Sequence record: ON711395.1
Source of the DNA: Escherichia phage brachmannus
DNA length: 51,540 nucleotides
Strand: one strand, 5' to 3'
Part shown: positions 1 through 51,540 of the stretch, one piece after another
How positions within the stretch are numbered: position 1 is the stretch's first letter
Layout: each line of letters starts with the position of its first letter
Position numbers and translations under genes: made by a program
Notes under the pieces: model-generated
Told to the model about the DNA's origin: nothing
The model's input: the letters and a program-made list of their open reading frames with translations, nothing else
The model's database searches: none

Positions 1-25
1 GCATCTAACCAAAGGAGGATTAATA

Positions 26-553
26 ATGGCTAAAAATGTTGAGCCTGCTGTAAAGGCATTAAATTTCAAAGAGTTATACAATAAAACTTATGGCGATATT
101 GTCACGCTAAATAACCGCCACAAGTACACGCCGGAACAGGTTTTTGATATGGCGATCCGCTATTTCACTTGGGCCGAAGAGAATCACATCCAGGCGGCTG
201 AAACTGCTTCCTTTCAGGGTGACGTGTACGAGAGCAGAGTTTACAAGCCTCGCGTTTTCACGGTTAACGGATTCAGCTTGTATCTCGGCGTTACTGAGGC
301 TGCCGTAAGCAAATGGCGTAAAGAGCCTGGATTCTGCGATGTGATGGAGTTTGTTGATAAAGTAATTTACGAGCAAAAATTCCAGCTTGCGGCAAATAAC
401 ATGATTAATGCTGGATTCATCGGTAAAGAGATCGGAGTAGATAAGCCAGCAACAGTGAGCGTTGAAGCGAGCGCGGCAGCTAATGCAAGCATTGACGCAG
501 TAACTGCCGATGAGGTGAAAGAGGCTGTGGTTGATATTCTGGAGCAACTTTAA
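26..553 (+). CDS. terS: terminase small subunit (putative)
   Basis: 175-aa ORF, RBS AGGAGG upstream of ATG 26, stop overlaps start of large terminase (ATGA); size and position typical of TerS. Confidence 0.6.
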   Translation: MAKNVEPAVKALNFKELYNKTYGDIVTLNNRHKYTPEQVFDMAIRYFTWAEENHIQAAETASFQGDVYESRVYKPRVFTVNGFSLYLGVTEAAVSKWRKEPGFCDVMEFVDKVIYEQKFQLAANNMINAGFIGKEIGVDKPATVSVEASAAANASIDAVTADEVKEAVVDILEQL

Positions 554-2121
554 TGATCATATGGGAAGATTTGACGGCGGCGCAAAAGCGAGCCATTAAA
601 GAAATCAGTGAGCATTCATTCGAAAAGATGATCAGAATCTGGTTCCAGTTATTGCAGGGGCAAAAATTCCAGAGTAACTGGCATTTTAGCTTATTGTGCA
701 GTGAGGTAGAGAAGATCATCAATGGAGAGTCGCAGAATGTGATTTTCAATATTACGCCAGGTAGCGGTAAGACTGAGATTTTCTCGATCCACATGTCACC
801 CTACGCGTCATTGAAAAGCCGGAAGGTGAGAAATCTTAACCTTTCGTTTAGTGATGGCCTTGTCCAGCAAAACAGCAACCGGATAAAGGAGATTATTGGT
901 TCTCCTGAGTGGCAAGAGCTATGGCCAGGAAAACTGGCAAAGGCGAGCGCTAAAGATCTGATAGTCACCGAAGGCGGCAAGGTTAAATTGCAAGTTAACT
1001 CACGTTCTATTGGCGGCCAGGTAACAGGTTTGCGTGGCGGCTATATGGACGATGGTTTTACTGGTATGCTGGTTCTTGACGATCCAGACAAGCCGGATGA
1101 TATGCTTTCTAAGGTAAAGCGTGAGGCTATCCACATGCGGTTAAAAAACACAGTGCGATCGCGTCGAATGAAAGACACAACTCCGATTGTTATGGTGCAA
1201 CAGCGACTACACGTTAATGATTCCACCTGGTTTATGCTTAATGGCGGGATGGGTGGTATTGAGTTTAAAGTCGTGAGCATTCCGGCTCTGGTTACGAAAG
1301 AATACCGCGAAACGCTTCCTGATTGGTTGAAGCCTGAATTTGATCGTGATGTGCTATCAAGTAAGCCAGTGATGATAGATGGCGTTGCTCATTATTCATT
1401 TTGGCCTGCAAAGGAAAGCGCGGAGGAATTGCTTGCATTGCGCAATGCAGATCCTTACACGTTCGCCAGCCAATACCAACAGCAACCAATCGCGCTGGGC
1501 GGGAACGTGTTTAAAACAGAGTGGTTCCAGTATTACGGCAGCGGCGAAAAATGCGCACTACCAAAACCTGATCGCTTTGAATACACATTTATTACTGGAG
1601 ATACCGCGCAGAAGGCCGGAGAGCTTAACGACTATTCAGTTTTTTGTTATTGGGGGATGTATAAGAATCGCGTTTACTTCATTGATGGCATTCGCGGAAA
1701 GTGGGAAGCGCCGGATCTTGAATTAAATTTTATTGCCTTCGTTAACCAGTGCTGGAAGCGCAATAAGGAGTGTGGCAGCTTGCGACGTATCCACATTGAG
1801 GATAAGGCCAGCGGCACGGGTTTGATTCAGGGGGCCAAAAAGAAGATCCCGATTGATATAAATCCCGTTCAGCGAAGCAATGACAAGGTGACGCGAGCAA
1901 TGGACGCCGCGCCAGTAATGAGGGCCGGACGTGTGGCACTGCCAGAAAATCACCCCATGCTGCCTGAGATACTAGCAGAGGTTGCAGCATTCACTTTTGA
2001 TGATTCTCATCCCCATGATGATATTGTCGATAATATAGTTGATGCTGTTAACGTCGAAATGAATTTGGCAGATGATCCGGTAGCAAGGATGAAAAAGCTG
2101 GCAGGTCTACGCAATAAATAG
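553..2121 (+). CDS. terL: terminase large subunit
   Basis: 522 aa; Walker A-like TPGSGKTE, Walker B-like LVLDDPD, C-terminal nuclease-like region; followed by hairpin+T-run. Confidence 0.9.
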   Translation: MIIWEDLTAAQKRAIKEISEHSFEKMIRIWFQLLQGQKFQSNWHFSLLCSEVEKIINGESQNVIFNITPGSGKTEIFSIHMSPYASLKSRKVRNLNLSFSDGLVQQNSNRIKEIIGSPEWQELWPGKLAKASAKDLIVTEGGKVKLQVNSRSIGGQVTGLRGGYMDDGFTGMLVLDDPDKPDDMLSKVKREAIHMRLKNTVRSRRMKDTTPIVMVQQRLHVNDSTWFMLNGGMGGIEFKVVSIPALVTKEYRETLPDWLKPEFDRDVLSSKPVMIDGVAHYSFWPAKESAEELLALRNADPYTFASQYQQQPIALGGNVFKTEWFQYYGSGEKCALPKPDRFEYTFITGDTAQKAGELNDYSVFCYWGMYKNRVYFIDGIRGKWEAPDLELNFIAFVNQCWKRNKECGSLRRIHIEDKASGTGLIQGAKKKIPIDINPVQRSNDKVTRAMDAAPVMRAGRVALPENHPMLPEILAEVAAFTFDDSHPHDDIVDNIVDAVNVEMNLADDPVARMKKLAGLRNK

Positions 2122-2137
2122 CACTAATTGCTAAAAA
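2119..2137 (+). promoter_or_regulatory. conserved motif variant TAGCACTAATTGCTAAAAA
   Basis: overlaps terL stop TAG. Confidence 0.5.
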
Positions 2138-2148
2138 GTTATATAATC

Positions 2149-2177
2149 AAGGCTGGATTTTTCCAGCCTTTTTTATT
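2149..2177 (+). terminator. intrinsic terminator after terL
   Basis: GGCTGG-loop-CCAGCC stem then T-run. Confidence 0.6.
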
Positions 2178-2191
2178 ATGGAGATTTGACT

Positions 2192-3484
2192 ATGAGCGAA
2201 AAAACAAGGCTAGTTAAGGCCGATGGATACAACGAGATTTTCAAGGGTAGCAAGGGCAATGGGCGTGTGGAGTTGCCTTTCTTTATGCAAGGGTTCAAAT
2301 ACACCACGCACGCTGATTTTTACATTCGCGACGGCCTAGCAAAACGAATTATCGACGTTGTTCCAGAAGAAATGGTGACACCTGGATTTAATATTGATGG
2401 CGTGGAAGATGAGGAGAGTTTTAGATCTTTGTGGGATGAGAAGCGACTAAACGATAAAATCATTGATGCGCTTTGCTGGTCGCGTCTTTTTGGTGGCGCG
2501 GCAATCGTGGCAATCGTTCAGGATGGCAGGTCGTTAAAGTCACCTGCAGCGCCTGGTGCAATCCTTGAAGATGTTCGCGTTTACGATCGCTTTCAGGTTC
2601 GCGTGGAAAAGCGAGAAACTAATCCACGCAAGGTGCGATATGGTGAGCCATTAATTTACACCATTTCACCTGGTGCGGACTTGCCAGAATATCAGGTTCA
2701 CTATTCGCGAGTCTGTATTATCGACGGTGAGCGGCTACCAAATCAGCGACGTCAGTCAAATGATGGTTGGGGTGAGTCAATCCTGAATAAGCGATTGGTT
2801 GAGGCTATTTGTGATTACAACTACTGCGAAAACTTAGCAACTCAATTGTTGCGACGTAAGCAACAGGCAGTATGGAAAGCTAAAGGACTTGCCGATCTTT
2901 GTGATGATGATGATGGTGTTAACGCCGCACGTTTGCGCCTTGCTCAAGTTGATGATGAGGGTGGCGTAGGTCGTGCGATCGGCATTGATGCGGAAGATGA
3001 GGAATATGATGTTTTAAATTCTGATATTTCCGGCGTCGATTCATTTCTGGAAAAGAAGATGGATCGCATTGTATCTCTTTCCGGCATCCATGAAATCATC
3101 CTCAAAAACAAGAACGTTGGCGGTGTTAGCGCGAGCCAAAACACGGCGCTTGAAACCTTCTACAAGCTGATCGACAGAAAGCGAAAGGAAGAATACAAAC
3201 CAATCCTTGAATTTCTGATCCCGTTCCTGATTCAAGAACAAGAATGGAGTATTCAGTTTGCGCCGTTAAGCGTTCCAAGCGAAAAGGACCAGGCCGAGAT
3301 CTTGAACAAGAATATTGATTCTTTGAGCAAGGCTATTGACGGTCAATTCATGGATACAGAGGAGGCGCGCGACACATTGCGAGCCATTGCGCCTAACGTT
3401 AAACTAAAAGACGGCAATAACATTAAATTACCTGAGCAGGACGTAGAGCCGGAGCCAGGAACAACCGAGGGTAGCAATCAATGA
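2192..3484 (+). CDS. portal protein
   Basis: about 430 aa directly after terL; ORF-track start 2186 is TTG, ATG at 2192 has GGAG RBS; acidic C-terminus typical of portals. Confidence 0.75.
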   Translation: MSEKTRLVKADGYNEIFKGSKGNGRVELPFFMQGFKYTTHADFYIRDGLAKRIIDVVPEEMVTPGFNIDGVEDEESFRSLWDEKRLNDKIIDALCWSRLFGGAAIVAIVQDGRSLKSPAAPGAILEDVRVYDRFQVRVEKRETNPRKVRYGEPLIYTISPGADLPEYQVHYSRVCIIDGERLPNQRRQSNDGWGESILNKRLVEAICDYNYCENLATQLLRRKQQAVWKAKGLADLCDDDDGVNAARLRLAQVDDEGGVGRAIGIDAEDEEYDVLNSDISGVDSFLEKKMDRIVSLSGIHEIILKNKNVGGVSASQNTALETFYKLIDRKRKEEYKPILEFLIPFLIQEQEWSIQFAPLSVPSEKDQAEILNKNIDSLSKAIDGQFMDTEEARDTLRAIAPNVKLKDGNNIKLPEQDVEPEPGTTEGSNQ

Positions 3485-4236
3485 TAGTGAAAGGCGTCGT
3501 TAAACAATGGCGCTTTCCTGAAGCAAGCGAGCGGCAATTGCGCCGCTCAATTCAGGAGGCGATAAGGGATCTTGTTGTGATGATGCGCAGCAAAACAAAG
3601 GAAATGAAATTTGACGCGGACACCGAAGAAATCAACGCCGCAGAAGATGAGATTAGTAGCTTCGCGTTAAAGCTAATAGCTGGCATCGCCGCATCACTTC
3701 CGGCTATCGGTCTTGCTGTTTATAAATTCAACGCAAAGCAATTTATTAACGTAGCGAAATCAACGGGAGGCAAGTCAAATTCAGCCGTTATCATCCTTAT
3801 GGCTATTGGGGCCAATGCGAATGAGAGTTGGTATAGGACGCTATACGGTCAATGGCATGACATGACGATCGCATCTCTTCAAAAACTATTTGGAAACATT
3901 GTGTCTGACTGGTCAACAAATATCAGATCGGCAAACTTTCGCGGAATGAGAGATAGTCAGGTTAATGAATTGGCTGGCAAGAGGTTCGCAGTTTATAGCT
4001 CTTGGGGTAAGACAAGGGCGGAAAACATTATAGGCGCTTGGAATAGTAGACTCATGCGCCAGCGTCTGTATGATGCAAAAGTAACTCATTATTTTTGGCA
4101 TGGCATGCTTGATGACAGAGAGCGATTGCAGCATGTACAATGGGAAGGTAAGCGCATTGCGCTAGATTCTGAACATGATTTTCCTGGTGAGCCTTTCGGT
4201 TGTCGTTGTTGGGCCATACCAGATTGGAACAGTTAA
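3481..4236 (+). CDS. head morphogenesis protein (Mu F / SPP1 gp7-like minor head protein)
   Basis: 251 aa, start overlaps portal stop, canonical position after portal. Confidence 0.5.
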   Translation: MIVKGVVKQWRFPEASERQLRRSIQEAIRDLVVMMRSKTKEMKFDADTEEINAAEDEISSFALKLIAGIAASLPAIGLAVYKFNAKQFINVAKSTGGKSNSAVIILMAIGANANESWYRTLYGQWHDMTIASLQKLFGNIVSDWSTNIRSANFRGMRDSQVNELAGKRFAVYSSWGKTRAENIIGAWNSRLMRQRLYDAKVTHYFWHGMLDDRERLQHVQWEGKRIALDSEHDFPGEPFGCRCWAIPDWNS

Positions 4237-4246
4237 GAGGTATTAA

Positions 4247-5362
4247 ATGAAAGCAAAACAAAGATTTGATAGCGCCAAAGTAAAGGCGCACTTTGATGAT
4301 AACGGGTTTTTAGTTGATCGCCCTATCGTGGCGCGAATTGGTTTACAAGTCTATCAGACTCCTTTCGGTGAGCGCAGAGAATTTCGTCCGGCGTCCGAAG
4401 TATTCAAGGCCGACTCACTAGCCACCTTCGCAGGGAAGCCAGTCACGGTTGGTCACGTTACGGTAACTCCAGAAAACGCCGAAAAGGTTGTGGTTGGTTC
4501 TTGTGCTGGCGCTGGTGTGCCGAACGGGATCGGCGTAGAGGTTCCGTTAAGCATTTACTCAAAACGAGCAATCGAAAGCGCGAAGAAGCGAGACACGGCG
4601 GAAATTTCAGTTGGTTATACATCGGTTGATATTGATAAACCAGGCTGGGGCAATAATAAAACTGGTGAGTACGTTTTCGATGAGGATGTTAGCGAAGACT
4701 GGAAACCGGATTCTCCTGATTGGGTTGAGTTTGATGCAATCCAGACTGAAATCAAGGTAAACCACATCGCGTTAGTTTTCCGAGGTCGGGCTGGTATTGC
4801 GAAATTAAACCTTGATAGTCAGCAAGATTTTCCGTATAGTGACGAAGTTATTAACAACAAAGAGGATCAAATCATGACTGTAAAAATTAAACTGGATGGC
4901 GCTGTAGAATTTGATGTTCCGAAAGCAGTTGCGGATCACATTGAATCACTGAAAGCTGATGCCAAAGCACAGAAAGAAAAGGCGGACGGCTTGGAAGCTG
5001 AGCGCGATGCGCTGCAATCCAAAGTAGATGGCATTCAGGATCAGATTGATGCCGCAGTCAAGAAGGCCAAAGAAGATGCCGAGCAATATGCTCAATTAGT
5101 GGCAGACGCTAAAGAGTTAGGCATCAAGTGCGACGGTCTGGATGCGAAAGCAATCAAGGTTGCATACATCAAAGAAGTTATGGGCAATGACGTTTCCGAT
5201 AAAACTGATGCCTATATCGAAACAGCTTTCGACATCGCCAAAAACTCTGATAAAATGGCGGCGCAGCGTAAGAGCATTAAGGGTGACTCTTTCGCGAATG
5301 AAAAACAGGATGAAGCAGGTTCTAAGCTGAATCCTAACGCTCGTTTTGAGAAACTGAAATAA
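4247..5362 (+). CDS. putative prohead protease / scaffolding protein
   Basis: 371 aa; globular N-terminal domain plus long K/E/A-rich coiled-coil C-terminus; located between head morphogenesis and capsid genes. Confidence 0.5.
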   Translation: MKAKQRFDSAKVKAHFDDNGFLVDRPIVARIGLQVYQTPFGERREFRPASEVFKADSLATFAGKPVTVGHVTVTPENAEKVVVGSCAGAGVPNGIGVEVPLSIYSKRAIESAKKRDTAEISVGYTSVDIDKPGWGNNKTGEYVFDEDVSEDWKPDSPDWVEFDAIQTEIKVNHIALVFRGRAGIAKLNLDSQQDFPYSDEVINNKEDQIMTVKIKLDGAVEFDVPKAVADHIESLKADAKAQKEKADGLEAERDALQSKVDGIQDQIDAAVKKAKEDAEQYAQLVADAKELGIKCDGLDAKAIKVAYIKEVMGNDVSDKTDAYIETAFDIAKNSDKMAAQRKSIKGDSFANEKQDEAGSKLNPNARFEKLK

Positions 5363-5374
5363 GGAGTAATTAAA

Positions 5375-5884
5375 ATGGCTAAAATTGGAGCAAGTTATTT
5401 TGACACTATGGCGCGTGCGCTTCCTGGTCAGGTATCCGACACGTCAGCATATAACATCGACGGCGCTTGCGTTCTTGACAAGGAAGACGGCATCCCAATC
5501 CTGGTTGGCGTGGCTGTTAAGCTAAAAGGCGTTGACTCAATGGGTAATAAGCTGATCGACGCTATTTCTGGTGGTGGTGATGTTCCTTATGGCGTTGGCG
5601 TTCGTTCGCACTTTCAAACTACGGCTGATAATGGTCGAATGGTTTATGAGGCTGGCGGCGGAATCAACGTTATGACTGAGGGCCGTGTCTGGATGATTGG
5701 CGATGATTCCGATAAAAGCAAAAAGCCAGAATATCGTGATCCTGTAAAAATTGATGAAAACTCTGGCAAGGTGAAAAGTGCTGGATCTATCAATACAAAT
5801 TGGGTTTACACTGGCGATAAAACCACTTTTGGAACTGGCAATAATATGTTGACTTTGTTTGAAGTTCAGGTCTTCCCAAGCTAA
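5375..5884 (+). CDS. capsid-associated structural protein (possible decoration protein)
   Basis: 169 aa, strong RBS, MAK N-terminus, paralogous to next gene (shared YNIDG and RGRVW motifs), followed by intrinsic terminator. Confidence 0.4.
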   Translation: MAKIGASYFDTMARALPGQVSDTSAYNIDGACVLDKEDGIPILVGVAVKLKGVDSMGNKLIDAISGGGDVPYGVGVRSHFQTTADNGRMVYEAGGGINVMTEGRVWMIGDDSDKSKKPEYRDPVKIDENSGKVKSAGSINTNWVYTGDKTTFGTGNNMLTLFEVQVFPS

Positions 5885-5888
5885 AATC

Positions 5889-5917
5889 AAGGCGCTCGCT
5901 TGAGCGCCTTTTTTATT
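5889..5917 (+). terminator. intrinsic terminator between capsid-associated paralogs
   Basis: GGCGCTC-GCTT-GAGCGCC stem then T6. Confidence 0.7.
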
Positions 5918-5934
5918 ATGTAAGGAGAAATGAA

Positions 5935-6723
5935 ATGGCTAAAGACTATTCATCTGTTATGGGCCTTTCTTGCCCTGGTTGTTTGGTTGATTCTACTCGC
6001 TACAATATTGATGGCACTGGTGTTTGCGGATCTGAGTCGATCATTGCTGGCAAGGTTGTTTTCTTCAAAGAGAGAGTAGAAGGTTATAACATATTTGTTG
6101 ATCAAAAAGAGGATGATGCAGTAGTTGCTGGTATTGCGCTAAGGAGCAACATAACAACAACAGTTAACGAGGAGGGCGGGTACTCTGACTACAAAGAAGG
6201 TGATCCTATTAGCGTTGTAACTCGTGGTCGCGTGTGGGTGTTAACTGAAAGTATTGATGAAGCTCCTTCACACGGTGAAAAAGTATATGTTAATAACGAT
6301 GGATTTGTTGGTAAGTCCGGCGACCAGGTTGTTGATGGGTGGATTTTTACAGGTGATTTTATGAAATTTGACAGTAGCATTAACATTGTAGGGATTCATA
6401 TCAAACCTGTAATAGTACATGTTCAAAAGTTAACAGCGGCTATTATTGAAGATGTTGATGGTAACAAGCCTGATGGAAACAGACCAAACAATGAGCCTGT
6501 TAATCTCAAGGTTACTGTAGAGCCTGAATATGCAACAGATAAAACTGGAACATGGGAGATTTCATTAGGAGGAGAATACGCATCAATTTCGCCAAGTGGT
6601 GACACGGCGCAAGTAACGCCATCAAGCAATGGTGATGTATATGTAAACTGGATGGCAAATGACGGATCTGGTGTATCTGACACATTTATCATCAACTTTG
6701 TAGATCCAGAGCCTGGCCCTTAA
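5935..6723 (+). CDS. capsid-associated structural protein with Ig-like C-terminal domain (paralog of previous)
   Basis: 262 aa; N-terminal similarity to 5375-5884 ORF; C-terminal beta-rich Ig-like region. Confidence 0.4.
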   Translation: MAKDYSSVMGLSCPGCLVDSTRYNIDGTGVCGSESIIAGKVVFFKERVEGYNIFVDQKEDDAVVAGIALRSNITTTVNEEGGYSDYKEGDPISVVTRGRVWVLTESIDEAPSHGEKVYVNNDGFVGKSGDQVVDGWIFTGDFMKFDSSINIVGIHIKPVIVHVQKLTAAIIEDVDGNKPDGNRPNNEPVNLKVTVEPEYATDKTGTWEISLGGEYASISPSGDTAQVTPSSNGDVYVNWMANDGSGVSDTFIINFVDPEPGP

Positions 6724-6735
6724 CATAAAAACATC

Positions 6736-6763
6736 TTGCACGTTTAACAAAAAGTGCTATCAT
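6736..6763 (+). promoter_or_regulatory. promoter-like TTGCAC-16-TGcTATCAT upstream of major capsid gene (overlaps inverted motif copy)
   Basis: -35-like hexamer, 16-bp spacer, extended -10-like TGnTATCAT. Confidence 0.4.
6742..6759 (-). promoter_or_regulatory. conserved motif copy in inverted orientation upstream of major capsid gene
   Basis: plus strand reads GTTTAACAAAAAGTGCTA. Confidence 0.5.
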
Positions 6764-6804
6764 CTAGGCCGTTACATTTAACGGCCTTTTATGGAGGAAA
6801 CAAA

Positions 6805-7776
6805 ATGGCTAAAAAATATGATGAACTAGATGCTACGATTGTAGCGAATCATTTGCAGATTCAGGGCGTTAAGAGCGACGCTTCTGATATGGGTATTTGG
6901 ACCGCTCAAGAGCTACACAAGATCCGCTCTACCGCATACGAGAAAGAGTATCCGGCAGGTTCCGCGCTTCGCGTATTCCCTGTAACAAACGAGCTTTCTG
7001 ATACTGACAAGACTTTCGAATATCAGACTTTTGATAAGGTTGGCTACGCGAAAATTATCGCCGACTACACCGATGATCTGCCGACTGTTGACGCGTTGAT
7101 GACTTCTGAGTTTGGCAAAGTGTTCCGCCTGGGTAACGCTTATCTGATCTCCATTGATGAGATTAAAGCAGGTCAGCGAACTGGCAAGAGCCTGTCAACT
7201 CGCAAGGCTAACGCTGCGCAAAATGCGCATGATCAGTTGATTAACTTCCTGGTGTTCAAAGGTTCTAAGCCTCATAAGATCGTTTCCGTTTTCGATCATC
7301 CTAACCTTACGAAAATTGCATCCAAAGGCTGGATGAGCAATGACGGCAATACCAAGTTCCCGCAGGTAGCAAGCGATGAACTGGAGGCCGCAATCGAAAC
7401 GATCGAGGAAGTAACAAAAGGCCAGCACCGCGCGACTAACATCCTGATCCCGCCGTCCATGCGCAAAGTCCTGACGGTTCGAATGGAAAATACCACTGAA
7501 AGTTATCTGGAATACTTCCAGAAGCAAAACGGCGGTATCACTATCGACTCTATCGCAGAGCTTGAGGATATTGACGGCAAAGGTACGAAAGGTTGCTTGG
7601 TTTACGAAAAAGATCCAATGAACATGAGCATTGAGATTCCAGAAGCGTTTAACATGCTTCCGGCGCAGCCAAAAGACCTACATTTCAAGGTTCCTTGCAC
7701 TTCCAAGTGTACTGGCCTTACGATTTATCGTCCGTTTACGATGGTGCTAATTACTGGCTTGAAAAAAGCTGAGTAA
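6805..7776 (+). CDS. major capsid protein
   Basis: 323 aa; ATG 6805 with GGAGG RBS (ORF-track start 6754 is upstream alternative); own promoter-like element and terminator hairpin downstream; position before head-tail genes. Confidence 0.75.
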   Translation: MAKKYDELDATIVANHLQIQGVKSDASDMGIWTAQELHKIRSTAYEKEYPAGSALRVFPVTNELSDTDKTFEYQTFDKVGYAKIIADYTDDLPTVDALMTSEFGKVFRLGNAYLISIDEIKAGQRTGKSLSTRKANAAQNAHDQLINFLVFKGSKPHKIVSVFDHPNLTKIASKGWMSNDGNTKFPQVASDELEAAIETIEEVTKGQHRATNILIPPSMRKVLTVRMENTTESYLEYFQKQNGGITIDSIAELEDIDGKGTKGCLVYEKDPMNMSIEIPEAFNMLPAQPKDLHFKVPCTSKCTGLTIYRPFTMVLITGLKKAE

Positions 7777-7788
7777 TTAGATAACATG

Positions 7789-7817
7789 GGGGAGCCTTAA
7801 GGGTTCCCCTTTTTTAT
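7789..7817 (+). terminator. intrinsic terminator after major capsid gene
   Basis: GC-rich stem then T6. Confidence 0.65.
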
Positions 7818-7833
7818 TTATGGAGTACGCAAA

Positions 7834-8100
7834 ATGAGCAAAAATTTAAAACTTAAAGTAACTGGCGTTTGCATGATCATTATGAACGGTAAGCGTTATC
7901 ATCCTGGTGATGAAATTGAAATTGAATCCGATCGCATTAATGATTCCGCAATTGAATACCTGATCGCTCGCGGTGATGTGGAAGTTAAAGACAATTCCGA
8001 AATTAACGAGCAAATCAAGGCGAAAGCGGAGAAGAAGCGCAAAAAAGATCCTACCGAGGGTAAGAGCCGCAAAGAACTAGAGGATGGCGGCGAATATTAA
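7834..8100 (+). CDS. hypothetical protein (K/E-rich C-terminus)
   Basis: 88-aa ORF with RBS. Confidence 0.4.
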
Positions 8101-8146
8101 TAATTGGGGCGCTTATGCGCCCCTTGTCACATCTGGAGAAAACAAA

Positions 8147-8566
8147 ATGGTAGATGAATTTTACACAGACGCTGAAATCGTTCAGCAAATCGTAAAGTTA
8201 GCGCCGCCAATGCAACAAGTTGATCCCGATTTAATTGTGGCATGGATTGAGCTTGCTAAAGAGTTTGTTTGCAAAAAGCGGTTTAAAAACTCATACCCGA
8301 AAGCGGTTGCGCTTTACACTCTTCATCTTATGACCTTAGACGGGGCAATGAAACAGGAAGGTGAAAGCGTAGAAAGCTATTCCCGCCGCGTCGCCTCGTT
8401 CACTCTGACTGGTGAGTTTAGTCAGACGTTTGATCGAATCTCTTCCGATACAAGCGGAAAGCAGATCCGACAAACGCCGTGGGGCAAAATGTACGAAGTG
8501 TTAAACCGTAAGCACGGTGGCGGTTTTGGCCTTGTAACTGGATTACGCCGGAGATGTTGCCTATGA
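8147..8566 (+). CDS. putative head-tail connector protein
   Basis: ATG 8147 with GGAG RBS (track start 8084 alternative); position between capsid and tail genes. Confidence 0.4.
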
Positions 8567-8934
8567 ACTACAATGAGATTGCAAGAATGGCTACGGCTGG
8601 GATTAACTTTTTCAGCGATGCTAACGGTATGTTTAAGTGCATCACGCAGCAGGGAGGGGTTGAGATTATCGGCGGAGAGGAAGTTACCAAGCCGGAGATT
8701 TCAGTGATGATAAAGGGGCTTGTTAGATCTCCGAGGACTAGAGAGGTTGACGGTGAAACAATCCGAGTAACCGACAAATTGGGGATATTCACCAATGAAA
8801 CTGAGATCAAAAATGGTTATCAGATTGAAATTGATGGCGAACGTTATGTTGTCGTTGAAGCAAGGCCAGTCAGGCAGACTAACATCACGGCGGCTTATCG
8901 TCCGATATTAAGGAGGATTGCTGTGCATGGCTGA
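8554..8934 (+). CDS. putative head-tail joining protein
   Basis: 126 aa, overlapping starts and stops with neighbours (translational coupling). Confidence 0.4.
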
Positions 8935-9370
8935 TAACTATAAGATCAGGGAATTTCACGGTGATATAAGCAGGTGGATTGATTCAGTAAGCAGCGGCCT
9001 TGTTGATTGCGTTGAAATGTTCGCGACAAACGTCCACGAGGATCTTGTAAATCGCTCGCCAGTTGATACGGGCCGATATAAAGCCAACTGGCAGATAACA
9101 GCAAACAAGCCGCCGCTGTATGCGCTCAACCAATACGATCGCGATGGTAGTAAAACCATTGCAGAAGGCAAGCGAGCAATATATGCAATCATGCGTGGTG
9201 GTGGCGCGGTGCGGTCAATCTATTTTTCAAACATGCTCATTTACGCCAATGCGCTTGAATACGGTCATTCAAAACAAGCGCCGTCCGGCGTACTTGGAAT
9301 CGTGGCGGTAAAGCTGCGATCTTATATGGCTAAGGCAATAAAGGATTCGAGGGCAAAAAATGCACTATGA
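8927..9370 (+). CDS. HK97 gp10-like neck / tail-completion protein
   Basis: ATG 8927 after AGGAGG (track start 8918 is TTG); SPVDTGRYKANW motif reminiscent of HK97 gp10 family. Confidence 0.45.
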   Translation: MADNYKIREFHGDISRWIDSVSSGLVDCVEMFATNVHEDLVNRSPVDTGRYKANWQITANKPPLYALNQYDRDGSKTIAEGKRAIYAIMRGGGAVRSIYFSNMLIYANALEYGHSKQAPSGVLGIVAVKLRSYMAKAIKDSRAKNAL

Positions 9371-9761
9371 TTTAATGTTGGCGGCAAGAAAGGCGCTGGC
9401 GGCTGAATATGAATCACGATTTAAGATAGCCTATGAAAACGTTGATTTTGTGCCGCCTGGAGATGGTTCTATGTGGTTAAAATTTAACTACATGGAAGCA
9501 GACACGGATCGCATATCTCTTGATAGAAAATGTGTTTCTTATATCGGTTTGGTTCAGGTTGGAATTGTCATTCCTCCTGGCGGTGGCACTGATAACGCTC
9601 GTTTACTGGCTAAAGAGATTGCGAGATTTTTCTATGATGGTAGAATGTTTGAAACTGGCTATATTAGCGAGGGAGCAAACGTCCACGCATTACTAAAAAG
9701 TGAAACAGGTTGGTTCTTGCCGATCCGTTTCAGTGTTAGGCTTGACACAAAGGAGGAATAA
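9360..9761 (+). CDS. putative tail terminator protein
   Basis: 133 aa immediately upstream of major tail protein. Confidence 0.35.
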   Translation: MHYDLMLAARKALAAEYESRFKIAYENVDFVPPGDGSMWLKFNYMEADTDRISLDRKCVSYIGLVQVGIVIPPGGGTDNARLLAKEIARFFYDGRMFETGYISEGANVHALLKSETGWFLPIRFSVRLDTKEE

Positions 9762-9763
9762 TC

Positions 9764-10426
9764 ATGCACTTGCCTAATGGTTCTCAAATTTTCATCGGCG
9801 TTAATATGGGTGAGCCAATTAGCGCTACTCAAATCACCAATGCTGATAATCCTGTTTTTACAGCTGCAAACACTCAAAGCATCAAAAAAGGCGCTTATGT
9901 TCTTATTGAAACATCTTCTTGGGGCAAACTTGTTAGTCGAGTGCTTCGAGTTAAGGAAGTATCAGATAATGTAAGTGTTACTCTTGAAGGTGTTAGCACT
10001 AAAGATACAAACGTATTTCCAGAAGGACAGAACACAGCAACGTTCCGAGAAGTGAAATCTTGGGTGGAGGTTCCTTGCGTACAGGATCTTGCGCAGGACG
10101 GCGGCGAGCAACAGTATTACACTTATCAGTGTTTGGCTGATGACCAGGAACAGCAGTTGCCGACATACAAGAGCGCCGTTTCTCTTACCTATACTTTCGC
10201 GCATGAATATGATAATCCGATTTATCCGATCTTGCGCAAGGCTGAGGAATCCGGCGACGTAACCGCTTTGCGTATGTACGTGCCGAAAGCTAAAGAGATG
10301 CGTTGCTGGGCTGGCGTATTGTCTTTTAATGACATTCCGCAAACCACTATGAACGAAATGGAAACTGTTTCCCTTTCCGTATCTCTGAAAGGTCGATTCA
10401 CGTTCTTACCTTCTGACGTTAAGTAA
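9764..10426 (+). CDS. major tail protein
   Basis: 220 aa, RBS AAGGAGG, followed by strong intrinsic terminator, directly upstream of chaperone and tape measure genes. Confidence 0.6.
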   Translation: MHLPNGSQIFIGVNMGEPISATQITNADNPVFTAANTQSIKKGAYVLIETSSWGKLVSRVLRVKEVSDNVSVTLEGVSTKDTNVFPEGQNTATFREVKSWVEVPCVQDLAQDGGEQQYYTYQCLADDQEQQLPTYKSAVSLTYTFAHEYDNPIYPILRKAEESGDVTALRMYVPKAKEMRCWAGVLSFNDIPQTTMNEMETVSLSVSLKGRFTFLPSDVK

Positions 10427-10428
10427 AA

Positions 10429-10453
10429 CAAGGGGCGTTGCGCCCCTTTTTTC
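10429..10453 (+). terminator. intrinsic terminator after major tail gene
   Basis: GGGGCG-TTG-CGCCCC stem then T6. Confidence 0.75.
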
Positions 10454-10493
10454 ATTCCTGTAAAATCAATCTATCAAATAAATTAATTCCACT

Positions 10494-10510
10494 TTTAACA
10501 AAAAGTGCTA
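10494..10510 (-). promoter_or_regulatory. conserved motif copy in inverted orientation abutting RBS of tail chaperone gene
   Basis: plus strand reads TTTTAACAAAAAGTGCTATAAGGAG. Confidence 0.5.
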
Positions 10511-10525
10511 TAAGGAGATCTTGAG

Positions 10526-10843
10526 ATGGCAAAGATGAAACTAACGTTAGGCCCACTGCCTGATTTTAAACTGCCTGTTTCTTTCGTGCTTCCAAATGGT
10601 GATGAGCAAGTTATTGTTTTCACTGTGCGCCACAAGAAGGCAAGCGAGATTCACGAACGATACACGGCAGAAAAGCCGATGAGCGACGTAGAAATGATCA
10701 CCTTCCTTGCTTCCGGTTGGGATCTGGAAGATGAATTTAACGAGGAAAACGTTGCTAAATTGCTGGATTATTACCCTTCTGCGTCATTATCGCTGACTGG
10801 TCATTATATGAAAGCACTTGCGGGGCAGCGGGTAAAAAACTAA
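10526..10843 (+). CDS. tail assembly chaperone (lambda G-like)
   Basis: 105 aa, between major tail protein and tape measure, ends 3 nt after slippery A_AAA_AAC. Confidence 0.7.
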   Translation: MAKMKLTLGPLPDFKLPVSFVLPNGDEQVIVFTVRHKKASEIHERYTAEKPMSDVEMITFLASGWDLEDEFNEENVAKLLDYYPSASLSLTGHYMKALAGQRVKN

Positions 10844-11160
10844 AGCGGGCGGTTTACCTGTTTTACCTCAAGCCGCCAACTGACGCACAATTAGAGGCCG
10901 TCGGCCTATCCCGTTCAGACTACGAAGGGGAGGAGCCGCCGGAGGTAATTTTTGATGAATCAATGTTTCAATCTTGGGATCTGTTTTGCGCAATGCAGAC
11001 GCAATGGAGATCTACTAGCGGCAGCGTGTATGGGTTCGACTATAACGTTTTGCCCATGCTTTTTGACATTTACAAGATTGATGATCGTGAGATGGCGCTA
11101 AATGATTTGCGCATCATGGAACAAAAGGCGCTAGAAATGATTCATTCAAACAAAACATAA
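10526..11160 (+). CDS. tail assembly chaperone frameshift product (lambda GT-like), -1 shift at about 10834-10840
   Basis: -1 frame is open from before 10801 through 11160 with no stop; heptamer A_AAA_AAC in zero frame; downstream ORF 10963-11160 lies in that -1 frame. Confidence 0.6.
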
Positions 11161-11181
11161 GCGCCGCGAGGCGCTTTTTTA
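11158..11181 (+). terminator. hairpin + T-run between chaperone and tape measure genes
   Basis: GCGCC-GCGA-GGCGC stem then T6. Confidence 0.5.
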
Positions 11182-11199
11182 ATATCTGGAGGTTTTAAA

Positions 11200-13881
11200 A
11201 TGGCTGAAAAATACGCTGGCCTAACGCTAGGCGTTGACGTGTCGCAGGTCAACAATGCTGTTAAATCATTGCAGCAATTCAAGAAGGCAAACGACGACGC
11301 AAAAAAAAGCGTTAATGAATTTGTTGATTCTGAGGTTGTGGCCCGACAGCAAGCAAAACAGCTTGCCGAAGAACTGGCGCGCCAGAAAGCAGAATTTAAG
11401 AAAATCCAGGAGTCAATTGATCCCACCGCATCAAAGATGGATAAGCTGAGAAAGGCAGCGACACAGCTTGATGCGCTATGGAAAAAGGGCGTTGTTCCTG
11501 ATCAGACTTTTTTTGAGCTTGGGGCAATTCTTGAGACGCAGCAAAACAAGCTGATCGCAACAAAAAAAGCGATGACAGAGGAAGGCCGCGCGGCGCTTGA
11601 GGAATCAAAGAACAAGGCGCGTGCAGCGGAAGAGGCTAAAAAATTCGTCCAGGCTTTGCGTGAGCAGGAAGAAGCAGCAGGAAAAAGCAAGTCTGAATTG
11701 CTGGAAATGAAAGCGGCACAGCTTGGAGTTAGCCAGGAGGCAGCACCTTACATCGCAAGGCTGAAAGAGCAGGAAAAGCAGATCCAGAAACTTGGGATTT
11801 CTACAGGCCAATACAAACAAGCAATGGCGCAATTGCCAATGCAGATCACAGACGTGGTGACTTCACTTGCTTCTGGTATGCCCGTTTGGTTGGTCGCAGT
11901 CCAGCAGGGTGGACAGATCAAGGATTCTTTTGGTGGTGCATCCAATGCTTTAAAGGCGTTGCTATCTTTCCTGAATCCAGTAAACGTGGCGTTTGGCTTG
12001 CTTTCCGGCACGATGGCAATTGCTGCATATAATTCCTACAAAGCACAGACAGAGCTTGAGGCAATTAAAAAAACCGTTCAGGAAACAACTGGCTTGAGTG
12101 GTGAGTTTGCCGAAAAGATTGCTATAGGAATCCAGGAGCTTTCCGACAAGACAGGCGAAAGCGCCGAAGATCTGGCAAAGGCTTACATAACAACGAAAGA
12201 CGGCGCGAGCGAGGCGATTAAAAAACTGGTTGACGTTGGAATGACTTATGATGACGCAAAAAAGAAAGTCAACGAGTACAAGGGCGCGTCTAGCTTTGTC
12301 AGCTTGAATAACGAAATTGCAAACCACAAAAACAAAGTCCTTGAGTTGGGTGAGTCGTGGTATGAAGTTTTGAAAGCTAAGCGTGATTACGCTTCCCCGT
12401 CCGGCGGCCTGTTAGGTAAAGAGCTTGGCTATGTTAATCCTATGCTTAAGTTTGCACTTAACACTTATGAAGACATTGGAAAGGTCGTAAAAGATGCGAA
12501 TAAGGACATGGCGGAACGAGCGGAGCGAATCGACAAAGAAAACCTGTCATTAAACAGAGTGCGAGCGGCGCAAGAGGCTTTAAACAAAGCCATTGAGGAT
12601 CAGAAGGGCGTGGCGCGTTCTGCTGATGAAGAACTGAAAAAGCGCGCGGCTGAAAACGTGGAGTTCAGACGCAAAGAGCTTGAGGAGATCAAGAAGCAGG
12701 AGCAGAAAAAGAAAGAGGCTAAAGGGGGAATAGTTCGCGGCCCTACTGAGCAGCTTGATAAAGAGTTGTACGTTTTAAAAGCGCAACTGGAAACTCTTAA
12801 AGAGCATCGCACTGTTAACGATGTTATTTCTCGCCAGCGTAAATCTTTATGGAGCATCGAAAAGCAGATCGAGATCCTGGAGAATGCGCAGAGCAAGCGG
12901 AAATTGACGGGAGCGGAACAGGCGCTACTAAACGAGCAAAAAGCCGTTCTTGAAATGGCAAGGCAAAAAGCTGAGCTAGGGGATCAGATTGTTTTGCAGG
13001 AGCGCAAAAACAAGCTGGAGCAAGATAGTCTTAAGTTTATCCGTGAAACGGAGGCGGCTATTGATGCGATTGGCCTTAAGCAACTTGGCTACACTGAAAA
13101 GCAGATCGAGCGTGAGCTAGAGTTACGCAAGCTGCGCACCGACTACGAGGCGCAAGGCGGAAGCGTTAGCGACGAAGTTTTTCAGCAAATGGAGACGAAA
13201 CTTAAGCTGTATTACCAGGCGCAAGACGAGGCGCAAGGAAACTGGTTAGCCGGAGCAAAGAACGCATGGGAGCTATTCGCGGAAGATGCAAACAATGCCT
13301 ATGGCAATGTTCAGCAGATTGCAAGCGAGGCGTTAAACGGCCTTACAAACCAATTAGCGAATTTTATCGCTACTGGCAAGGCAAACTTTAAAGACTTCTC
13401 GACTGCTATCATCAAAATGATTATTCAGATGATCACGAAAATGGTTGTCTTTAATGCGTTATCTGGCCTGATGGGTGGTCAAACCTGGACGATGGGGAGC
13501 TTGCTTAAGAATATTGGCGGATTTGCTGGCGGTGGATATACTGGCGACGGCGGGAAGTATGAGCCAGCCGGAATTGTTCATAAGGGTGAATTTGTCATGA
13601 CGAAGGAGGCAACGCAGCGTATCGGAGTAGGCAACTTGTACCGCATGATGCGAGGCTATGCTAACGGCGGCGTTGTTGGTGGTTCCGGCTATACTGGCGG
13701 TGGCACTGTCACTGGTGGAGCACCTCAATTTAACATCGGTGGGATTGATGTTAGCATCAATAACGGCAATGATCCGAAGGGTATCGAAACTGGTGTTAAG
13801 ATGATCTTTACTGATATGATTAGACGTTCCTGTATGCAGGGCGGGGAGGTTTACGAATTTGTTATGAGCAAGCGAGGTTGA
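11200..13881 (+). CDS. tail tape measure protein
   Basis: 893 aa, long coiled-coil, Gly-rich C-terminal region, canonical position. Confidence 0.9.
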   Translation: MAEKYAGLTLGVDVSQVNNAVKSLQQFKKANDDAKKSVNEFVDSEVVARQQAKQLAEELARQKAEFKKIQESIDPTASKMDKLRKAATQLDALWKKGVVPDQTFFELGAILETQQNKLIATKKAMTEEGRAALEESKNKARAAEEAKKFVQALREQEEAAGKSKSELLEMKAAQLGVSQEAAPYIARLKEQEKQIQKLGISTGQYKQAMAQLPMQITDVVTSLASGMPVWLVAVQQGGQIKDSFGGASNALKALLSFLNPVNVAFGLLSGTMAIAAYNSYKAQTELEAIKKTVQETTGLSGEFAEKIAIGIQELSDKTGESAEDLAKAYITTKDGASEAIKKLVDVGMTYDDAKKKVNEYKGASSFVSLNNEIANHKNKVLELGESWYEVLKAKRDYASPSGGLLGKELGYVNPMLKFALNTYEDIGKVVKDANKDMAERAERIDKENLSLNRVRAAQEALNKAIEDQKGVARSADEELKKRAAENVEFRRKELEEIKKQEQKKKEAKGGIVRGPTEQLDKELYVLKAQLETLKEHRTVNDVISRQRKSLWSIEKQIEILENAQSKRKLTGAEQALLNEQKAVLEMARQKAELGDQIVLQERKNKLEQDSLKFIRETEAAIDAIGLKQLGYTEKQIERELELRKLRTDYEAQGGSVSDEVFQQMETKLKLYYQAQDEAQGNWLAGAKNAWELFAEDANNAYGNVQQIASEALNGLTNQLANFIATGKANFKDFSTAIIKMIIQMITKMVVFNALSGLMGGQTWTMGSLLKNIGGFAGGGYTGDGGKYEPAGIVHKGEFVMTKEATQRIGVGNLYRMMRGYANGGVVGGSGYTGGGTVTGGAPQFNIGGIDVSINNGNDPKGIETGVKMIFTDMIRRSCMQGGEVYEFVMSKRG

Positions 13882-13883
13882 TA

Positions 13884-14234
13884 ATGAAGCTGGATCAGTT
13901 TAAGTGGTGTACGCAGGTTCAGAACGGCGGCGGGGCAATGACGTCATCGAATAACGATCGAGAGATTGCATTCGGTAACGGATACACACAGGTAGCATCT
14001 GGAGGTTTTAACACAATCCGGCGAGAGTTTAGCATTGTTTACGCTGGGCTTGATTACAGAGATGTTGTCAAGTTCCTGAATGAGCACAGGCTAAAGCCTT
14101 TCTTGTGGATCATGCCTGATGGAAGCCCTGGATTGTTCAGGGTGAAAAGCGGCAGCGTCGGCCTTACTCCACTGTCGCCAACCGTTCAGGAAGTAAAAGC
14201 CACTTTTACGGAGCAATTTACATCAATGCAATAA
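13884..14234 (+). CDS. minor tail protein (lambda M-like)
   Basis: about 116 aa directly after tape measure (track start 13878 is TTG); followed by terminator. Confidence 0.6.
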   Translation: MKLDQFKWCTQVQNGGGAMTSSNNDREIAFGNGYTQVASGGFNTIRREFSIVYAGLDYRDVVKFLNEHRLKPFLWIMPDGSPGLFRVKSGSVGLTPLSPTVQEVKATFTEQFTSMQ

Positions 14235-14237
14235 TTT

Positions 14238-14264
14238 AAAGCCGCCTTTGTGCGGCTTTTTTCT
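14238..14264 (+). terminator. intrinsic terminator after M-like gene
   Basis: AAGCCGC-loop-GCGGCTT then T-run. Confidence 0.65.
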
Positions 14265-14296
14265 TGATGTTACAATGAGCAAAAAGGAGGTAGAAA

Positions 14297-15058
14297 ATGG
14301 CTAATAAAGAATCAGGTAGAGTTGAATTTGAGAACTGCCTACAAAGTTTGTACCCAGGAGAAATTATAACGCTTGTAGAGATTGACGGGACGAAGTTCGG
14401 AGCAAATATTTACCGATTTCACAATGAGAACATCTCTTATACTGCCGAGGAATTAATGCAAGCGCAGCAAACCGGAATCTTGCCGCCGAAAGATATTATT
14501 TTCCAGGGTGAGGTTTACGGAGCGCGGCCTTTCGGTGTGAGCGGGATTAACTTCACAAGTAACGGCAGGGCAGATAAGCCTCAGCTTATAGTGTCAAACC
14601 TTGACAGCAGGGTTAGCGCCATGATCAGAAATTACAATGGCATGATGCAAGCAAAGGTGACTTTCTGGATCACGGCAAAGGAATTTATCGGAGAAGGCGG
14701 GGCAATCAAAGATGGCGCTTACAGAAAATTGGTTTATTACATTGAGCGCCCAAGCCAGTATAATAGAGAGGTGGCGAAATTTGATCTGACGTCGCCTTAC
14801 GATATGGATGGACTGATGATCCCGCCGCGCATCACTCAAAGCGTTTGCTATTGGGCGCAAAGGGGGTGGTACAGGAGCGGAAAGGGTTGCTCTTATAACG
14901 GATCGGCAATGTTCGATAAAGACAATAAGCCAGTAACAGATCCATCGCAAGACTATTGCGCAGGAACTGTAACGGCTTGCAAATTGAGATTCGGTCAGCA
15001 AAACGAGTTGGATTTCGGCGGTTGCGCGGTGGCGTCACTGCTACGGAGGAATCAATAA
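14297..15058 (+). CDS. minor tail protein (lambda L-like)
   Basis: 253 aa with C-terminal cysteine cluster as in lambda gpL Fe-S site; synteny M-L-K-I-J. Confidence 0.7.
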   Translation: MANKESGRVEFENCLQSLYPGEIITLVEIDGTKFGANIYRFHNENISYTAEELMQAQQTGILPPKDIIFQGEVYGARPFGVSGINFTSNGRADKPQLIVSNLDSRVSAMIRNYNGMMQAKVTFWITAKEFIGEGGAIKDGAYRKLVYYIERPSQYNREVAKFDLTSPYDMDGLMIPPRITQSVCYWAQRGWYRSGKGCSYNGSAMFDKDNKPVTDPSQDYCAGTVTACKLRFGQQNELDFGGCAVASLLRRNQ

Positions 15059-15789
15059 TGATTAGTGCAAAAATTAAACTTGAAATAATGCAGCACGTTA
15101 AAGAGGAATACCCTAAAGAGGCTTGCGGCGTCATAACTCAAAAGTCACGGGTACAGAAATATCACCGCATAACCAACGTGCATGACGATCCAGAAAATCA
15201 TTTTGAAATGGACGCCGTAGAATACGCTGAATCGCTCGACAAAGGCGAATTAATCGCGGTGGTGCATTCCCATTGCGGTGATGGTGCTAGTACGATACCG
15301 AGCGCGCACGACTCATGTATGTGCGATGAAATGGGTGTGTCGTGGATTATAGTGTCATGGCCCGAAGGTGATATGAGAATTGTCGAGCCGCAGGAGAGGC
15401 AGCTTATCGGTCGACCGTGGTCGCTTGGGTCGTTCGATTGCTGGGGTCTTATCATGGCGTGGCATAAACAGCACGGAGTAGTATTGAATGACTTCCGAAA
15501 GCCTTACGAGTGGTGGAAGTCAGAATATGGTGAAAATCTTTACCAGGATAATTATTTGAAAGAGGGATTTGTTGAAACTAACGAACCTCCAAAACCTGGT
15601 GATATGGTGATTATGCAGCTATCATCGCCAGTCTGGAATCATGCGGGGATTTATTTGGGTAACAATCAGCTATTACATCATGCGTTTGGAAAGCTATCTC
15701 GCATTGACTTGTATTCTGGATGGTATCAGGAGCACACTGTGAAAATTTGCCGACATAAGGATCTGAAATATGACATTGAAAGTAATTAA
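15058..15789 (+). CDS. tail tip protein (lambda K-like; JAB/MPN + NlpC/P60 domains)
   Basis: ATG 15058 overlaps stop of L gene; HSH...D JAMM-like motif and Cys/His NlpC/P60-like motifs (DCWGL, HAGIY). Confidence 0.75.
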   Translation: MISAKIKLEIMQHVKEEYPKEACGVITQKSRVQKYHRITNVHDDPENHFEMDAVEYAESLDKGELIAVVHSHCGDGASTIPSAHDSCMCDEMGVSWIIVSWPEGDMRIVEPQERQLIGRPWSLGSFDCWGLIMAWHKQHGVVLNDFRKPYEWWKSEYGENLYQDNYLKEGFVETNEPPKPGDMVIMQLSSPVWNHAGIYLGNNQLLHHAFGKLSRIDLYSGWYQEHTVKICRHKDLKYDIESN

Positions 15790-16366
15790 ACTATCTGGTT
15801 CCCTGGGGCGTAGATTTGGCGTCTTTCACAAAATGGCGGTTGACTCATACCCCGAAGCAATACGCGCGTTATCTTCCCAGGTTGACGGGTTCAAAGACTA
15901 CATGCAAAGCGAAGTTGGATCGCGCATGAAGTATGCTATATTCGTTGACGGTAAAAACATTGGTCAGCATGATGAAAAATCATGGAAGTGCGCGCGAGAG
16001 GTTAGAATAGTTCCTGTTCCAACTGGTTCTAAGTCCGGCGGCCTGTTCAATGTTGTTTTTGGTGCTGTAATTATGGCTACTGCGTTCATTACTGGCGGTG
16101 CAAGCCTGGCGGCTATGGGCGCTTTTGCATCTTCCGCATTTATGATGGGTGGTGCTATCGCGCTTGGCGGTGTCATGCAAATGATCTCACCGCAGCAGGG
16201 CGGAATAAAACTGCAAAGCCAATCAGCAGAAAACAAGCCTTCTTACGCTTTCGGCGGCGCAGTAAATACCACGGCGGCAGGCTATCCGGTTCCTTTGCCA
16301 TATGGATATAGGACAGTAGGCGGCGCGATCTGGTCGGCTGGCAGCTACGCAGAGGACAAAGCATAA
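15770..16366 (+). CDS. tail assembly protein (lambda I-like)
   Basis: 198 aa with glycine/alanine-rich hydrophobic C-terminal half; synteny. Confidence 0.7.
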   Translation: MTLKVIKLSGSLGRRFGVFHKMAVDSYPEAIRALSSQVDGFKDYMQSEVGSRMKYAIFVDGKNIGQHDEKSWKCAREVRIVPVPTGSKSGGLFNVVFGAVIMATAFITGGASLAAMGAFASSAFMMGGAIALGGVMQMISPQQGGIKLQSQSAENKPSYAFGGAVNTTAAGYPVPLPYGYRTVGGAIWSAGSYAEDKA

Positions 16367-16367
16367 A

Positions 16368-16386
16368 TAGCACAATATGTTAAAGC
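16368..16386 (+). promoter_or_regulatory. conserved motif variant TAGCACAATATGTTAAAGC + 8-bp hairpin + TACAAT upstream of HNH gene
   Basis: same cassette architecture as early-gene copies. Confidence 0.5.
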
Positions 16387-16427
16387 GAAAACGGATTTTC
16401 GCTTTACAATTAATTAAGGAGATGATC

Positions 16428-16904
16428 ATGTGGCGTGATATTTTTTATTATAATGACGGTAAGTTATTTTGGGCTGTAGACGTAGGAAGAAGGATAAAGA
16501 AAGGAAGTGAGGCAGGAAGCGTAAGCAAAAGCAAGAAGAGTGGAGAAAGGGTTAGAATATCAATTGATGGAGAAAGATACTACAGGAGCAGGATAGTTTG
16601 GGAAATTCATAATGGAGAAATACCGCATGGAATGCAAGTTGATCACATAGATCACAACACAATGAACGACAATATTTCAAACTTAAGACTTGTTAGAATG
16701 AGTGTTAACAACAAGAATAAGTCGCTTTACAGGAACAGCAAGACGGGAATTACTGGGGTAAACTTTAGTCGCGGAAAATGGATTGCAAGAGCAAAGATTG
16801 ATGGTGTTAGGCATGAATTTTACTTTGATTCATTTCAGGATGCGGCAGAAAAGAGGATAGAGATTGAAGTTTTAAACAAATTCCACATAAACCACGGAAA
16901 GTAG
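16428..16904 (+). CDS. HNH homing endonuclease with AP2-like DNA-binding domain
   Basis: HNH motif VDHIDHN...NLRL; AT-rich with AGA/AGG arginine codons unlike surrounding genes; inserted between tail genes I and J; paralog at 35773-36246. Confidence 0.8.
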   Translation: MWRDIFYYNDGKLFWAVDVGRRIKKGSEAGSVSKSKKSGERVRISIDGERYYRSRIVWEIHNGEIPHGMQVDHIDHNTMNDNISNLRLVRMSVNNKNKSLYRNSKTGITGVNFSRGKWIARAKIDGVRHEFYFDSFQDAAEKRIEIEVLNKFHINHGK

Positions 16905-16907
16905 ATT

Positions 16908-16933
16908 TAACCAGCATTGCGCTGGTTTTTTTG
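16908..16933 (+). terminator. intrinsic terminator after HNH gene
   Basis: AACCAGC-ATTGC-GCTGGTT then T7. Confidence 0.65.
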
Positions 16934-16981
16934 TGCATTTATAATGAGCAAACCAATAAACAGCACAAAAGGTTAAAAGTC

Positions 16982-19900
16982 ATGGATAAATGTATGATAA
17001 GTGGCAGTAAGGGCGGAAGCAAAAAGCCATACGTGCCAAAAGAGATGGAAGATAACCTGATCTCGATAAACAAGATTAAAGTTTTGCTGGCTGTATCTGA
17101 TGGCGAGTGCGATCCAGACTTCACGTTGCGTGATCTTTATCTTGATGATGTTCCGGTTATTGCCAGCGATGGCACTGTTAACTATGAGGGGGTAACGGCT
17201 GAATATAGACCAGGTACACAGACGCAAGATTACATCCAGGGGTTTACTGACACATCAAGCGAGGTGACAGTTTCGCGAGATATTACAGCAGACAATCCCT
17301 ATATTATCTCTGTAACAAATAAAAATCTTTCTGCAATCAGAATCAAGATTCTGATGCCAGTTGGCATAAAACAGGAGGATAACGGCGATCTTGTTGGTGT
17401 AAGGGTTCAATATGCCGTAGATATGGCTGTTGATGGCGGTTCTTATAGCGAGGTTATGAGAGATGTAATTGACGGCAAGACAAGATCAGGATATGACCGC
17501 AGCAGAAGGATTGATCTTCCTAAGTTTGATGAGCGCGTTTTAATCAGGGTCAAGCGGCTGACTCCAGACAGCACATCTTCAAAGGTGACTGATAAAATCA
17601 AACTGCAAAGTTACGCTGAGGTTGTGGATGCAAAATTCCGTTATCCTCTGACTGGCCTTGTATTCGTAGAGTTTGACAGCGAATTGTTTCCTACGCAAAT
17701 CCCTAACATTTCTATAAAAAAGAAATGGAAGATTATTAATGTGCCAAGCAACTATGATCCAATATCTAGAGAATATCACGGGTCATGGGATGGGACTTTT
17801 AAAAAAGCGTGGTCAAATAATCCTGCTTGGGTTCTTTATGATCTGGTAACGAATCAGCGTTATGGACTTGACCAGCGAGAGTTAGGAATACAGATCGACA
17901 AGTGGAGCTTATACGAGGCTGGTGTTTACTGTGATCAGAAAGTTCCAGACGGTAAGGGCGGTACAGAGCCTCGCTACCTATGCGATGTGGTGATCCAGAA
18001 TCAGGTTGAGGCTTATCAGCTAATCCGTGACATTTGCTCAATCTTTCGCGGAATGAGCTTTTGGAATGGAGAGAGCTTATCAATCGTAATTGATAAACCG
18101 CGCGATCCATCATACGTGTTTACTAATGAAAACGTCATCAACGGTGATTTTCAGTACACAGCAGCAAGCGAAAAAAGCATGTACACGCAATGTAATGTGA
18201 CGTTTGACGACGAACAAAACATGTATCAGCAGGACGTAGAGGGGGTTTTTGATACTGAGGCGGCATTACGATTTGGATACAATCCAACAAGCATTACAGC
18301 GATCGGGTGTACACGCAGGAGCGAAGCGAATCGTCGCGGTCGGTGGGTTTTGAAAACAAACCTTAGAAGCACTACTGTAAACTTTGCTACCGGACTAGAG
18401 GGGATGATTCCATCCATAGGTGATGTGATTGCTATCGCTGATAATTTTCAGAGCAGCAATCTAACGTTAAATCTTTCGGGCCGAGTAATGGAAGTTTCAG
18501 GCTTGCAAGTTTTCGTTCCGTTTAAGGTTGATGCGCGTCCTGGTGATTTTATTATCATCAACAAGCCGGACGGAAAGCCAGTTAAGCGAACGATCTCAAA
18601 GGTGAGCGCAGACGGAAAAACCATTGAGTTAAATATTGGCTTTGGTTTTGATGTTAAGCCTGATACTGTTTTTGCGATTGACCGTACTGACCTTGCGTTG
18701 CAGCAATACGTTGTGACAACTATCAGCAAGGGTGATGACGAAAACGAGTTTACCTATTCAATCACGGCTGTGGAGTACGATCCGAACAAATACGACGAGA
18801 TTGATTATGGAGTAAACATTGATGACAGACCGACTTCAATTGTTCAGCCTGACGTGATGGCAGCGCCTGAGAACGTTAAGATCTCATCTTATTCTCGCGT
18901 CGTGCAGGGTGTTAGCGTTGAGACTATGGTTGTTTCATGGGATAAGGTTCCTTACGCATCGCTTTATGAAATGCAGTGGCGAAAAGGTGATGGTAACTGG
19001 CTGAATACGCCGCAGACAGCTAACAAAGAGATAGAGGTAGAAGGGATTTACTCTGGCAACTACCAAGTAAGGGTGAGATCCGTTTCTGCAAGCGGTAACG
19101 CTTCCCCGTGGTCAAAGATTGCAACCGCCACTCTGACAGGTAAAGTTGGCGAGCCAGGAGCGCCGATTAATCTTACGGCTTCTGATAATGAAGTTTTTGG
19201 CATTCGTGTCAAATGGGGTATGCCGGAAGGATCGGGCGATACGGCTTACATTGAGCTTCACCAATCGCCAGATGGGACGGTGGAAAACTCAAGTTTGCTT
19301 ACGCTGATCCCGTATCCTCAATATGAGTATTGGCATAGCACGTTACCAGCGGGTCAAGTTGTATGGTATAGAATCCGTAGCGTTGACAGGATCGGCAACG
19401 TTTCCGGCTGGACTGACTTTGTTCGCGGCATGGCGTCAGATGATGTTGAATCTGTTTTAGGCGACATTCTGGACAAGATTTTTGATACCGAAGCGGGTCA
19501 AGAAATCAAAGAGAACGCCATAGACAGTGCAAACAAAATCAAAGACCAGGCGCAATCAATCATCCAGAACGCATTGGCAAACGATGCCGATGTGAAGTGG
19601 ACGCGAGTACAAAACGGAAAGCGTAAGGCTGAATATGGTCATGCACTGGAGCTTATTGCTACCGAAACGGAGGCGCGAGTAACTCAAATCGAAGAGTTAA
19701 AGGCGTCAATTGATGAAGATATAGTTTCAAGTATCAAAACCGTTCAGGAAGCGATTGCCAATGAATCAGAGACGCGAGCTACTCAAGTGCAGCAGCTTGA
19801 TTCTAAATTTACGAAGGAAATAGACGGCGTAAAACGAGATACGGCTGCAAGCATTGGCGAGGTAAGGCAAACCATTACCAATGAATCAGAAGCGCGTGCG

Positions 19901-20560
19901 CAAGCCGTTCAGCAGCTTGACGCTAAGTTTTCGAAAGAGATTAATGACCTTAACGATGCAATCAAGGTTGATGTTGAGGCGAACATATCAGAAGTAAGAC
20001 AGGCTATCGCTAATGAGACAGAGGCAAGGGTTCAGGCTGACCAGGCTTTAACAGCCAAATTCGGAGACGTTGAATCAGCACTAGCCGAAAAACTTGATTC
20101 GTGGGCTAACGTTGATTCTGTTGGCGCTAAGTACGCTATGAAATTGGGCCTTACTTACAAGGGGCAGAAGTACAGCGCAGGAATGATCATGCAGTTGTCG
20201 CAATCTTCTCAAGGCCTGATCTCGCAAATCTTGTTCGATGCTAACAGGTTCGCGATCATGACTAGCTCTACTGGCGGTACGTTTACATTGCCGTTTGTAG
20301 TAGAAAATAACCAGGTGTTTATCAACAGTTTGTTGGTGAAAAACGGGTCCATTACTAACGCAATGATTGGTAACGTGATTCAGTCAAATAACTTTGTTCA
20401 GAATCAGCAAGGATGGAGGCTTGATAAAAATGGTAACTTTGAGAACTACGGAACGAGAGCGGGGGAAGGAGCTACAAAATTCACTAACGAAGGCTTAAAG
20501 GTGAAAGATGCAAATGGACGATTGAGGGTTGAGATAGGGAGAATAACCGGAAGTTGGTAA
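16982..20560 (+). CDS. central tail fibre / host specificity protein (lambda J-like)
   Basis: about 1190 aa; N-terminus GSKGGSKKPYVPKEMEDNL resembles lambda J N-terminus; alternative start ATG 16994; C-terminal coiled-coil repeats. Confidence 0.85.
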   Translation: MDKCMISGSKGGSKKPYVPKEMEDNLISINKIKVLLAVSDGECDPDFTLRDLYLDDVPVIASDGTVNYEGVTAEYRPGTQTQDYIQGFTDTSSEVTVSRDITADNPYIISVTNKNLSAIRIKILMPVGIKQEDNGDLVGVRVQYAVDMAVDGGSYSEVMRDVIDGKTRSGYDRSRRIDLPKFDERVLIRVKRLTPDSTSSKVTDKIKLQSYAEVVDAKFRYPLTGLVFVEFDSELFPTQIPNISIKKKWKIINVPSNYDPISREYHGSWDGTFKKAWSNNPAWVLYDLVTNQRYGLDQRELGIQIDKWSLYEAGVYCDQKVPDGKGGTEPRYLCDVVIQNQVEAYQLIRDICSIFRGMSFWNGESLSIVIDKPRDPSYVFTNENVINGDFQYTAASEKSMYTQCNVTFDDEQNMYQQDVEGVFDTEAALRFGYNPTSITAIGCTRRSEANRRGRWVLKTNLRSTTVNFATGLEGMIPSIGDVIAIADNFQSSNLTLNLSGRVMEVSGLQVFVPFKVDARPGDFIIINKPDGKPVKRTISKVSADGKTIELNIGFGFDVKPDTVFAIDRTDLALQQYVVTTISKGDDENEFTYSITAVEYDPNKYDEIDYGVNIDDRPTSIVQPDVMAAPENVKISSYSRVVQGVSVETMVVSWDKVPYASLYEMQWRKGDGNWLNTPQTANKEIEVEGIYSGNYQVRVRSVSASGNASPWSKIATATLTGKVGEPGAPINLTASDNEVFGIRVKWGMPEGSGDTAYIELHQSPDGTVENSSLLTLIPYPQYEYWHSTLPAGQVVWYRIRSVDRIGNVSGWTDFVRGMASDDVESVLGDILDKIFDTEAGQEIKENAIDSANKIKDQAQSIIQNALANDADVKWTRVQNGKRKAEYGHALELIATETEARVTQIEELKASIDEDIVSSIKTVQEAIANESETRATQVQQLDSKFTKEIDGVKRDTAASIGEVRQTITNESEARAQAVQQLDAKFSKEINDLNDAIKVDVEANISEVRQAIANETEARVQADQALTAKFGDVESALAEKLDSWANVDSVGAKYAMKLGLTYKGQKYSAGMIMQLSQSSQGLISQILFDANRFAIMTSSTGGTFTLPFVVENNQVFINSLLVKNGSITNAMIGNVIQSNNFVQNQQGWRLDKNGNFENYGTRAGEGATKFTNEGLKVKDANGRLRVEIGRITGSW
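19640..20060 (+). repeat. intragenic tandem repeats (three units of about 35 codons) in J-like gene
   Basis: protein repeats I(A/T)NE(S/T)E(A/T)R...VQQLD(S/A)KF(T/S)KEI. Confidence 0.6.
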
Positions 20561-20586
20561 AAAAGGGGGCATGGCCCCCTTTAATT
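20560..20586. terminator. bidirectional terminator between J and convergent minus-strand genes
   Basis: GGGGGC...GCCCCC stem flanked by A-run and T-rich tract. Confidence 0.65.
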
Positions 20587-21201
20587 TTAATCATAGTGCG
20601 ATGAATTTATAACCAAAACAGATGATGCCGTGTAAATACCAACAGGACCAGGAGTTTGCGCAACCTGCCTAGATAAAGAATATACCCCGTTGCCATACGC
20701 GGCAGCTTGAGACTCAAATATCATGAATCCACCTAAAGACGGATTGGGCACAGAGTTTAAAGCTGTTAGTGATGGCATGATGGCGCAAGGGTATCCCAAG
20801 TTAACGTCAAAAGCGATCCCGCTTACAGATACAAGTTTTGCATCCAAAGGCTTCATCTTTCCATGATAAACCATCTCACCATTAGCATTATAAAAAGCTA
20901 TTCCGTGACTACCAGGAGGAGTAACCATGTTGCTAAAAGCATAAACAAATACCTCGCCTTGATTGTCGGACTTTTCTATCTTTATTGCGTGCTTCCCACC
21001 ATTATTAAACTGAGTAAATGCTATGTATGATTTTGATGTTAACCTTACAAAAAAGAAGCACGGTCTATTTATTGGTATAGAAGTATTAAAAACGGTTCCT
21101 GTTCTTGCTGATATTTTCCCTTTATCTATAAGGTTAACAGGAGTGAAATCTGGACTTAACCACAATGAACCGTCCGGTTTTTTTATGCTCATCCCGTACA
21201 T
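20587..21201 (-). CDS. hypothetical protein (possible tail fibre-associated)
   Basis: ORF on minus strand; ATG at 21199-21201 with GGGGG RBS-like run (track start 21213 is TTG). Confidence 0.4.
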   Translation of the reverse strand: MYGMSIKKPDGSLWLSPDFTPVNLIDKGKISARTGTVFNTSIPINRPCFFFVRLTSKSYIAFTQFNNGGKHAIKIEKSDNQGEVFVYAFSNMVTPPGSHGIAFYNANGEMVYHGKMKPLDAKLVSVSGIAFDVNLGYPCAIMPSLTALNSVPNPSLGGFMIFESQAAAYGNGVYSLSRQVAQTPGPVGIYTASSVLVINSSHYD

Positions 21202-21203
21202 TA

Positions 21204-21482
21204 TTACCCCCAAAAAGTATATATATATCTTGAGTCAGATCCAGAAAGGCCACTCCATGTAACGGTATCACCACTTACACCCAACTTTGGAGCGCCTGGA
21301 TCGCCTCCTCGCCACGAATTAATTCCAACATATATTGCTTTCAAAGACTTACCTGGCGGCCTGTTTGAGTAGGTCTTACTGCCGGATGATTGGGTAAATT
21401 TATCCAAGAAAAAAACTGGAGTTAAAAGACCAGTAACATTTCTACCTTGCTCATCATATATTGCATACCCATATTCAGCCAT
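21204..21482 (-). CDS. hypothetical protein
   Basis: 92-aa ORF with GAGGTG RBS; ends in T5G5 homopolymer region abutting downstream ORF. Confidence 0.4.
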   Translation of the reverse strand: MAEYGYAIYDEQGRNVTGLLTPVFFLDKFTQSSGSKTYSNRPPGKSLKAIYVGINSWRGGDPGAPKLGVSGDTVTWSGLSGSDSRYIYTFWG

Positions 21483-21750
21483 TTTTGCACCTCAAATCAA
21501 TGAATTTTCTTTCATCTTGCCAACGGTTGATAAATTTAACTTCTTTATTGTCAACGCTCAACCTGTATTGCTTTTGGCTGAATCTGTTTTCGCGGACAGC
21601 ATTAATTTTAACTTCATGGAATCCGTTAACAGGGAATGTTTTAACGTTAAATTTTGCCGTGCAATCGATCTCCTTGAAGTTGCCAGTAGGCGAAGAAGAA
21701 CATCCGGTCAGAGCGGCTACGGTGGCGATAACTGCGATTAATTTTTTCAT
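21475..21750 (-). CDS. lipoprotein, candidate Cor/Llp-like superinfection exclusion protein
   Basis: signal peptide with lipobox LTGC; AAGGAG RBS; small size; located next to tail fibre genes with own promoter region. Confidence 0.45.
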   Translation of the reverse strand: MKKLIAVIATVAALTGCSSSPTGNFKEIDCTAKFNVKTFPVNGFHEVKINAVRENRFSQKQYRLSVDNKEVKFINRWQDERKFIDLRCKNG

Positions 21751-21806
21751 CTTCAATACTCCTTAGTTGTTGTTGGCTGTAACTATACACGATCCGACAA
21801 GCTGAG

Positions 21807-21823
21807 TTTAGCAAAAAGTGCTA
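21807..21823 (-). promoter_or_regulatory. conserved motif variant + TATAGT upstream of lipoprotein gene (minus strand)
   Basis: minus strand reads TAGCACTTTTTGCTAAAC, TATAGT 21 bp after TTGCTA. Confidence 0.55.
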
Positions 21824-22193
21824 CTTGTTATTTTTTGTTTTCCAGTGTTATCGAATTTAAGACGGCGCAAATTTGGCGCAAATTTTAACCAACACAAGAG
21901 CAATAAACAACCAATAAAATAGATATATGCATATAAAATCAATAGTTTATTTATTTATGTATGTATATTTGTTTTTTCTTGTTATCTGTGTTTCTTGTGG
22001 TTTTGGTTGTTTGTGGTGATTTTTCTTTCTGAGTATCTGCATGTGCCATCATTCATGTGTATGTATATAATCCGGCGTATCTGAGAGAACAAGGGAACAA
22101 GAAAAATAACACATGTTAATCATTAACTTACGTGTCAGATTTGTTTTCTTGCCATCTGAGAACGTTTAGAAAACAGAAAAAACAAAACAACTA

Positions 22194-22221
22194 TTGACTA
22201 AATCAACCAAATGGCTACAAT
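22194..22221 (+). promoter_or_regulatory. sigma70-like promoter TTGACT-16-TACAAT upstream of recombination module
   Basis: near-consensus hexamers about 30 nt upstream of GAGGAG RBS of 22252 gene. Confidence 0.6.
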
Positions 22222-22251
22222 GCACACACAAAGCAACGAGGAGCATTAAAG

Positions 22252-23307
22252 ATGAGTGATTTTAACGCCTATACTAGCGAAGAAATGAGCAATGAGCTTT
22301 ATCATGATCCTAGCGCGTGGACGGCTGAATACGTCAGCGGTTCCAGCCTGGCGGAGATTTACAGCACTTGCCCGGCGTACTGGAAGTACAAACCTCGCCA
22401 GGAAACCAAAGCACTTGTTTTCGGTACGCAGTCGCATACCAATTTTGAAAGCAAGGAGTTATTCGAAAAAACATATCGCCGCGCACCGTCGCAGGATGAC
22501 TTTAAAGATCTGATCACAAGCCAAACGGCGTTAGCTGCAAAGCTGAAATCTTTTGGCCTGAAAGGTACGACGGGTAAGCAGTATCCAGAATTGCTGGAAA
22601 TGCTGTACAAGTGCGGTGAGGATCTCAATGTATGGTGGCTTATCGAAATGATGGCAGAATGCCAGGCCGCAGCGGACGGCGTGCAGTTAATCGACGCGAA
22701 AGATTATGATGCCTGTGTAGCGATGCGGCGCGTACTTGAGGCAATACCTGAGCATAATGCTTGCATGAATAGCCCAACCGCGCAGCGTGAAATGTCAATA
22801 TTCGGGATCATCAATGGCGTAAAAGTTAAAGTGCGCCTTGATCACGTTGACGTAAACAAGGATGTAAAGGCCACAATCATTAACGGTTACGACGAAAAAG
22901 GCCGACCGATTTATGAAGAAGTCATATATCCAGAAGCTGTGATTATAACTGACTATAAAACAACGGTTAGCGCAAATCCGGTTGACTTCCAGCGCCTGGC
23001 TTACAATCACGGCTATTATCTCAAAATGGCTTTGCAACATGATTTATTCAAAAAGGCGTATCCAGACGAGGAAAGACCAGTAATTGTGAGATTGCTTGCT
23101 CAAGAGAAGAAAGATCCTTACTTGCCGCTCGCATTCCGCATGAACATTGAGCAATTGAAGATTGGGCGTATCCAGTACATGAGCGTGATCAATAAGTTCA
23201 ATGTTTGCCAGAAGTTAGATGAATGGCCTTCGTATGCAAACGGGCAGCCAGAAATTGATCTTGATACTCCTGATTGGGTGCGCGCTCAATTCAGGCAGTA
23301 TCTATAA
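22252..23307 (+). CDS. PD-(D/E)XK recombination exonuclease (RecE/RecB-nuclease-like)
   Basis: 351 aa; motifs VRLDHVD and IITDYKTT and QRLAYNHGYY match RecB-family nuclease motifs; first gene after strong promoter; upstream of erf and ssb. Confidence 0.6.
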   Translation: MSDFNAYTSEEMSNELYHDPSAWTAEYVSGSSLAEIYSTCPAYWKYKPRQETKALVFGTQSHTNFESKELFEKTYRRAPSQDDFKDLITSQTALAAKLKSFGLKGTTGKQYPELLEMLYKCGEDLNVWWLIEMMAECQAAADGVQLIDAKDYDACVAMRRVLEAIPEHNACMNSPTAQREMSIFGIINGVKVKVRLDHVDVNKDVKATIINGYDEKGRPIYEEVIYPEAVIITDYKTTVSANPVDFQRLAYNHGYYLKMALQHDLFKKAYPDEERPVIVRLLAQEKKDPYLPLAFRMNIEQLKIGRIQYMSVINKFNVCQKLDEWPSYANGQPEIDLDTPDWVRAQFRQYL

Positions 23308-23368
23308 CAAACTAAACAAATAGCTAAACTTTTATAATGGTTGGTGATATAATTCGCCAACCAGATAA

Positions 23369-24037
<669 letters not shown>

Positions 24038-24080
24038 TAAACGGGGCGCTTGCGCCCCTTTTGTCATAGGAGAAAACAAA

Positions 24081-24533
24081 ATGCACGTTATTACAGGTGA
24101 GATTCGAAAAGAGCCAAAAGTAAAGCAAATGCCTAACGGCAGCACGCTATATGTTATTGAGCTTTCCGAACGATATAAAGATCGTGAAGGAAATTGGCAG
24201 TATACAAACTATGTGTTTTTCTTTAACGCGAAAACAGACGTCCTGAATGGTTGGTATGCTGAGGCGTTCCAGGTAGGCAAGGTTATTTCTGTTTCCTGCG
24301 ATACCTTGCGAGTTGAAACGCGAGAATACAACGGAAAGATTTACAGCACCGTGCAGCCTGGCGGATTTGCAAACTTGCTATTTAGCCAGAGAGGTGAAAG
24401 CCAGCAACAATATCAGCAGCGAACGCAAGGAGGATGGGGGCAACCACAACAGCAACAGCAACAAAATACTCAACAGCAGCCGCAGCAAAGCAATCAGCCT
24501 CCGATTGACTTTGACGACGATATACCATTCTGA
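24081..24533 (+). CDS. ssb: single-stranded DNA-binding protein
   Basis: OB-fold-like N-terminus, Gln/Gly-rich linker, acidic C-terminal tail DFDDDIPF; ATG 24081 with GGAG RBS (track start 24030 alternative). Confidence 0.9.
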   Translation: MHVITGEIRKEPKVKQMPNGSTLYVIELSERYKDREGNWQYTNYVFFFNAKTDVLNGWYAEAFQVGKVISVSCDTLRVETREYNGKIYSTVQPGGFANLLFSQRGESQQQYQQRTQGGWGQPQQQQQQNTQQQPQQSNQPPIDFDDDIPF

Positions 24534-24545
24534 TAACAAAAAGCC

Positions 24546-24577
24546 CCGCATATGCGGGGCTTTTTTAGTCTAACGTG
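24546..24577. terminator. bidirectional terminator after ssb
   Basis: AAAAAGCCCCGCA-TAT-GCGGGGCTTTTTT. Confidence 0.75.
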
Positions 24578-25089
24578 GTTGGTTTGTTTACCAGTGCCTC
24601 TACAACCGCTTTTAGCTCGTCAATTTCTTTTCTCATCTCATCGTTTTCCGCTTTCAGTTTCTTAACGTGGTGAATCAGTGGAACAGTGAGGCGGTCATAC
24701 ATAACGCCTTCCGCCACCATGCCATTACTTGAAGCAATGGCAGGATCTTCTCCTTCTTGCAGCGGTCGCCAGTGAACGTACTCCGGCGCAATTTCTCCAA
24801 CCTCTTCCGCGATTAGCCCGTACCATCCCCAATCTTTACGGTCGCTTTCACAAGTTGACCGATACCAAACAGGACGCATTTCAAGCATCAGATCCGCATA
24901 TTCATCAATAACCGATTCTACGCTGCGCTTATAACGAGAAGAGGAAGTGGAGCGTAAAACTTGCGAAACTCCAGCATTTGGATCAAGCCATAAGTTTGCT
25001 GATTGAGCGGTTGTGTTAAGATTAAATAAATAAAATGCATCGTTACCAGTTAGGGGGTAAAAACTCCCACTATACCTTCCGCTATCCAA
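24565..25089 (-). CDS. tail fibre C-terminal intramolecular chaperone-like domain protein (peptidase S74-like)
   Basis: SSSRYKRSVESVIDEY and YGLIAEEVGEIAPE resemble S74 chaperone domain motifs; C-terminal coiled coil; only TTG start available, likely fused with upstream ORF. Confidence 0.45.
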   Translation of the reverse strand: MDSGRYSGSFYPLTGNDAFYLFNLNTTAQSANLWLDPNAGVSQVLRSTSSSRYKRSVESVIDEYADLMLEMRPVWYRSTCESDRKDWGWYGLIAEEVGEIAPEYVHWRPLQEGEDPAIASSNGMVAEGVMYDRLTVPLIHHVKKLKAENDEMRKEIDELKAVVEALVNKPTTLD

Positions 25090-25238
25090 CTCGGACGATA
25101 GATCATTTTGTTTAGATACAACTTCAACTTATTGTCAACATCAGTAGTTGATGCTTTTCCTGCAACATCCTGTTTTAGTGTTGAAACGTCATTTTTCAGC
25201 TTCGTTATATCACTAGGTATAACAGTGACTGTAGCCAT
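25050..25238 (-). CDS. small coiled-coil protein, probable N-terminal part of split fibre/chaperone gene
   Basis: 62-aa ORF ending in T5C5 run; downstream ORF continues in -1 frame. Confidence 0.35.
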   Translation of the reverse strand: MATVTVIPSDITKLKNDVSTLKQDVAGKASTTDVDNKLKLYLNKMIYRPSWIAEGIVGVFTP

Positions 25239-25250
25239 TTTCCTAACTCC

Positions 25251-25529
25251 TTAAGCCCATTCTCTAATAGGCCGATCTAACTCAACCACGTATCCATTAA
25301 AAATTACGGCATCAAACTTATCATCAATGATTCGCACATTAACGAAATAGCCGTCGTTCTTTCGCGCAATCTCCTCGCCATCGTCATATCGTGCAATTAC
25401 TGTATAAGTATTGCCGATTACATCGAGCAGGGTTGCATCCTGAATGGATTCGTTTTCGTTCCATTCAATTTCTTCCAGAAAGGCGGAAAACTCCGCCTTG
25501 TCTACAAATTTCAGTGTTAAATCACGCAT
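25251..25529 (-). CDS. hypothetical protein (tail fibre-associated)
   Basis: ATG overlapping stop of tail fibre gene. Confidence 0.4.
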   Translation of the reverse strand: MRDLTLKFVDKAEFSAFLEEIEWNENESIQDATLLDVIGNTYTVIARYDDGEEIARKNDGYFVNVRIIDDKFDAVIFNGYVVELDRPIREWA

Positions 25530-27508
25530 TATACAATTTCCCCCAATTGATGATCTGTTAGTGCCTTGTGCCATATACGGAAGTTTCTAACGTGACCGAA
25601 AAGATGGCGTTCGCCTGTACTTGTTTGTCCGCCAATCCTTATAGTAGCCGTTGATACTATATATCTCCATTCCGTTTTTGTTTCGCTTGATATTCTGGCA
25701 TTACTTACACAACAAGTATTGTAATCACTCTTTACTCTCATTCCTATGATCATCTTTTTTAGTTTTGCATTCTCGTAAACCCTTCTTTTTGATCCACCTA
25801 TATCGCAATAAGGGAATCCATCATTATCGCCATCGGCAGGCCCGAAAGCAAGAATAATTGCCGCACCAGATTGATGACCTCCAGTATCGAAAACACGAGG
25901 CGCAGCATTTGGCGTTATATACCAGTTCTTATGTACCTCACAAAGAACAGTAAAAGGAAGATTATAAAGGTTATTCTTGATTGGGATTGTCACCATATCG
26001 CTTGCCCGTGTTACTGGAGTCTCTTCTGTAATAATAAACGATGAAGCGCACACACCTCCTTCAACTTGAGGGGTAGCAATATAAATATAATCACCTGCAC
26101 CAGTTCCCCCTCCATCTTTTGCTGGTGCATACTGCACCATTGCACCGATCATATTTTCTGTATCAAGCGCTTTAATTGTTGCCTCAAAGAAAATCCATTT
26201 GCTTGCTTCATCTTTAACAGCCCTTGCAGTAATACGATTTGCAGCGCCGCCAGTTTTTTCAATTGATAAATCTGTCAGATTTACGTAAGCATCACCCAAA
26301 AATGCATAAGAAGATCCATCGTAGTTTTCAAATCGTAATCGGCATCTTAAATTTGGAGTCCCACTTTGCGCCCTGCATGATATGGTTACATACTTTTCAT
26401 TTCCTGTTACATCAAAACCTCTACTGCCGGAAACGGTTACTATGTTAATCGCTGAAGTTTGTCCTACCATTTCTGGTTTTAATGTAAATTTTGCGTACTG
26501 GAATCCGAAATCATCTACACCTGATCTATCTAAGATCATATTTGATGACTTGTTCCATTTTGAAGGATTGGTACTATTTATAAGAAGGTTTGTTCTTTGC
26601 CCCTCAATGAGCAGACCATCCTTTTCAAATCTAGGTTCATCAATAGCAGCATTAGTAAGCACCCCAGACTTATTAATGTAAGTAGCGGTTGATGCTCGTT
26701 TAAACTTAACTATCTTGTCACCTGGCATCGTGATCTCATCGTCACCTATAACAATCTTTTTGTATGACGGCGAGAATCCGGTAATCATATCCAGGGAGTC
26801 ATTAAATGGTATCCACACGTCCGGCAACGGTTGCAATAAGTCCTTGTAAGGTTCTGCCGCCTGCTTTGCGTATTCCTCCGCTTGATCTCGCGCACTTTCA
26901 GCTCCTGCCTTTGCAGTGTTCGCAGCGTCACGCGCGGATTCAGCGCCAGACTTTGCTGCTTCAGCGCCAGTCTTTGCAGTGTTTGCAGCGTCGCGCGCGG
27001 ATTCAGCGGCAGCCTTTGCAGTATCAGCACCTTTCTTGCTATTCGCTGCATTTGTTGCGCTTGTCTTCGCGTTATTCTCGCTGGTTTTAGCTGCCTGCTG
27101 GCTTGCTGCTGCTGCGTCAGCATTTGTCTTTACGTCTTCCTGGATCTTCTGTAGCTTATCCCAATCAAAATCCTTGATGATCTCAATAAATCCAGCAAAC
27201 TCCGATTCCTTCCCCTGGTAATAACGCAGCGTTTCCGCTACGTCTTGCGCAAGACCGTCAACCGTTAACGAGTCATGAAGCAAGATCAGGTAATTTGTCT
27301 TCTGGACTACCGCGCCGCCAGTAGTAATTGCGCGAATGCTTGTATCGCTAATCACTTCTGTAATCACAGCAGCTTGCAAAGGTTGAGCAAGAAAGAAAAT
27401 AGTTGCGCCTGGGCGAATCAATGTTAATTGCTCACGCCATTTTGTACCGTAACCAGTTACATAACCTTGCTCGTCCATAGACGCTTGGCCTTGTCTGTAA
27501 ATCGCCAT
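25529..27508 (-). CDS. tail fibre protein
   Basis: about 660 aa; Ala/Ser/Thr-rich tandem repeats typical of fibre shafts; C-terminal lectin-like region (NFRIWHKALTDHQLGEI); ATG 27506-27508 with AGGAGG RBS. Confidence 0.7.
   Translation of the reverse strand: MAIYRQGQASMDEQGYVTGYGTKWREQLTLIRPGATIFFLAQPLQAAVITEVISDTSIRAITTGGAVVQKTNYLILLHDSLTVDGLAQDVAETLRYYQGKESEFAGFIEIIKDFDWDKLQKIQEDVKTNADAAAASQQAAKTSENNAKTSATNAANSKKGADTAKAAAESARDAANTAKTGAEAAKSGAESARDAANTAKAGAESARDQAEEYAKQAAEPYKDLLQPLPDVWIPFNDSLDMITGFSPSYKKIVIGDDEITMPGDKIVKFKRASTATYINKSGVLTNAAIDEPRFEKDGLLIEGQRTNLLINSTNPSKWNKSSNMILDRSGVDDFGFQYAKFTLKPEMVGQTSAINIVTVSGSRGFDVTGNEKYVTISCRAQSGTPNLRCRLRFENYDGSSYAFLGDAYVNLTDLSIEKTGGAANRITARAVKDEASKWIFFEATIKALDTENMIGAMVQYAPAKDGGGTGAGDYIYIATPQVEGGVCASSFIITEETPVTRASDMVTIPIKNNLYNLPFTVLCEVHKNWYITPNAAPRVFDTGGHQSGAAIILAFGPADGDNDGFPYCDIGGSKRRVYENAKLKKMIIGMRVKSDYNTCCVSNARISSETKTEWRYIVSTATIRIGGQTSTGERHLFGHVRNFRIWHKALTDHQLGEIV
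26880..27120 (-). repeat. intragenic tandem repeats in tail fibre gene (Ala-rich shaft repeats)
   Basis: repeated DNA blocks CTTTGCAGTGTT(C/T)GCAGCGTC(A/G)CGCGCGGATTCAGCG; protein AESARDAANTAK repeats. Confidence 0.6.
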
Positions 27509-27526
27509 TTGTAAAATCCTCCTAAA

Positions 27527-27546
27527 TAGCACTTTTTGCTAATGAC
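27527..27546 (+). promoter_or_regulatory. conserved motif copy TAGCACTTTTTGCTAATGAC (antisense to adjacent tail fibre gene start)
   Basis: abuts RBS of tail fibre gene on opposite strand. Confidence 0.5.
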
Positions 27547-27572
27547 AATGCAGATAATAGCATTTTCAAGTG

Positions 27573-27599
27573 CAAAAAAAAACCCCGCATAAGCGGGGC
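27573..27599 (-). terminator. intrinsic terminator after primase (minus strand)
   Basis: CCCCGC-ATAA-GCGGGG with A9 upstream on plus strand (T-run on minus strand). Confidence 0.7.
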
Positions 27600-27614
27600 A
27601 ATACTAGCGGAGTT

Positions 27615-28544
27615 TTATAGCAGTGATTCGGGCTTGTAGAGTTTTCTTTCTACTCCCTGTTTAAAATTATCGTTAACAGGCATCATTATGTCAAGCCCTC
27701 TTTCCTCTGCCGCGATTATCACATCACGATCATCTTTCCGGCAGACTACGCGCATTCTTCTTTCTCCTTTATATCTATGCGCAACCATTTCAAGATTTGA
27801 AGGAGTAAAACAGGCCCACACCTCTTGACCAGTTGATAAATGAACATGCTGAGAATCAACCCAATCAAGGCACAAATAGATCGTCTTATCTGTACTACCT
27901 GTTTTAACAACAGATCCTCGCGTGTAGTCGCGAGCTAAAAACCAATCCTTTCCATCCTCATCAATGAAAAGCACGTTACACATTTCATCATCCAGCCCGT
28001 CATCATGCACCAGGTGACAAGGTAGCGCGTGAATGTATCGACCATCCTTGACGCCGCAATCATAATGACAATCTTCCGGCGGATATATCCCCTCATAAAC
28101 GCTTAAAGGTGTGCGATCGAATTTTAATGTTTTTGCCATCACTTTTTCGCAACATTCATGACTTGCCTGTTTCCCGAACGAGTAACCAGAAGAACGCGAA
28201 GCGCATTTGTTTGCTCTGATCCTGTAATCTTGTGGCACTTTTCCGAGGAAGCGGCCCAAAATGTTGATGGCCTCGCTGTAAGGTTCGCCAGTTAATTTCA
28301 TTAACCAACCGATCCCCGTGTCGTTGCCGCACACGTTGCAGATCGCGCCGCCGTCGCCCTCTTCATTTAGCTTATCAGTCCATCTAAAACGATCCTTACC
28401 GCCGCAGTGTGGGCAAGGTTGATGCTTTTTGTTGAAAACATCGCTATGCAGTCCGCAAATGCTTTGTAGTGCTTCACGCCATAACCCCTTCATATATGGC
28501 AAAACATCTTCTTTCTGATAGGTCATAAAGTTTTCAGTATTCAT
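27615..28544 (-). CDS. DNA primase (zinc-binding)
   Basis: CPHCGG...CNVCG zinc ribbon; acidic toprim-like region; ATG at 28542-28544 with GAGGT RBS. Confidence 0.6.
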   Translation of the reverse strand: MNTENFMTYQKEDVLPYMKGLWREALQSICGLHSDVFNKKHQPCPHCGGKDRFRWTDKLNEEGDGGAICNVCGNDTGIGWLMKLTGEPYSEAINILGRFLGKVPQDYRIRANKCASRSSGYSFGKQASHECCEKVMAKTLKFDRTPLSVYEGIYPPEDCHYDCGVKDGRYIHALPCHLVHDDGLDDEMCNVLFIDEDGKDWFLARDYTRGSVVKTGSTDKTIYLCLDWVDSQHVHLSTGQEVWACFTPSNLEMVAHRYKGERRMRVVCRKDDRDVIIAAEERGLDIMMPVNDNFKQGVERKLYKPESLL

Positions 28545-28599
28545 GGCAAACCTCAATAAAAAAGCCCAGCAAATATTATCATTTCGCTGGGCCTTATCA

Positions 28600-29076
28600 T
28601 TAGCTATTCGTGCTGTTATCACCTTTGTAGAATCGTCCGCCTGGTTCGTAGTCTGAATTTTTGACTACGCGCAACATATCGTATTTGTCGCAACGGGTAG
28701 TAAGAGGCTTACCGTTAGAATCAAACCGCAGATCTGGACGACAAAATGATGCGCGGTATCCTTTGCATCCATTATATTTGTAGTCGTTATGCACCTTTTG
28801 TGCTCCAGCGGCTGAAATCATACCACGCTTTCGCCACTGGTTAACGACTTGCTGAGATACGCGCAGACGTCGAGCCATAGCAGGAACGCCGCCGTAATAC
28901 TCGATCAGAATGTCAAGGCGAGATTTCAGGCTTGCTTTTACCTCATCTCGCAGGATAAGAAATCCGGTTCGGTGTTTTCGTGGTTTTTTGTCTTTACCTC
29001 GTCGCGTTCCGTTGTTACCGTTAATAGTGCGCTTGTCGATCTCACCAGTAGATACTGCAATTCGTGCATCTTTCAT
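28600..29076 (-). CDS. HTH DNA-binding protein (putative transcriptional regulator)
   Basis: helix-turn-helix-like segment GVPAMARRLRVSQQVVNQWRKRG; basic N-terminus. Confidence 0.45.
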   Translation of the reverse strand: MKDARIAVSTGEIDKRTINGNNGTRRGKDKKPRKHRTGFLILRDEVKASLKSRLDILIEYYGGVPAMARRLRVSQQVVNQWRKRGMISAAGAQKVHNDYKYNGCKGYRASFCRPDLRFDSNGKPLTTRCDKYDMLRVVKNSDYEPGGRFYKGDNSTNS

Positions 29077-29088
29077 CTAGTCACCTCA

Positions 29089-29107
29089 TAGCATTTTTTG
29101 TTAAAAC
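29089..29107 (+). promoter_or_regulatory. conserved motif copy TAGCATTTTTTGTTAAAAC upstream of helicase
   Basis: TATTAT 22 bp downstream of TTGTTA. Confidence 0.55.
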
Positions 29108-29163
29108 AGTTTATTGTAATGAGTCTATTATATACTCCAAATGGCATTTTTTAAAGGTTTAAG

Positions 29164-31161
29164 ATGATTCCAAATATCGAAAAACAAATATCAGCATTAG
29201 GCGAGGCAGTAATAAAAAGCATCCAAGAGCGATTCACGGTTGGCAATATAGTGCCTTATCCTTATCAGTGCGTTGCGTATGCAGAGATCGCAAAGCGCAT
29301 GAAAAACTATGATCATCCTTTCTTTGTTAAGGCTTCTGTATCGGCTGGCAAAACATTGATGTTTGCGATGGTTGCGGCGCAATGCCGCAAAATGGGATTG
29401 AAAATGATGGTCCTTGCTCGCCAGGCTGAAATTGTTGATCAGGATTCGGAAGAGATCAGCAATCTTGGCGTGCCAAACTCAATCTATTGCGCCGGACTGA
29501 AAACAAAAAGCGCATACTTTCCGATCGTAGTAGGTTCTGAGGGCACTGTAGTAAACGGATTGTTTAAGTCGTTAGGTGATTATGTTCCGCACGTTATCGG
29601 TATTGATGAATGTCACCAGGTGGATTGGGAGGATCTCGCGGACGCGATAGAAAATAATGAATCTTACCAGCAGATGACCACTAAGAAGGATTTGCCTGTA
29701 CTGATTGGAGAAGAACAGCAATTTGATTCCAATGGCGATCCAATGTTCGGAACAGGGCGCACACAGTACACCGTAATAATCATGGAAATGATGCGTAGGT
29801 GTCGCGAGGCATACGGGCACGAATTGCGAATATTCGGCATGACTGGATCTGAGTTTCGCGGCGTGGTTACAATACTGGTTGAAGATAAGAACAAAAAGGG
29901 ATTCTGGCGTGAGCAGGTGACTAACATAGACACAAACTACTTAATCAAATTCGGTTCGGTAGTGCCAACAAACTTCGGCGACGTAGGCGACCTGGGTTAT
30001 GACCTTTCAGAGTTCGAAGCCAGTAGCGAGGATGGCGTTTCAGACTTTGACGCTAAAACATTGCGCAAGATGGAAGAAAAGATCCATCAAGACGCAACAA
30101 TGACACAGAAAATCATGGCTAAAGTCCATGAGATATGCAAAGACAGGAACGGAGTTTTAGTTACATGCGCAGGGGAAAGGCACTGCAAGGAGGCCGCCGC
30201 CGCACTGCCGCCAGGCGTTGAATACAGGATCATAACTGGCAAGACTGGAGATAATCAGCGTAAAGAGTGGCTGAGGGAGGCATACGAGGGAAAAGTAAAA
30301 TACATCTTCCAGGTACAGGCGCTTACCACTGGCGTTAACGTTCCGTTTTGGGATACTTCGGTAATACTGAGAAAAATAGGATCTCTAACATTGCTTATCC
30401 AGCTTTTGGGGCGCGGCATGCGACTGCTTAAGCAATGGCACATTGAGCAGGGATTCAAGAAAAAAGATCATCTTGTATTGGATTTTGCAGGTACTATGGA
30501 TGAGTTAGGTGATTTGTATTTCGATCCAATCCTTGAGCAAGCGCAATTCCAAAAGAGATTTACAAACGGGAAAGAGCCTAAGACTTGTCCGATATGTGGA
30601 ACGCTAAACAGCTTTTACGCTCGCCGATGTATGCACGTAGACGATAACGGGAAGCGATGTGAGCATTTTTGGACTTACAGAATTTGCGAGGATCAGGTAG
30701 ATCAGAGAACGAAAAAGATAATCAAGCGCGGTTGCGGAACAAAAAACGACGTAGTGGCGAGAGTATGCCGTTGTTGCGATATTTCTCTTGTCGATCCTAA
30801 CGAGAAGTTAAGCGGTAAGCACTACACCAAAAACGATTGGTGCAACGTTAAATCTTTCCGCGTTGATATGACGAAAAACCAGAAAGGAATTATTTTTTGC
30901 TATGAGCTTGAGGCCAACGGCGATACGTTCAAGGCATACGAAAGATTTTTCCCTGAGTCAGAAAGCAACATTTGCCGGACGATATGGAGAAAAATAGCAT
31001 TGCAGCACATACCGGATCGCAAGATTGCTGGTATGGTGGCGAGCTATAGAAATGCTCGTAAAATAATGTCATACGCTCATCACATCATGCCGCCTGTACG
31101 CGTAACGCATCGCAAAAACGGCAAAGGTGAGGATAACATTGCAAAACGGGAGTTTGTTTAA
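29164..31161 (+). CDS. SF2 DNA helicase (DExH-box) with C-terminal Cys-rich domain
   Basis: Walker A SVSAGKT, DECH box, multiple CxxC pairs in C-terminal third. Confidence 0.75.
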   Translation: MIPNIEKQISALGEAVIKSIQERFTVGNIVPYPYQCVAYAEIAKRMKNYDHPFFVKASVSAGKTLMFAMVAAQCRKMGLKMMVLARQAEIVDQDSEEISNLGVPNSIYCAGLKTKSAYFPIVVGSEGTVVNGLFKSLGDYVPHVIGIDECHQVDWEDLADAIENNESYQQMTTKKDLPVLIGEEQQFDSNGDPMFGTGRTQYTVIIMEMMRRCREAYGHELRIFGMTGSEFRGVVTILVEDKNKKGFWREQVTNIDTNYLIKFGSVVPTNFGDVGDLGYDLSEFEASSEDGVSDFDAKTLRKMEEKIHQDATMTQKIMAKVHEICKDRNGVLVTCAGERHCKEAAAALPPGVEYRIITGKTGDNQRKEWLREAYEGKVKYIFQVQALTTGVNVPFWDTSVILRKIGSLTLLIQLLGRGMRLLKQWHIEQGFKKKDHLVLDFAGTMDELGDLYFDPILEQAQFQKRFTNGKEPKTCPICGTLNSFYARRCMHVDDNGKRCEHFWTYRICEDQVDQRTKKIIKRGCGTKNDVVARVCRCCDISLVDPNEKLSGKHYTKNDWCNVKSFRVDMTKNQKGIIFCYELEANGDTFKAYERFFPESESNICRTIWRKIALQHIPDRKIAGMVASYRNARKIMSYAHHIMPPVRVTHRKNGKGEDNIAKREFV

Positions 31162-31580
31162 TGGCTATAACTGATAAAGGAGATTATCTTGAGTTTTACG
31201 AAAGAGATCCAACCGACACGAGAAAGGAAGTTAATCACCAGATAGATAGCTTTCAGTGGTTGACTTATGCTCATCCTTATTTGCTAGCGTGGCATACGGT
31301 AAACGAGAATGAGAAGTCGAAAGTAACGGCGATGATTGATCAGCAGTCCGGCTTGGTTAAGGGGGTAAGCGATTTCATCATCCTGATTGGTTCAAACGGA
31401 AAATACCCCTTTGCAGCGATTGAGATCAAACGAGTGAATAAATCAGGCAAGGGGAAAGCATCACCAGTCAGCGATGAACAAAAGGCTTTTTTGCGTCGCG
31501 TTCGCAGCTTAGGAGGATTCGCTGCGGTCGCCTACGGATTTAATCAGTTTAAGTTAGCTATTGAATACATGCTTAAATAG
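31161..31580 (+). CDS. VRR-NUC-like PD-(D/E)XK nuclease
   Basis: motif GVSDFIIL...AIEIK; start overlaps helicase stop. Confidence 0.5.
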   Translation: MAITDKGDYLEFYERDPTDTRKEVNHQIDSFQWLTYAHPYLLAWHTVNENEKSKVTAMIDQQSGLVKGVSDFIILIGSNGKYPFAAIEIKRVNKSGKGKASPVSDEQKAFLRRVRSLGGFAAVAYGFNQFKLAIEYMLK

Positions 31581-31596
31581 CACTTTTTGTTAAAAC
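31578..31596 (+). promoter_or_regulatory. conserved motif TAGCACTTTTTGTTAAAAC + hairpin + ATAAT
   Basis: overlaps stop TAG of VRR-NUC gene; hairpin TGGCGC...GCGCCA. Confidence 0.6.
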
Positions 31597-31660
31597 TGGC
31601 GCGATGGATTGCGCCATAATTCAATAACACGAGATGGCTTTTGATAGCGGAGAAATGAAA

Positions 31661-32386
31661 ATGGCTAAAGATATTTTAGATAAAGACACCCATGACGCAT
31701 TTGTTAGCTTTGAGCAGTTGGAGAGAGAAACGTTTATAGGAAATGCTCTTGCAACTGGAGGCCATTACCAAGCAGTAAAGCCAAATCAATATTATAAGGT
31801 AAGCGGCAACCGATACGCTGGAAGCACTACGCCGGACGTTGTGCGCGATATGTGGAGCACACCTCAAGAGATCGTGGAGTGGATGGAATCAGAATTTGGC
31901 GAATACGATCTCGACGCGGCAGCAAGCCAGGAAAACGCAGTTTGCGAGAAGTTCTATAGCAAGAAAACAAACTGCTTAAAGCGTTGGTGGGGTAGCAACA
32001 AGCACGTATGGCTTAACCCGCCGTACAGCAACCCAACTCCATTTATCAAGAAAGCAATTGAGCAAATGGAGCACAACAACCAAATTGATGTTTTGTTGCC
32101 ATCCGACAACTCTACAGCATGGTTTTATGAGGCGCAGAAAAACGCGGCTGAAATCATCTGGATCACTGGCGAGGTTTACGAAGAGGGGGGAGTGGAATAT
32201 TCCCGCACCGGAAGAATCGCCTTTGTGTCTGGATTGACTGGCGAGCCTGTACAGGGCAACAATAAGGGAAGCGTGATTTTTGTCATGCGCAAACTTAAAG
32301 AAGGCGAGGAGCAGAAAACGCGATACGTTAAGATCAGCGATATTTGCCCCTCTGTAACCGAACGCCGCGCGCGCAAACGGAGCTAA
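31661..32386 (+). CDS. dam: DNA N6-adenine methyltransferase (phage Dam-type)
   Basis: LNPPYSN catalytic motif; ATG 31661 with GGAG RBS (track start 31634 alternative). Confidence 0.8.
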   Translation: MAKDILDKDTHDAFVSFEQLERETFIGNALATGGHYQAVKPNQYYKVSGNRYAGSTTPDVVRDMWSTPQEIVEWMESEFGEYDLDAAASQENAVCEKFYSKKTNCLKRWWGSNKHVWLNPPYSNPTPFIKKAIEQMEHNNQIDVLLPSDNSTAWFYEAQKNAAEIIWITGEVYEEGGVEYSRTGRIAFVSGLTGEPVQGNNKGSVIFVMRKLKEGEEQKTRYVKISDICPSVTERRARKRS

Positions 32387-32390
32387 CACG

Positions 32391-32648
32391 ATGAAAAAAG
32401 AGAGAAGCGTTTATTTAAATGAAACTGGCGAGTGGTTGTTATTTCGCGCTATGGTGTGCGATGCACTTGATAAAAACCCTAACGTGAAAAAGATGATTGA
32501 TTGCGATCCGTGGGAATTTTCAAGCGCATTAGATATGAGCTTTGATGAGACAAGAAAACTCCCTCTTGAAAAATGGCACGAACAAATCAGAAATGATATG
32601 CAAGAGTTTGTAGATTCGTGGAATTTTCAGAACGGAATGATCCACTAA
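32391..32648 (+). CDS. hypothetical protein
   Basis: 85-aa ORF, ends at TAATAG preceding motif copy. Confidence 0.5.
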   Translation: MKKERSVYLNETGEWLLFRAMVCDALDKNPNVKKMIDCDPWEFSSALDMSFDETRKLPLEKWHEQIRNDMQEFVDSWNFQNGMIH

Positions 32649-32667
32649 TAGCACTTTTTGTTAAAAC
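32649..32667 (+). promoter_or_regulatory. conserved motif + hairpin + CATAAT
   Basis: after TAATAG; downstream leader TCATCGAAACGA...GAGGAAA shared with the 43503 copy. Confidence 0.6.
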
Positions 32668-32723
32668 GCCCGGCATTTTGTCGGGCATAATTATTTCATC
32701 GAAACGAACGTGAGGAAATGAAA

Positions 32724-32903
32724 ATGGTAGTATATAGCAAGAAAGCATTTGACCAGGCGCAACAAGCCGCACGCGAGGCGGTAAAAGGTGGAACGAAAAA
32801 CAATATGCAGCTTGATTGGGGCGCTGCAATGATTCTACTTCGCGTTGCATATGGTCACTACCCATTAGAATTTGCGGAGGCATATTATAAGCATGAAGGT
32901 TGA
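32724..32903 (+). CDS. hypothetical protein
   Basis: ATG after GAGGAAATGAAA leader conserved with other early genes. Confidence 0.45.
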   Translation: MVVYSKKAFDQAQQAAREAVKGGTKNNMQLDWGAAMILLRVAYGHYPLEFAEAYYKHEG

Positions 32904-33135
32904 ACAAGGTAGAGAGGCGGTATGGAATCACGCTAAAGAATGCGGAATAGCCGACGATATAAAGAAGATCGCGCAATACTTTGATATTGCAGATGTGAGC
33001 ATAATTAGCGGTGATAAGATGACTTTCCTCAAGGAAAGGCCGCGAAAAATGGTAAGAGTTCCAGCAGTTCCAACAAAAATTGATTTCAAAGAGGCAATGG
33101 CTAAAATCCGAGAGCCTCGCAAATATTATAAATGA
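32893..33135 (+). CDS. hypothetical protein
   Basis: ATG 32893 overlapping previous stop (track start 32872 is TTG). Confidence 0.4.
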   Translation: MKVEQGREAVWNHAKECGIADDIKKIAQYFDIADVSIISGDKMTFLKERPRKMVRVPAVPTKIDFKEAMAKIREPRKYYK

Positions 33136-33229
33136 GGATAGTTATCATGTGGCGCTTGTTTGTTCTACCGTTACCCGTTATCATCGCTGTTACAGTTATG
33201 TACCATATAGTGATGAGATAGGTAGCAGA

Positions 33230-34345
33230 ATGAAAAATGTAAAAATTACAGATGAGCAATTCAAGATCGAACGGGCGGCTGGTAAGACATATAAACAGAT
33301 CGCTCAAGAGTACGGAATGAATGTGAGAAGCGTCGAGCGTCGCGCGGCGCGACTTGCAAAGCAAGGCCAAGTATCCACAATTGGAGCGCCTGGTTTTGGC
33401 GTTCATGGTGAGTCAGTAATGACTGACAAAGAAGGCAACATAATCCTAAAGTGGACTAAAACCAGCAAGGATAAAGAGCAATTAGAAGCATTAATGCGCG
33501 CAGCAATGGAGGCATTTAGCGAGGAAGTGCCGCGATTAGATCCGGTTCCATTACAGGAGCGCGACTATAACGAAACGCTTTCCTTGTATCCGATCTTTGA
33601 CATGCACTTAGGCGCTATGGCCCATAAGCACGAATGCGGCGAAAATTGGGATACTGCCACGGCAGAGCGCGTTATGAATAACTTTATCGACTATGCTTTA
33701 ATGTGCGCACCGGATAGCGAAAAGGCTGTCATCCTGATTGGCGGCGATATGCTGCATAGCGACGGCCTGGAGGCGGTTACACCTGCAAGCGGTCACGTAC
33801 TGGATCAAGATAGTCGATATGCAAAATTGGTTTACGTTGCCATCCGTGCAATGCGACGCGCAATCAATAAAATGTTGTTAAAGCATAAACATGTTGAAGT
33901 CCAGATCGTAGAGGGCAATCATGACCAATCAGGAATGATTTGGCTACGCGCAGCAATGGCGGCAGCATATGAAAACGAGCCGCGCGTTTACGTTGATGTT
34001 TCCCCTCGCGTTGTGCACCACACGCAATACGGAAAAACTTTCCTTGCGTACCATCACGGGCACACAGTGCGTAAACCGGAGGCTTTGCTAATGATGTGCG
34101 CGTCAGATTGGCGGGAGGACTTCGGAAACTCAAAAACGATGTATGCGCACGTAGGGCACTGGCATCACCAGACCGTGACAGAAACGTCTCTTGGCATCGT
34201 TGAGGTGCATAGCACCCTGGCGGCAAAAGACGCATACGCAGCGCGCGGTGGCTGGCGATCTCGACGCCGTGCGGCGGTTATCATTTACGACAAAGAGCAT
34301 GGAGAGGTTGGGCGATTTGTTCACTATCCAGAAATGATGAATTGA
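33230..34345 (+). CDS. calcineurin-like metallophosphoesterase with N-terminal HTH-like region
   Basis: motifs GDMLHSDG, EGNHD, HHGH, GHWHH; N-terminal KQIAQEYGMNVRSVERRAARL HTH-like. Confidence 0.5.
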   Translation: MKNVKITDEQFKIERAAGKTYKQIAQEYGMNVRSVERRAARLAKQGQVSTIGAPGFGVHGESVMTDKEGNIILKWTKTSKDKEQLEALMRAAMEAFSEEVPRLDPVPLQERDYNETLSLYPIFDMHLGAMAHKHECGENWDTATAERVMNNFIDYALMCAPDSEKAVILIGGDMLHSDGLEAVTPASGHVLDQDSRYAKLVYVAIRAMRRAINKMLLKHKHVEVQIVEGNHDQSGMIWLRAAMAAAYENEPRVYVDVSPRVVHHTQYGKTFLAYHHGHTVRKPEALLMMCASDWREDFGNSKTMYAHVGHWHHQTVTETSLGIVEVHSTLAAKDAYAARGGWRSRRRAAVIIYDKEHGEVGRFVHYPEMMN

Positions 34346-34389
34346 TGAATTTTTATTTAAATCAATGACAAATTAAATCAAAAACTTGC

Positions 34390-34421
34390 AAAGGGGCGGC
34401 GTTTGTCGCCTCTTTTTTTTG
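34390..34421 (+). terminator. terminator after phosphoesterase gene, before lysis cassette
   Basis: GC-rich hairpin then T8. Confidence 0.6.
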
Positions 34422-34490
34422 TTTAATTTTTTACCATGTACGTTTATCATGCGGTCAATATATTGACTTTAATTAATATGGAGAATAAAA

Positions 34491-34706
34491 ATGAAAGATT
34501 TTATTAACGCAGCTACCGCTGGATCTGGCGGTTCATCTATCGCAAGCGCCGCTACAGGGCAGTTAACCATTGCTATTGCCAGCTTTGTTTTAATGGCTGC
34601 ATTCGGTGCATGGGGCGCTTACCTTCGCTGGCGTGATAGTAAAAAATTCCACGAGGCGATCGAAAAAGGTGATATTCAAAAAGCTATTGAGATCAGGGGC
34701 AAGTAA
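34491..34706 (+). CDS. holin
   Basis: 71 aa, single hydrophobic TMD, charged C-terminus, immediately upstream of endolysin. Confidence 0.6.
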
Positions 34707-35197
34707 TGAGCATAAAGAACAGGGTAGCGGCTGCGGCCTTTGGCGTTGCGGTTGCCTTGACTTCTCCACTTCTTGAAGAGATCGAAGGTGTAAGATACAA
34801 GCCATACAAAGATATTGCTGGAGTATGGACGGTTTGCGCAGGAATCACCGGACCAGATGTTATCCTGGGGAAAACGTACACTAAAAAAGAGTGTGATGCT
34901 TTGTTGGCTAAGCATATCCAGGTTGCTAAAAAGGAAGTTGATAAGCAAGTTAAGGTTGACATTCCTGATAGTATGCGTGCAGCAATGTACTCATTCACCT
35001 ACAATGCAGGTGTGGGAGCTTTCAGAAATTCAACAATGCTGAAACTCATCAACCAGGGGAAATTAAGCGAGGCTTGCGATCAGCTTTATCGTTGGACGTA
35101 TTACCATAACCCAAAAACAGGAAAGCGCGAGAAGTCTAAAGGCTTACTTAACAGGCGCAAGGTCGAATACAAATATTGCACAATGGATCTGAAATGA
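34706..35197 (+). CDS. SAR endolysin (GH24 lysozyme)
   Basis: N-terminal signal-anchor-release-like hydrophobic segment; catalytic E-x8-D-x5-T motif ([16 protein letters not shown]). Confidence 0.8.
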
Positions 35198-35589
35198 TGA
35201 AGAAATTTTTAATCGCACCAATCGCAATGGCGGTGATCTTGTCTGGATGTTCAAGCGTTACGCCACTGACCGGATTAATCGGCAGTAAGCCGGAAATCAC
35301 AGCACAGGCTGGCGCGGAGAACGTGAAGCAGACAGTCGGCATTACAGCAAAGCAGGACACTAGCACAAAACAGGAAACCACAATAAAGGAATCTGCGGTT
35401 GATAAGGTGGACACGTCCAGCAAGAAGGATTTCACAACATCAACCATTCAGGCCAATACCATCAAGGCAGACAAAATTCAGGTCGTGCAGGGTAATAACG
35501 GCAGATGGTACGATCCAATAATCATATGCGTGGTTGTGTTCATTGTGCTGATTTGTCTTTACTGGAGGGAAAAGAAAAAGGAGGCTTAA
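35194..35589 (+). CDS. unimolecular spanin (u-spanin, T1 gp11-like)
   Basis: N-terminal lipoprotein signal with lipobox LSGC plus C-terminal transmembrane helix; start overlaps endolysin stop. Confidence 0.7.
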
Positions 35590-35603
35590 TGCCTCCTTTG
35601 TTA
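35574..35603. terminator. bidirectional terminator after lysis cassette
   Basis: AGGAGGC-TTAAT-GCCTCCT with flanking A and T tracts. Confidence 0.6.
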
Positions 35604-35783
35604 TTCGATACGCTTTACAGTAACCAACAAAACGCCGTCTTCATCACACAAATTATGCTCTGATATATCAAACGCTCGCATGTCAGAATGAATGAGCGTT
35701 AACATTGCGTGCATGAAGTCGTCATGTGAGATTTGAGAAGTGGCGCAAAATTTAAGAATTTCATCTATCAGTTTACTTTCCAT
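35601..35783 (-). CDS. hypothetical protein
   Basis: about 60 aa from internal ATG (MESKLIDE...). Confidence 0.35.
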   Translation of the reverse strand: MESKLIDEILKFCATSQISHDDFMHAMLTLIHSDMRAFDISEHNLCDEDGVLLVTVKRIE

Positions 35784-36246
35784 GATTTTTGTGGTAGCCA
35801 AATTTAACCTCCGCCTGTTCCCTTGCCTTAATTGCATCATCAAGACTTAAAAAATATCCTAAATGCACGCTCTTACCGTTATCATATATAGTTGCGTGCC
35901 ATCTTTTGTTTTTCTTATTCCAGCAAACACCAACTCGACCAGAGTTATTTCTTTTTAGTAGAGATACGTTTTTGCTGTTATCTAATCTTGATGCAAGCCT
36001 TAGATTTTCAATTCTGTTATCGCTCCTATTGTGCCATATATGGTCTATTTCCATTCCTTCTGGTATTTTTCCATTGTGCATTTCCCATATTATCCTATGC
36101 GCCAAAAACAATACACCATTATACCTTATTCTCACATATCCATTTTCACATACACATCCCGCAACGCTTCCAGGCTTTGCTTTCCCTCTTCTGTTTCTCC
36201 ATCTCAATATTCCATTGTCATATATAAATACTTCATTCCAATCCAT
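35773..36246 (-). CDS. HNH homing endonuclease with AP2-like domain (paralog of 16428-16904)
   Basis: EIDHIWHN...NLRL HNH motif; AT-rich, AGA/AGG codons; similar to first HNH gene. Confidence 0.8.
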   Translation of the reverse strand: MDWNEVFIYDNGILRWRNRRGKAKPGSVAGCVCENGYVRIRYNGVLFLAHRIIWEMHNGKIPEGMEIDHIWHNRSDNRIENLRLASRLDNSKNVSLLKRNNSGRVGVCWNKKNKRWHATIYDNGKSVHLGYFLSLDDAIKAREQAEVKFGYHKNHGK

Positions 36247-36628
36247 ATCTTTTCCTTAGAGCTTTTATTTGTTGTCTATTAGCTTTTGCCTGGAACAATT
36301 CATCATCGCCCATCTCCCCTATTCTCGCCATATCCCTGATCCAGTCGTTGCGCATACCATCCAGGCTATACAATTCGAATCCGAAAGGCCGCTTTGACGA
36401 TCCTTTGGACCAGTATTTACCGCAGACCCCATCTATATAGCCAGCCGTCATCATTCTTGCGCAAAATTCCTTAGATGTAAGGCTGGCGAACATTCGCGGC
36501 GTAAGTCCGGCGGCCCGTGCGAGCCGCTCGCATTCTCTATGCTGATAGATAAATTTGGCTATGTGCTGCCTGTTAAACCAGTCGTATGACTCACACCATT
36601 TATACAGATCAAGCAAAAACATAATCAT
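36233..36628 (-). CDS. hypothetical protein
   Basis: 131-aa ORF, overlapping neighbours. Confidence 0.45.
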   Translation of the reverse strand: MIMFLLDLYKWCESYDWFNRQHIAKFIYQHRECERLARAAGLTPRMFASLTSKEFCARMMTAGYIDGVCGKYWSKGSSKRPFGFELYSLDGMRNDWIRDMARIGEMGDDELFQAKANRQQIKALRKRYGLE

Positions 36629-38205
36629 CCCAGCAGTATTGGATTGACAAAAATAACACCATTAATCACGCAAACATAATTTCTTTCTTCCAGCATTGGC
36701 AGCAAGTGCCCCTCTATCCTCTTCATTACGCCAGCCTGACCAACGAAAGGTTTTACCTTTCTCGCTGATTCGTACAGGGCGCGAATATTCAGAATCCCTT
36801 TATTAGCCTTGCCGTGTCTAGTGATCAATTCAATCAATTTGCCCATTTCAGCATCATCACCAGCATAACCAGAAGCATTGGCGGCGCTAATGTATGTTTT
36901 GCTCAATTCCTGAAACATGATCAACGCCTCTTGCATTGTTTCCACGTCGATCTCTTTCGACTTCTGCGGGTATCCAGCAGGATTAAACCAGTTGCGGATA
37001 ACATGCAGGACGGAAGCAAGCCTGATCACCTGTTTATCCATTTTACCCAGCGCGCCGCGTAACATTGTATGAGAATACTTTCCGCCGTCTGCAAGATGCG
37101 GTTCCATATCCTGGCGAGCAATGTTGAGCACTCGCATAGCTGAACGGCTTATTTTCAGCGATATATTTGATTCGCTCATGATGTTATGCACCAATTGATA
37201 ATATTGGGCCTTCAATTCAGGATCCACCGCCTCATAGGTAGAATCACCATTTTCATCAATGAATGAGCGACGGCCTAAGAATGATCCCTCTCGGACCAAC
37301 AAAAAACGCTCACTAACACCGATGCCTCGCGATCCAGCGTCCATGATTCCGCTTATCGTTTCATCCTGGGCTATGACGCTCATACATCCAAGCGCGCGAA
37401 AACTCATATTATTGTCAGCATTAGCACGGGCAATTGATACGTGACCATTATCCCACGCCTTAAGCACTAACTCACTGTTAGTCTTCCTTTCGCTATTTGC
37501 ATAGGTCAAGCCTAACAGACTGTTAATACTTGTTGCTTCATCAGATATTACGGCAAAGTTACCTTGCTTGTTGTTGATTTTCGCCAAGCCTTCTGGAGTT
37601 GTATCTGAAACAGGAAAAGTTATATCACACATTTTTTCCAGCTTTTCCTCCAGATCCTCTTTTTCCTGGTATAGAGATTCCATATCAGCGCCGGATCTTT
37701 CGCTTTTCATCTCCTTTGCAAGACCTGCCAACTTTGCCTGTATTTTCTTTCTTTCCTTGCGGCGTTGCTCGTTGATCTTCTCAACTTCCGCAATCATCGG
37801 AGCAATAGCCATACTGTTGATTGCAGATTTACCAGTTGACGGCGGTTGGCTTGTAACGACGTAAAGCGCAGTCGGCTGATCGGTTCCGTGATAGTCAACC
37901 GTAAAGCGTCCAAGCATAGCGGCAGAAATGCAGCCGATAAAGTGCATGTAAGCCGATGATTCAGGGAATTGAACGGATCGCGCAATGCTGCGTGATAGCT
38001 TGCCGACAACATCAATATCATTACCAAGAGAAATAACGGGGTAGCGATCGTGGCCGCTATTTACATCCTTCACGTCGCCCCAAAAGCTGGACGACTGGCG
38101 ATAGCCGTTAGCCTGAATTGATACGCGAACTGGTGAAAGGTTCTGGCTTTCAGCCATAGCGATTATTTGCTGTGGAGTTAATTTGTTCGTTTCTAATGAA
38201 AACAT
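36625..38205 (-). CDS. P-loop ATPase, possible replication-associated helicase-like protein
   Basis: 526 aa; Walker A-like QPPSTGKSA and Walker B-like AVISDEATS. Confidence 0.4.
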   Translation of the reverse strand: MFSLETNKLTPQQIIAMAESQNLSPVRVSIQANGYRQSSSFWGDVKDVNSGHDRYPVISLGNDIDVVGKLSRSIARSVQFPESSAYMHFIGCISAAMLGRFTVDYHGTDQPTALYVVTSQPPSTGKSAINSMAIAPMIAEVEKINEQRRKERKKIQAKLAGLAKEMKSERSGADMESLYQEKEDLEEKLEKMCDITFPVSDTTPEGLAKINNKQGNFAVISDEATSINSLLGLTYANSERKTNSELVLKAWDNGHVSIARANADNNMSFRALGCMSVIAQDETISGIMDAGSRGIGVSERFLLVREGSFLGRRSFIDENGDSTYEAVDPELKAQYYQLVHNIMSESNISLKISRSAMRVLNIARQDMEPHLADGGKYSHTMLRGALGKMDKQVIRLASVLHVIRNWFNPAGYPQKSKEIDVETMQEALIMFQELSKTYISAANASGYAGDDAEMGKLIELITRHGKANKGILNIRALYESARKVKPFVGQAGVMKRIEGHLLPMLEERNYVCVINGVIFVNPILLG

Positions 38206-38257
38206 TCGTTAGCTTCTCCTTTGTGGGCCGTAAATTTTAACGGCCCAATACTACCCC

Positions 38258-38276
38258 GTTTTGTCAAAAAGTGCTA
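38258..38276 (-). promoter_or_regulatory. conserved motif variant (TTGACA form) + hairpin, minus strand
   Basis: minus strand TAGCACTTTTTGACAAAAC; overlaps stop of 38274 gene. Confidence 0.55.
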
Positions 38277-38495
38277 TTTGATCCGCTCTATTGCAACCAG
38301 AAGTCGATCAGGCTGGCGGTCGCTGTAGCATTCTCCTGCAATCCCATCCTTAAACGTAAAGTAAAGCGCCTTATGATATGAAAAACCAATCAGCCAACCT
38401 ACCGCCGTTTTTTTGATGGGCCTGACTATATCGCCAGGCTTGAAAGTCTTTGTGGTAGAATGCGTTACTTTGTAACGGTTTTCACTGTTTATCAC
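38274..38495 (-). CDS. hypothetical protein
   Basis: 73 aa, stop codon embedded in motif copy. Confidence 0.45.
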   Translation of the reverse strand: MINSENRYKVTHSTTKTFKPGDIVRPIKKTAVGWLIGFSYHKALYFTFKDGIAGECYSDRQPDRLLVAIERIK

Positions 38496-38878
38496 AGATA
38501 TTTGCCCTCAAACAGATAACAGCCGCCAGCAGAGAATCCGACCTCTTCACGGTACAGGTTCCAGCGGTCGCCGCACTCATCAAAAACATAACCCGCAACG
38601 CTTCCAAGCGGTCGCCCTTTCTCGATCTGGTATCGCTTGCCCTGCTTAAAGTGCTTTTTGCACGGCATGTTATGATCTACAAACGTGCAAAGAACGGTCT
38701 TTGTGTTAATTGCGCGGTAATCATCTCGGTTTGCTGGAAGCCAACGGCTACCCTTAACAAGCGTCTTAACCTGGAACTCTTCCACCTCGATCACATCATT
38801 ACTTCCTGCAATCTTCTGATAAACAGTTTTAAAACGGCCTTTCATCAATACGTTGGTTTCATTACAGATAACATTCAT
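38492..38878 (-). CDS. hypothetical protein
   Basis: 128 aa downstream of motif-hairpin cassette. Confidence 0.45.
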   Translation of the reverse strand: MNVICNETNVLMKGRFKTVYQKIAGSNDVIEVEEFQVKTLVKGSRWLPANRDDYRAINTKTVLCTFVDHNMPCKKHFKQGKRYQIEKGRPLGSVAGYVFDECGDRWNLYREEVGFSAGGCYLFEGKYL

Positions 38879-38932
38879 GATTAGATCTCCTTTGTTTGTT
38901 CGATGTGATTATGCCAGGTTTTTACACCTGGC

Positions 38933-38950
38933 TTTTAACAAAAAGTGCTA
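38933..38950 (-). promoter_or_regulatory. conserved motif + hairpin GCCAGGTG...CCTGGC + CATAAT, minus strand
   Basis: overlaps stop of methyltransferase-like gene; upstream of 38878 start. Confidence 0.6.
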
Positions 38951-39658
38951 TTTTGAGTTTGACTCAAAGACGGCGCGAGCAAAGCCGCGCGGAGTGAGGG
39001 AGCGGATCATCTTTGTGCGCGATGACTTGCCGCCAGTTTTGGCCCAGCCTGGATTATCTTTGTCTTCCTCTTTCGGCAGGATTAAAGCGCGCGGAGGAAT
39101 AACAAAGCCGTTGCCAGTCCAGAGGCACGTTCTCTTAAAGTAGCGATCCCGCGCCGGAATAATATCAGGGAAGTCGGGATGTTTATCATCTTCCGGCAGA
39201 TAGCCAGCGTAATCGCACGGATGGAACGTATAATCAGGCTTACGCCATAACGTTGACAACTTGCCAACCGGATTTTCGATCATGTAAGGAACACCGAAAT
39301 AATCAGCTATATCAGCCGCGATTCTGCAAGTGTCTGCGGCCTCATCCTGGAACGATGGATTCTCAAGGCGTTTTTTGGCCCAATGGCGAGATCCGCTATT
39401 TGCAAGGTCGGTGCAAGGAGGGAACGCCATAATAAAATCAGGATTGCCCCACTCATTATTGATTGCCTTAACATAAAAAGCATCATCAATCCAGACGTTA
39501 ACGTATTCGATATTCTCATGCTGTATGCGCACTGACTGGTAATCACCGTGATCGCCGCCGTCAGCATTAAAGCAAATGCACTTATATCCATTATCAGCCC
39601 AATCTTTAACGGCTTTACCAGATCCATCAAATAGGGAGAATATTAAACCTTTATACAT
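38948..39658 (-). CDS. C5-cytosine DNA methyltransferase-like protein (short, no obvious target-recognition domain)
   Basis: motifs LFDGSG (I), FPPC (IV), ENPVG (VI), GNGFV (X-like), SLTPRGFARAV C-terminal; ATG 39656-39658 with GAGGT RBS. Confidence 0.5.
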   Translation of the reverse strand: MYKGLIFSLFDGSGKAVKDWADNGYKCICFNADGGDHGDYQSVRIQHENIEYVNVWIDDAFYVKAINNEWGNPDFIMAFPPCTDLANSGSRHWAKKRLENPSFQDEAADTCRIAADIADYFGVPYMIENPVGKLSTLWRKPDYTFHPCDYAGYLPEDDKHPDFPDIIPARDRYFKRTCLWTGNGFVIPPRALILPKEEDKDNPGWAKTGGKSSRTKMIRSLTPRGFARAVFESNSK

Positions 39659-39668
39659 CGTCATTACC

Positions 39669-39893
39669 TCAAAACGGAAAACAGCGCGGACAACCAGGAT
39701 CGAAAACGCATCCACAATCATTAACAATCATAGTGGGATCTGCAAATATTGCGCTTGATTCAAGATCCATATCCATATCACCTAAAGCCTCATCAAGACT
39801 CTTAATTTTATATGCCACTTCAAGCGCCGCCTCTTTATTTAGTCCGGCATCTTCTGCCATTTGAAGGCGCTCAAAAAATCCGTCTTGACTCAT
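39669..39893 (-). CDS. hypothetical protein (Cys-rich C-terminus)
   Basis: 74 aa; CGC...CPRC pattern. Confidence 0.4.
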   Translation of the reverse strand: MSQDGFFERLQMAEDAGLNKEAALEVAYKIKSLDEALGDMDMDLESSAIFADPTMIVNDCGCVFDPGCPRCFPF

Positions 39894-40018
39894 CGCATAA
39901 TCCCCTTAATAACAGCCAAGATAATAGCCATGCCAGCAGCAGTAACCAAAAAACAAACCGCGCCAATAATCGAATAAAAAAAGAAATCAATAGCTTTATC
40001 TATCACTTTCCACCTCAT
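39890..40018 (-). CDS. small hydrophobic membrane protein (42 aa, not in ORF track)
   Basis: manual translation MRWKVIDKAIDFFFYSIIGAVCFLVTAAGMAIILAVIKGIMR; stop overlaps next gene start (ATGA); no clear RBS. Confidence 0.3.
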   Translation of the reverse strand: MRWKVIDKAIDFFFYSIIGAVCFLVTAAGMAIILAVIKGIMR

Positions 40019-40048
40019 TTAAAAGGCGGCAACACGCCGCCAGATTAA

Positions 40049-40276
40049 TTAAAGAGCGCGCCAGCTTTGAATATAGAAAGCGTTTTCTTCCAGTAATTCT
40101 TTTAACTGATCTTTATTGTATTTGCGCACCTTACCGCCTGGATGGATACCAATAAGATAGCCGCCTTTGCCCTCGGTGATAGTGATTTGGCTAATTCCAC
40201 AAGACTTATCAAGTTTTACAGCCACGCGGTGATGAGCGTCAATAGTTGACATAATGTTTAAAACTTTTGCTTTCAT
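40049..40276 (-). CDS. hypothetical protein
   Basis: 75-aa ORF followed by hairpin+T-run. Confidence 0.45.
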   Translation of the reverse strand: MKAKVLNIMSTIDAHHRVAVKLDKSCGISQITITEGKGGYLIGIHPGGKVRKYNKDQLKELLEENAFYIQSWRAL

Positions 40277-40384
40277 TTAAATATCCTCAATTGAAATATG
40301 AATGGCGTCGTGCTCTTTTTCCGTCGCCGACGTAATGGTAATTTGCAACCGCTACCATCCAGGCATTTTTGAAAATAAATAGCC

Positions 40385-40597
40385 TCATTTATTATTTTTC
40401 ATCTTAAATTTATGGCCTGGAACACCAGCACCAATATAGCCATCGTTGTATCCCATTAAATAAAGGCGAAGGCCATTATCTGAAATTACATGAGGATATT
40501 CTTTGAGATTTCCCATTAGCGGGTATTCTTTTCCGCGCGTAAATCTCCAAGTTGAGTCATAAGTTTCTACGCATTTAAGTTTTAATTGCTTTGCCAT
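40385..40597 (-). CDS. hypothetical protein
   Basis: 70 aa; TAATG overlap with upstream gene. Confidence 0.45.
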   Translation of the reverse strand: MAKQLKLKCVETYDSTWRFTRGKEYPLMGNLKEYPHVISDNGLRLYLMGYNDGYIGAGVPGHKFKMKNNK

Positions 40598-40794
40598 TAG
40601 ATGATCTCCATGTATGTTTCAAAGCCATTTAACTTGAACAGGTCGTTTTCACATTTGCGAACGTTCCAAGTTAGCCCTGAGTGGTACGCCTCCATATCAT
40701 CAAGGTCAATGGTGATTTCAGCACCTTTCTTAAACAAACCTTTTTCGTGAGACTTGTCGCGCTTAACAACTTTAACATCAACCTGATTTTCCAT
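40597..40794 (-). CDS. hypothetical protein
   Basis: 65 aa. Confidence 0.45.
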   Translation of the reverse strand: MENQVDVKVVKRDKSHEKGLFKKGAEITIDLDDMEAYHSGLTWNVRKCENDLFKLNGFETYMEII

Positions 40795-40848
40795 CTTTAA
40801 ATCCTCGTTTGTTGTCGATGCGCTTACTATACCAATCAGCAGCGCATC

Positions 40849-40868
40849 GTTTTTAACAAAAAGTGCTA
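40849..40868 (-). promoter_or_regulatory. conserved motif + 8-bp hairpin + TATAGT, minus strand
   Basis: minus strand TAGCACTTTTTGTTAAAAAC then CGATGCGC...GCGCATCG. Confidence 0.6.
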
Positions 40869-40869
40869 T

Positions 40870-41133
40870 TTAGTCCAGAAATTCGATTTCACGCTCTCCA
40901 GTTAACGGATCTACAAGCCAGAATCCGAGCGGTTCGCCGTGCATACCGCCATAGAATCCAAGCGCCGCCAGATCTTCACCTTTAACAAATACCAGGTTTC
41001 CGCTACGGCTTACGTGAGACACGTTAACGATAACCGGAAATGTGCGATCCTTAAATTCGGGCCGCAGGGCGTAACACCCGTTATTGAGCAAGCGTGCTTT
41101 GCGCTTAACTGGAATAGGTGCATTAATTTTCAT
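40870..41133 (-). CDS. hypothetical protein
   Basis: 87 aa; stop embedded in motif copy. Confidence 0.45.
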   Translation of the reverse strand: MKINAPIPVKRKARLLNNGCYALRPEFKDRTFPVIVNVSHVSRSGNLVFVKGEDLAALGFYGGMHGEPLGFWLVDPLTGEREIEFLD

Positions 41134-41359
41134 GGTTATTACTCCTTATCGTAAAGATTTAAAGACGTATAGTTTATTTCGGTAACTATATATCCGCATT
41201 GTTATTTCTCGCAGCGCAATATATTCCTTCCTGTTTTCCGGAAGACTGGCGAGCAACAACAGGCAGTATTTATAAGCGCGGTCAAGATTCCTTTCCGTGC
41301 CCCTGCAATATCCCTTGTTGCGCCTGGAGCGGTACAGCCATAACAATTTCTTGAACATT

Positions 41360-41569
41360 TCAGATACGCCCATACAGATCGCAAACTTCGTTGATAAAAC
41401 AGCGTTGAGACTCTTTATCCTGCTTCTCAAAAATTGCGCGGCATTCAAACTTAAGATTATGCACGATGACTACAACCATATTTTCAGGCATTGAGCGGTT
41501 ATAGCGTCGCGCGTCAGTGATTAAAACATCCATACCCATCTCATGTGCTTTCTTGATCACATCCAACAT
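41360..41569 (-). CDS. hypothetical protein
   Basis: ATG with GGAGAAG RBS; alternative overlapping ORF 41146-41448 judged less likely. Confidence 0.35.
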   Translation of the reverse strand: MLDVIKKAHEMGMDVLITDARRYNRSMPENMVVVIVHNLKFECRAIFEKQDKESQRCFINEVCDLYGRI

Positions 41570-41823
41570 TTTTTCTTCTCCTGCAATAAGCAAACATCAT
41601 TGATAAAATCAGCACGGCCCTTAATGTTGCTGATGTGGAACGTCTTTTCAGCGTACAGGCCATCACCTTCAATCACGATCATTACGCGAGTCGGTTTATT
41701 CACTGGCGCACACGAAAAGAGTGGTCGCGCCGGAAGAAATTTAGTGGTCACATCCAGGTTAGCCCTGGCGGCCCTGCAAAACGCCTCCGCCAGATCCAAA
41801 TCATTTTCGGTAATCACCGCCAT
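41557..41823 (-). CDS. hypothetical protein
   Basis: 88 aa. Confidence 0.45.
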   Translation of the reverse strand: MAVITENDLDLAEAFCRAARANLDVTTKFLPARPLFSCAPVNKPTRVMIVIEGDGLYAEKTFHISNIKGRADFINDVCLLQEKKKCWM

Positions 41824-42095
41824 TACTTTTTGATCTCCTTACTGATAAATTTCAGCACCTGGCGCAAGAAAACTTCGTTGTTGATAGTCGCTGGCAATTC
41901 TTCTTTCACTTCTTGCGGCAGATAGATATTGCCGTGCCAGGTCAAGCAATCGTAGTTGATACGATAAGAGCAAAGCCACTCGCAATCGTTATCTGCTTCC
42001 CAAATGCAGAGTTGCAGAACATCGCCAAAATCTTCAACAGTCAGATCCAGACCGTGACGCTTAGCGAAATTGAAAGTGGTTTTGCTGATGTTCAT
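41823..42095 (-). CDS. hypothetical protein (first gene of minus-strand early block)
   Basis: 90 aa downstream of motif-hairpin cassette. Confidence 0.45.
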   Translation of the reverse strand: MNISKTTFNFAKRHGLDLTVEDFGDVLQLCIWEADNDCEWLCSYRINYDCLTWHGNIYLPQEVKEELPATINNEVFLRQVLKFISKEIKK

Positions 42096-42154
42096 TTACT
42101 ATCTCCTGAGCGGTTCGTTTCGATGTGTGTAATGTACCCGATCAGGCGGCCTGA

Positions 42155-42173
42155 TTTTTAACAAAAAGTGCTA
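42155..42173 (-). promoter_or_regulatory. conserved motif + hairpin, minus strand, upstream of first minus-strand early gene
   Basis: minus strand TAGCACTTTTTGTTAAAAATCAGGCCGCCTGAT. Confidence 0.55.
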
Positions 42174-42713
42174 TTTGACGGTTAGCACCAGGATTGTGAT
42201 CGAAATAATCAAAAGTAATCATTCGTAATCAAATCACGTCAAAATGATGATTGCCTTTGCAAATTTGATGAGAAAAGTAATCACGTTTAATCATTGGTTG
42301 CAGGGGAGATAGTGAAACCTTCCCCTCTTGCCTCACTTTTCCGCCCGGCTGTCAGTGGTTGTTATGTTCCGTTCCCGCCTGTTCTTTTGTTGACCTTCCG
42401 CAAAATACGATAACAAAAAATAACAAACAGTACCTATATAATACATTGAAAAATAAGTATTATTTATTTATATGTATCTATATATTCTCTTTTGTTATCT
42501 TGGTTATTGTGGTATTTGGTGGGGTATATAGTTTTTGTGTATCTGTATGTGTGTATGGGTATGTAGGGGGCATATATATCTATATGGCACTTTCCGCGAG
42601 AAAACTTCGATAACAGGCAATGATAACATTGATTTATAAGGAAAAATAACGCCCATATTGTTATTGTGCCACCATATAAAATTGATAAAACACGCGGGAA
42701 CAAGAAAAAACAG

Positions 42714-42742
42714 TTGACACATTAAATAGCATTATTGATAAT
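42714..42742 (+). promoter_or_regulatory. sigma70-like promoter TTGACA-17-GATAAT upstream of plus-strand early array
   Basis: consensus -35 and good -10 about 30 nt upstream of AGGAGG RBS of 42772 gene. Confidence 0.6.
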
Positions 42743-42771
42743 GCCGACACCTAACAACCAGGAGGTAGAAA

Positions 42772-43236
42772 ATGAGCGAGCAATCATTCACTGACACGCT
42801 GCGCCGTGCAGCTATTATGCTGGCTAATGGCGAGGAAGAGACGATCAAGATTCCTGACGCGTATTTGCAGGTCCACATGTTCGGTAAGAAGTCGGCAAGC
42901 AATCCGGCGGCCTACATTCGCCAGATCATGAGTCGAGTGCCAGAAGTCGCCGAGCGGGGGCGCGTATCCGTTACCCGTGGCGTTTACGGGCCGGAAGATG
43001 AAAACTTCGGTAGCACTTTCTACGAGGTGCGGATTGTTGAAGGCCGTCGCAAGGTTTACAACAAAGAGGCACTGGAAAAGGCAGTGCGCCAGGCTAAGCG
43101 CAAGGTTGCAGAGGCGATCATTGATATGTCACCAAACCTGGCAAACTATGCGCCGGAAGAGTACGAAACATTATCAAAGGCCGTCGCTGACTTTCACGCG
43201 ATGATCAAAAAAACTTTCCTGGAGGATGAGCAATGA
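42772..43236 (+). CDS. hypothetical protein (first plus-strand early gene)
   Basis: 154 aa, AGGAGG RBS, downstream of TTGACA-17-GATAAT promoter. Confidence 0.55.
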   Translation: MSEQSFTDTLRRAAIMLANGEEETIKIPDAYLQVHMFGKKSASNPAAYIRQIMSRVPEVAERGRVSVTRGVYGPEDENFGSTFYEVRIVEGRRKVYNKEALEKAVRQAKRKVAEAIIDMSPNLANYAPEEYETLSKAVADFHAMIKKTFLEDEQ

Positions 43237-43505
43237 AAAAGGCATTAATCAGCGTTTTGGCGGCAATGGCATTCCTGACCGGATGCAAAGAAGATGGCGC
43301 GCATGTTGGCAATGTGCAGATGGCTAACCCTGGCGATGACTACAGCGTAAGGGAGCTATTCACCGCTGACGGTTGCACCGTTTACCGATTCTATGACGAT
43401 CGCACTGTTTACTTCACCAACTGTAAGGGCACGACTATCTGGGAAGTGTCGAAAAGCAATGGCAAAGGCACGAAGACAGAACATATGACCGTCGAGACAA
43501 AATAG
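43233..43505 (+). CDS. small lipoprotein
   Basis: signal peptide with lipobox LTGC. Confidence 0.5.
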   Translation: MKKALISVLAAMAFLTGCKEDGAHVGNVQMANPGDDYSVRELFTADGCTVYRFYDDRTVYFTNCKGTTIWEVSKSNGKGTKTEHMTVETK

Positions 43506-43521
43506 CACTTTTTGTTAAAAC
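43503..43521 (+). promoter_or_regulatory. conserved motif + hairpin GCCAGGC-GCAAA-GCCTGGC + ATAAT
   Basis: overlaps stop TAG of lipoprotein gene. Confidence 0.6.
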
Positions 43522-43577
43522 GCCAGGCGCAAAGCCTGGCATAATAGCCTCATCGAAACGAGATTGAGGAAACAAAA

Positions 43578-43763
43578 ATGGCACGTCGCATCACCAAAGA
43601 CCTTAAAGTCCTGAACAAAGAAAACGTAGTTAAAATCCTGGTTATCTGGGGCTACAACGAAGAAACAGCAAAGCAGAAGGTAGAGGCAGGTTATGACCTG
43701 GCTGTAAAAGCAATGCCAAACGATGACGCCAAAGGCATTGCAAACTATGTAGCGTTCTTTTAA
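43578..43763 (+). CDS. hypothetical protein
   Basis: 61 aa with RBS, after motif-hairpin cassette. Confidence 0.45.
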   Translation: MARRITKDLKVLNKENVVKILVIWGYNEETAKQKVEAGYDLAVKAMPNDDAKGIANYVAFF

Positions 43764-43778
43764 TTAGCAGGTGAATAG

Positions 43779-43964
43779 ATGAAAACGAAATTAGTCCATA
43801 AATCAGAAATCAAGATCGGCGATACTGTGATTCACAACGGCGAGCTTAGAACGGTTGGCAAGGAGTCAATAAGCCACGATGAATTTATGGGGATCTTGTT
43901 GTTCGGTGACTCTTATCGTCTTGGTTACAAGATGGTTGAGCTTGTGGAAGATGTCAAATTCTAA
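43779..43964 (+). CDS. hypothetical protein
   Basis: 61 aa. Confidence 0.45.
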   Translation: MKTKLVHKSEIKIGDTVIHNGELRTVGKESISHDEFMGILLFGDSYRLGYKMVELVEDVKF

Positions 43965-43965
43965 A

Positions 43966-43984
43966 TAGCACTTTTTGTTAAAAC
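43966..43984 (+). promoter_or_regulatory. conserved motif + CATAAT
   Basis: follows stop TAA; CATAAT 22 bp after TTGTTA. Confidence 0.55.
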
Positions 43985-44062
43985 TCTAAAACGATAACCA
44001 GGCATAATAAATCACATAGGGCGGCACGGCGTCGCCCACAAAACCAATCAGGAGAAAGCACC

Positions 44063-44323
44063 ATGTTAAAACTTGCTGACATTAAATTCCAGATCACCTT
44101 CGAATCTCGCGGCATTGGTCATTACATTTTTACCGATGAAAAAACATGCCATAAGGTTGATATGAATAGCGACAAACTAAGCCCATCAGACATGGAGATT
44201 GAACACTTCATTGATGCGCACAATACGCAGTACAACGCACTTAAAGACTATGGCTATGCAATGCCAGGATATACCAGCTTCCACTACAAGCCATATAAAG
44301 GCCAGGTGTTGCCAGTGCGCTAA
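44063..44323 (+). CDS. hypothetical protein
   Basis: 86 aa. Confidence 0.45.
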   Translation: MLKLADIKFQITFESRGIGHYIFTDEKTCHKVDMNSDKLSPSDMEIEHFIDAHNTQYNALKDYGYAMPGYTSFHYKPYKGQVLPVR

Positions 44324-44344
44324 CCGGAACGCGCAGAGATTCCG

Positions 44345-44956
44345 ATGGTCGAGATGAAAACATGCGACTACAAAAAGCTGTGGTGCTTAAGTGTGGACAA
44401 TATCAAGTATCCGATCACGTTCTACACGGTTGGTAATTCAACGATTCGATTCACATCGCGCGACAATGGCGTTTATAGCGATGGTACGAAATCAGAGTTG
44501 AAAGTTGATTTCTTTGTCAACGGTCACAATAGATACAATCCGCACAACGAAAAAGATAAAGTGTATTACGTGGAAGACATTACAAAACACTTGTTTGGAG
44601 AAACTCCATTCGGCGGCGGTAAGACGTCAATTCAAAAAATCATTGGCGATGAGATCCACAAAGCGGCTGCCGAAATGAAAGCGCCTGGAGGCTGGCGCAT
44701 TGACAAGAGCGCATTTGCAAATCAAGAAATCGTAACGCAGGGCGCAATTGAAGATATGCCAGTTGCAGCCACTCTAAAAGGAGTCCGGCTTGATGACGGC
44801 ACCTGGTATGAAGTAACGGCTACACCAAAGACGATCGAGATTCATGATGACGTTGTTATCCTTCTGCTTCACTACGGCGGCTATAAAAACCGGACGATTG
44901 CAGGTGAGACCAGCATTAAGCGCGGAACGATGGTTAAGTGGAAGGTGAAGATTTGA
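44345..44956 (+). CDS. hypothetical protein
   Basis: 203 aa. Confidence 0.5.
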   Translation: MVEMKTCDYKKLWCLSVDNIKYPITFYTVGNSTIRFTSRDNGVYSDGTKSELKVDFFVNGHNRYNPHNEKDKVYYVEDITKHLFGETPFGGGKTSIQKIIGDEIHKAAAEMKAPGGWRIDKSAFANQEIVTQGAIEDMPVAATLKGVRLDDGTWYEVTATPKTIEIHDDVVILLLHYGGYKNRTIAGETSIKRGTMVKWKVKI

Positions 44957-45032
44957 GTTTGCTCACTGCGGCGCACGTCGCCGCATGGATCGGATTGTTT
45001 TCCTACCTGTTTAGCTTTTATTTAGGTGAGAG

Positions 45033-45176
45033 ATGGCTACCTGGATTTTGCTGATTCTTATGATTGATGGCGGCGTTGACCATATCGAAATGAATAGCCA
45101 GCAATCTTGCATTGAGGCACGAGAGCAGATCAAGAACAACAACAGGTTTTATGCGTACACTCACACGCTATGTATT
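45033..45176 (+). CDS. small hydrophobic protein (47 aa, not in ORF track)
   Basis: manual translation MATWILLILMIDGGVDHIEM...; GGTGAGAG RBS-like upstream. Confidence 0.3.
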
Positions 45177-45180
45177 AAGA

Positions 45181-45199
45181 AATAGCACTTTTTGTTAAA
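45181..45199 (+). promoter_or_regulatory. conserved motif + hairpin with TATAAT in loop
   Basis: GGCCAGGTATAATGGCC. Confidence 0.6.
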
Positions 45200-45254
45200 A
45201 CTCAAATGTGGGGCCAGGTATAATGGCCTCACTTTCAACGAAGGAGATAAAACG

Positions 45255-45473
45255 ATGTACATTAAAAAGAAGATGAAATGCGTTTCCGTTAACTACGCTT
45301 GCTCTGGCATGTTCAAGCCTGGCGAAATCTATACGGCGCAAAAACTGAAATCATCAACCGGATCTTTTTACGTGAGCAATAGTAAGGGGCATCGCATGTT
45401 CCTGAACGGCGGCGAAGGCACTAAGGTTATGGCACACGCTATGGTAATGGCTGAATTTGAGGAGGTGAAATAA
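45255..45473 (+). CDS. hypothetical protein (paralog of next gene)
   Basis: ATG 45255 with AAGGAG RBS; shares LNGGEGT...AEFEEV pattern with 45473-45706. Confidence 0.5.
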   Translation: MYIKKKMKCVSVNYACSGMFKPGEIYTAQKLKSSTGSFYVSNSKGHRMFLNGGEGTKVMAHAMVMAEFEEVK

Positions 45474-45706
45474 TGATCATTGAAAACAACTTTCTTTGCG
45501 TTAAGAGCAATAGACCATTCTTCACGCCTGGCAAGGTGTACCAGGGCAAGAAGGACACAAGAGATGGTCACTCTTATCATGTTCACTGCAACAACGGATA
45601 CAAGTTTTACCTTAACGGCGAGAATGGAACTGAGATCGTTGCGTTTGAAAACGTAGTTGCAGAGTTCGAGCAGGTTACAGACGCGGAATTTGAGGAAGTG
45701 CAATAA
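45473..45706 (+). CDS. hypothetical protein (paralog of previous gene)
   Basis: 77 aa; tandem duplicate. Confidence 0.5.
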   Translation: MIIENNFLCVKSNRPFFTPGKVYQGKKDTRDGHSYHVHCNNGYKFYLNGENGTEIVAFENVVAEFEQVTDAEFEEVQ

Positions 45707-45888
45707 TGGATGATTTTACTCGGCTTGTTCTCGGCTGGATTGTGTTTCTTTTTGCGTGGCTTATCCACTGTGCGAGGCATAAATTCAGACTGAGCTATGA
45801 TAATTCATTCGTTATGACCTGCTTCAGTATTCCAGGATGGATCATTTTGCTTGTGGCTACTGCTGAATACATCCATAAAACATTTTAA
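45706..45888 (+). CDS. small membrane protein
   Basis: 60 aa with two hydrophobic segments. Confidence 0.4.
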   Translation: MDDFTRLVLGWIVFLFAWLIHCARHKFRLSYDNSFVMTCFSIPGWIILLVATAEYIHKTF

Positions 45889-45898
45889 GGATTAATAT

Positions 45899-46441
45899 AT
45901 GAAAAAATACACTTTCGAACTATGGGGCAAGAAATACGAATTAATGACCAGCAAGCCTATTGTTATCGTTGATCTGGATGGCACGCTATCTGACGGATCG
46001 CATCGTTTGCACTTGCTGCCAACCGAAAACTTGCACCTTACGGAATCGTGGAGCGAATTTAACAGGGCAGCCGCCGGAGATTCACCGATTAAGAGCACGA
46101 TTGCTGTTATCAATGGTTTGTGGGTATCTGGCTTTGCCGTCGTTATTCTTACCGGACGCAGTGACGAGGTTCGCTATGAAACCTGCAAATGGTTGAATGA
46201 GAACGGCGTGAAGTTTGACGAAATCATCATGCGCCGCCAGGAGGACAACCGAAAGGATACGGTTATTAAAGAAGAAGCCTTGCGCGCTATTGGCCTGGAC
46301 AACATTGTTTGCGCCTTTGACGATTCTCCGAACGTGGTTAAGCACTTCCGCAGCTTGGGGATAACAACCTATCAGGTCACGGAATACGACAAGCCTCACG
46401 CTCACCTGCAATCTCACGGCGTGGAGGAGTTGCAGAAATGA
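45899..46441 (+). CDS. HAD-superfamily phosphatase (PNK 3-prime-phosphatase-like)
   Basis: motif I VIVDLDGTLSD; small HAD fold size. Confidence 0.55.
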   Translation: MKKYTFELWGKKYELMTSKPIVIVDLDGTLSDGSHRLHLLPTENLHLTESWSEFNRAAAGDSPIKSTIAVINGLWVSGFAVVILTGRSDEVRYETCKWLNENGVKFDEIIMRRQEDNRKDTVIKEEALRAIGLDNIVCAFDDSPNVVKHFRSLGITTYQVTEYDKPHAHLQSHGVEELQK

Positions 46442-46647
46442 TCCTGAATGTAGCATATGCTAACCCTCGCGGCTGCAATATATACGGCTTTAAGGTTGGC
46501 GCGACGGTCAACGCCAGGATAAACGAAAAAGGCGTATTAGTTGTCAAGTCACCTAAAACTGGCATTGATATGCGCATCAAGGAGAACGGCGGAAGATTGT
46601 TTATCAGGTCAATGTCTGGTCAAACGCTCGCAACTTTCACCAAATAG
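46438..46647 (+). CDS. hypothetical protein
   Basis: 69 aa, stop TAG within motif variant. Confidence 0.45.
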   Translation: MILNVAYANPRGCNIYGFKVGATVNARINEKGVLVVKSPKTGIDMRIKENGGRLFIRSMSGQTLATFTK

Positions 46648-46663
46648 CACGAATTGCAAAAAC
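46645..46663 (+). promoter_or_regulatory. conserved motif variant TAGCACGAATTGCAAAAAC
   Basis: overlaps stop TAG of 46438 gene. Confidence 0.5.
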
Positions 46664-46718
46664 AGATCATCGGGCTTGCTGTATGGTAAGCACATCAACA
46701 ACAAACGAGGATTAAATC

Positions 46719-46982
46719 ATGGCTAACAAGATCGAATTTTTTAAAGCGGTAGACATTATTGATGGTGCGCCTAGCTTCTTTGCGATCCATTCTATTGACG
46801 GCAAGGATATTGGGTACAACGTTATCAGTCGAGATGGAATATCAAAACTTAGTGACCTGGTAGGCCATATTGTGTCAATCGGGAAATGCGCATGGCCCGA
46901 TTCGCCACGAGAGCCGCTCCGCAGCGACATGATTAATCCTGAATTGCTTTACACGCTGGTAGTAGAGGGAGAAAATAAATGA
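46719..46982 (+). CDS. hypothetical protein
   Basis: 87 aa. Confidence 0.45.
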   Translation: MANKIEFFKAVDIIDGAPSFFAIHSIDGKDIGYNVISRDGISKLSDLVGHIVSIGKCAWPDSPREPLRSDMINPELLYTLVVEGENK

Positions 46983-47164
46983 TTTGGTTACTTGCTTTTT
47001 TGGTTGTTTTTCTTTACATTTCAGGCTTGTTTACGTTCCGCGCGTTGGTGAAATATTCTGACGCGACAGACAAAGACGATAAAATCGTTCTCGCTTTCTG
47101 GTTTGTTTGGGTGTGGTTAGCAATTTACGAGAACATCAGAGACAAACAGAAATTTGAGTGGTGA
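46979..47164 (+). CDS. small membrane protein
   Basis: 61 aa hydrophobic. Confidence 0.4.
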   Translation: MIWLLAFLVVFLYISGLFTFRALVKYSDATDKDDKIVLAFWFVWVWLAIYENIRDKQKFEW

Positions 47165-47220
47165 TTCTTGCTATGGCGCATTCATGCAGTGCGCCATGTT
47201 GAGAAAACATAAAGGGGGAA

Positions 47221-47364
47221 ATGATGCGTAACTTTGAAAAAATCATTACCAAAAAGAAGCGTCGCGGGTACGATGAGCATGTGGAGTTTGTGAACAAGCA
47301 GCGCAAGAAGCGCCATAGACGCGAAATGCTGCATAATATCAACTCACGCTATGGAGGAAACTAA
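47221..47364 (+). CDS. small highly basic protein (47 aa, not in ORF track)
   Basis: AAGGGGGAA RBS then ATGATG; translation MMRNFEKIITKKKRRGYDEH...; stop abuts next start. Confidence 0.4.
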   Translation: MMRNFEKIITKKKRRGYDEHVEFVNKQRKKRHRREMLHNINSRYGGN

Positions 47365-47556
47365 ATGCAATTGCCACCATTTAACGAAAAAAGCGAAGAG
47401 ATTGCCAAAACTGCATGTCACCTTCGAGAGCTTGCCGACATGATAGATCGCGGTCAGGTTATGATTGTCAATATGGCGATTAAAAGCGAGAATAGAAATT
47501 TCAAGGTTTTAAGCGAGACAACAGAAATTACTGTGTTGAAAGCAAGGGGAGAATAA
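47365..47556 (+). CDS. hypothetical protein
   Basis: 63 aa. Confidence 0.45.
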   Translation: MQLPPFNEKSEEIAKTACHLRELADMIDRGQVMIVNMAIKSENRNFKVLSETTEITVLKARGE

Positions 47557-47558
47557 TC

Positions 47559-48149
47559 ATGAAACGAGACATTATTATCCTTAATGGGCCGCCTGGCTGT
47601 GGAAAGGACACTATTGCAGCTTACCTAACGGGCCATCGTTACCCAGCGGTTAAGGCGTCATTCAAACAGCCGATGTTCGATATTGCGTTTTCCATGCTGG
47701 GCGTGTACCTATACGATGAATTTATGGACCTGTACAACGACCGAGAACAAAAAGAAAAGCCTCAAGTTATTTTGGGCGGCAAGTCACCTCGACAATTCAT
47801 GATCTGGATTAGCGAGGATGTAATGAAGCCAGTTTTTGGAGATCACTATTTCGGGCGTCGAATGGTTGAAGAGATTCACGAGATGTACCGAGATTTGGCG
47901 GTTGTGATCAGTGATGGCGGATTCCCCGAAGAAATCAAGCCGCTGGTTAAGGCAGGGCATGAAGTGCATATTTGCCGATTGCATCGCGACGGCTTCACGT
48001 TTGCTGGCGATTCGAGAGACTATATTGACCTGAGCGGTTATCACTATCGAATCCATCACTATGACTTCCACTTGCAGGACGGCAAGCCGGAACTGGCTGT
48101 AAACGAGATCGTCAATGCTGTCAAATGGAAGCACACAAAGATTAAATAG
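47559..48149 (+). CDS. P-loop nucleotide kinase (dNMP kinase-like)
   Basis: Walker A NGPPGCGKDT close to dNMP kinase G-x-GKDT signature. Confidence 0.5.
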   Translation: MKRDIIILNGPPGCGKDTIAAYLTGHRYPAVKASFKQPMFDIAFSMLGVYLYDEFMDLYNDREQKEKPQVILGGKSPRQFMIWISEDVMKPVFGDHYFGRRMVEEIHEMYRDLAVVISDGGFPEEIKPLVKAGHEVHICRLHRDGFTFAGDSRDYIDLSGYHYRIHHYDFHLQDGKPELAVNEIVNAVKWKHTKIK

Positions 48150-48165
48150 CACGAATTGCTAAACG
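48147..48165 (+). promoter_or_regulatory. conserved motif variant TAGCACGAATTGCTAAACG + TATAAT at 22 bp
   Basis: overlaps stop TAG of kinase gene. Confidence 0.55.
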
Positions 48166-48219
48166 CGGGGCGCAATGCCTCGCTATAATGCAAACACCAA
48201 TCAACGAGAGGAAATCACA

Positions 48220-48600
48220 ATGGTTAACATCAGAAAAATCCGCGTCGGCACTAAATTCTTAGTTACTTACGCAATTCCAGATAGCGGAATGAAGAAGGGC
48301 CAGATTGTTAAGGTTGATAGCAAAAGATTTGGAATCCCTGGTATCAATGGCTATCTAATCAATAAAGATCTTGGATTCGGCGGATTCGCTATCCGTTCGC
48401 TTGAGGGTATTGTTGCCACCCTTAAACGAATCACAAATCATCGAGGCTGCCCAATCAAGACTATTAAAGCGCCAACCAATCACGGCAAACTGGATAATCG
48501 TCGAATCCGCCGCCTGGCGCGTAACGCGTTAAAATTCCGTGGCGTAGGCGATGATTTCTACTATGGATACAAGAGGATTGCGCGCAATGCTGGGAAATAA
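48220..48600 (+). CDS. hypothetical protein
   Basis: ATG 48220 with GAGAGGAAA leader (track start 48175 alternative). Confidence 0.45.
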   Translation: MVNIRKIRVGTKFLVTYAIPDSGMKKGQIVKVDSKRFGIPGINGYLINKDLGFGGFAIRSLEGIVATLKRITNHRGCPIKTIKAPTNHGKLDNRRIRRLARNALKFRGVGDDFYYGYKRIARNAGK

Positions 48601-48699
48601 CAATAACGCAACGAATCCTAAGCCACCTTTTGATTTTCATTCCGCAATGATTGCGGTATTATCAATGCTACTTTTTCTTTATAGCATGAGGGCGCTACT

Positions 48700-48948
48700 A
48701 TGGTTTTTAACGCATTGAAACGACTGTTTAAGCCGGAATACCGGATCGTATTTTGCCGCGACTGTTCTACTTATCATGTGCAGCGACGCAGCTTAGGCGG
48801 CAATTGGCACTATGTTACAGATGACTTTTTCGGCATCATTGCCACTGAATTTAAGTGTTATAGCGATGCTTATATGTACGTCAAGAAGCGCCACCGCTTA
48901 CGCAAGTGTCGTTTTTCCGCACTGATTCACTTTAATGATTGTTACTGA
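48700..48948 (+). CDS. hypothetical Cys-containing protein
   Basis: 82 aa; CRDC...C pattern. Confidence 0.4.
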   Translation: MVFNALKRLFKPEYRIVFCRDCSTYHVQRRSLGGNWHYVTDDFFGIIATEFKCYSDAYMYVKKRHRLRKCRFSALIHFNDCY

Positions 48949-48955
48949 GGTGAAA

Positions 48956-49138
48956 ATGAAAACTGGTGTTATTATTCTTTTTCTGATCCTTTTAGGCAGC
49001 CATTTAACCATTAACTATGAGGGCATTATGGCCTTTTGGGGCAACTTGATGATGTTTGCTGCTGGTTCAATTGCTGGCTACTCTGACGGGAAAAATGATG
49101 GTGTGCGCAAGATGCTGATGGGGCTTAAACAAAAATAA
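48956..49138 (+). CDS. small membrane protein
   Basis: ATG 48956 with GAGGTG RBS; two hydrophobic helices. Confidence 0.4.
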   Translation: MKTGVIILFLILLGSHLTINYEGIMAFWGNLMMFAAGSIAGYSDGKNDGVRKMLMGLKQK

Positions 49139-49149
49139 GGGGATATGAA

Positions 49150-49440
49150 ATGGCAAACAAAACTTACCGCAAACTACTGGTTAACGCTTTTGAAAACATC
49201 GCGCAGTGTAACAAGTGGAACGACTCTAAACACTCGCCAATCACAATGAAGCGCGCCGGATTCAAAAATACTCGTTCATGGGCGCGAGCTTTCGCAGCTT
49301 GCTATATGCCGGATGGCGGACTAGGGGTGATGAACGATTTTTTGATCAACATGATAGAGGAAGCTGCGCGAGAGGATCGACCGCTGACACAGCGAGATTT
49401 TGACGACTTCGCGCGCGATGAGCTTTACTATCTGAGCTAA
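49150..49440 (+). CDS. hypothetical protein
   Basis: 96 aa; stop followed by TAG of motif copy. Confidence 0.45.
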   Translation: MANKTYRKLLVNAFENIAQCNKWNDSKHSPITMKRAGFKNTRSWARAFAACYMPDGGLGVMNDFLINMIEEAAREDRPLTQRDFDDFARDELYYLS

Positions 49441-49459
49441 TAGCACTTTTTGTTAAAAC
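49441..49459 (+). promoter_or_regulatory. conserved motif + hairpin AAGGGCA...TGCCCTT
   Basis: after TAATAG. Confidence 0.55.
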
Positions 49460-49515
49460 TTCCGCAAGGGCATTTGGTAAAGTGCCCTTATTGAAGCGAA
49501 ACAGAGGAAAGCGCA

Positions 49516-49728
49516 ATGAAAATTAAAATCACCAAAATCGACACCATCAACGGAGACGGATCAATCACTCTTGAGCAATGCGGTTTGGTTGTTGGTGATG
49601 TGCTGGAAGTTGACGGTCATTTCAGCTACGGATCTTATTGTGTTATTGCGCCGCGTAACAGCGAGTTTATCAAGGCTGGCGACAATATTAGTGTTAACCA
49701 TGACGAATGCGAGGTAGTAGAAGAATGA
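49516..49728 (+). CDS. hypothetical protein
   Basis: 70 aa. Confidence 0.45.
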   Translation: MKIKITKIDTINGDGSITLEQCGLVVGDVLEVDGHFSYGSYCVIAPRNSEFIKAGDNISVNHDECEVVEE

Positions 49729-49988
49729 TCACGATTAACCTGTCAGAGCAGCAAGCGCGCATTATGTTGTCGGCCTTCGGTTGGCGAGACAATGACGGTT
49801 TACAGGCCACAGTTAAAATTTATGAGCCAGTGGCGCGTGAAGTTTTCAGCCAGCTAGAACACGCATTTGATCCTGCTGGGACTGAGCAAGCGGAAACTGC
49901 CGCATGGTTCGGAGAGAACGGATACAGAGATCAGCAAGTCGAAAACTGGAAGCGCATAAACGAGACTATGGAGGAATCAGGTTTATGA
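49725..49988 (+). CDS. hypothetical protein
   Basis: ATGA overlap with previous gene. Confidence 0.4.
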   Translation: MITINLSEQQARIMLSAFGWRDNDGLQATVKIYEPVAREVFSQLEHAFDPAGTEQAETAAWFGENGYRDQQVENWKRINETMEESGL

Positions 49989-50299
49989 TTTACATTCACT
50001 ACTACCAAATCGGAACTAACGAGAACAAAAAAGAGCATCGTTTCATCCACGATGATTTGGACAAGGCAAAGGCCCAGCAACAGGTTTTAGGCGGCGTCAT
50101 TCAGGCTTTTGAGCCTGTAGAGGATATTGAGTACCGCGAGCATTTAAAAGATGTTGTTATTGATGAGATCTCTTGCTTGATTGATGATATGACAAATCAC
50201 GGCCCTGGTTCCCCGTGGGAAGACGCAGGATCTGTAACGTGGGACAAGGCCAAAGTTAAGACGCTAAACAACTTTCGAGAGATTCTCGACGGTTTTTAA
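49985..50299 (+). CDS. hypothetical protein
   Basis: ATGA overlap with previous gene. Confidence 0.4.
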   Translation: MIYIHYYQIGTNENKKEHRFIHDDLDKAKAQQQVLGGVIQAFEPVEDIEYREHLKDVVIDEISCLIDDMTNHGPGSPWEDAGSVTWDKAKVKTLNNFREILDGF

Positions 50300-50497
50300 T
50301 TAAAAACGCATAGCCGTTAGAGCGCCTCAATCGCATTCTAACGAGCTATTTTTCTGGTAAGGTGATTTAATGGATGAGTACAAACAACCTTCGCAGTGGT
50401 GCAAAGAGAAGCAAGAAGAGGCACTGGAGCGCGGAGATGTGGAAGAAGCTATGAACTATTTCAAACTTGCGGAAGAATGGAAGGGGAGAGGATACTG

Positions 50498-50728
50498 ATG
50501 TTCGGCATGAATGAGGCGCAATTCAACGCAGCTAAACGCCAGGCTAAAAAGTGCGGCGAGGCGATGAAAGCGGATGTGGAAAAGCGCGGGAAGTATGTTG
50601 ATGAAGTAATGAAGGGCATCATTGCAGAACACTACCAGCCAATCGCGCCAATGTTGACGATCACTCAATTCATTTGGCTATGTGGTTACTTGCGTGGACG
50701 TTGGGGGAACGCTTTCGACAGGGAATGA
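50498..50728 (+). CDS. hypothetical protein
   Basis: ATG 50498 after GGGGAGAGG RBS; alternative small ORF 50370-50498 upstream. Confidence 0.35.
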   Translation: MFGMNEAQFNAAKRQAKKCGEAMKADVEKRGKYVDEVMKGIIAEHYQPIAPMLTITQFIWLCGYLRGRWGNAFDRE

Positions 50729-50890
50729 TTGACAACTCTTTCCTGATTGGTTAGCATGGCGTCGTTTACATAAGAGCGGCTTAGTCCGAACGCGTGACGC
50801 GATAGTCACACAACAACGGCGATATGCAGGAGGTTTTTGCAATGAAAAATAATCCGTAAGACGTATCGCCTTTTTTAATGGAGATCCAAA

Positions 50891-51124
50891 ATGATTAAAT
50901 ACAAATTAACCGTTTCTTTCCGTGATACCGTTATCCATCCTTTCTACAATAGCTTTGTTAACAGCTTTACAGTAGAAGCGACAGAGGATCAGCTAGACGG
51001 TGACGAAACTTGCATTTCTATTGGAAATGTTGCTTACCCGATTCACAACATTACCAGCATTAAGCGTGAGGTTGTCGCTGATGAATTACAAAGTGAAGAT
51101 GACGATCCGGCGAATGGGGCGTAA
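50891..51124 (+). CDS. hypothetical protein
   Basis: 77 aa. Confidence 0.45.
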   Translation: MIKYKLTVSFRDTVIHPFYNSFVNSFTVEATEDQLDGDETCISIGNVAYPIHNITSIKREVVADELQSEDDDPANGA

Positions 51125-51266
51125 TTGCCAATCATGCAAACAGGAATATGAATGCGTAGTTGATGCTCTTGATGAACTTGAAGCAGTAGCAAAAGCAAAA
51201 GAGCAATCGGGCGCTAATCCTGAAACACATCAATTTTCAATTAACCTTGTGAGGGCTTTACAATGA
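51099..51266 (+). CDS. small Cys-containing protein (start uncertain)
   Basis: CQSC...C pattern; overlaps previous gene end. Confidence 0.3.
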   Translation: MTIRRMGRNCQSCKQEYECVVDALDELEAVAKAKEQSGANPETHQFSINLVRALQ

Positions 51267-51487
51267 TCGCATTATCTTTCTGCATTGGTTTTATCATGGC
51301 TATCATTATCTTTTCCGTTGTCATGCGCTTTGCTTATAAGTTCGTGATCAATAAAGGCTGGTACGCTTCTGCAATCTGGAGCGAAAAACAAAAGAAATGG
51401 CTTGTACGTGGTCAATACCTGATGATCGGCAGCAAGATCCTAAATTCCATTCGAGCCAAAGATGGAAAAGTAAAATATACAGCTTAA
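51263..51487 (+). CDS. small membrane protein
   Basis: 74 aa, N-terminal TMD; followed by intrinsic terminator. Confidence 0.45.
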   Translation: MIALSFCIGFIMAIIIFSVVMRFAYKFVINKGWYASAIWSEKQKKWLVRGQYLMIGSKILNSIRAKDGKVKYTA

Positions 51488-51491
51488 AAAT

Positions 51492-51518
51492 TACCCGCCG
51501 CACGGCGGGTTTTTTATT
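51492..51518 (+). terminator. intrinsic terminator at end of plus-strand early array
   Basis: CCCGCCG-CAC-GGCGGG then T6. Confidence 0.7.
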
Positions 51519-51528
51519 GCCCGTTGTC

Positions 51529-51537
51529 TGGTATAAT
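51529..51537 (+). promoter_or_regulatory. extended -10 element TGgTATAAT at window end
   Basis: perfect TGnTATAAT after terminator; would read toward terS if genome is circular or permuted. Confidence 0.4.
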
Positions 51538-51540
51538 CAG

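What the first reader, a model, noticed from the sequence alone, without database searches (positions are those of the whole stretch)
45899..48149. HAD phosphatase and P-loop kinase encoded separately in the early array
The HAD phosphatase (DxDGT motif VDLDGTL) and a kinase with a dNMP-kinase-like Walker A (GPPGCGKDT) together resemble the two halves of polynucleotide kinase-phosphatase, which T4 uses for tRNA repair, or a nucleotide-salvage pair. No ligase was recognised nearby. Either role would relate to countering host defence or boosting nucleotide pools.
Basis: partly seen in the sequence, partly recalled or inferred. Interest (0 to 1): 0.45.

Follow-up and report, generated by a model that had tools for sequence, protein, structure and literature searches.

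The report
Linked phosphatase–kinase gene pair in T1-like phage
Two real, conserved genes of a T1-like coliphage, a T4-Pnkp-type phosphatase and a kinase of the phage dNMP-kinase superfamily, form a gene pair that is adjacent or even fused in related phages; the pair is already annotated in GenBank, its biochemistry is untested, and it most likely serves nucleotide salvage rather than tRNA repair.

Summary
ORF 45899-46441 (180 aa, VDLDGTL) is a HAD phosphatase of the T4 Pnkp phosphatase family. ORF 47559-48149 (196 aa, GPPGCGKDT) is a P-loop kinase. The window is a Warwickvirus (Drexlerviridae) genome, about 96% identical to phages vB_EcoS-95 and NorthRox, where these genes are already labelled 'polynucleotide kinase' and 'dNMP kinase/ATP-binding protein'.

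The kinase is not a Pnkp-type kinase. Its best fold match is T4 gp1 dNMP kinase, it is homologous to T5 Dnk, and it shares only the P-loop with T4 Pnkp. It keeps about half of gp1's dNMP-site residues and has a different LID.

The two genes are linked. In 71 of 80 related viral loci the HAD lies upstream on the same strand, and in 19 of them the genes overlap. Three rare protein clusters fuse HAD to kinase.

No ligase is present, so T4-style tRNA repair is unlikely. My best reading (about 0.45) is a nucleotide-salvage cassette of a 3'-phosphatase plus a dNMP kinase. The main rival (about 0.3) is a non-orthologous, split PNKP that heals nucleic-acid ends. This is ordinary for T1-like phages and only moderately interesting.

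The parts
45899..46441 (+). HAD-superfamily phosphatase of the Pnkp phosphatase family, 180 aa. Motif I is D25-x-D27-G-T29, motif II is T85 (LTGR87), motif III is K119 (R118-K-D120) and motif IV is D141-D142. It has an N-terminal beta-hairpin and a conserved but poorly modelled insertion at residues 40-59.
47559..48149 (+). P-loop kinase of the phage dNMP-kinase (T4 gp1 / T5 Dnk) superfamily, 196 aa. Motifs are the P-loop G10-PPGCGK16-D17-T18, S34-F-K36-x-P38, D-R62-E, R78-xx-M81, D119-GGF-P-x-E125, and a LID with R140-LH-R143 ... G-D151-S-R153.
46438..47556 (+). A block of five small ORFs (69, 87, 61, 47 and 63 aa) that separates the two genes in this lineage. It is variable cargo and not a conserved part of the pair.
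   Evidence: ORF list. Only PHROGs of unknown function match. In other phages the same interval is 0 nt, about 100-170 nt, or holds an HNH endonuclease.
42714..51510 (+). Probable single + strand transcription unit (the 'early array') that holds both genes. It starts at promoter-like sites at 42714-42742 and 42791-42818 and ends at a hairpin-plus-T-run at 51493-51510. This is a weak inference.
   Evidence: Consensus scan. The two best promoter-like matches (11/12 and 10/12) lie at its start. Between them and 51493 the scan lists only one weak + strand terminator-like site (45720-45738, 3 G-C pairs). The total number of sites is no higher than in shuffled sequence, so this is suggestive only.

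Best explanation
The two genes are the separated members of a conserved phage cassette, ordered HAD phosphatase then kinase, and co-transcribed early. The first product is a Pnkp-type HAD acyl-phosphatase that should hydrolyse 3'-phosphomonoesters of (deoxy)nucleotides or of nucleic-acid ends. The second is a divergent member of the T4 gp1 / T5 Dnk dNMP-kinase superfamily that should transfer the ATP gamma-phosphate to a nucleoside 5'-monophosphate. I propose that together they feed breakdown products of host nucleic acid into the phage DNA-precursor pool. The phosphatase would remove 3'-phosphates that block further exonucleolytic digestion or use of the product. The kinase would convert the released 5'-dNMPs to dNDPs, for a phage that encodes no other nucleotide-metabolism enzyme and no DNA polymerase. 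What is shown: family membership of both proteins, conservation of the catalytic motifs, and genetic linkage including fusion. What is inferred: the substrates, the direction of flux and the physiological role.

For: Residues that bind the dNMP in T4 gp1 are listed in Table 2 of PMC10653934. Mapped through alignment A4, R68 corresponds to R62, R132 to R78, M135 to M81, D175 to D119 and E181 to E125, and all five are conserved or invariant in the family.

Where the kinase occurs without the HAD, it lies among replication and nucleotide-metabolism genes. In ST32 it is followed by dUTPase, and in SPLA5a it lies near thymidylate synthase. Stand-alone HAD_PNKP genes in other phages sit next to ThyX (PB1), ThyA (KASIA) and nrdB (Phi1).

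The genome has no ligase.

Linkage is strong. In 71 of 80 loci the HAD is upstream on the same strand, and in 19 the genes overlap. The pair also occurs as a two-gene cassette in unrelated genome positions. Fusion proteins exist. [quoted passage not shown]
Against: No 3'-phosphate-producing nuclease or 3'-phosphorylated nucleotide pool is known or shown for T1-like infection, so the phosphatase step is the weak link. A phosphatase fused to a nucleotide kinase has no obvious metabolic logic unless the two act on different phosphates. The kinase departs from proven dNMP kinases at functional positions: gp1 R177 is G121, the LID residues D204/H206/E209 are not conserved, and Pfam DNMK does not match. 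The HAD is clearly closer to polynucleotide phosphatases than to the T5 5'-nucleotidase Dmp (30% probability; E 0.0024). The residue mapping rests on a MAFFT sequence alignment at 23-24% identity, not on a structural superposition.
Confidence: 0.45

Rival explanations
1. Split, non-orthologous polynucleotide kinase-phosphatase. In this reading the dNMP-kinase-fold protein has been recruited as a 5'-OH polynucleotide kinase and works with the Pnkp-type 3'-phosphatase. Together they convert 3'-P/5'-OH breaks in DNA or RNA into 3'-OH/5'-P ends, which a host ligase such as LigA then seals in DNA.
For: The HAD's nearest relatives in both sequence and structure are the phosphatase domains of end-healing enzymes, T4 Pnkp and Pnkp1 of the Pnkp1-Rnl-Hen1 RNA repair complex. 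Strict pairing with a P-loop kinase, including three diverged fusion clusters that share a homologous linker, reproduces the PNKP architecture. From my own knowledge, mammalian PNKP also has the order phosphatase then kinase. One cleavage event creates both lesions, which explains why the two activities would be coupled. The kinase has lost gp1's R177 and its LID signature, so a change of substrate is possible. In ST32 the kinase gene overlaps a DNA ligase gene.
Confidence: 0.3
2. Two functionally independent genes. The conserved order would then reflect only common descent of related siphophage genomes, and the rare fusions would be tolerated accidents between neighbouring co-transcribed genes.
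For: Most sampled loci belong to related phages of about 41-53 kb. The kinase occurs without the HAD in about 9 of 80 loci and in many other phage families. The HAD family is found in more phage records than the kinase family, 3,106 against 1,460. Fusions are rare, with three clusters on five contigs.
Against: The pair keeps its order and strand while its genomic position changes. It lies in the early left arm in T1 and Warwickvirus, after the exonuclease and before the holin in Webervirus, and beside the portal gene in a Yersinia phage. The DNA between the two genes turns over, yet the genes stay together. The fusion is maintained between proteins that are only 37% identical and that share a homologous linker of 60-110 aa, so it is not a simple loss of a stop codon.
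Confidence: 0.12
3. Anti-defence enzymes acting on small signalling or toxic nucleotides. Examples would be removing or adding phosphates on 3'-phosphorylated or cyclic-nucleotide-derived immune signals, or restoring pools depleted by nucleotide-depleting defences.
For: The genes lie in an early array of small accessory genes typical of host-takeover and anti-defence regions. The kinase fold family accepts varied phosphorylated small molecules, such as phosphomevalonate.
Against: No similarity to any PADLOC defence-related model beyond P-loop noise. No literature link was found. The pair is also located in replication or lysis-proximal modules in other genera.
Confidence: 0.08

Closest known systems
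T4 polynucleotide kinase-phosphatase (PseT/Pnkp; PDB 1ltq, 5uj0) and bacterial Pnkp1 (4xrp)
   Different: Here the phosphatase is a separate 180-aa protein. It carries an extra conserved insertion of about 17 residues after motif I and an N-terminal hairpin. The partner kinase is not homologous to the Pnkp kinase beyond the P-loop. In the rare fusions the order is phosphatase then kinase, the reverse of T4. There is no Rnl1/Rnl2-type ligase partner.
T4 gp1 and T5 Dnk deoxynucleoside monophosphate kinases (Pfam DNMK PF21448; PDB 1dek/1del)
   Same: Best structural match. The G-x-G-K-D-T P-loop is shared. The alignment is colinear, with conserved equivalents of gp1 R68, R132, M135, D175 and E181. 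The protein falls in PHROG 139.
   Different: It is about 45-55 residues shorter. The Pfam DNMK model does not match. The D-x-R motif is D-G-G. The LID is R-L-H-R-D-G...G-D-S-R instead of D-x-H-x-T-E-x-G. It is usually preceded by a Pnkp-type HAD gene, which gp1 and Dnk are not.
T5 Dmp (5'-deoxyribonucleotidase) plus Dnk
   Same: T5 also encodes one nucleotide phosphatase with a DLDGT..HR start and one dNMP kinase. Both are distant relatives of the window's two proteins.
   Different: Similarity to Dmp is marginal: hhalign 30% over 49 columns. The T5 genes lie 21 kb apart and are expressed in different temporal classes (annotation, and my own knowledge). The window's HAD is far closer to Pnkp.
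Mammalian PNKP
   Same: The domain order is HAD phosphatase followed by P-loop kinase, as in the fused relatives P0259, P0387 and P0268.

Membership tests
HAD superfamily, Pnkp phosphatase family (Pfam PF25109 HAD_PNKP) | Profile match above the curated threshold | tested here: met
   75.7 bits against a gathering score of 27.6, E 5.4e-21, covering 138 of 143 profile positions.
HAD superfamily, Pnkp phosphatase family (Pfam PF25109 HAD_PNKP) | Four HAD catalytic motifs: DxDxT nucleophile/acid, Ser/Thr, Lys and the acidic pair | tested here: met
   D25, D27, T29, T85, K119, D141 and D142 are invariant or nearly invariant in 26-29 homologues. They align to T4 Pnkp DVDGT, SGR, RKD and DD.
HAD superfamily, Pnkp phosphatase family (Pfam PF25109 HAD_PNKP) | Fold closest to Pnkp phosphatase domains | tested here: met
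HAD superfamily, Pnkp phosphatase family (Pfam PF25109 HAD_PNKP) | 3'-phosphomonoesterase activity on nucleotides or nucleic-acid ends | not testable with these tools
   Needs an enzyme assay.
Bifunctional T4-type Pnkp end-healing system | Pnkp-type 5'-kinase domain, with homology beyond the P-loop and a catalytic Asp after strand beta2 | tested here: not met
Bifunctional T4-type Pnkp end-healing system | A cognate RNA or DNA ligase encoded by the same genome | tested here: not met
   No ligase domain in the ten ORFs of at least 200 aa that were scanned. None in the annotation of the 96%-identical NorthRox.
dNMP kinase family (T4 gp1 / T5 Dnk; Pfam PF21448 DNMK) | Match to the Pfam DNMK profile | tested here: not met
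   No DNMK hit at E up to 0.1 for the window protein. T4 gp1 scores 3e-107 and T5 Dnk 4e-11 against the same model.
dNMP kinase family (T4 gp1 / T5 Dnk; Pfam PF21448 DNMK) | Homology and fold shared with characterised members | tested here: met
dNMP kinase family (T4 gp1 / T5 Dnk; Pfam PF21448 DNMK) | Residues of the gp1 dNMP site (K37, R68, R132, R177, M135, D175, E181) and LID 'locking' residues (D204, H206, T208, E209) | tested here: inconclusive
   R62, R78, M81, D119 and E125 are conserved equivalents. R177 is G121. K37 aligns to F40, with an invariant K36 nearby. The LID signature is replaced by RLHRDG..GDSR (residue roles from PMC10653934). This is a sequence alignment, not a superposition.
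dNMP kinase family (T4 gp1 / T5 Dnk; Pfam PF21448 DNMK) | ATP:dNMP phosphotransferase activity | not testable with these tools
   Needs an enzyme assay or complementation.
T5 Dmp-type 5'-deoxyribonucleotidase | Sequence homology to Dmp | tested here: inconclusive
   hhalign gives 30% probability over 49 N-terminal columns. BLASTP finds only the DLDGT..HR stretch, E 0.009. The HAD HMM scores E 0.0024 in a small local database. Dmp itself matches no Pfam family.

The most novel reading that the evidence does not exclude
The cassette is a second, independently assembled polynucleotide kinase-phosphatase. In it a dNMP-kinase-fold protein replaces the canonical Pnkp kinase, either split from or fused to a Pnkp-type 3'-phosphatase. 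It would heal 3'-P/5'-OH breaks in phage DNA or RNA and rely on a host ligase. That would be a ligase-less repair strategy, widespread in T1-like and other siphophages, against nucleases or damage that leave such ends.
Probability: 0.25. Interest if true: 0.6.

Novelty: new member of a known kind. Interest (0 to 1): 0.3.

Why it matters
T1-like phages are common laboratory, industrial and therapeutic phages with few assigned enzymatic functions, and this pair is among their most conserved non-structural genes. GenBank labels the 180-aa HAD 'polynucleotide kinase' or '3'-phosphatase, 5'-polynucleotide kinase' although it has no kinase domain, so the annotation is misleading. The linkage and fusion data give a concrete, cheap biochemical question: is the partner a dNMP kinase or a polynucleotide kinase? 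If it is a dNMP kinase, T1-like phages join T4, T5 and T7 in carrying their own dNMP kinase. If it is a polynucleotide kinase, this is a new PNKP architecture and a potentially useful reagent enzyme.

Tried and rejected
1. Direct sequence and profile searches of the kinase against PDB sequences returned only generic P-loop matches, so they were uninformative. Fold comparison was needed.
2. NCBIfam and PADLOC gave nothing above noise for either protein.
3. I tested whether the 174-aa ORF upstream of the ligase-kinase pair in phage ST32 is a HAD, which would have made a phosphatase-ligase-kinase operon. It is not (HMM scan).
4. I tested whether PB1 ORF57, annotated 'polynucleotide kinase/phosphorylase' with an N-terminal HAD, carries this kinase at its C-terminus. 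It does not.
5. I compared the C-terminal extension of the 236-237-aa HAD of the closest relatives with the window's downstream 69-aa ORF. There is no similarity.
6. Literature searches for experimental work on the Drexlerviridae genes, on SECphi27, or for a defence link found only annotation-level mentions.
7. The original T4 Dnk structure paper could not be retrieved. Residue roles were taken second-hand from PMC10653934.
8. I rejected T4-style tRNA anticodon-nuclease repair as the leading reading, because there is no ligase and the kinase is not Pnkp-like.

Full report
**What is there**

The window is essentially a complete genome of a T1-like siphophage. The 3.1 kb around the finding is 96% identical to Escherichia phages vB_EcoS-95 and NorthRox (Drexlerviridae, Tempevirinae, Warwickvirus). 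It is 93-95% identical to tonnikala, SECphi27 and FritzSarasin/Bas04.

Each has a Shine-Dalgarno-like sequence upstream.

They sit in a tightly packed + strand array. It runs from two promoter-like sites near 42.7-42.8 kb to a strong hairpin-plus-T-run at 51493-51510. The scan lists only one weak + strand terminator-like site in between (45720-45738). The total number of sites is no higher than in shuffled sequence, so co-transcription is an inference.

Five small ORFs separate the two genes.

**The phosphatase**

- ORF 45899-46441 scores 75.7 bits on Pfam HAD_PNKP, against a cut-off of 27.6. It scores 3e-67 on PHROG 415.
- phmmer against PDB sequences finds Pnkp1 (8e-7) and T4 Pnkp (4.5e-5). 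The alignment pairs TGRS with SGRE, DNRKDTVIKEE with DTRKDDVVKEE, and FDDSPNVV with IDDRTQVV.
- hhalign against T4 Pnkp gives 96% probability.
- All four HAD motifs are invariant across homologues.

The protein has no kinase domain, so the GenBank labels 'polynucleotide kinase' and '3'-phosphatase, 5'-polynucleotide kinase' overstate what it is. Similarity to the T5 5'-nucleotidase Dmp is marginal and limited to the start of the protein.

**The kinase**

- No Pfam or NCBIfam family reaches its threshold. PDB sequence searches give only P-loop matches.
- PHROG 139 ('dNMP kinase') matches at 7e-51.
- In Foldseek, 1dek has the best TM-score (0.70). The other significant hits are mostly NMP kinases.
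- Profile comparison gives 95.5% to T5 Dnk over 65 columns and 80.8% to T4 gp1 over 74 columns. Against T4 Pnkp only the 24-residue P-loop aligns.

I recalled the T4 gp1 sequence from memory and verified it as 100% identical to GenBank X03016. I also recalled the T4 Pnkp sequence from memory and did not check it against a record; its phosphatase part agrees with the chain residues printed.

The residue roles in T4 gp1 are tabulated in PMC10653934. Mapping them through a MAFFT alignment gives this picture:

| T4 gp1 residue | Window family | Status |
|---|---|---|
| R68 | R62 | conserved or invariant |
| R132 | R78 | conserved or invariant |
| M135 | M81 | conserved or invariant |
| D175 | D119 | conserved or invariant |
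| E181 | E125 | conserved or invariant |
| R177 | G121 | lost |
| K37 | F40 (invariant K36 nearby) | not aligned |
| LID D-x-H-x-T-E | R-L-H-R-D-G...G-D-S-R | replaced |

The protein is therefore a distinct clade of the dNMP-kinase superfamily. It is not a Pnkp kinase, and its substrate is not proven.

**The two genes are linked**

I fetched 80 IMG/VR loci with the kinase profile and searched them locally for the HAD.

| Arrangement | Loci |
|---|---|
| HAD within 10 kb, always upstream on the same strand | 71 of 80 |
| – genes overlap | 19 |
| – gap of 65-174 nt | 14 |
| – gap of about 470 nt | 3 |
| – gap of 0.7-2.15 kb, as in this window | 35 |
| No HAD found | 9 of 80 |

- The 470-nt gap corresponds to the HNH endonuclease that sits between the genes in T1 itself.
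- Two of the nine loci without a HAD have too little upstream DNA to judge.

The pair keeps its order while moving around the genome. It lies in the early arm near the terminase in T1 and Warwickvirus. It lies between the repair exonuclease and the holin in Klebsiella Webervirus, with a 4-nt overlap. It lies beside the portal gene in Yersinia phage vB_YenM_574.

A whole-library profile search found two proteins with the kinase at the C-terminus and Pfam HAD_PNKP at the N-terminus. A follow-up search found a third. These three clusters are 403, 413 and 461 aa long and 37-74% identical to each other. They share a homologous linker and occur on five contigs from several samples, including a 60.7-kb phage contig.

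These points argue for functional coupling, but the evidence has limits:
- The fusions are rare.
- The kinase also occurs alone. In Chaseviridae phage ST32 it lies between a DNA ligase and dUTPase. It occurs alone in phiEco32, and in a Vequintavirinae phage it lies near thymidylate synthase.
- Most sampled loci come from related phages.

**Function**

No ligase is encoded in the window or in its annotated relatives. These phages also have no DNA polymerase and no other nucleotide-metabolism gene. T4-style tRNA repair, which uses Pnkp plus Rnl1, is therefore unlikely.

Two readings remain.

*Reading A, nucleotide salvage (my estimate about 0.45).* The kinase makes dNDPs from the 5'-dNMPs released from host DNA. 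The Pnkp-type phosphatase clears 3'-phosphates from mono- or oligonucleotides.
- In favour: the kinase's fold neighbours, the retained dNMP-site residues, and the nucleotide-metabolism neighbours of both families in other phages. The one published comment reads these genes the same way (PMC13164509).
- Weakness: there is no known source of 3'-phosphorylated products, and no clear reason to fuse the two activities.

*Reading B, a split non-orthologous PNKP (about 0.3).* This explains the coupling naturally, because one cleavage event leaves both a 3'-P and a 5'-OH. It also fits the HAD's closest relatives.
- Weakness: the kinase looks like a phosphate-acceptor NMP kinase. It lacks the acidic residue that hydroxyl-acceptor P-loop kinases carry after strand beta2. 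Sealing would have to be done by a host ligase.

Two minor alternatives are independent functions (about 0.12) and action on signalling nucleotides (about 0.08).

**Novelty and verdict**

Both proteins are new members of known families. The pair is a standard and already annotated feature of Drexlerviridae.

This analysis adds three things:
- The 'polynucleotide kinase' label is wrong for the HAD.
- The partner kinase belongs to the gp1/Dnk superfamily and not the Pnkp family, with a distinctive DGGF / RLHRDG..GDSR signature.
- Synteny and rare fusions tie the two genes together.

None of it is experimentally tested. Interest is modest (0.3). It would rise if the kinase proved to be a polynucleotide kinase.

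Noticed in passing
window 45192-45473 and 45473-45706 (+): Two adjacent small ORFs immediately upstream of the HAD region are paralogues: 35% identity over 71 aa, E 6e-13 in a local BLASTP. This is a tandem duplication of a small protein of unknown function ending in an acidic ...AEFE(E/Q)V tail.
   Followed up: partly
window 44063-44323 and 44345-44956 (+): These two ORFs (86 and 203 aa) occupy the position of a single CDS of about 296 aa in NorthRox and FritzSarasin. The gene may be split here by a stop codon or frameshift, or the relatives' CDS may be over-extended. The 203-aa part fully covers phrog_7116.
   Followed up: no
window 46438-46647 (+), and proteins P0121/P0122/P0134: In the closest relatives the HAD protein is 236-264 aa long, with a C-terminal extension of about 57 aa (sometimes preceded by a Cys-rich insert). 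In the window the HAD stops at 180 aa, and a separate 69-aa ORF starts at an ATGA overlap. The extension and the 69-aa ORF show no sequence similarity. The 3' end of the HAD gene appears to be a hot spot for swapping small modules.
   Followed up: partly
alignment A1 (kinase homologues from other T1-like phages; not the window protein): Ten of 40 kinase homologues end in an acidic tail ...D(D/E)IPW. From my own knowledge this resembles the C-terminal tip of E. coli SSB (DDDIPF), which recruits replication and repair proteins. It hints that in those phages the kinase is tethered to DNA-processing machinery. The window's kinase ends ...KWKHTKIK and lacks the tail.
   Followed up: no
window 46016-46075 (HAD residues 40-59): The insertion after HAD motif I is rich in invariant residues (P41, W51, F54, N55) but is modelled with pLDDT below 50. 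It is longer than the corresponding loop of T4 Pnkp and weakly resembles the same region of T5 Dmp. It could be a substrate flap or a partner-binding loop.
   Followed up: partly
GenBank records found (e.g. MG065667.1 'Campylobacter phage A127', 47 kb): About 20-39 records named Campylobacter phage, with host C. jejuni, carry this T1-like region with a kinase about 83% identical at the protein level. That is unexpected for a coliphage lineage and suggests mislabelled or contaminant records.
   Followed up: no
L093 (phage T5, AY543070) 21766-23245: In T5 the dNMP kinase gene dnk lies directly next to two ORFs annotated as homologues of T4 pseT.2 and pseT.3, which are the neighbours of the T4 Pnkp gene. 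This is a second hint of an old association between dNMP-kinase and Pnkp-region genes.
   Followed up: no
window 51493-51510 (both strands): A perfect 7-bp G+C-rich hairpin flanked by T-runs on both strands, that is a bidirectional terminator-like site. It closes the + strand early array just before the position where the terminase small-subunit gene lies in relatives.
   Followed up: no
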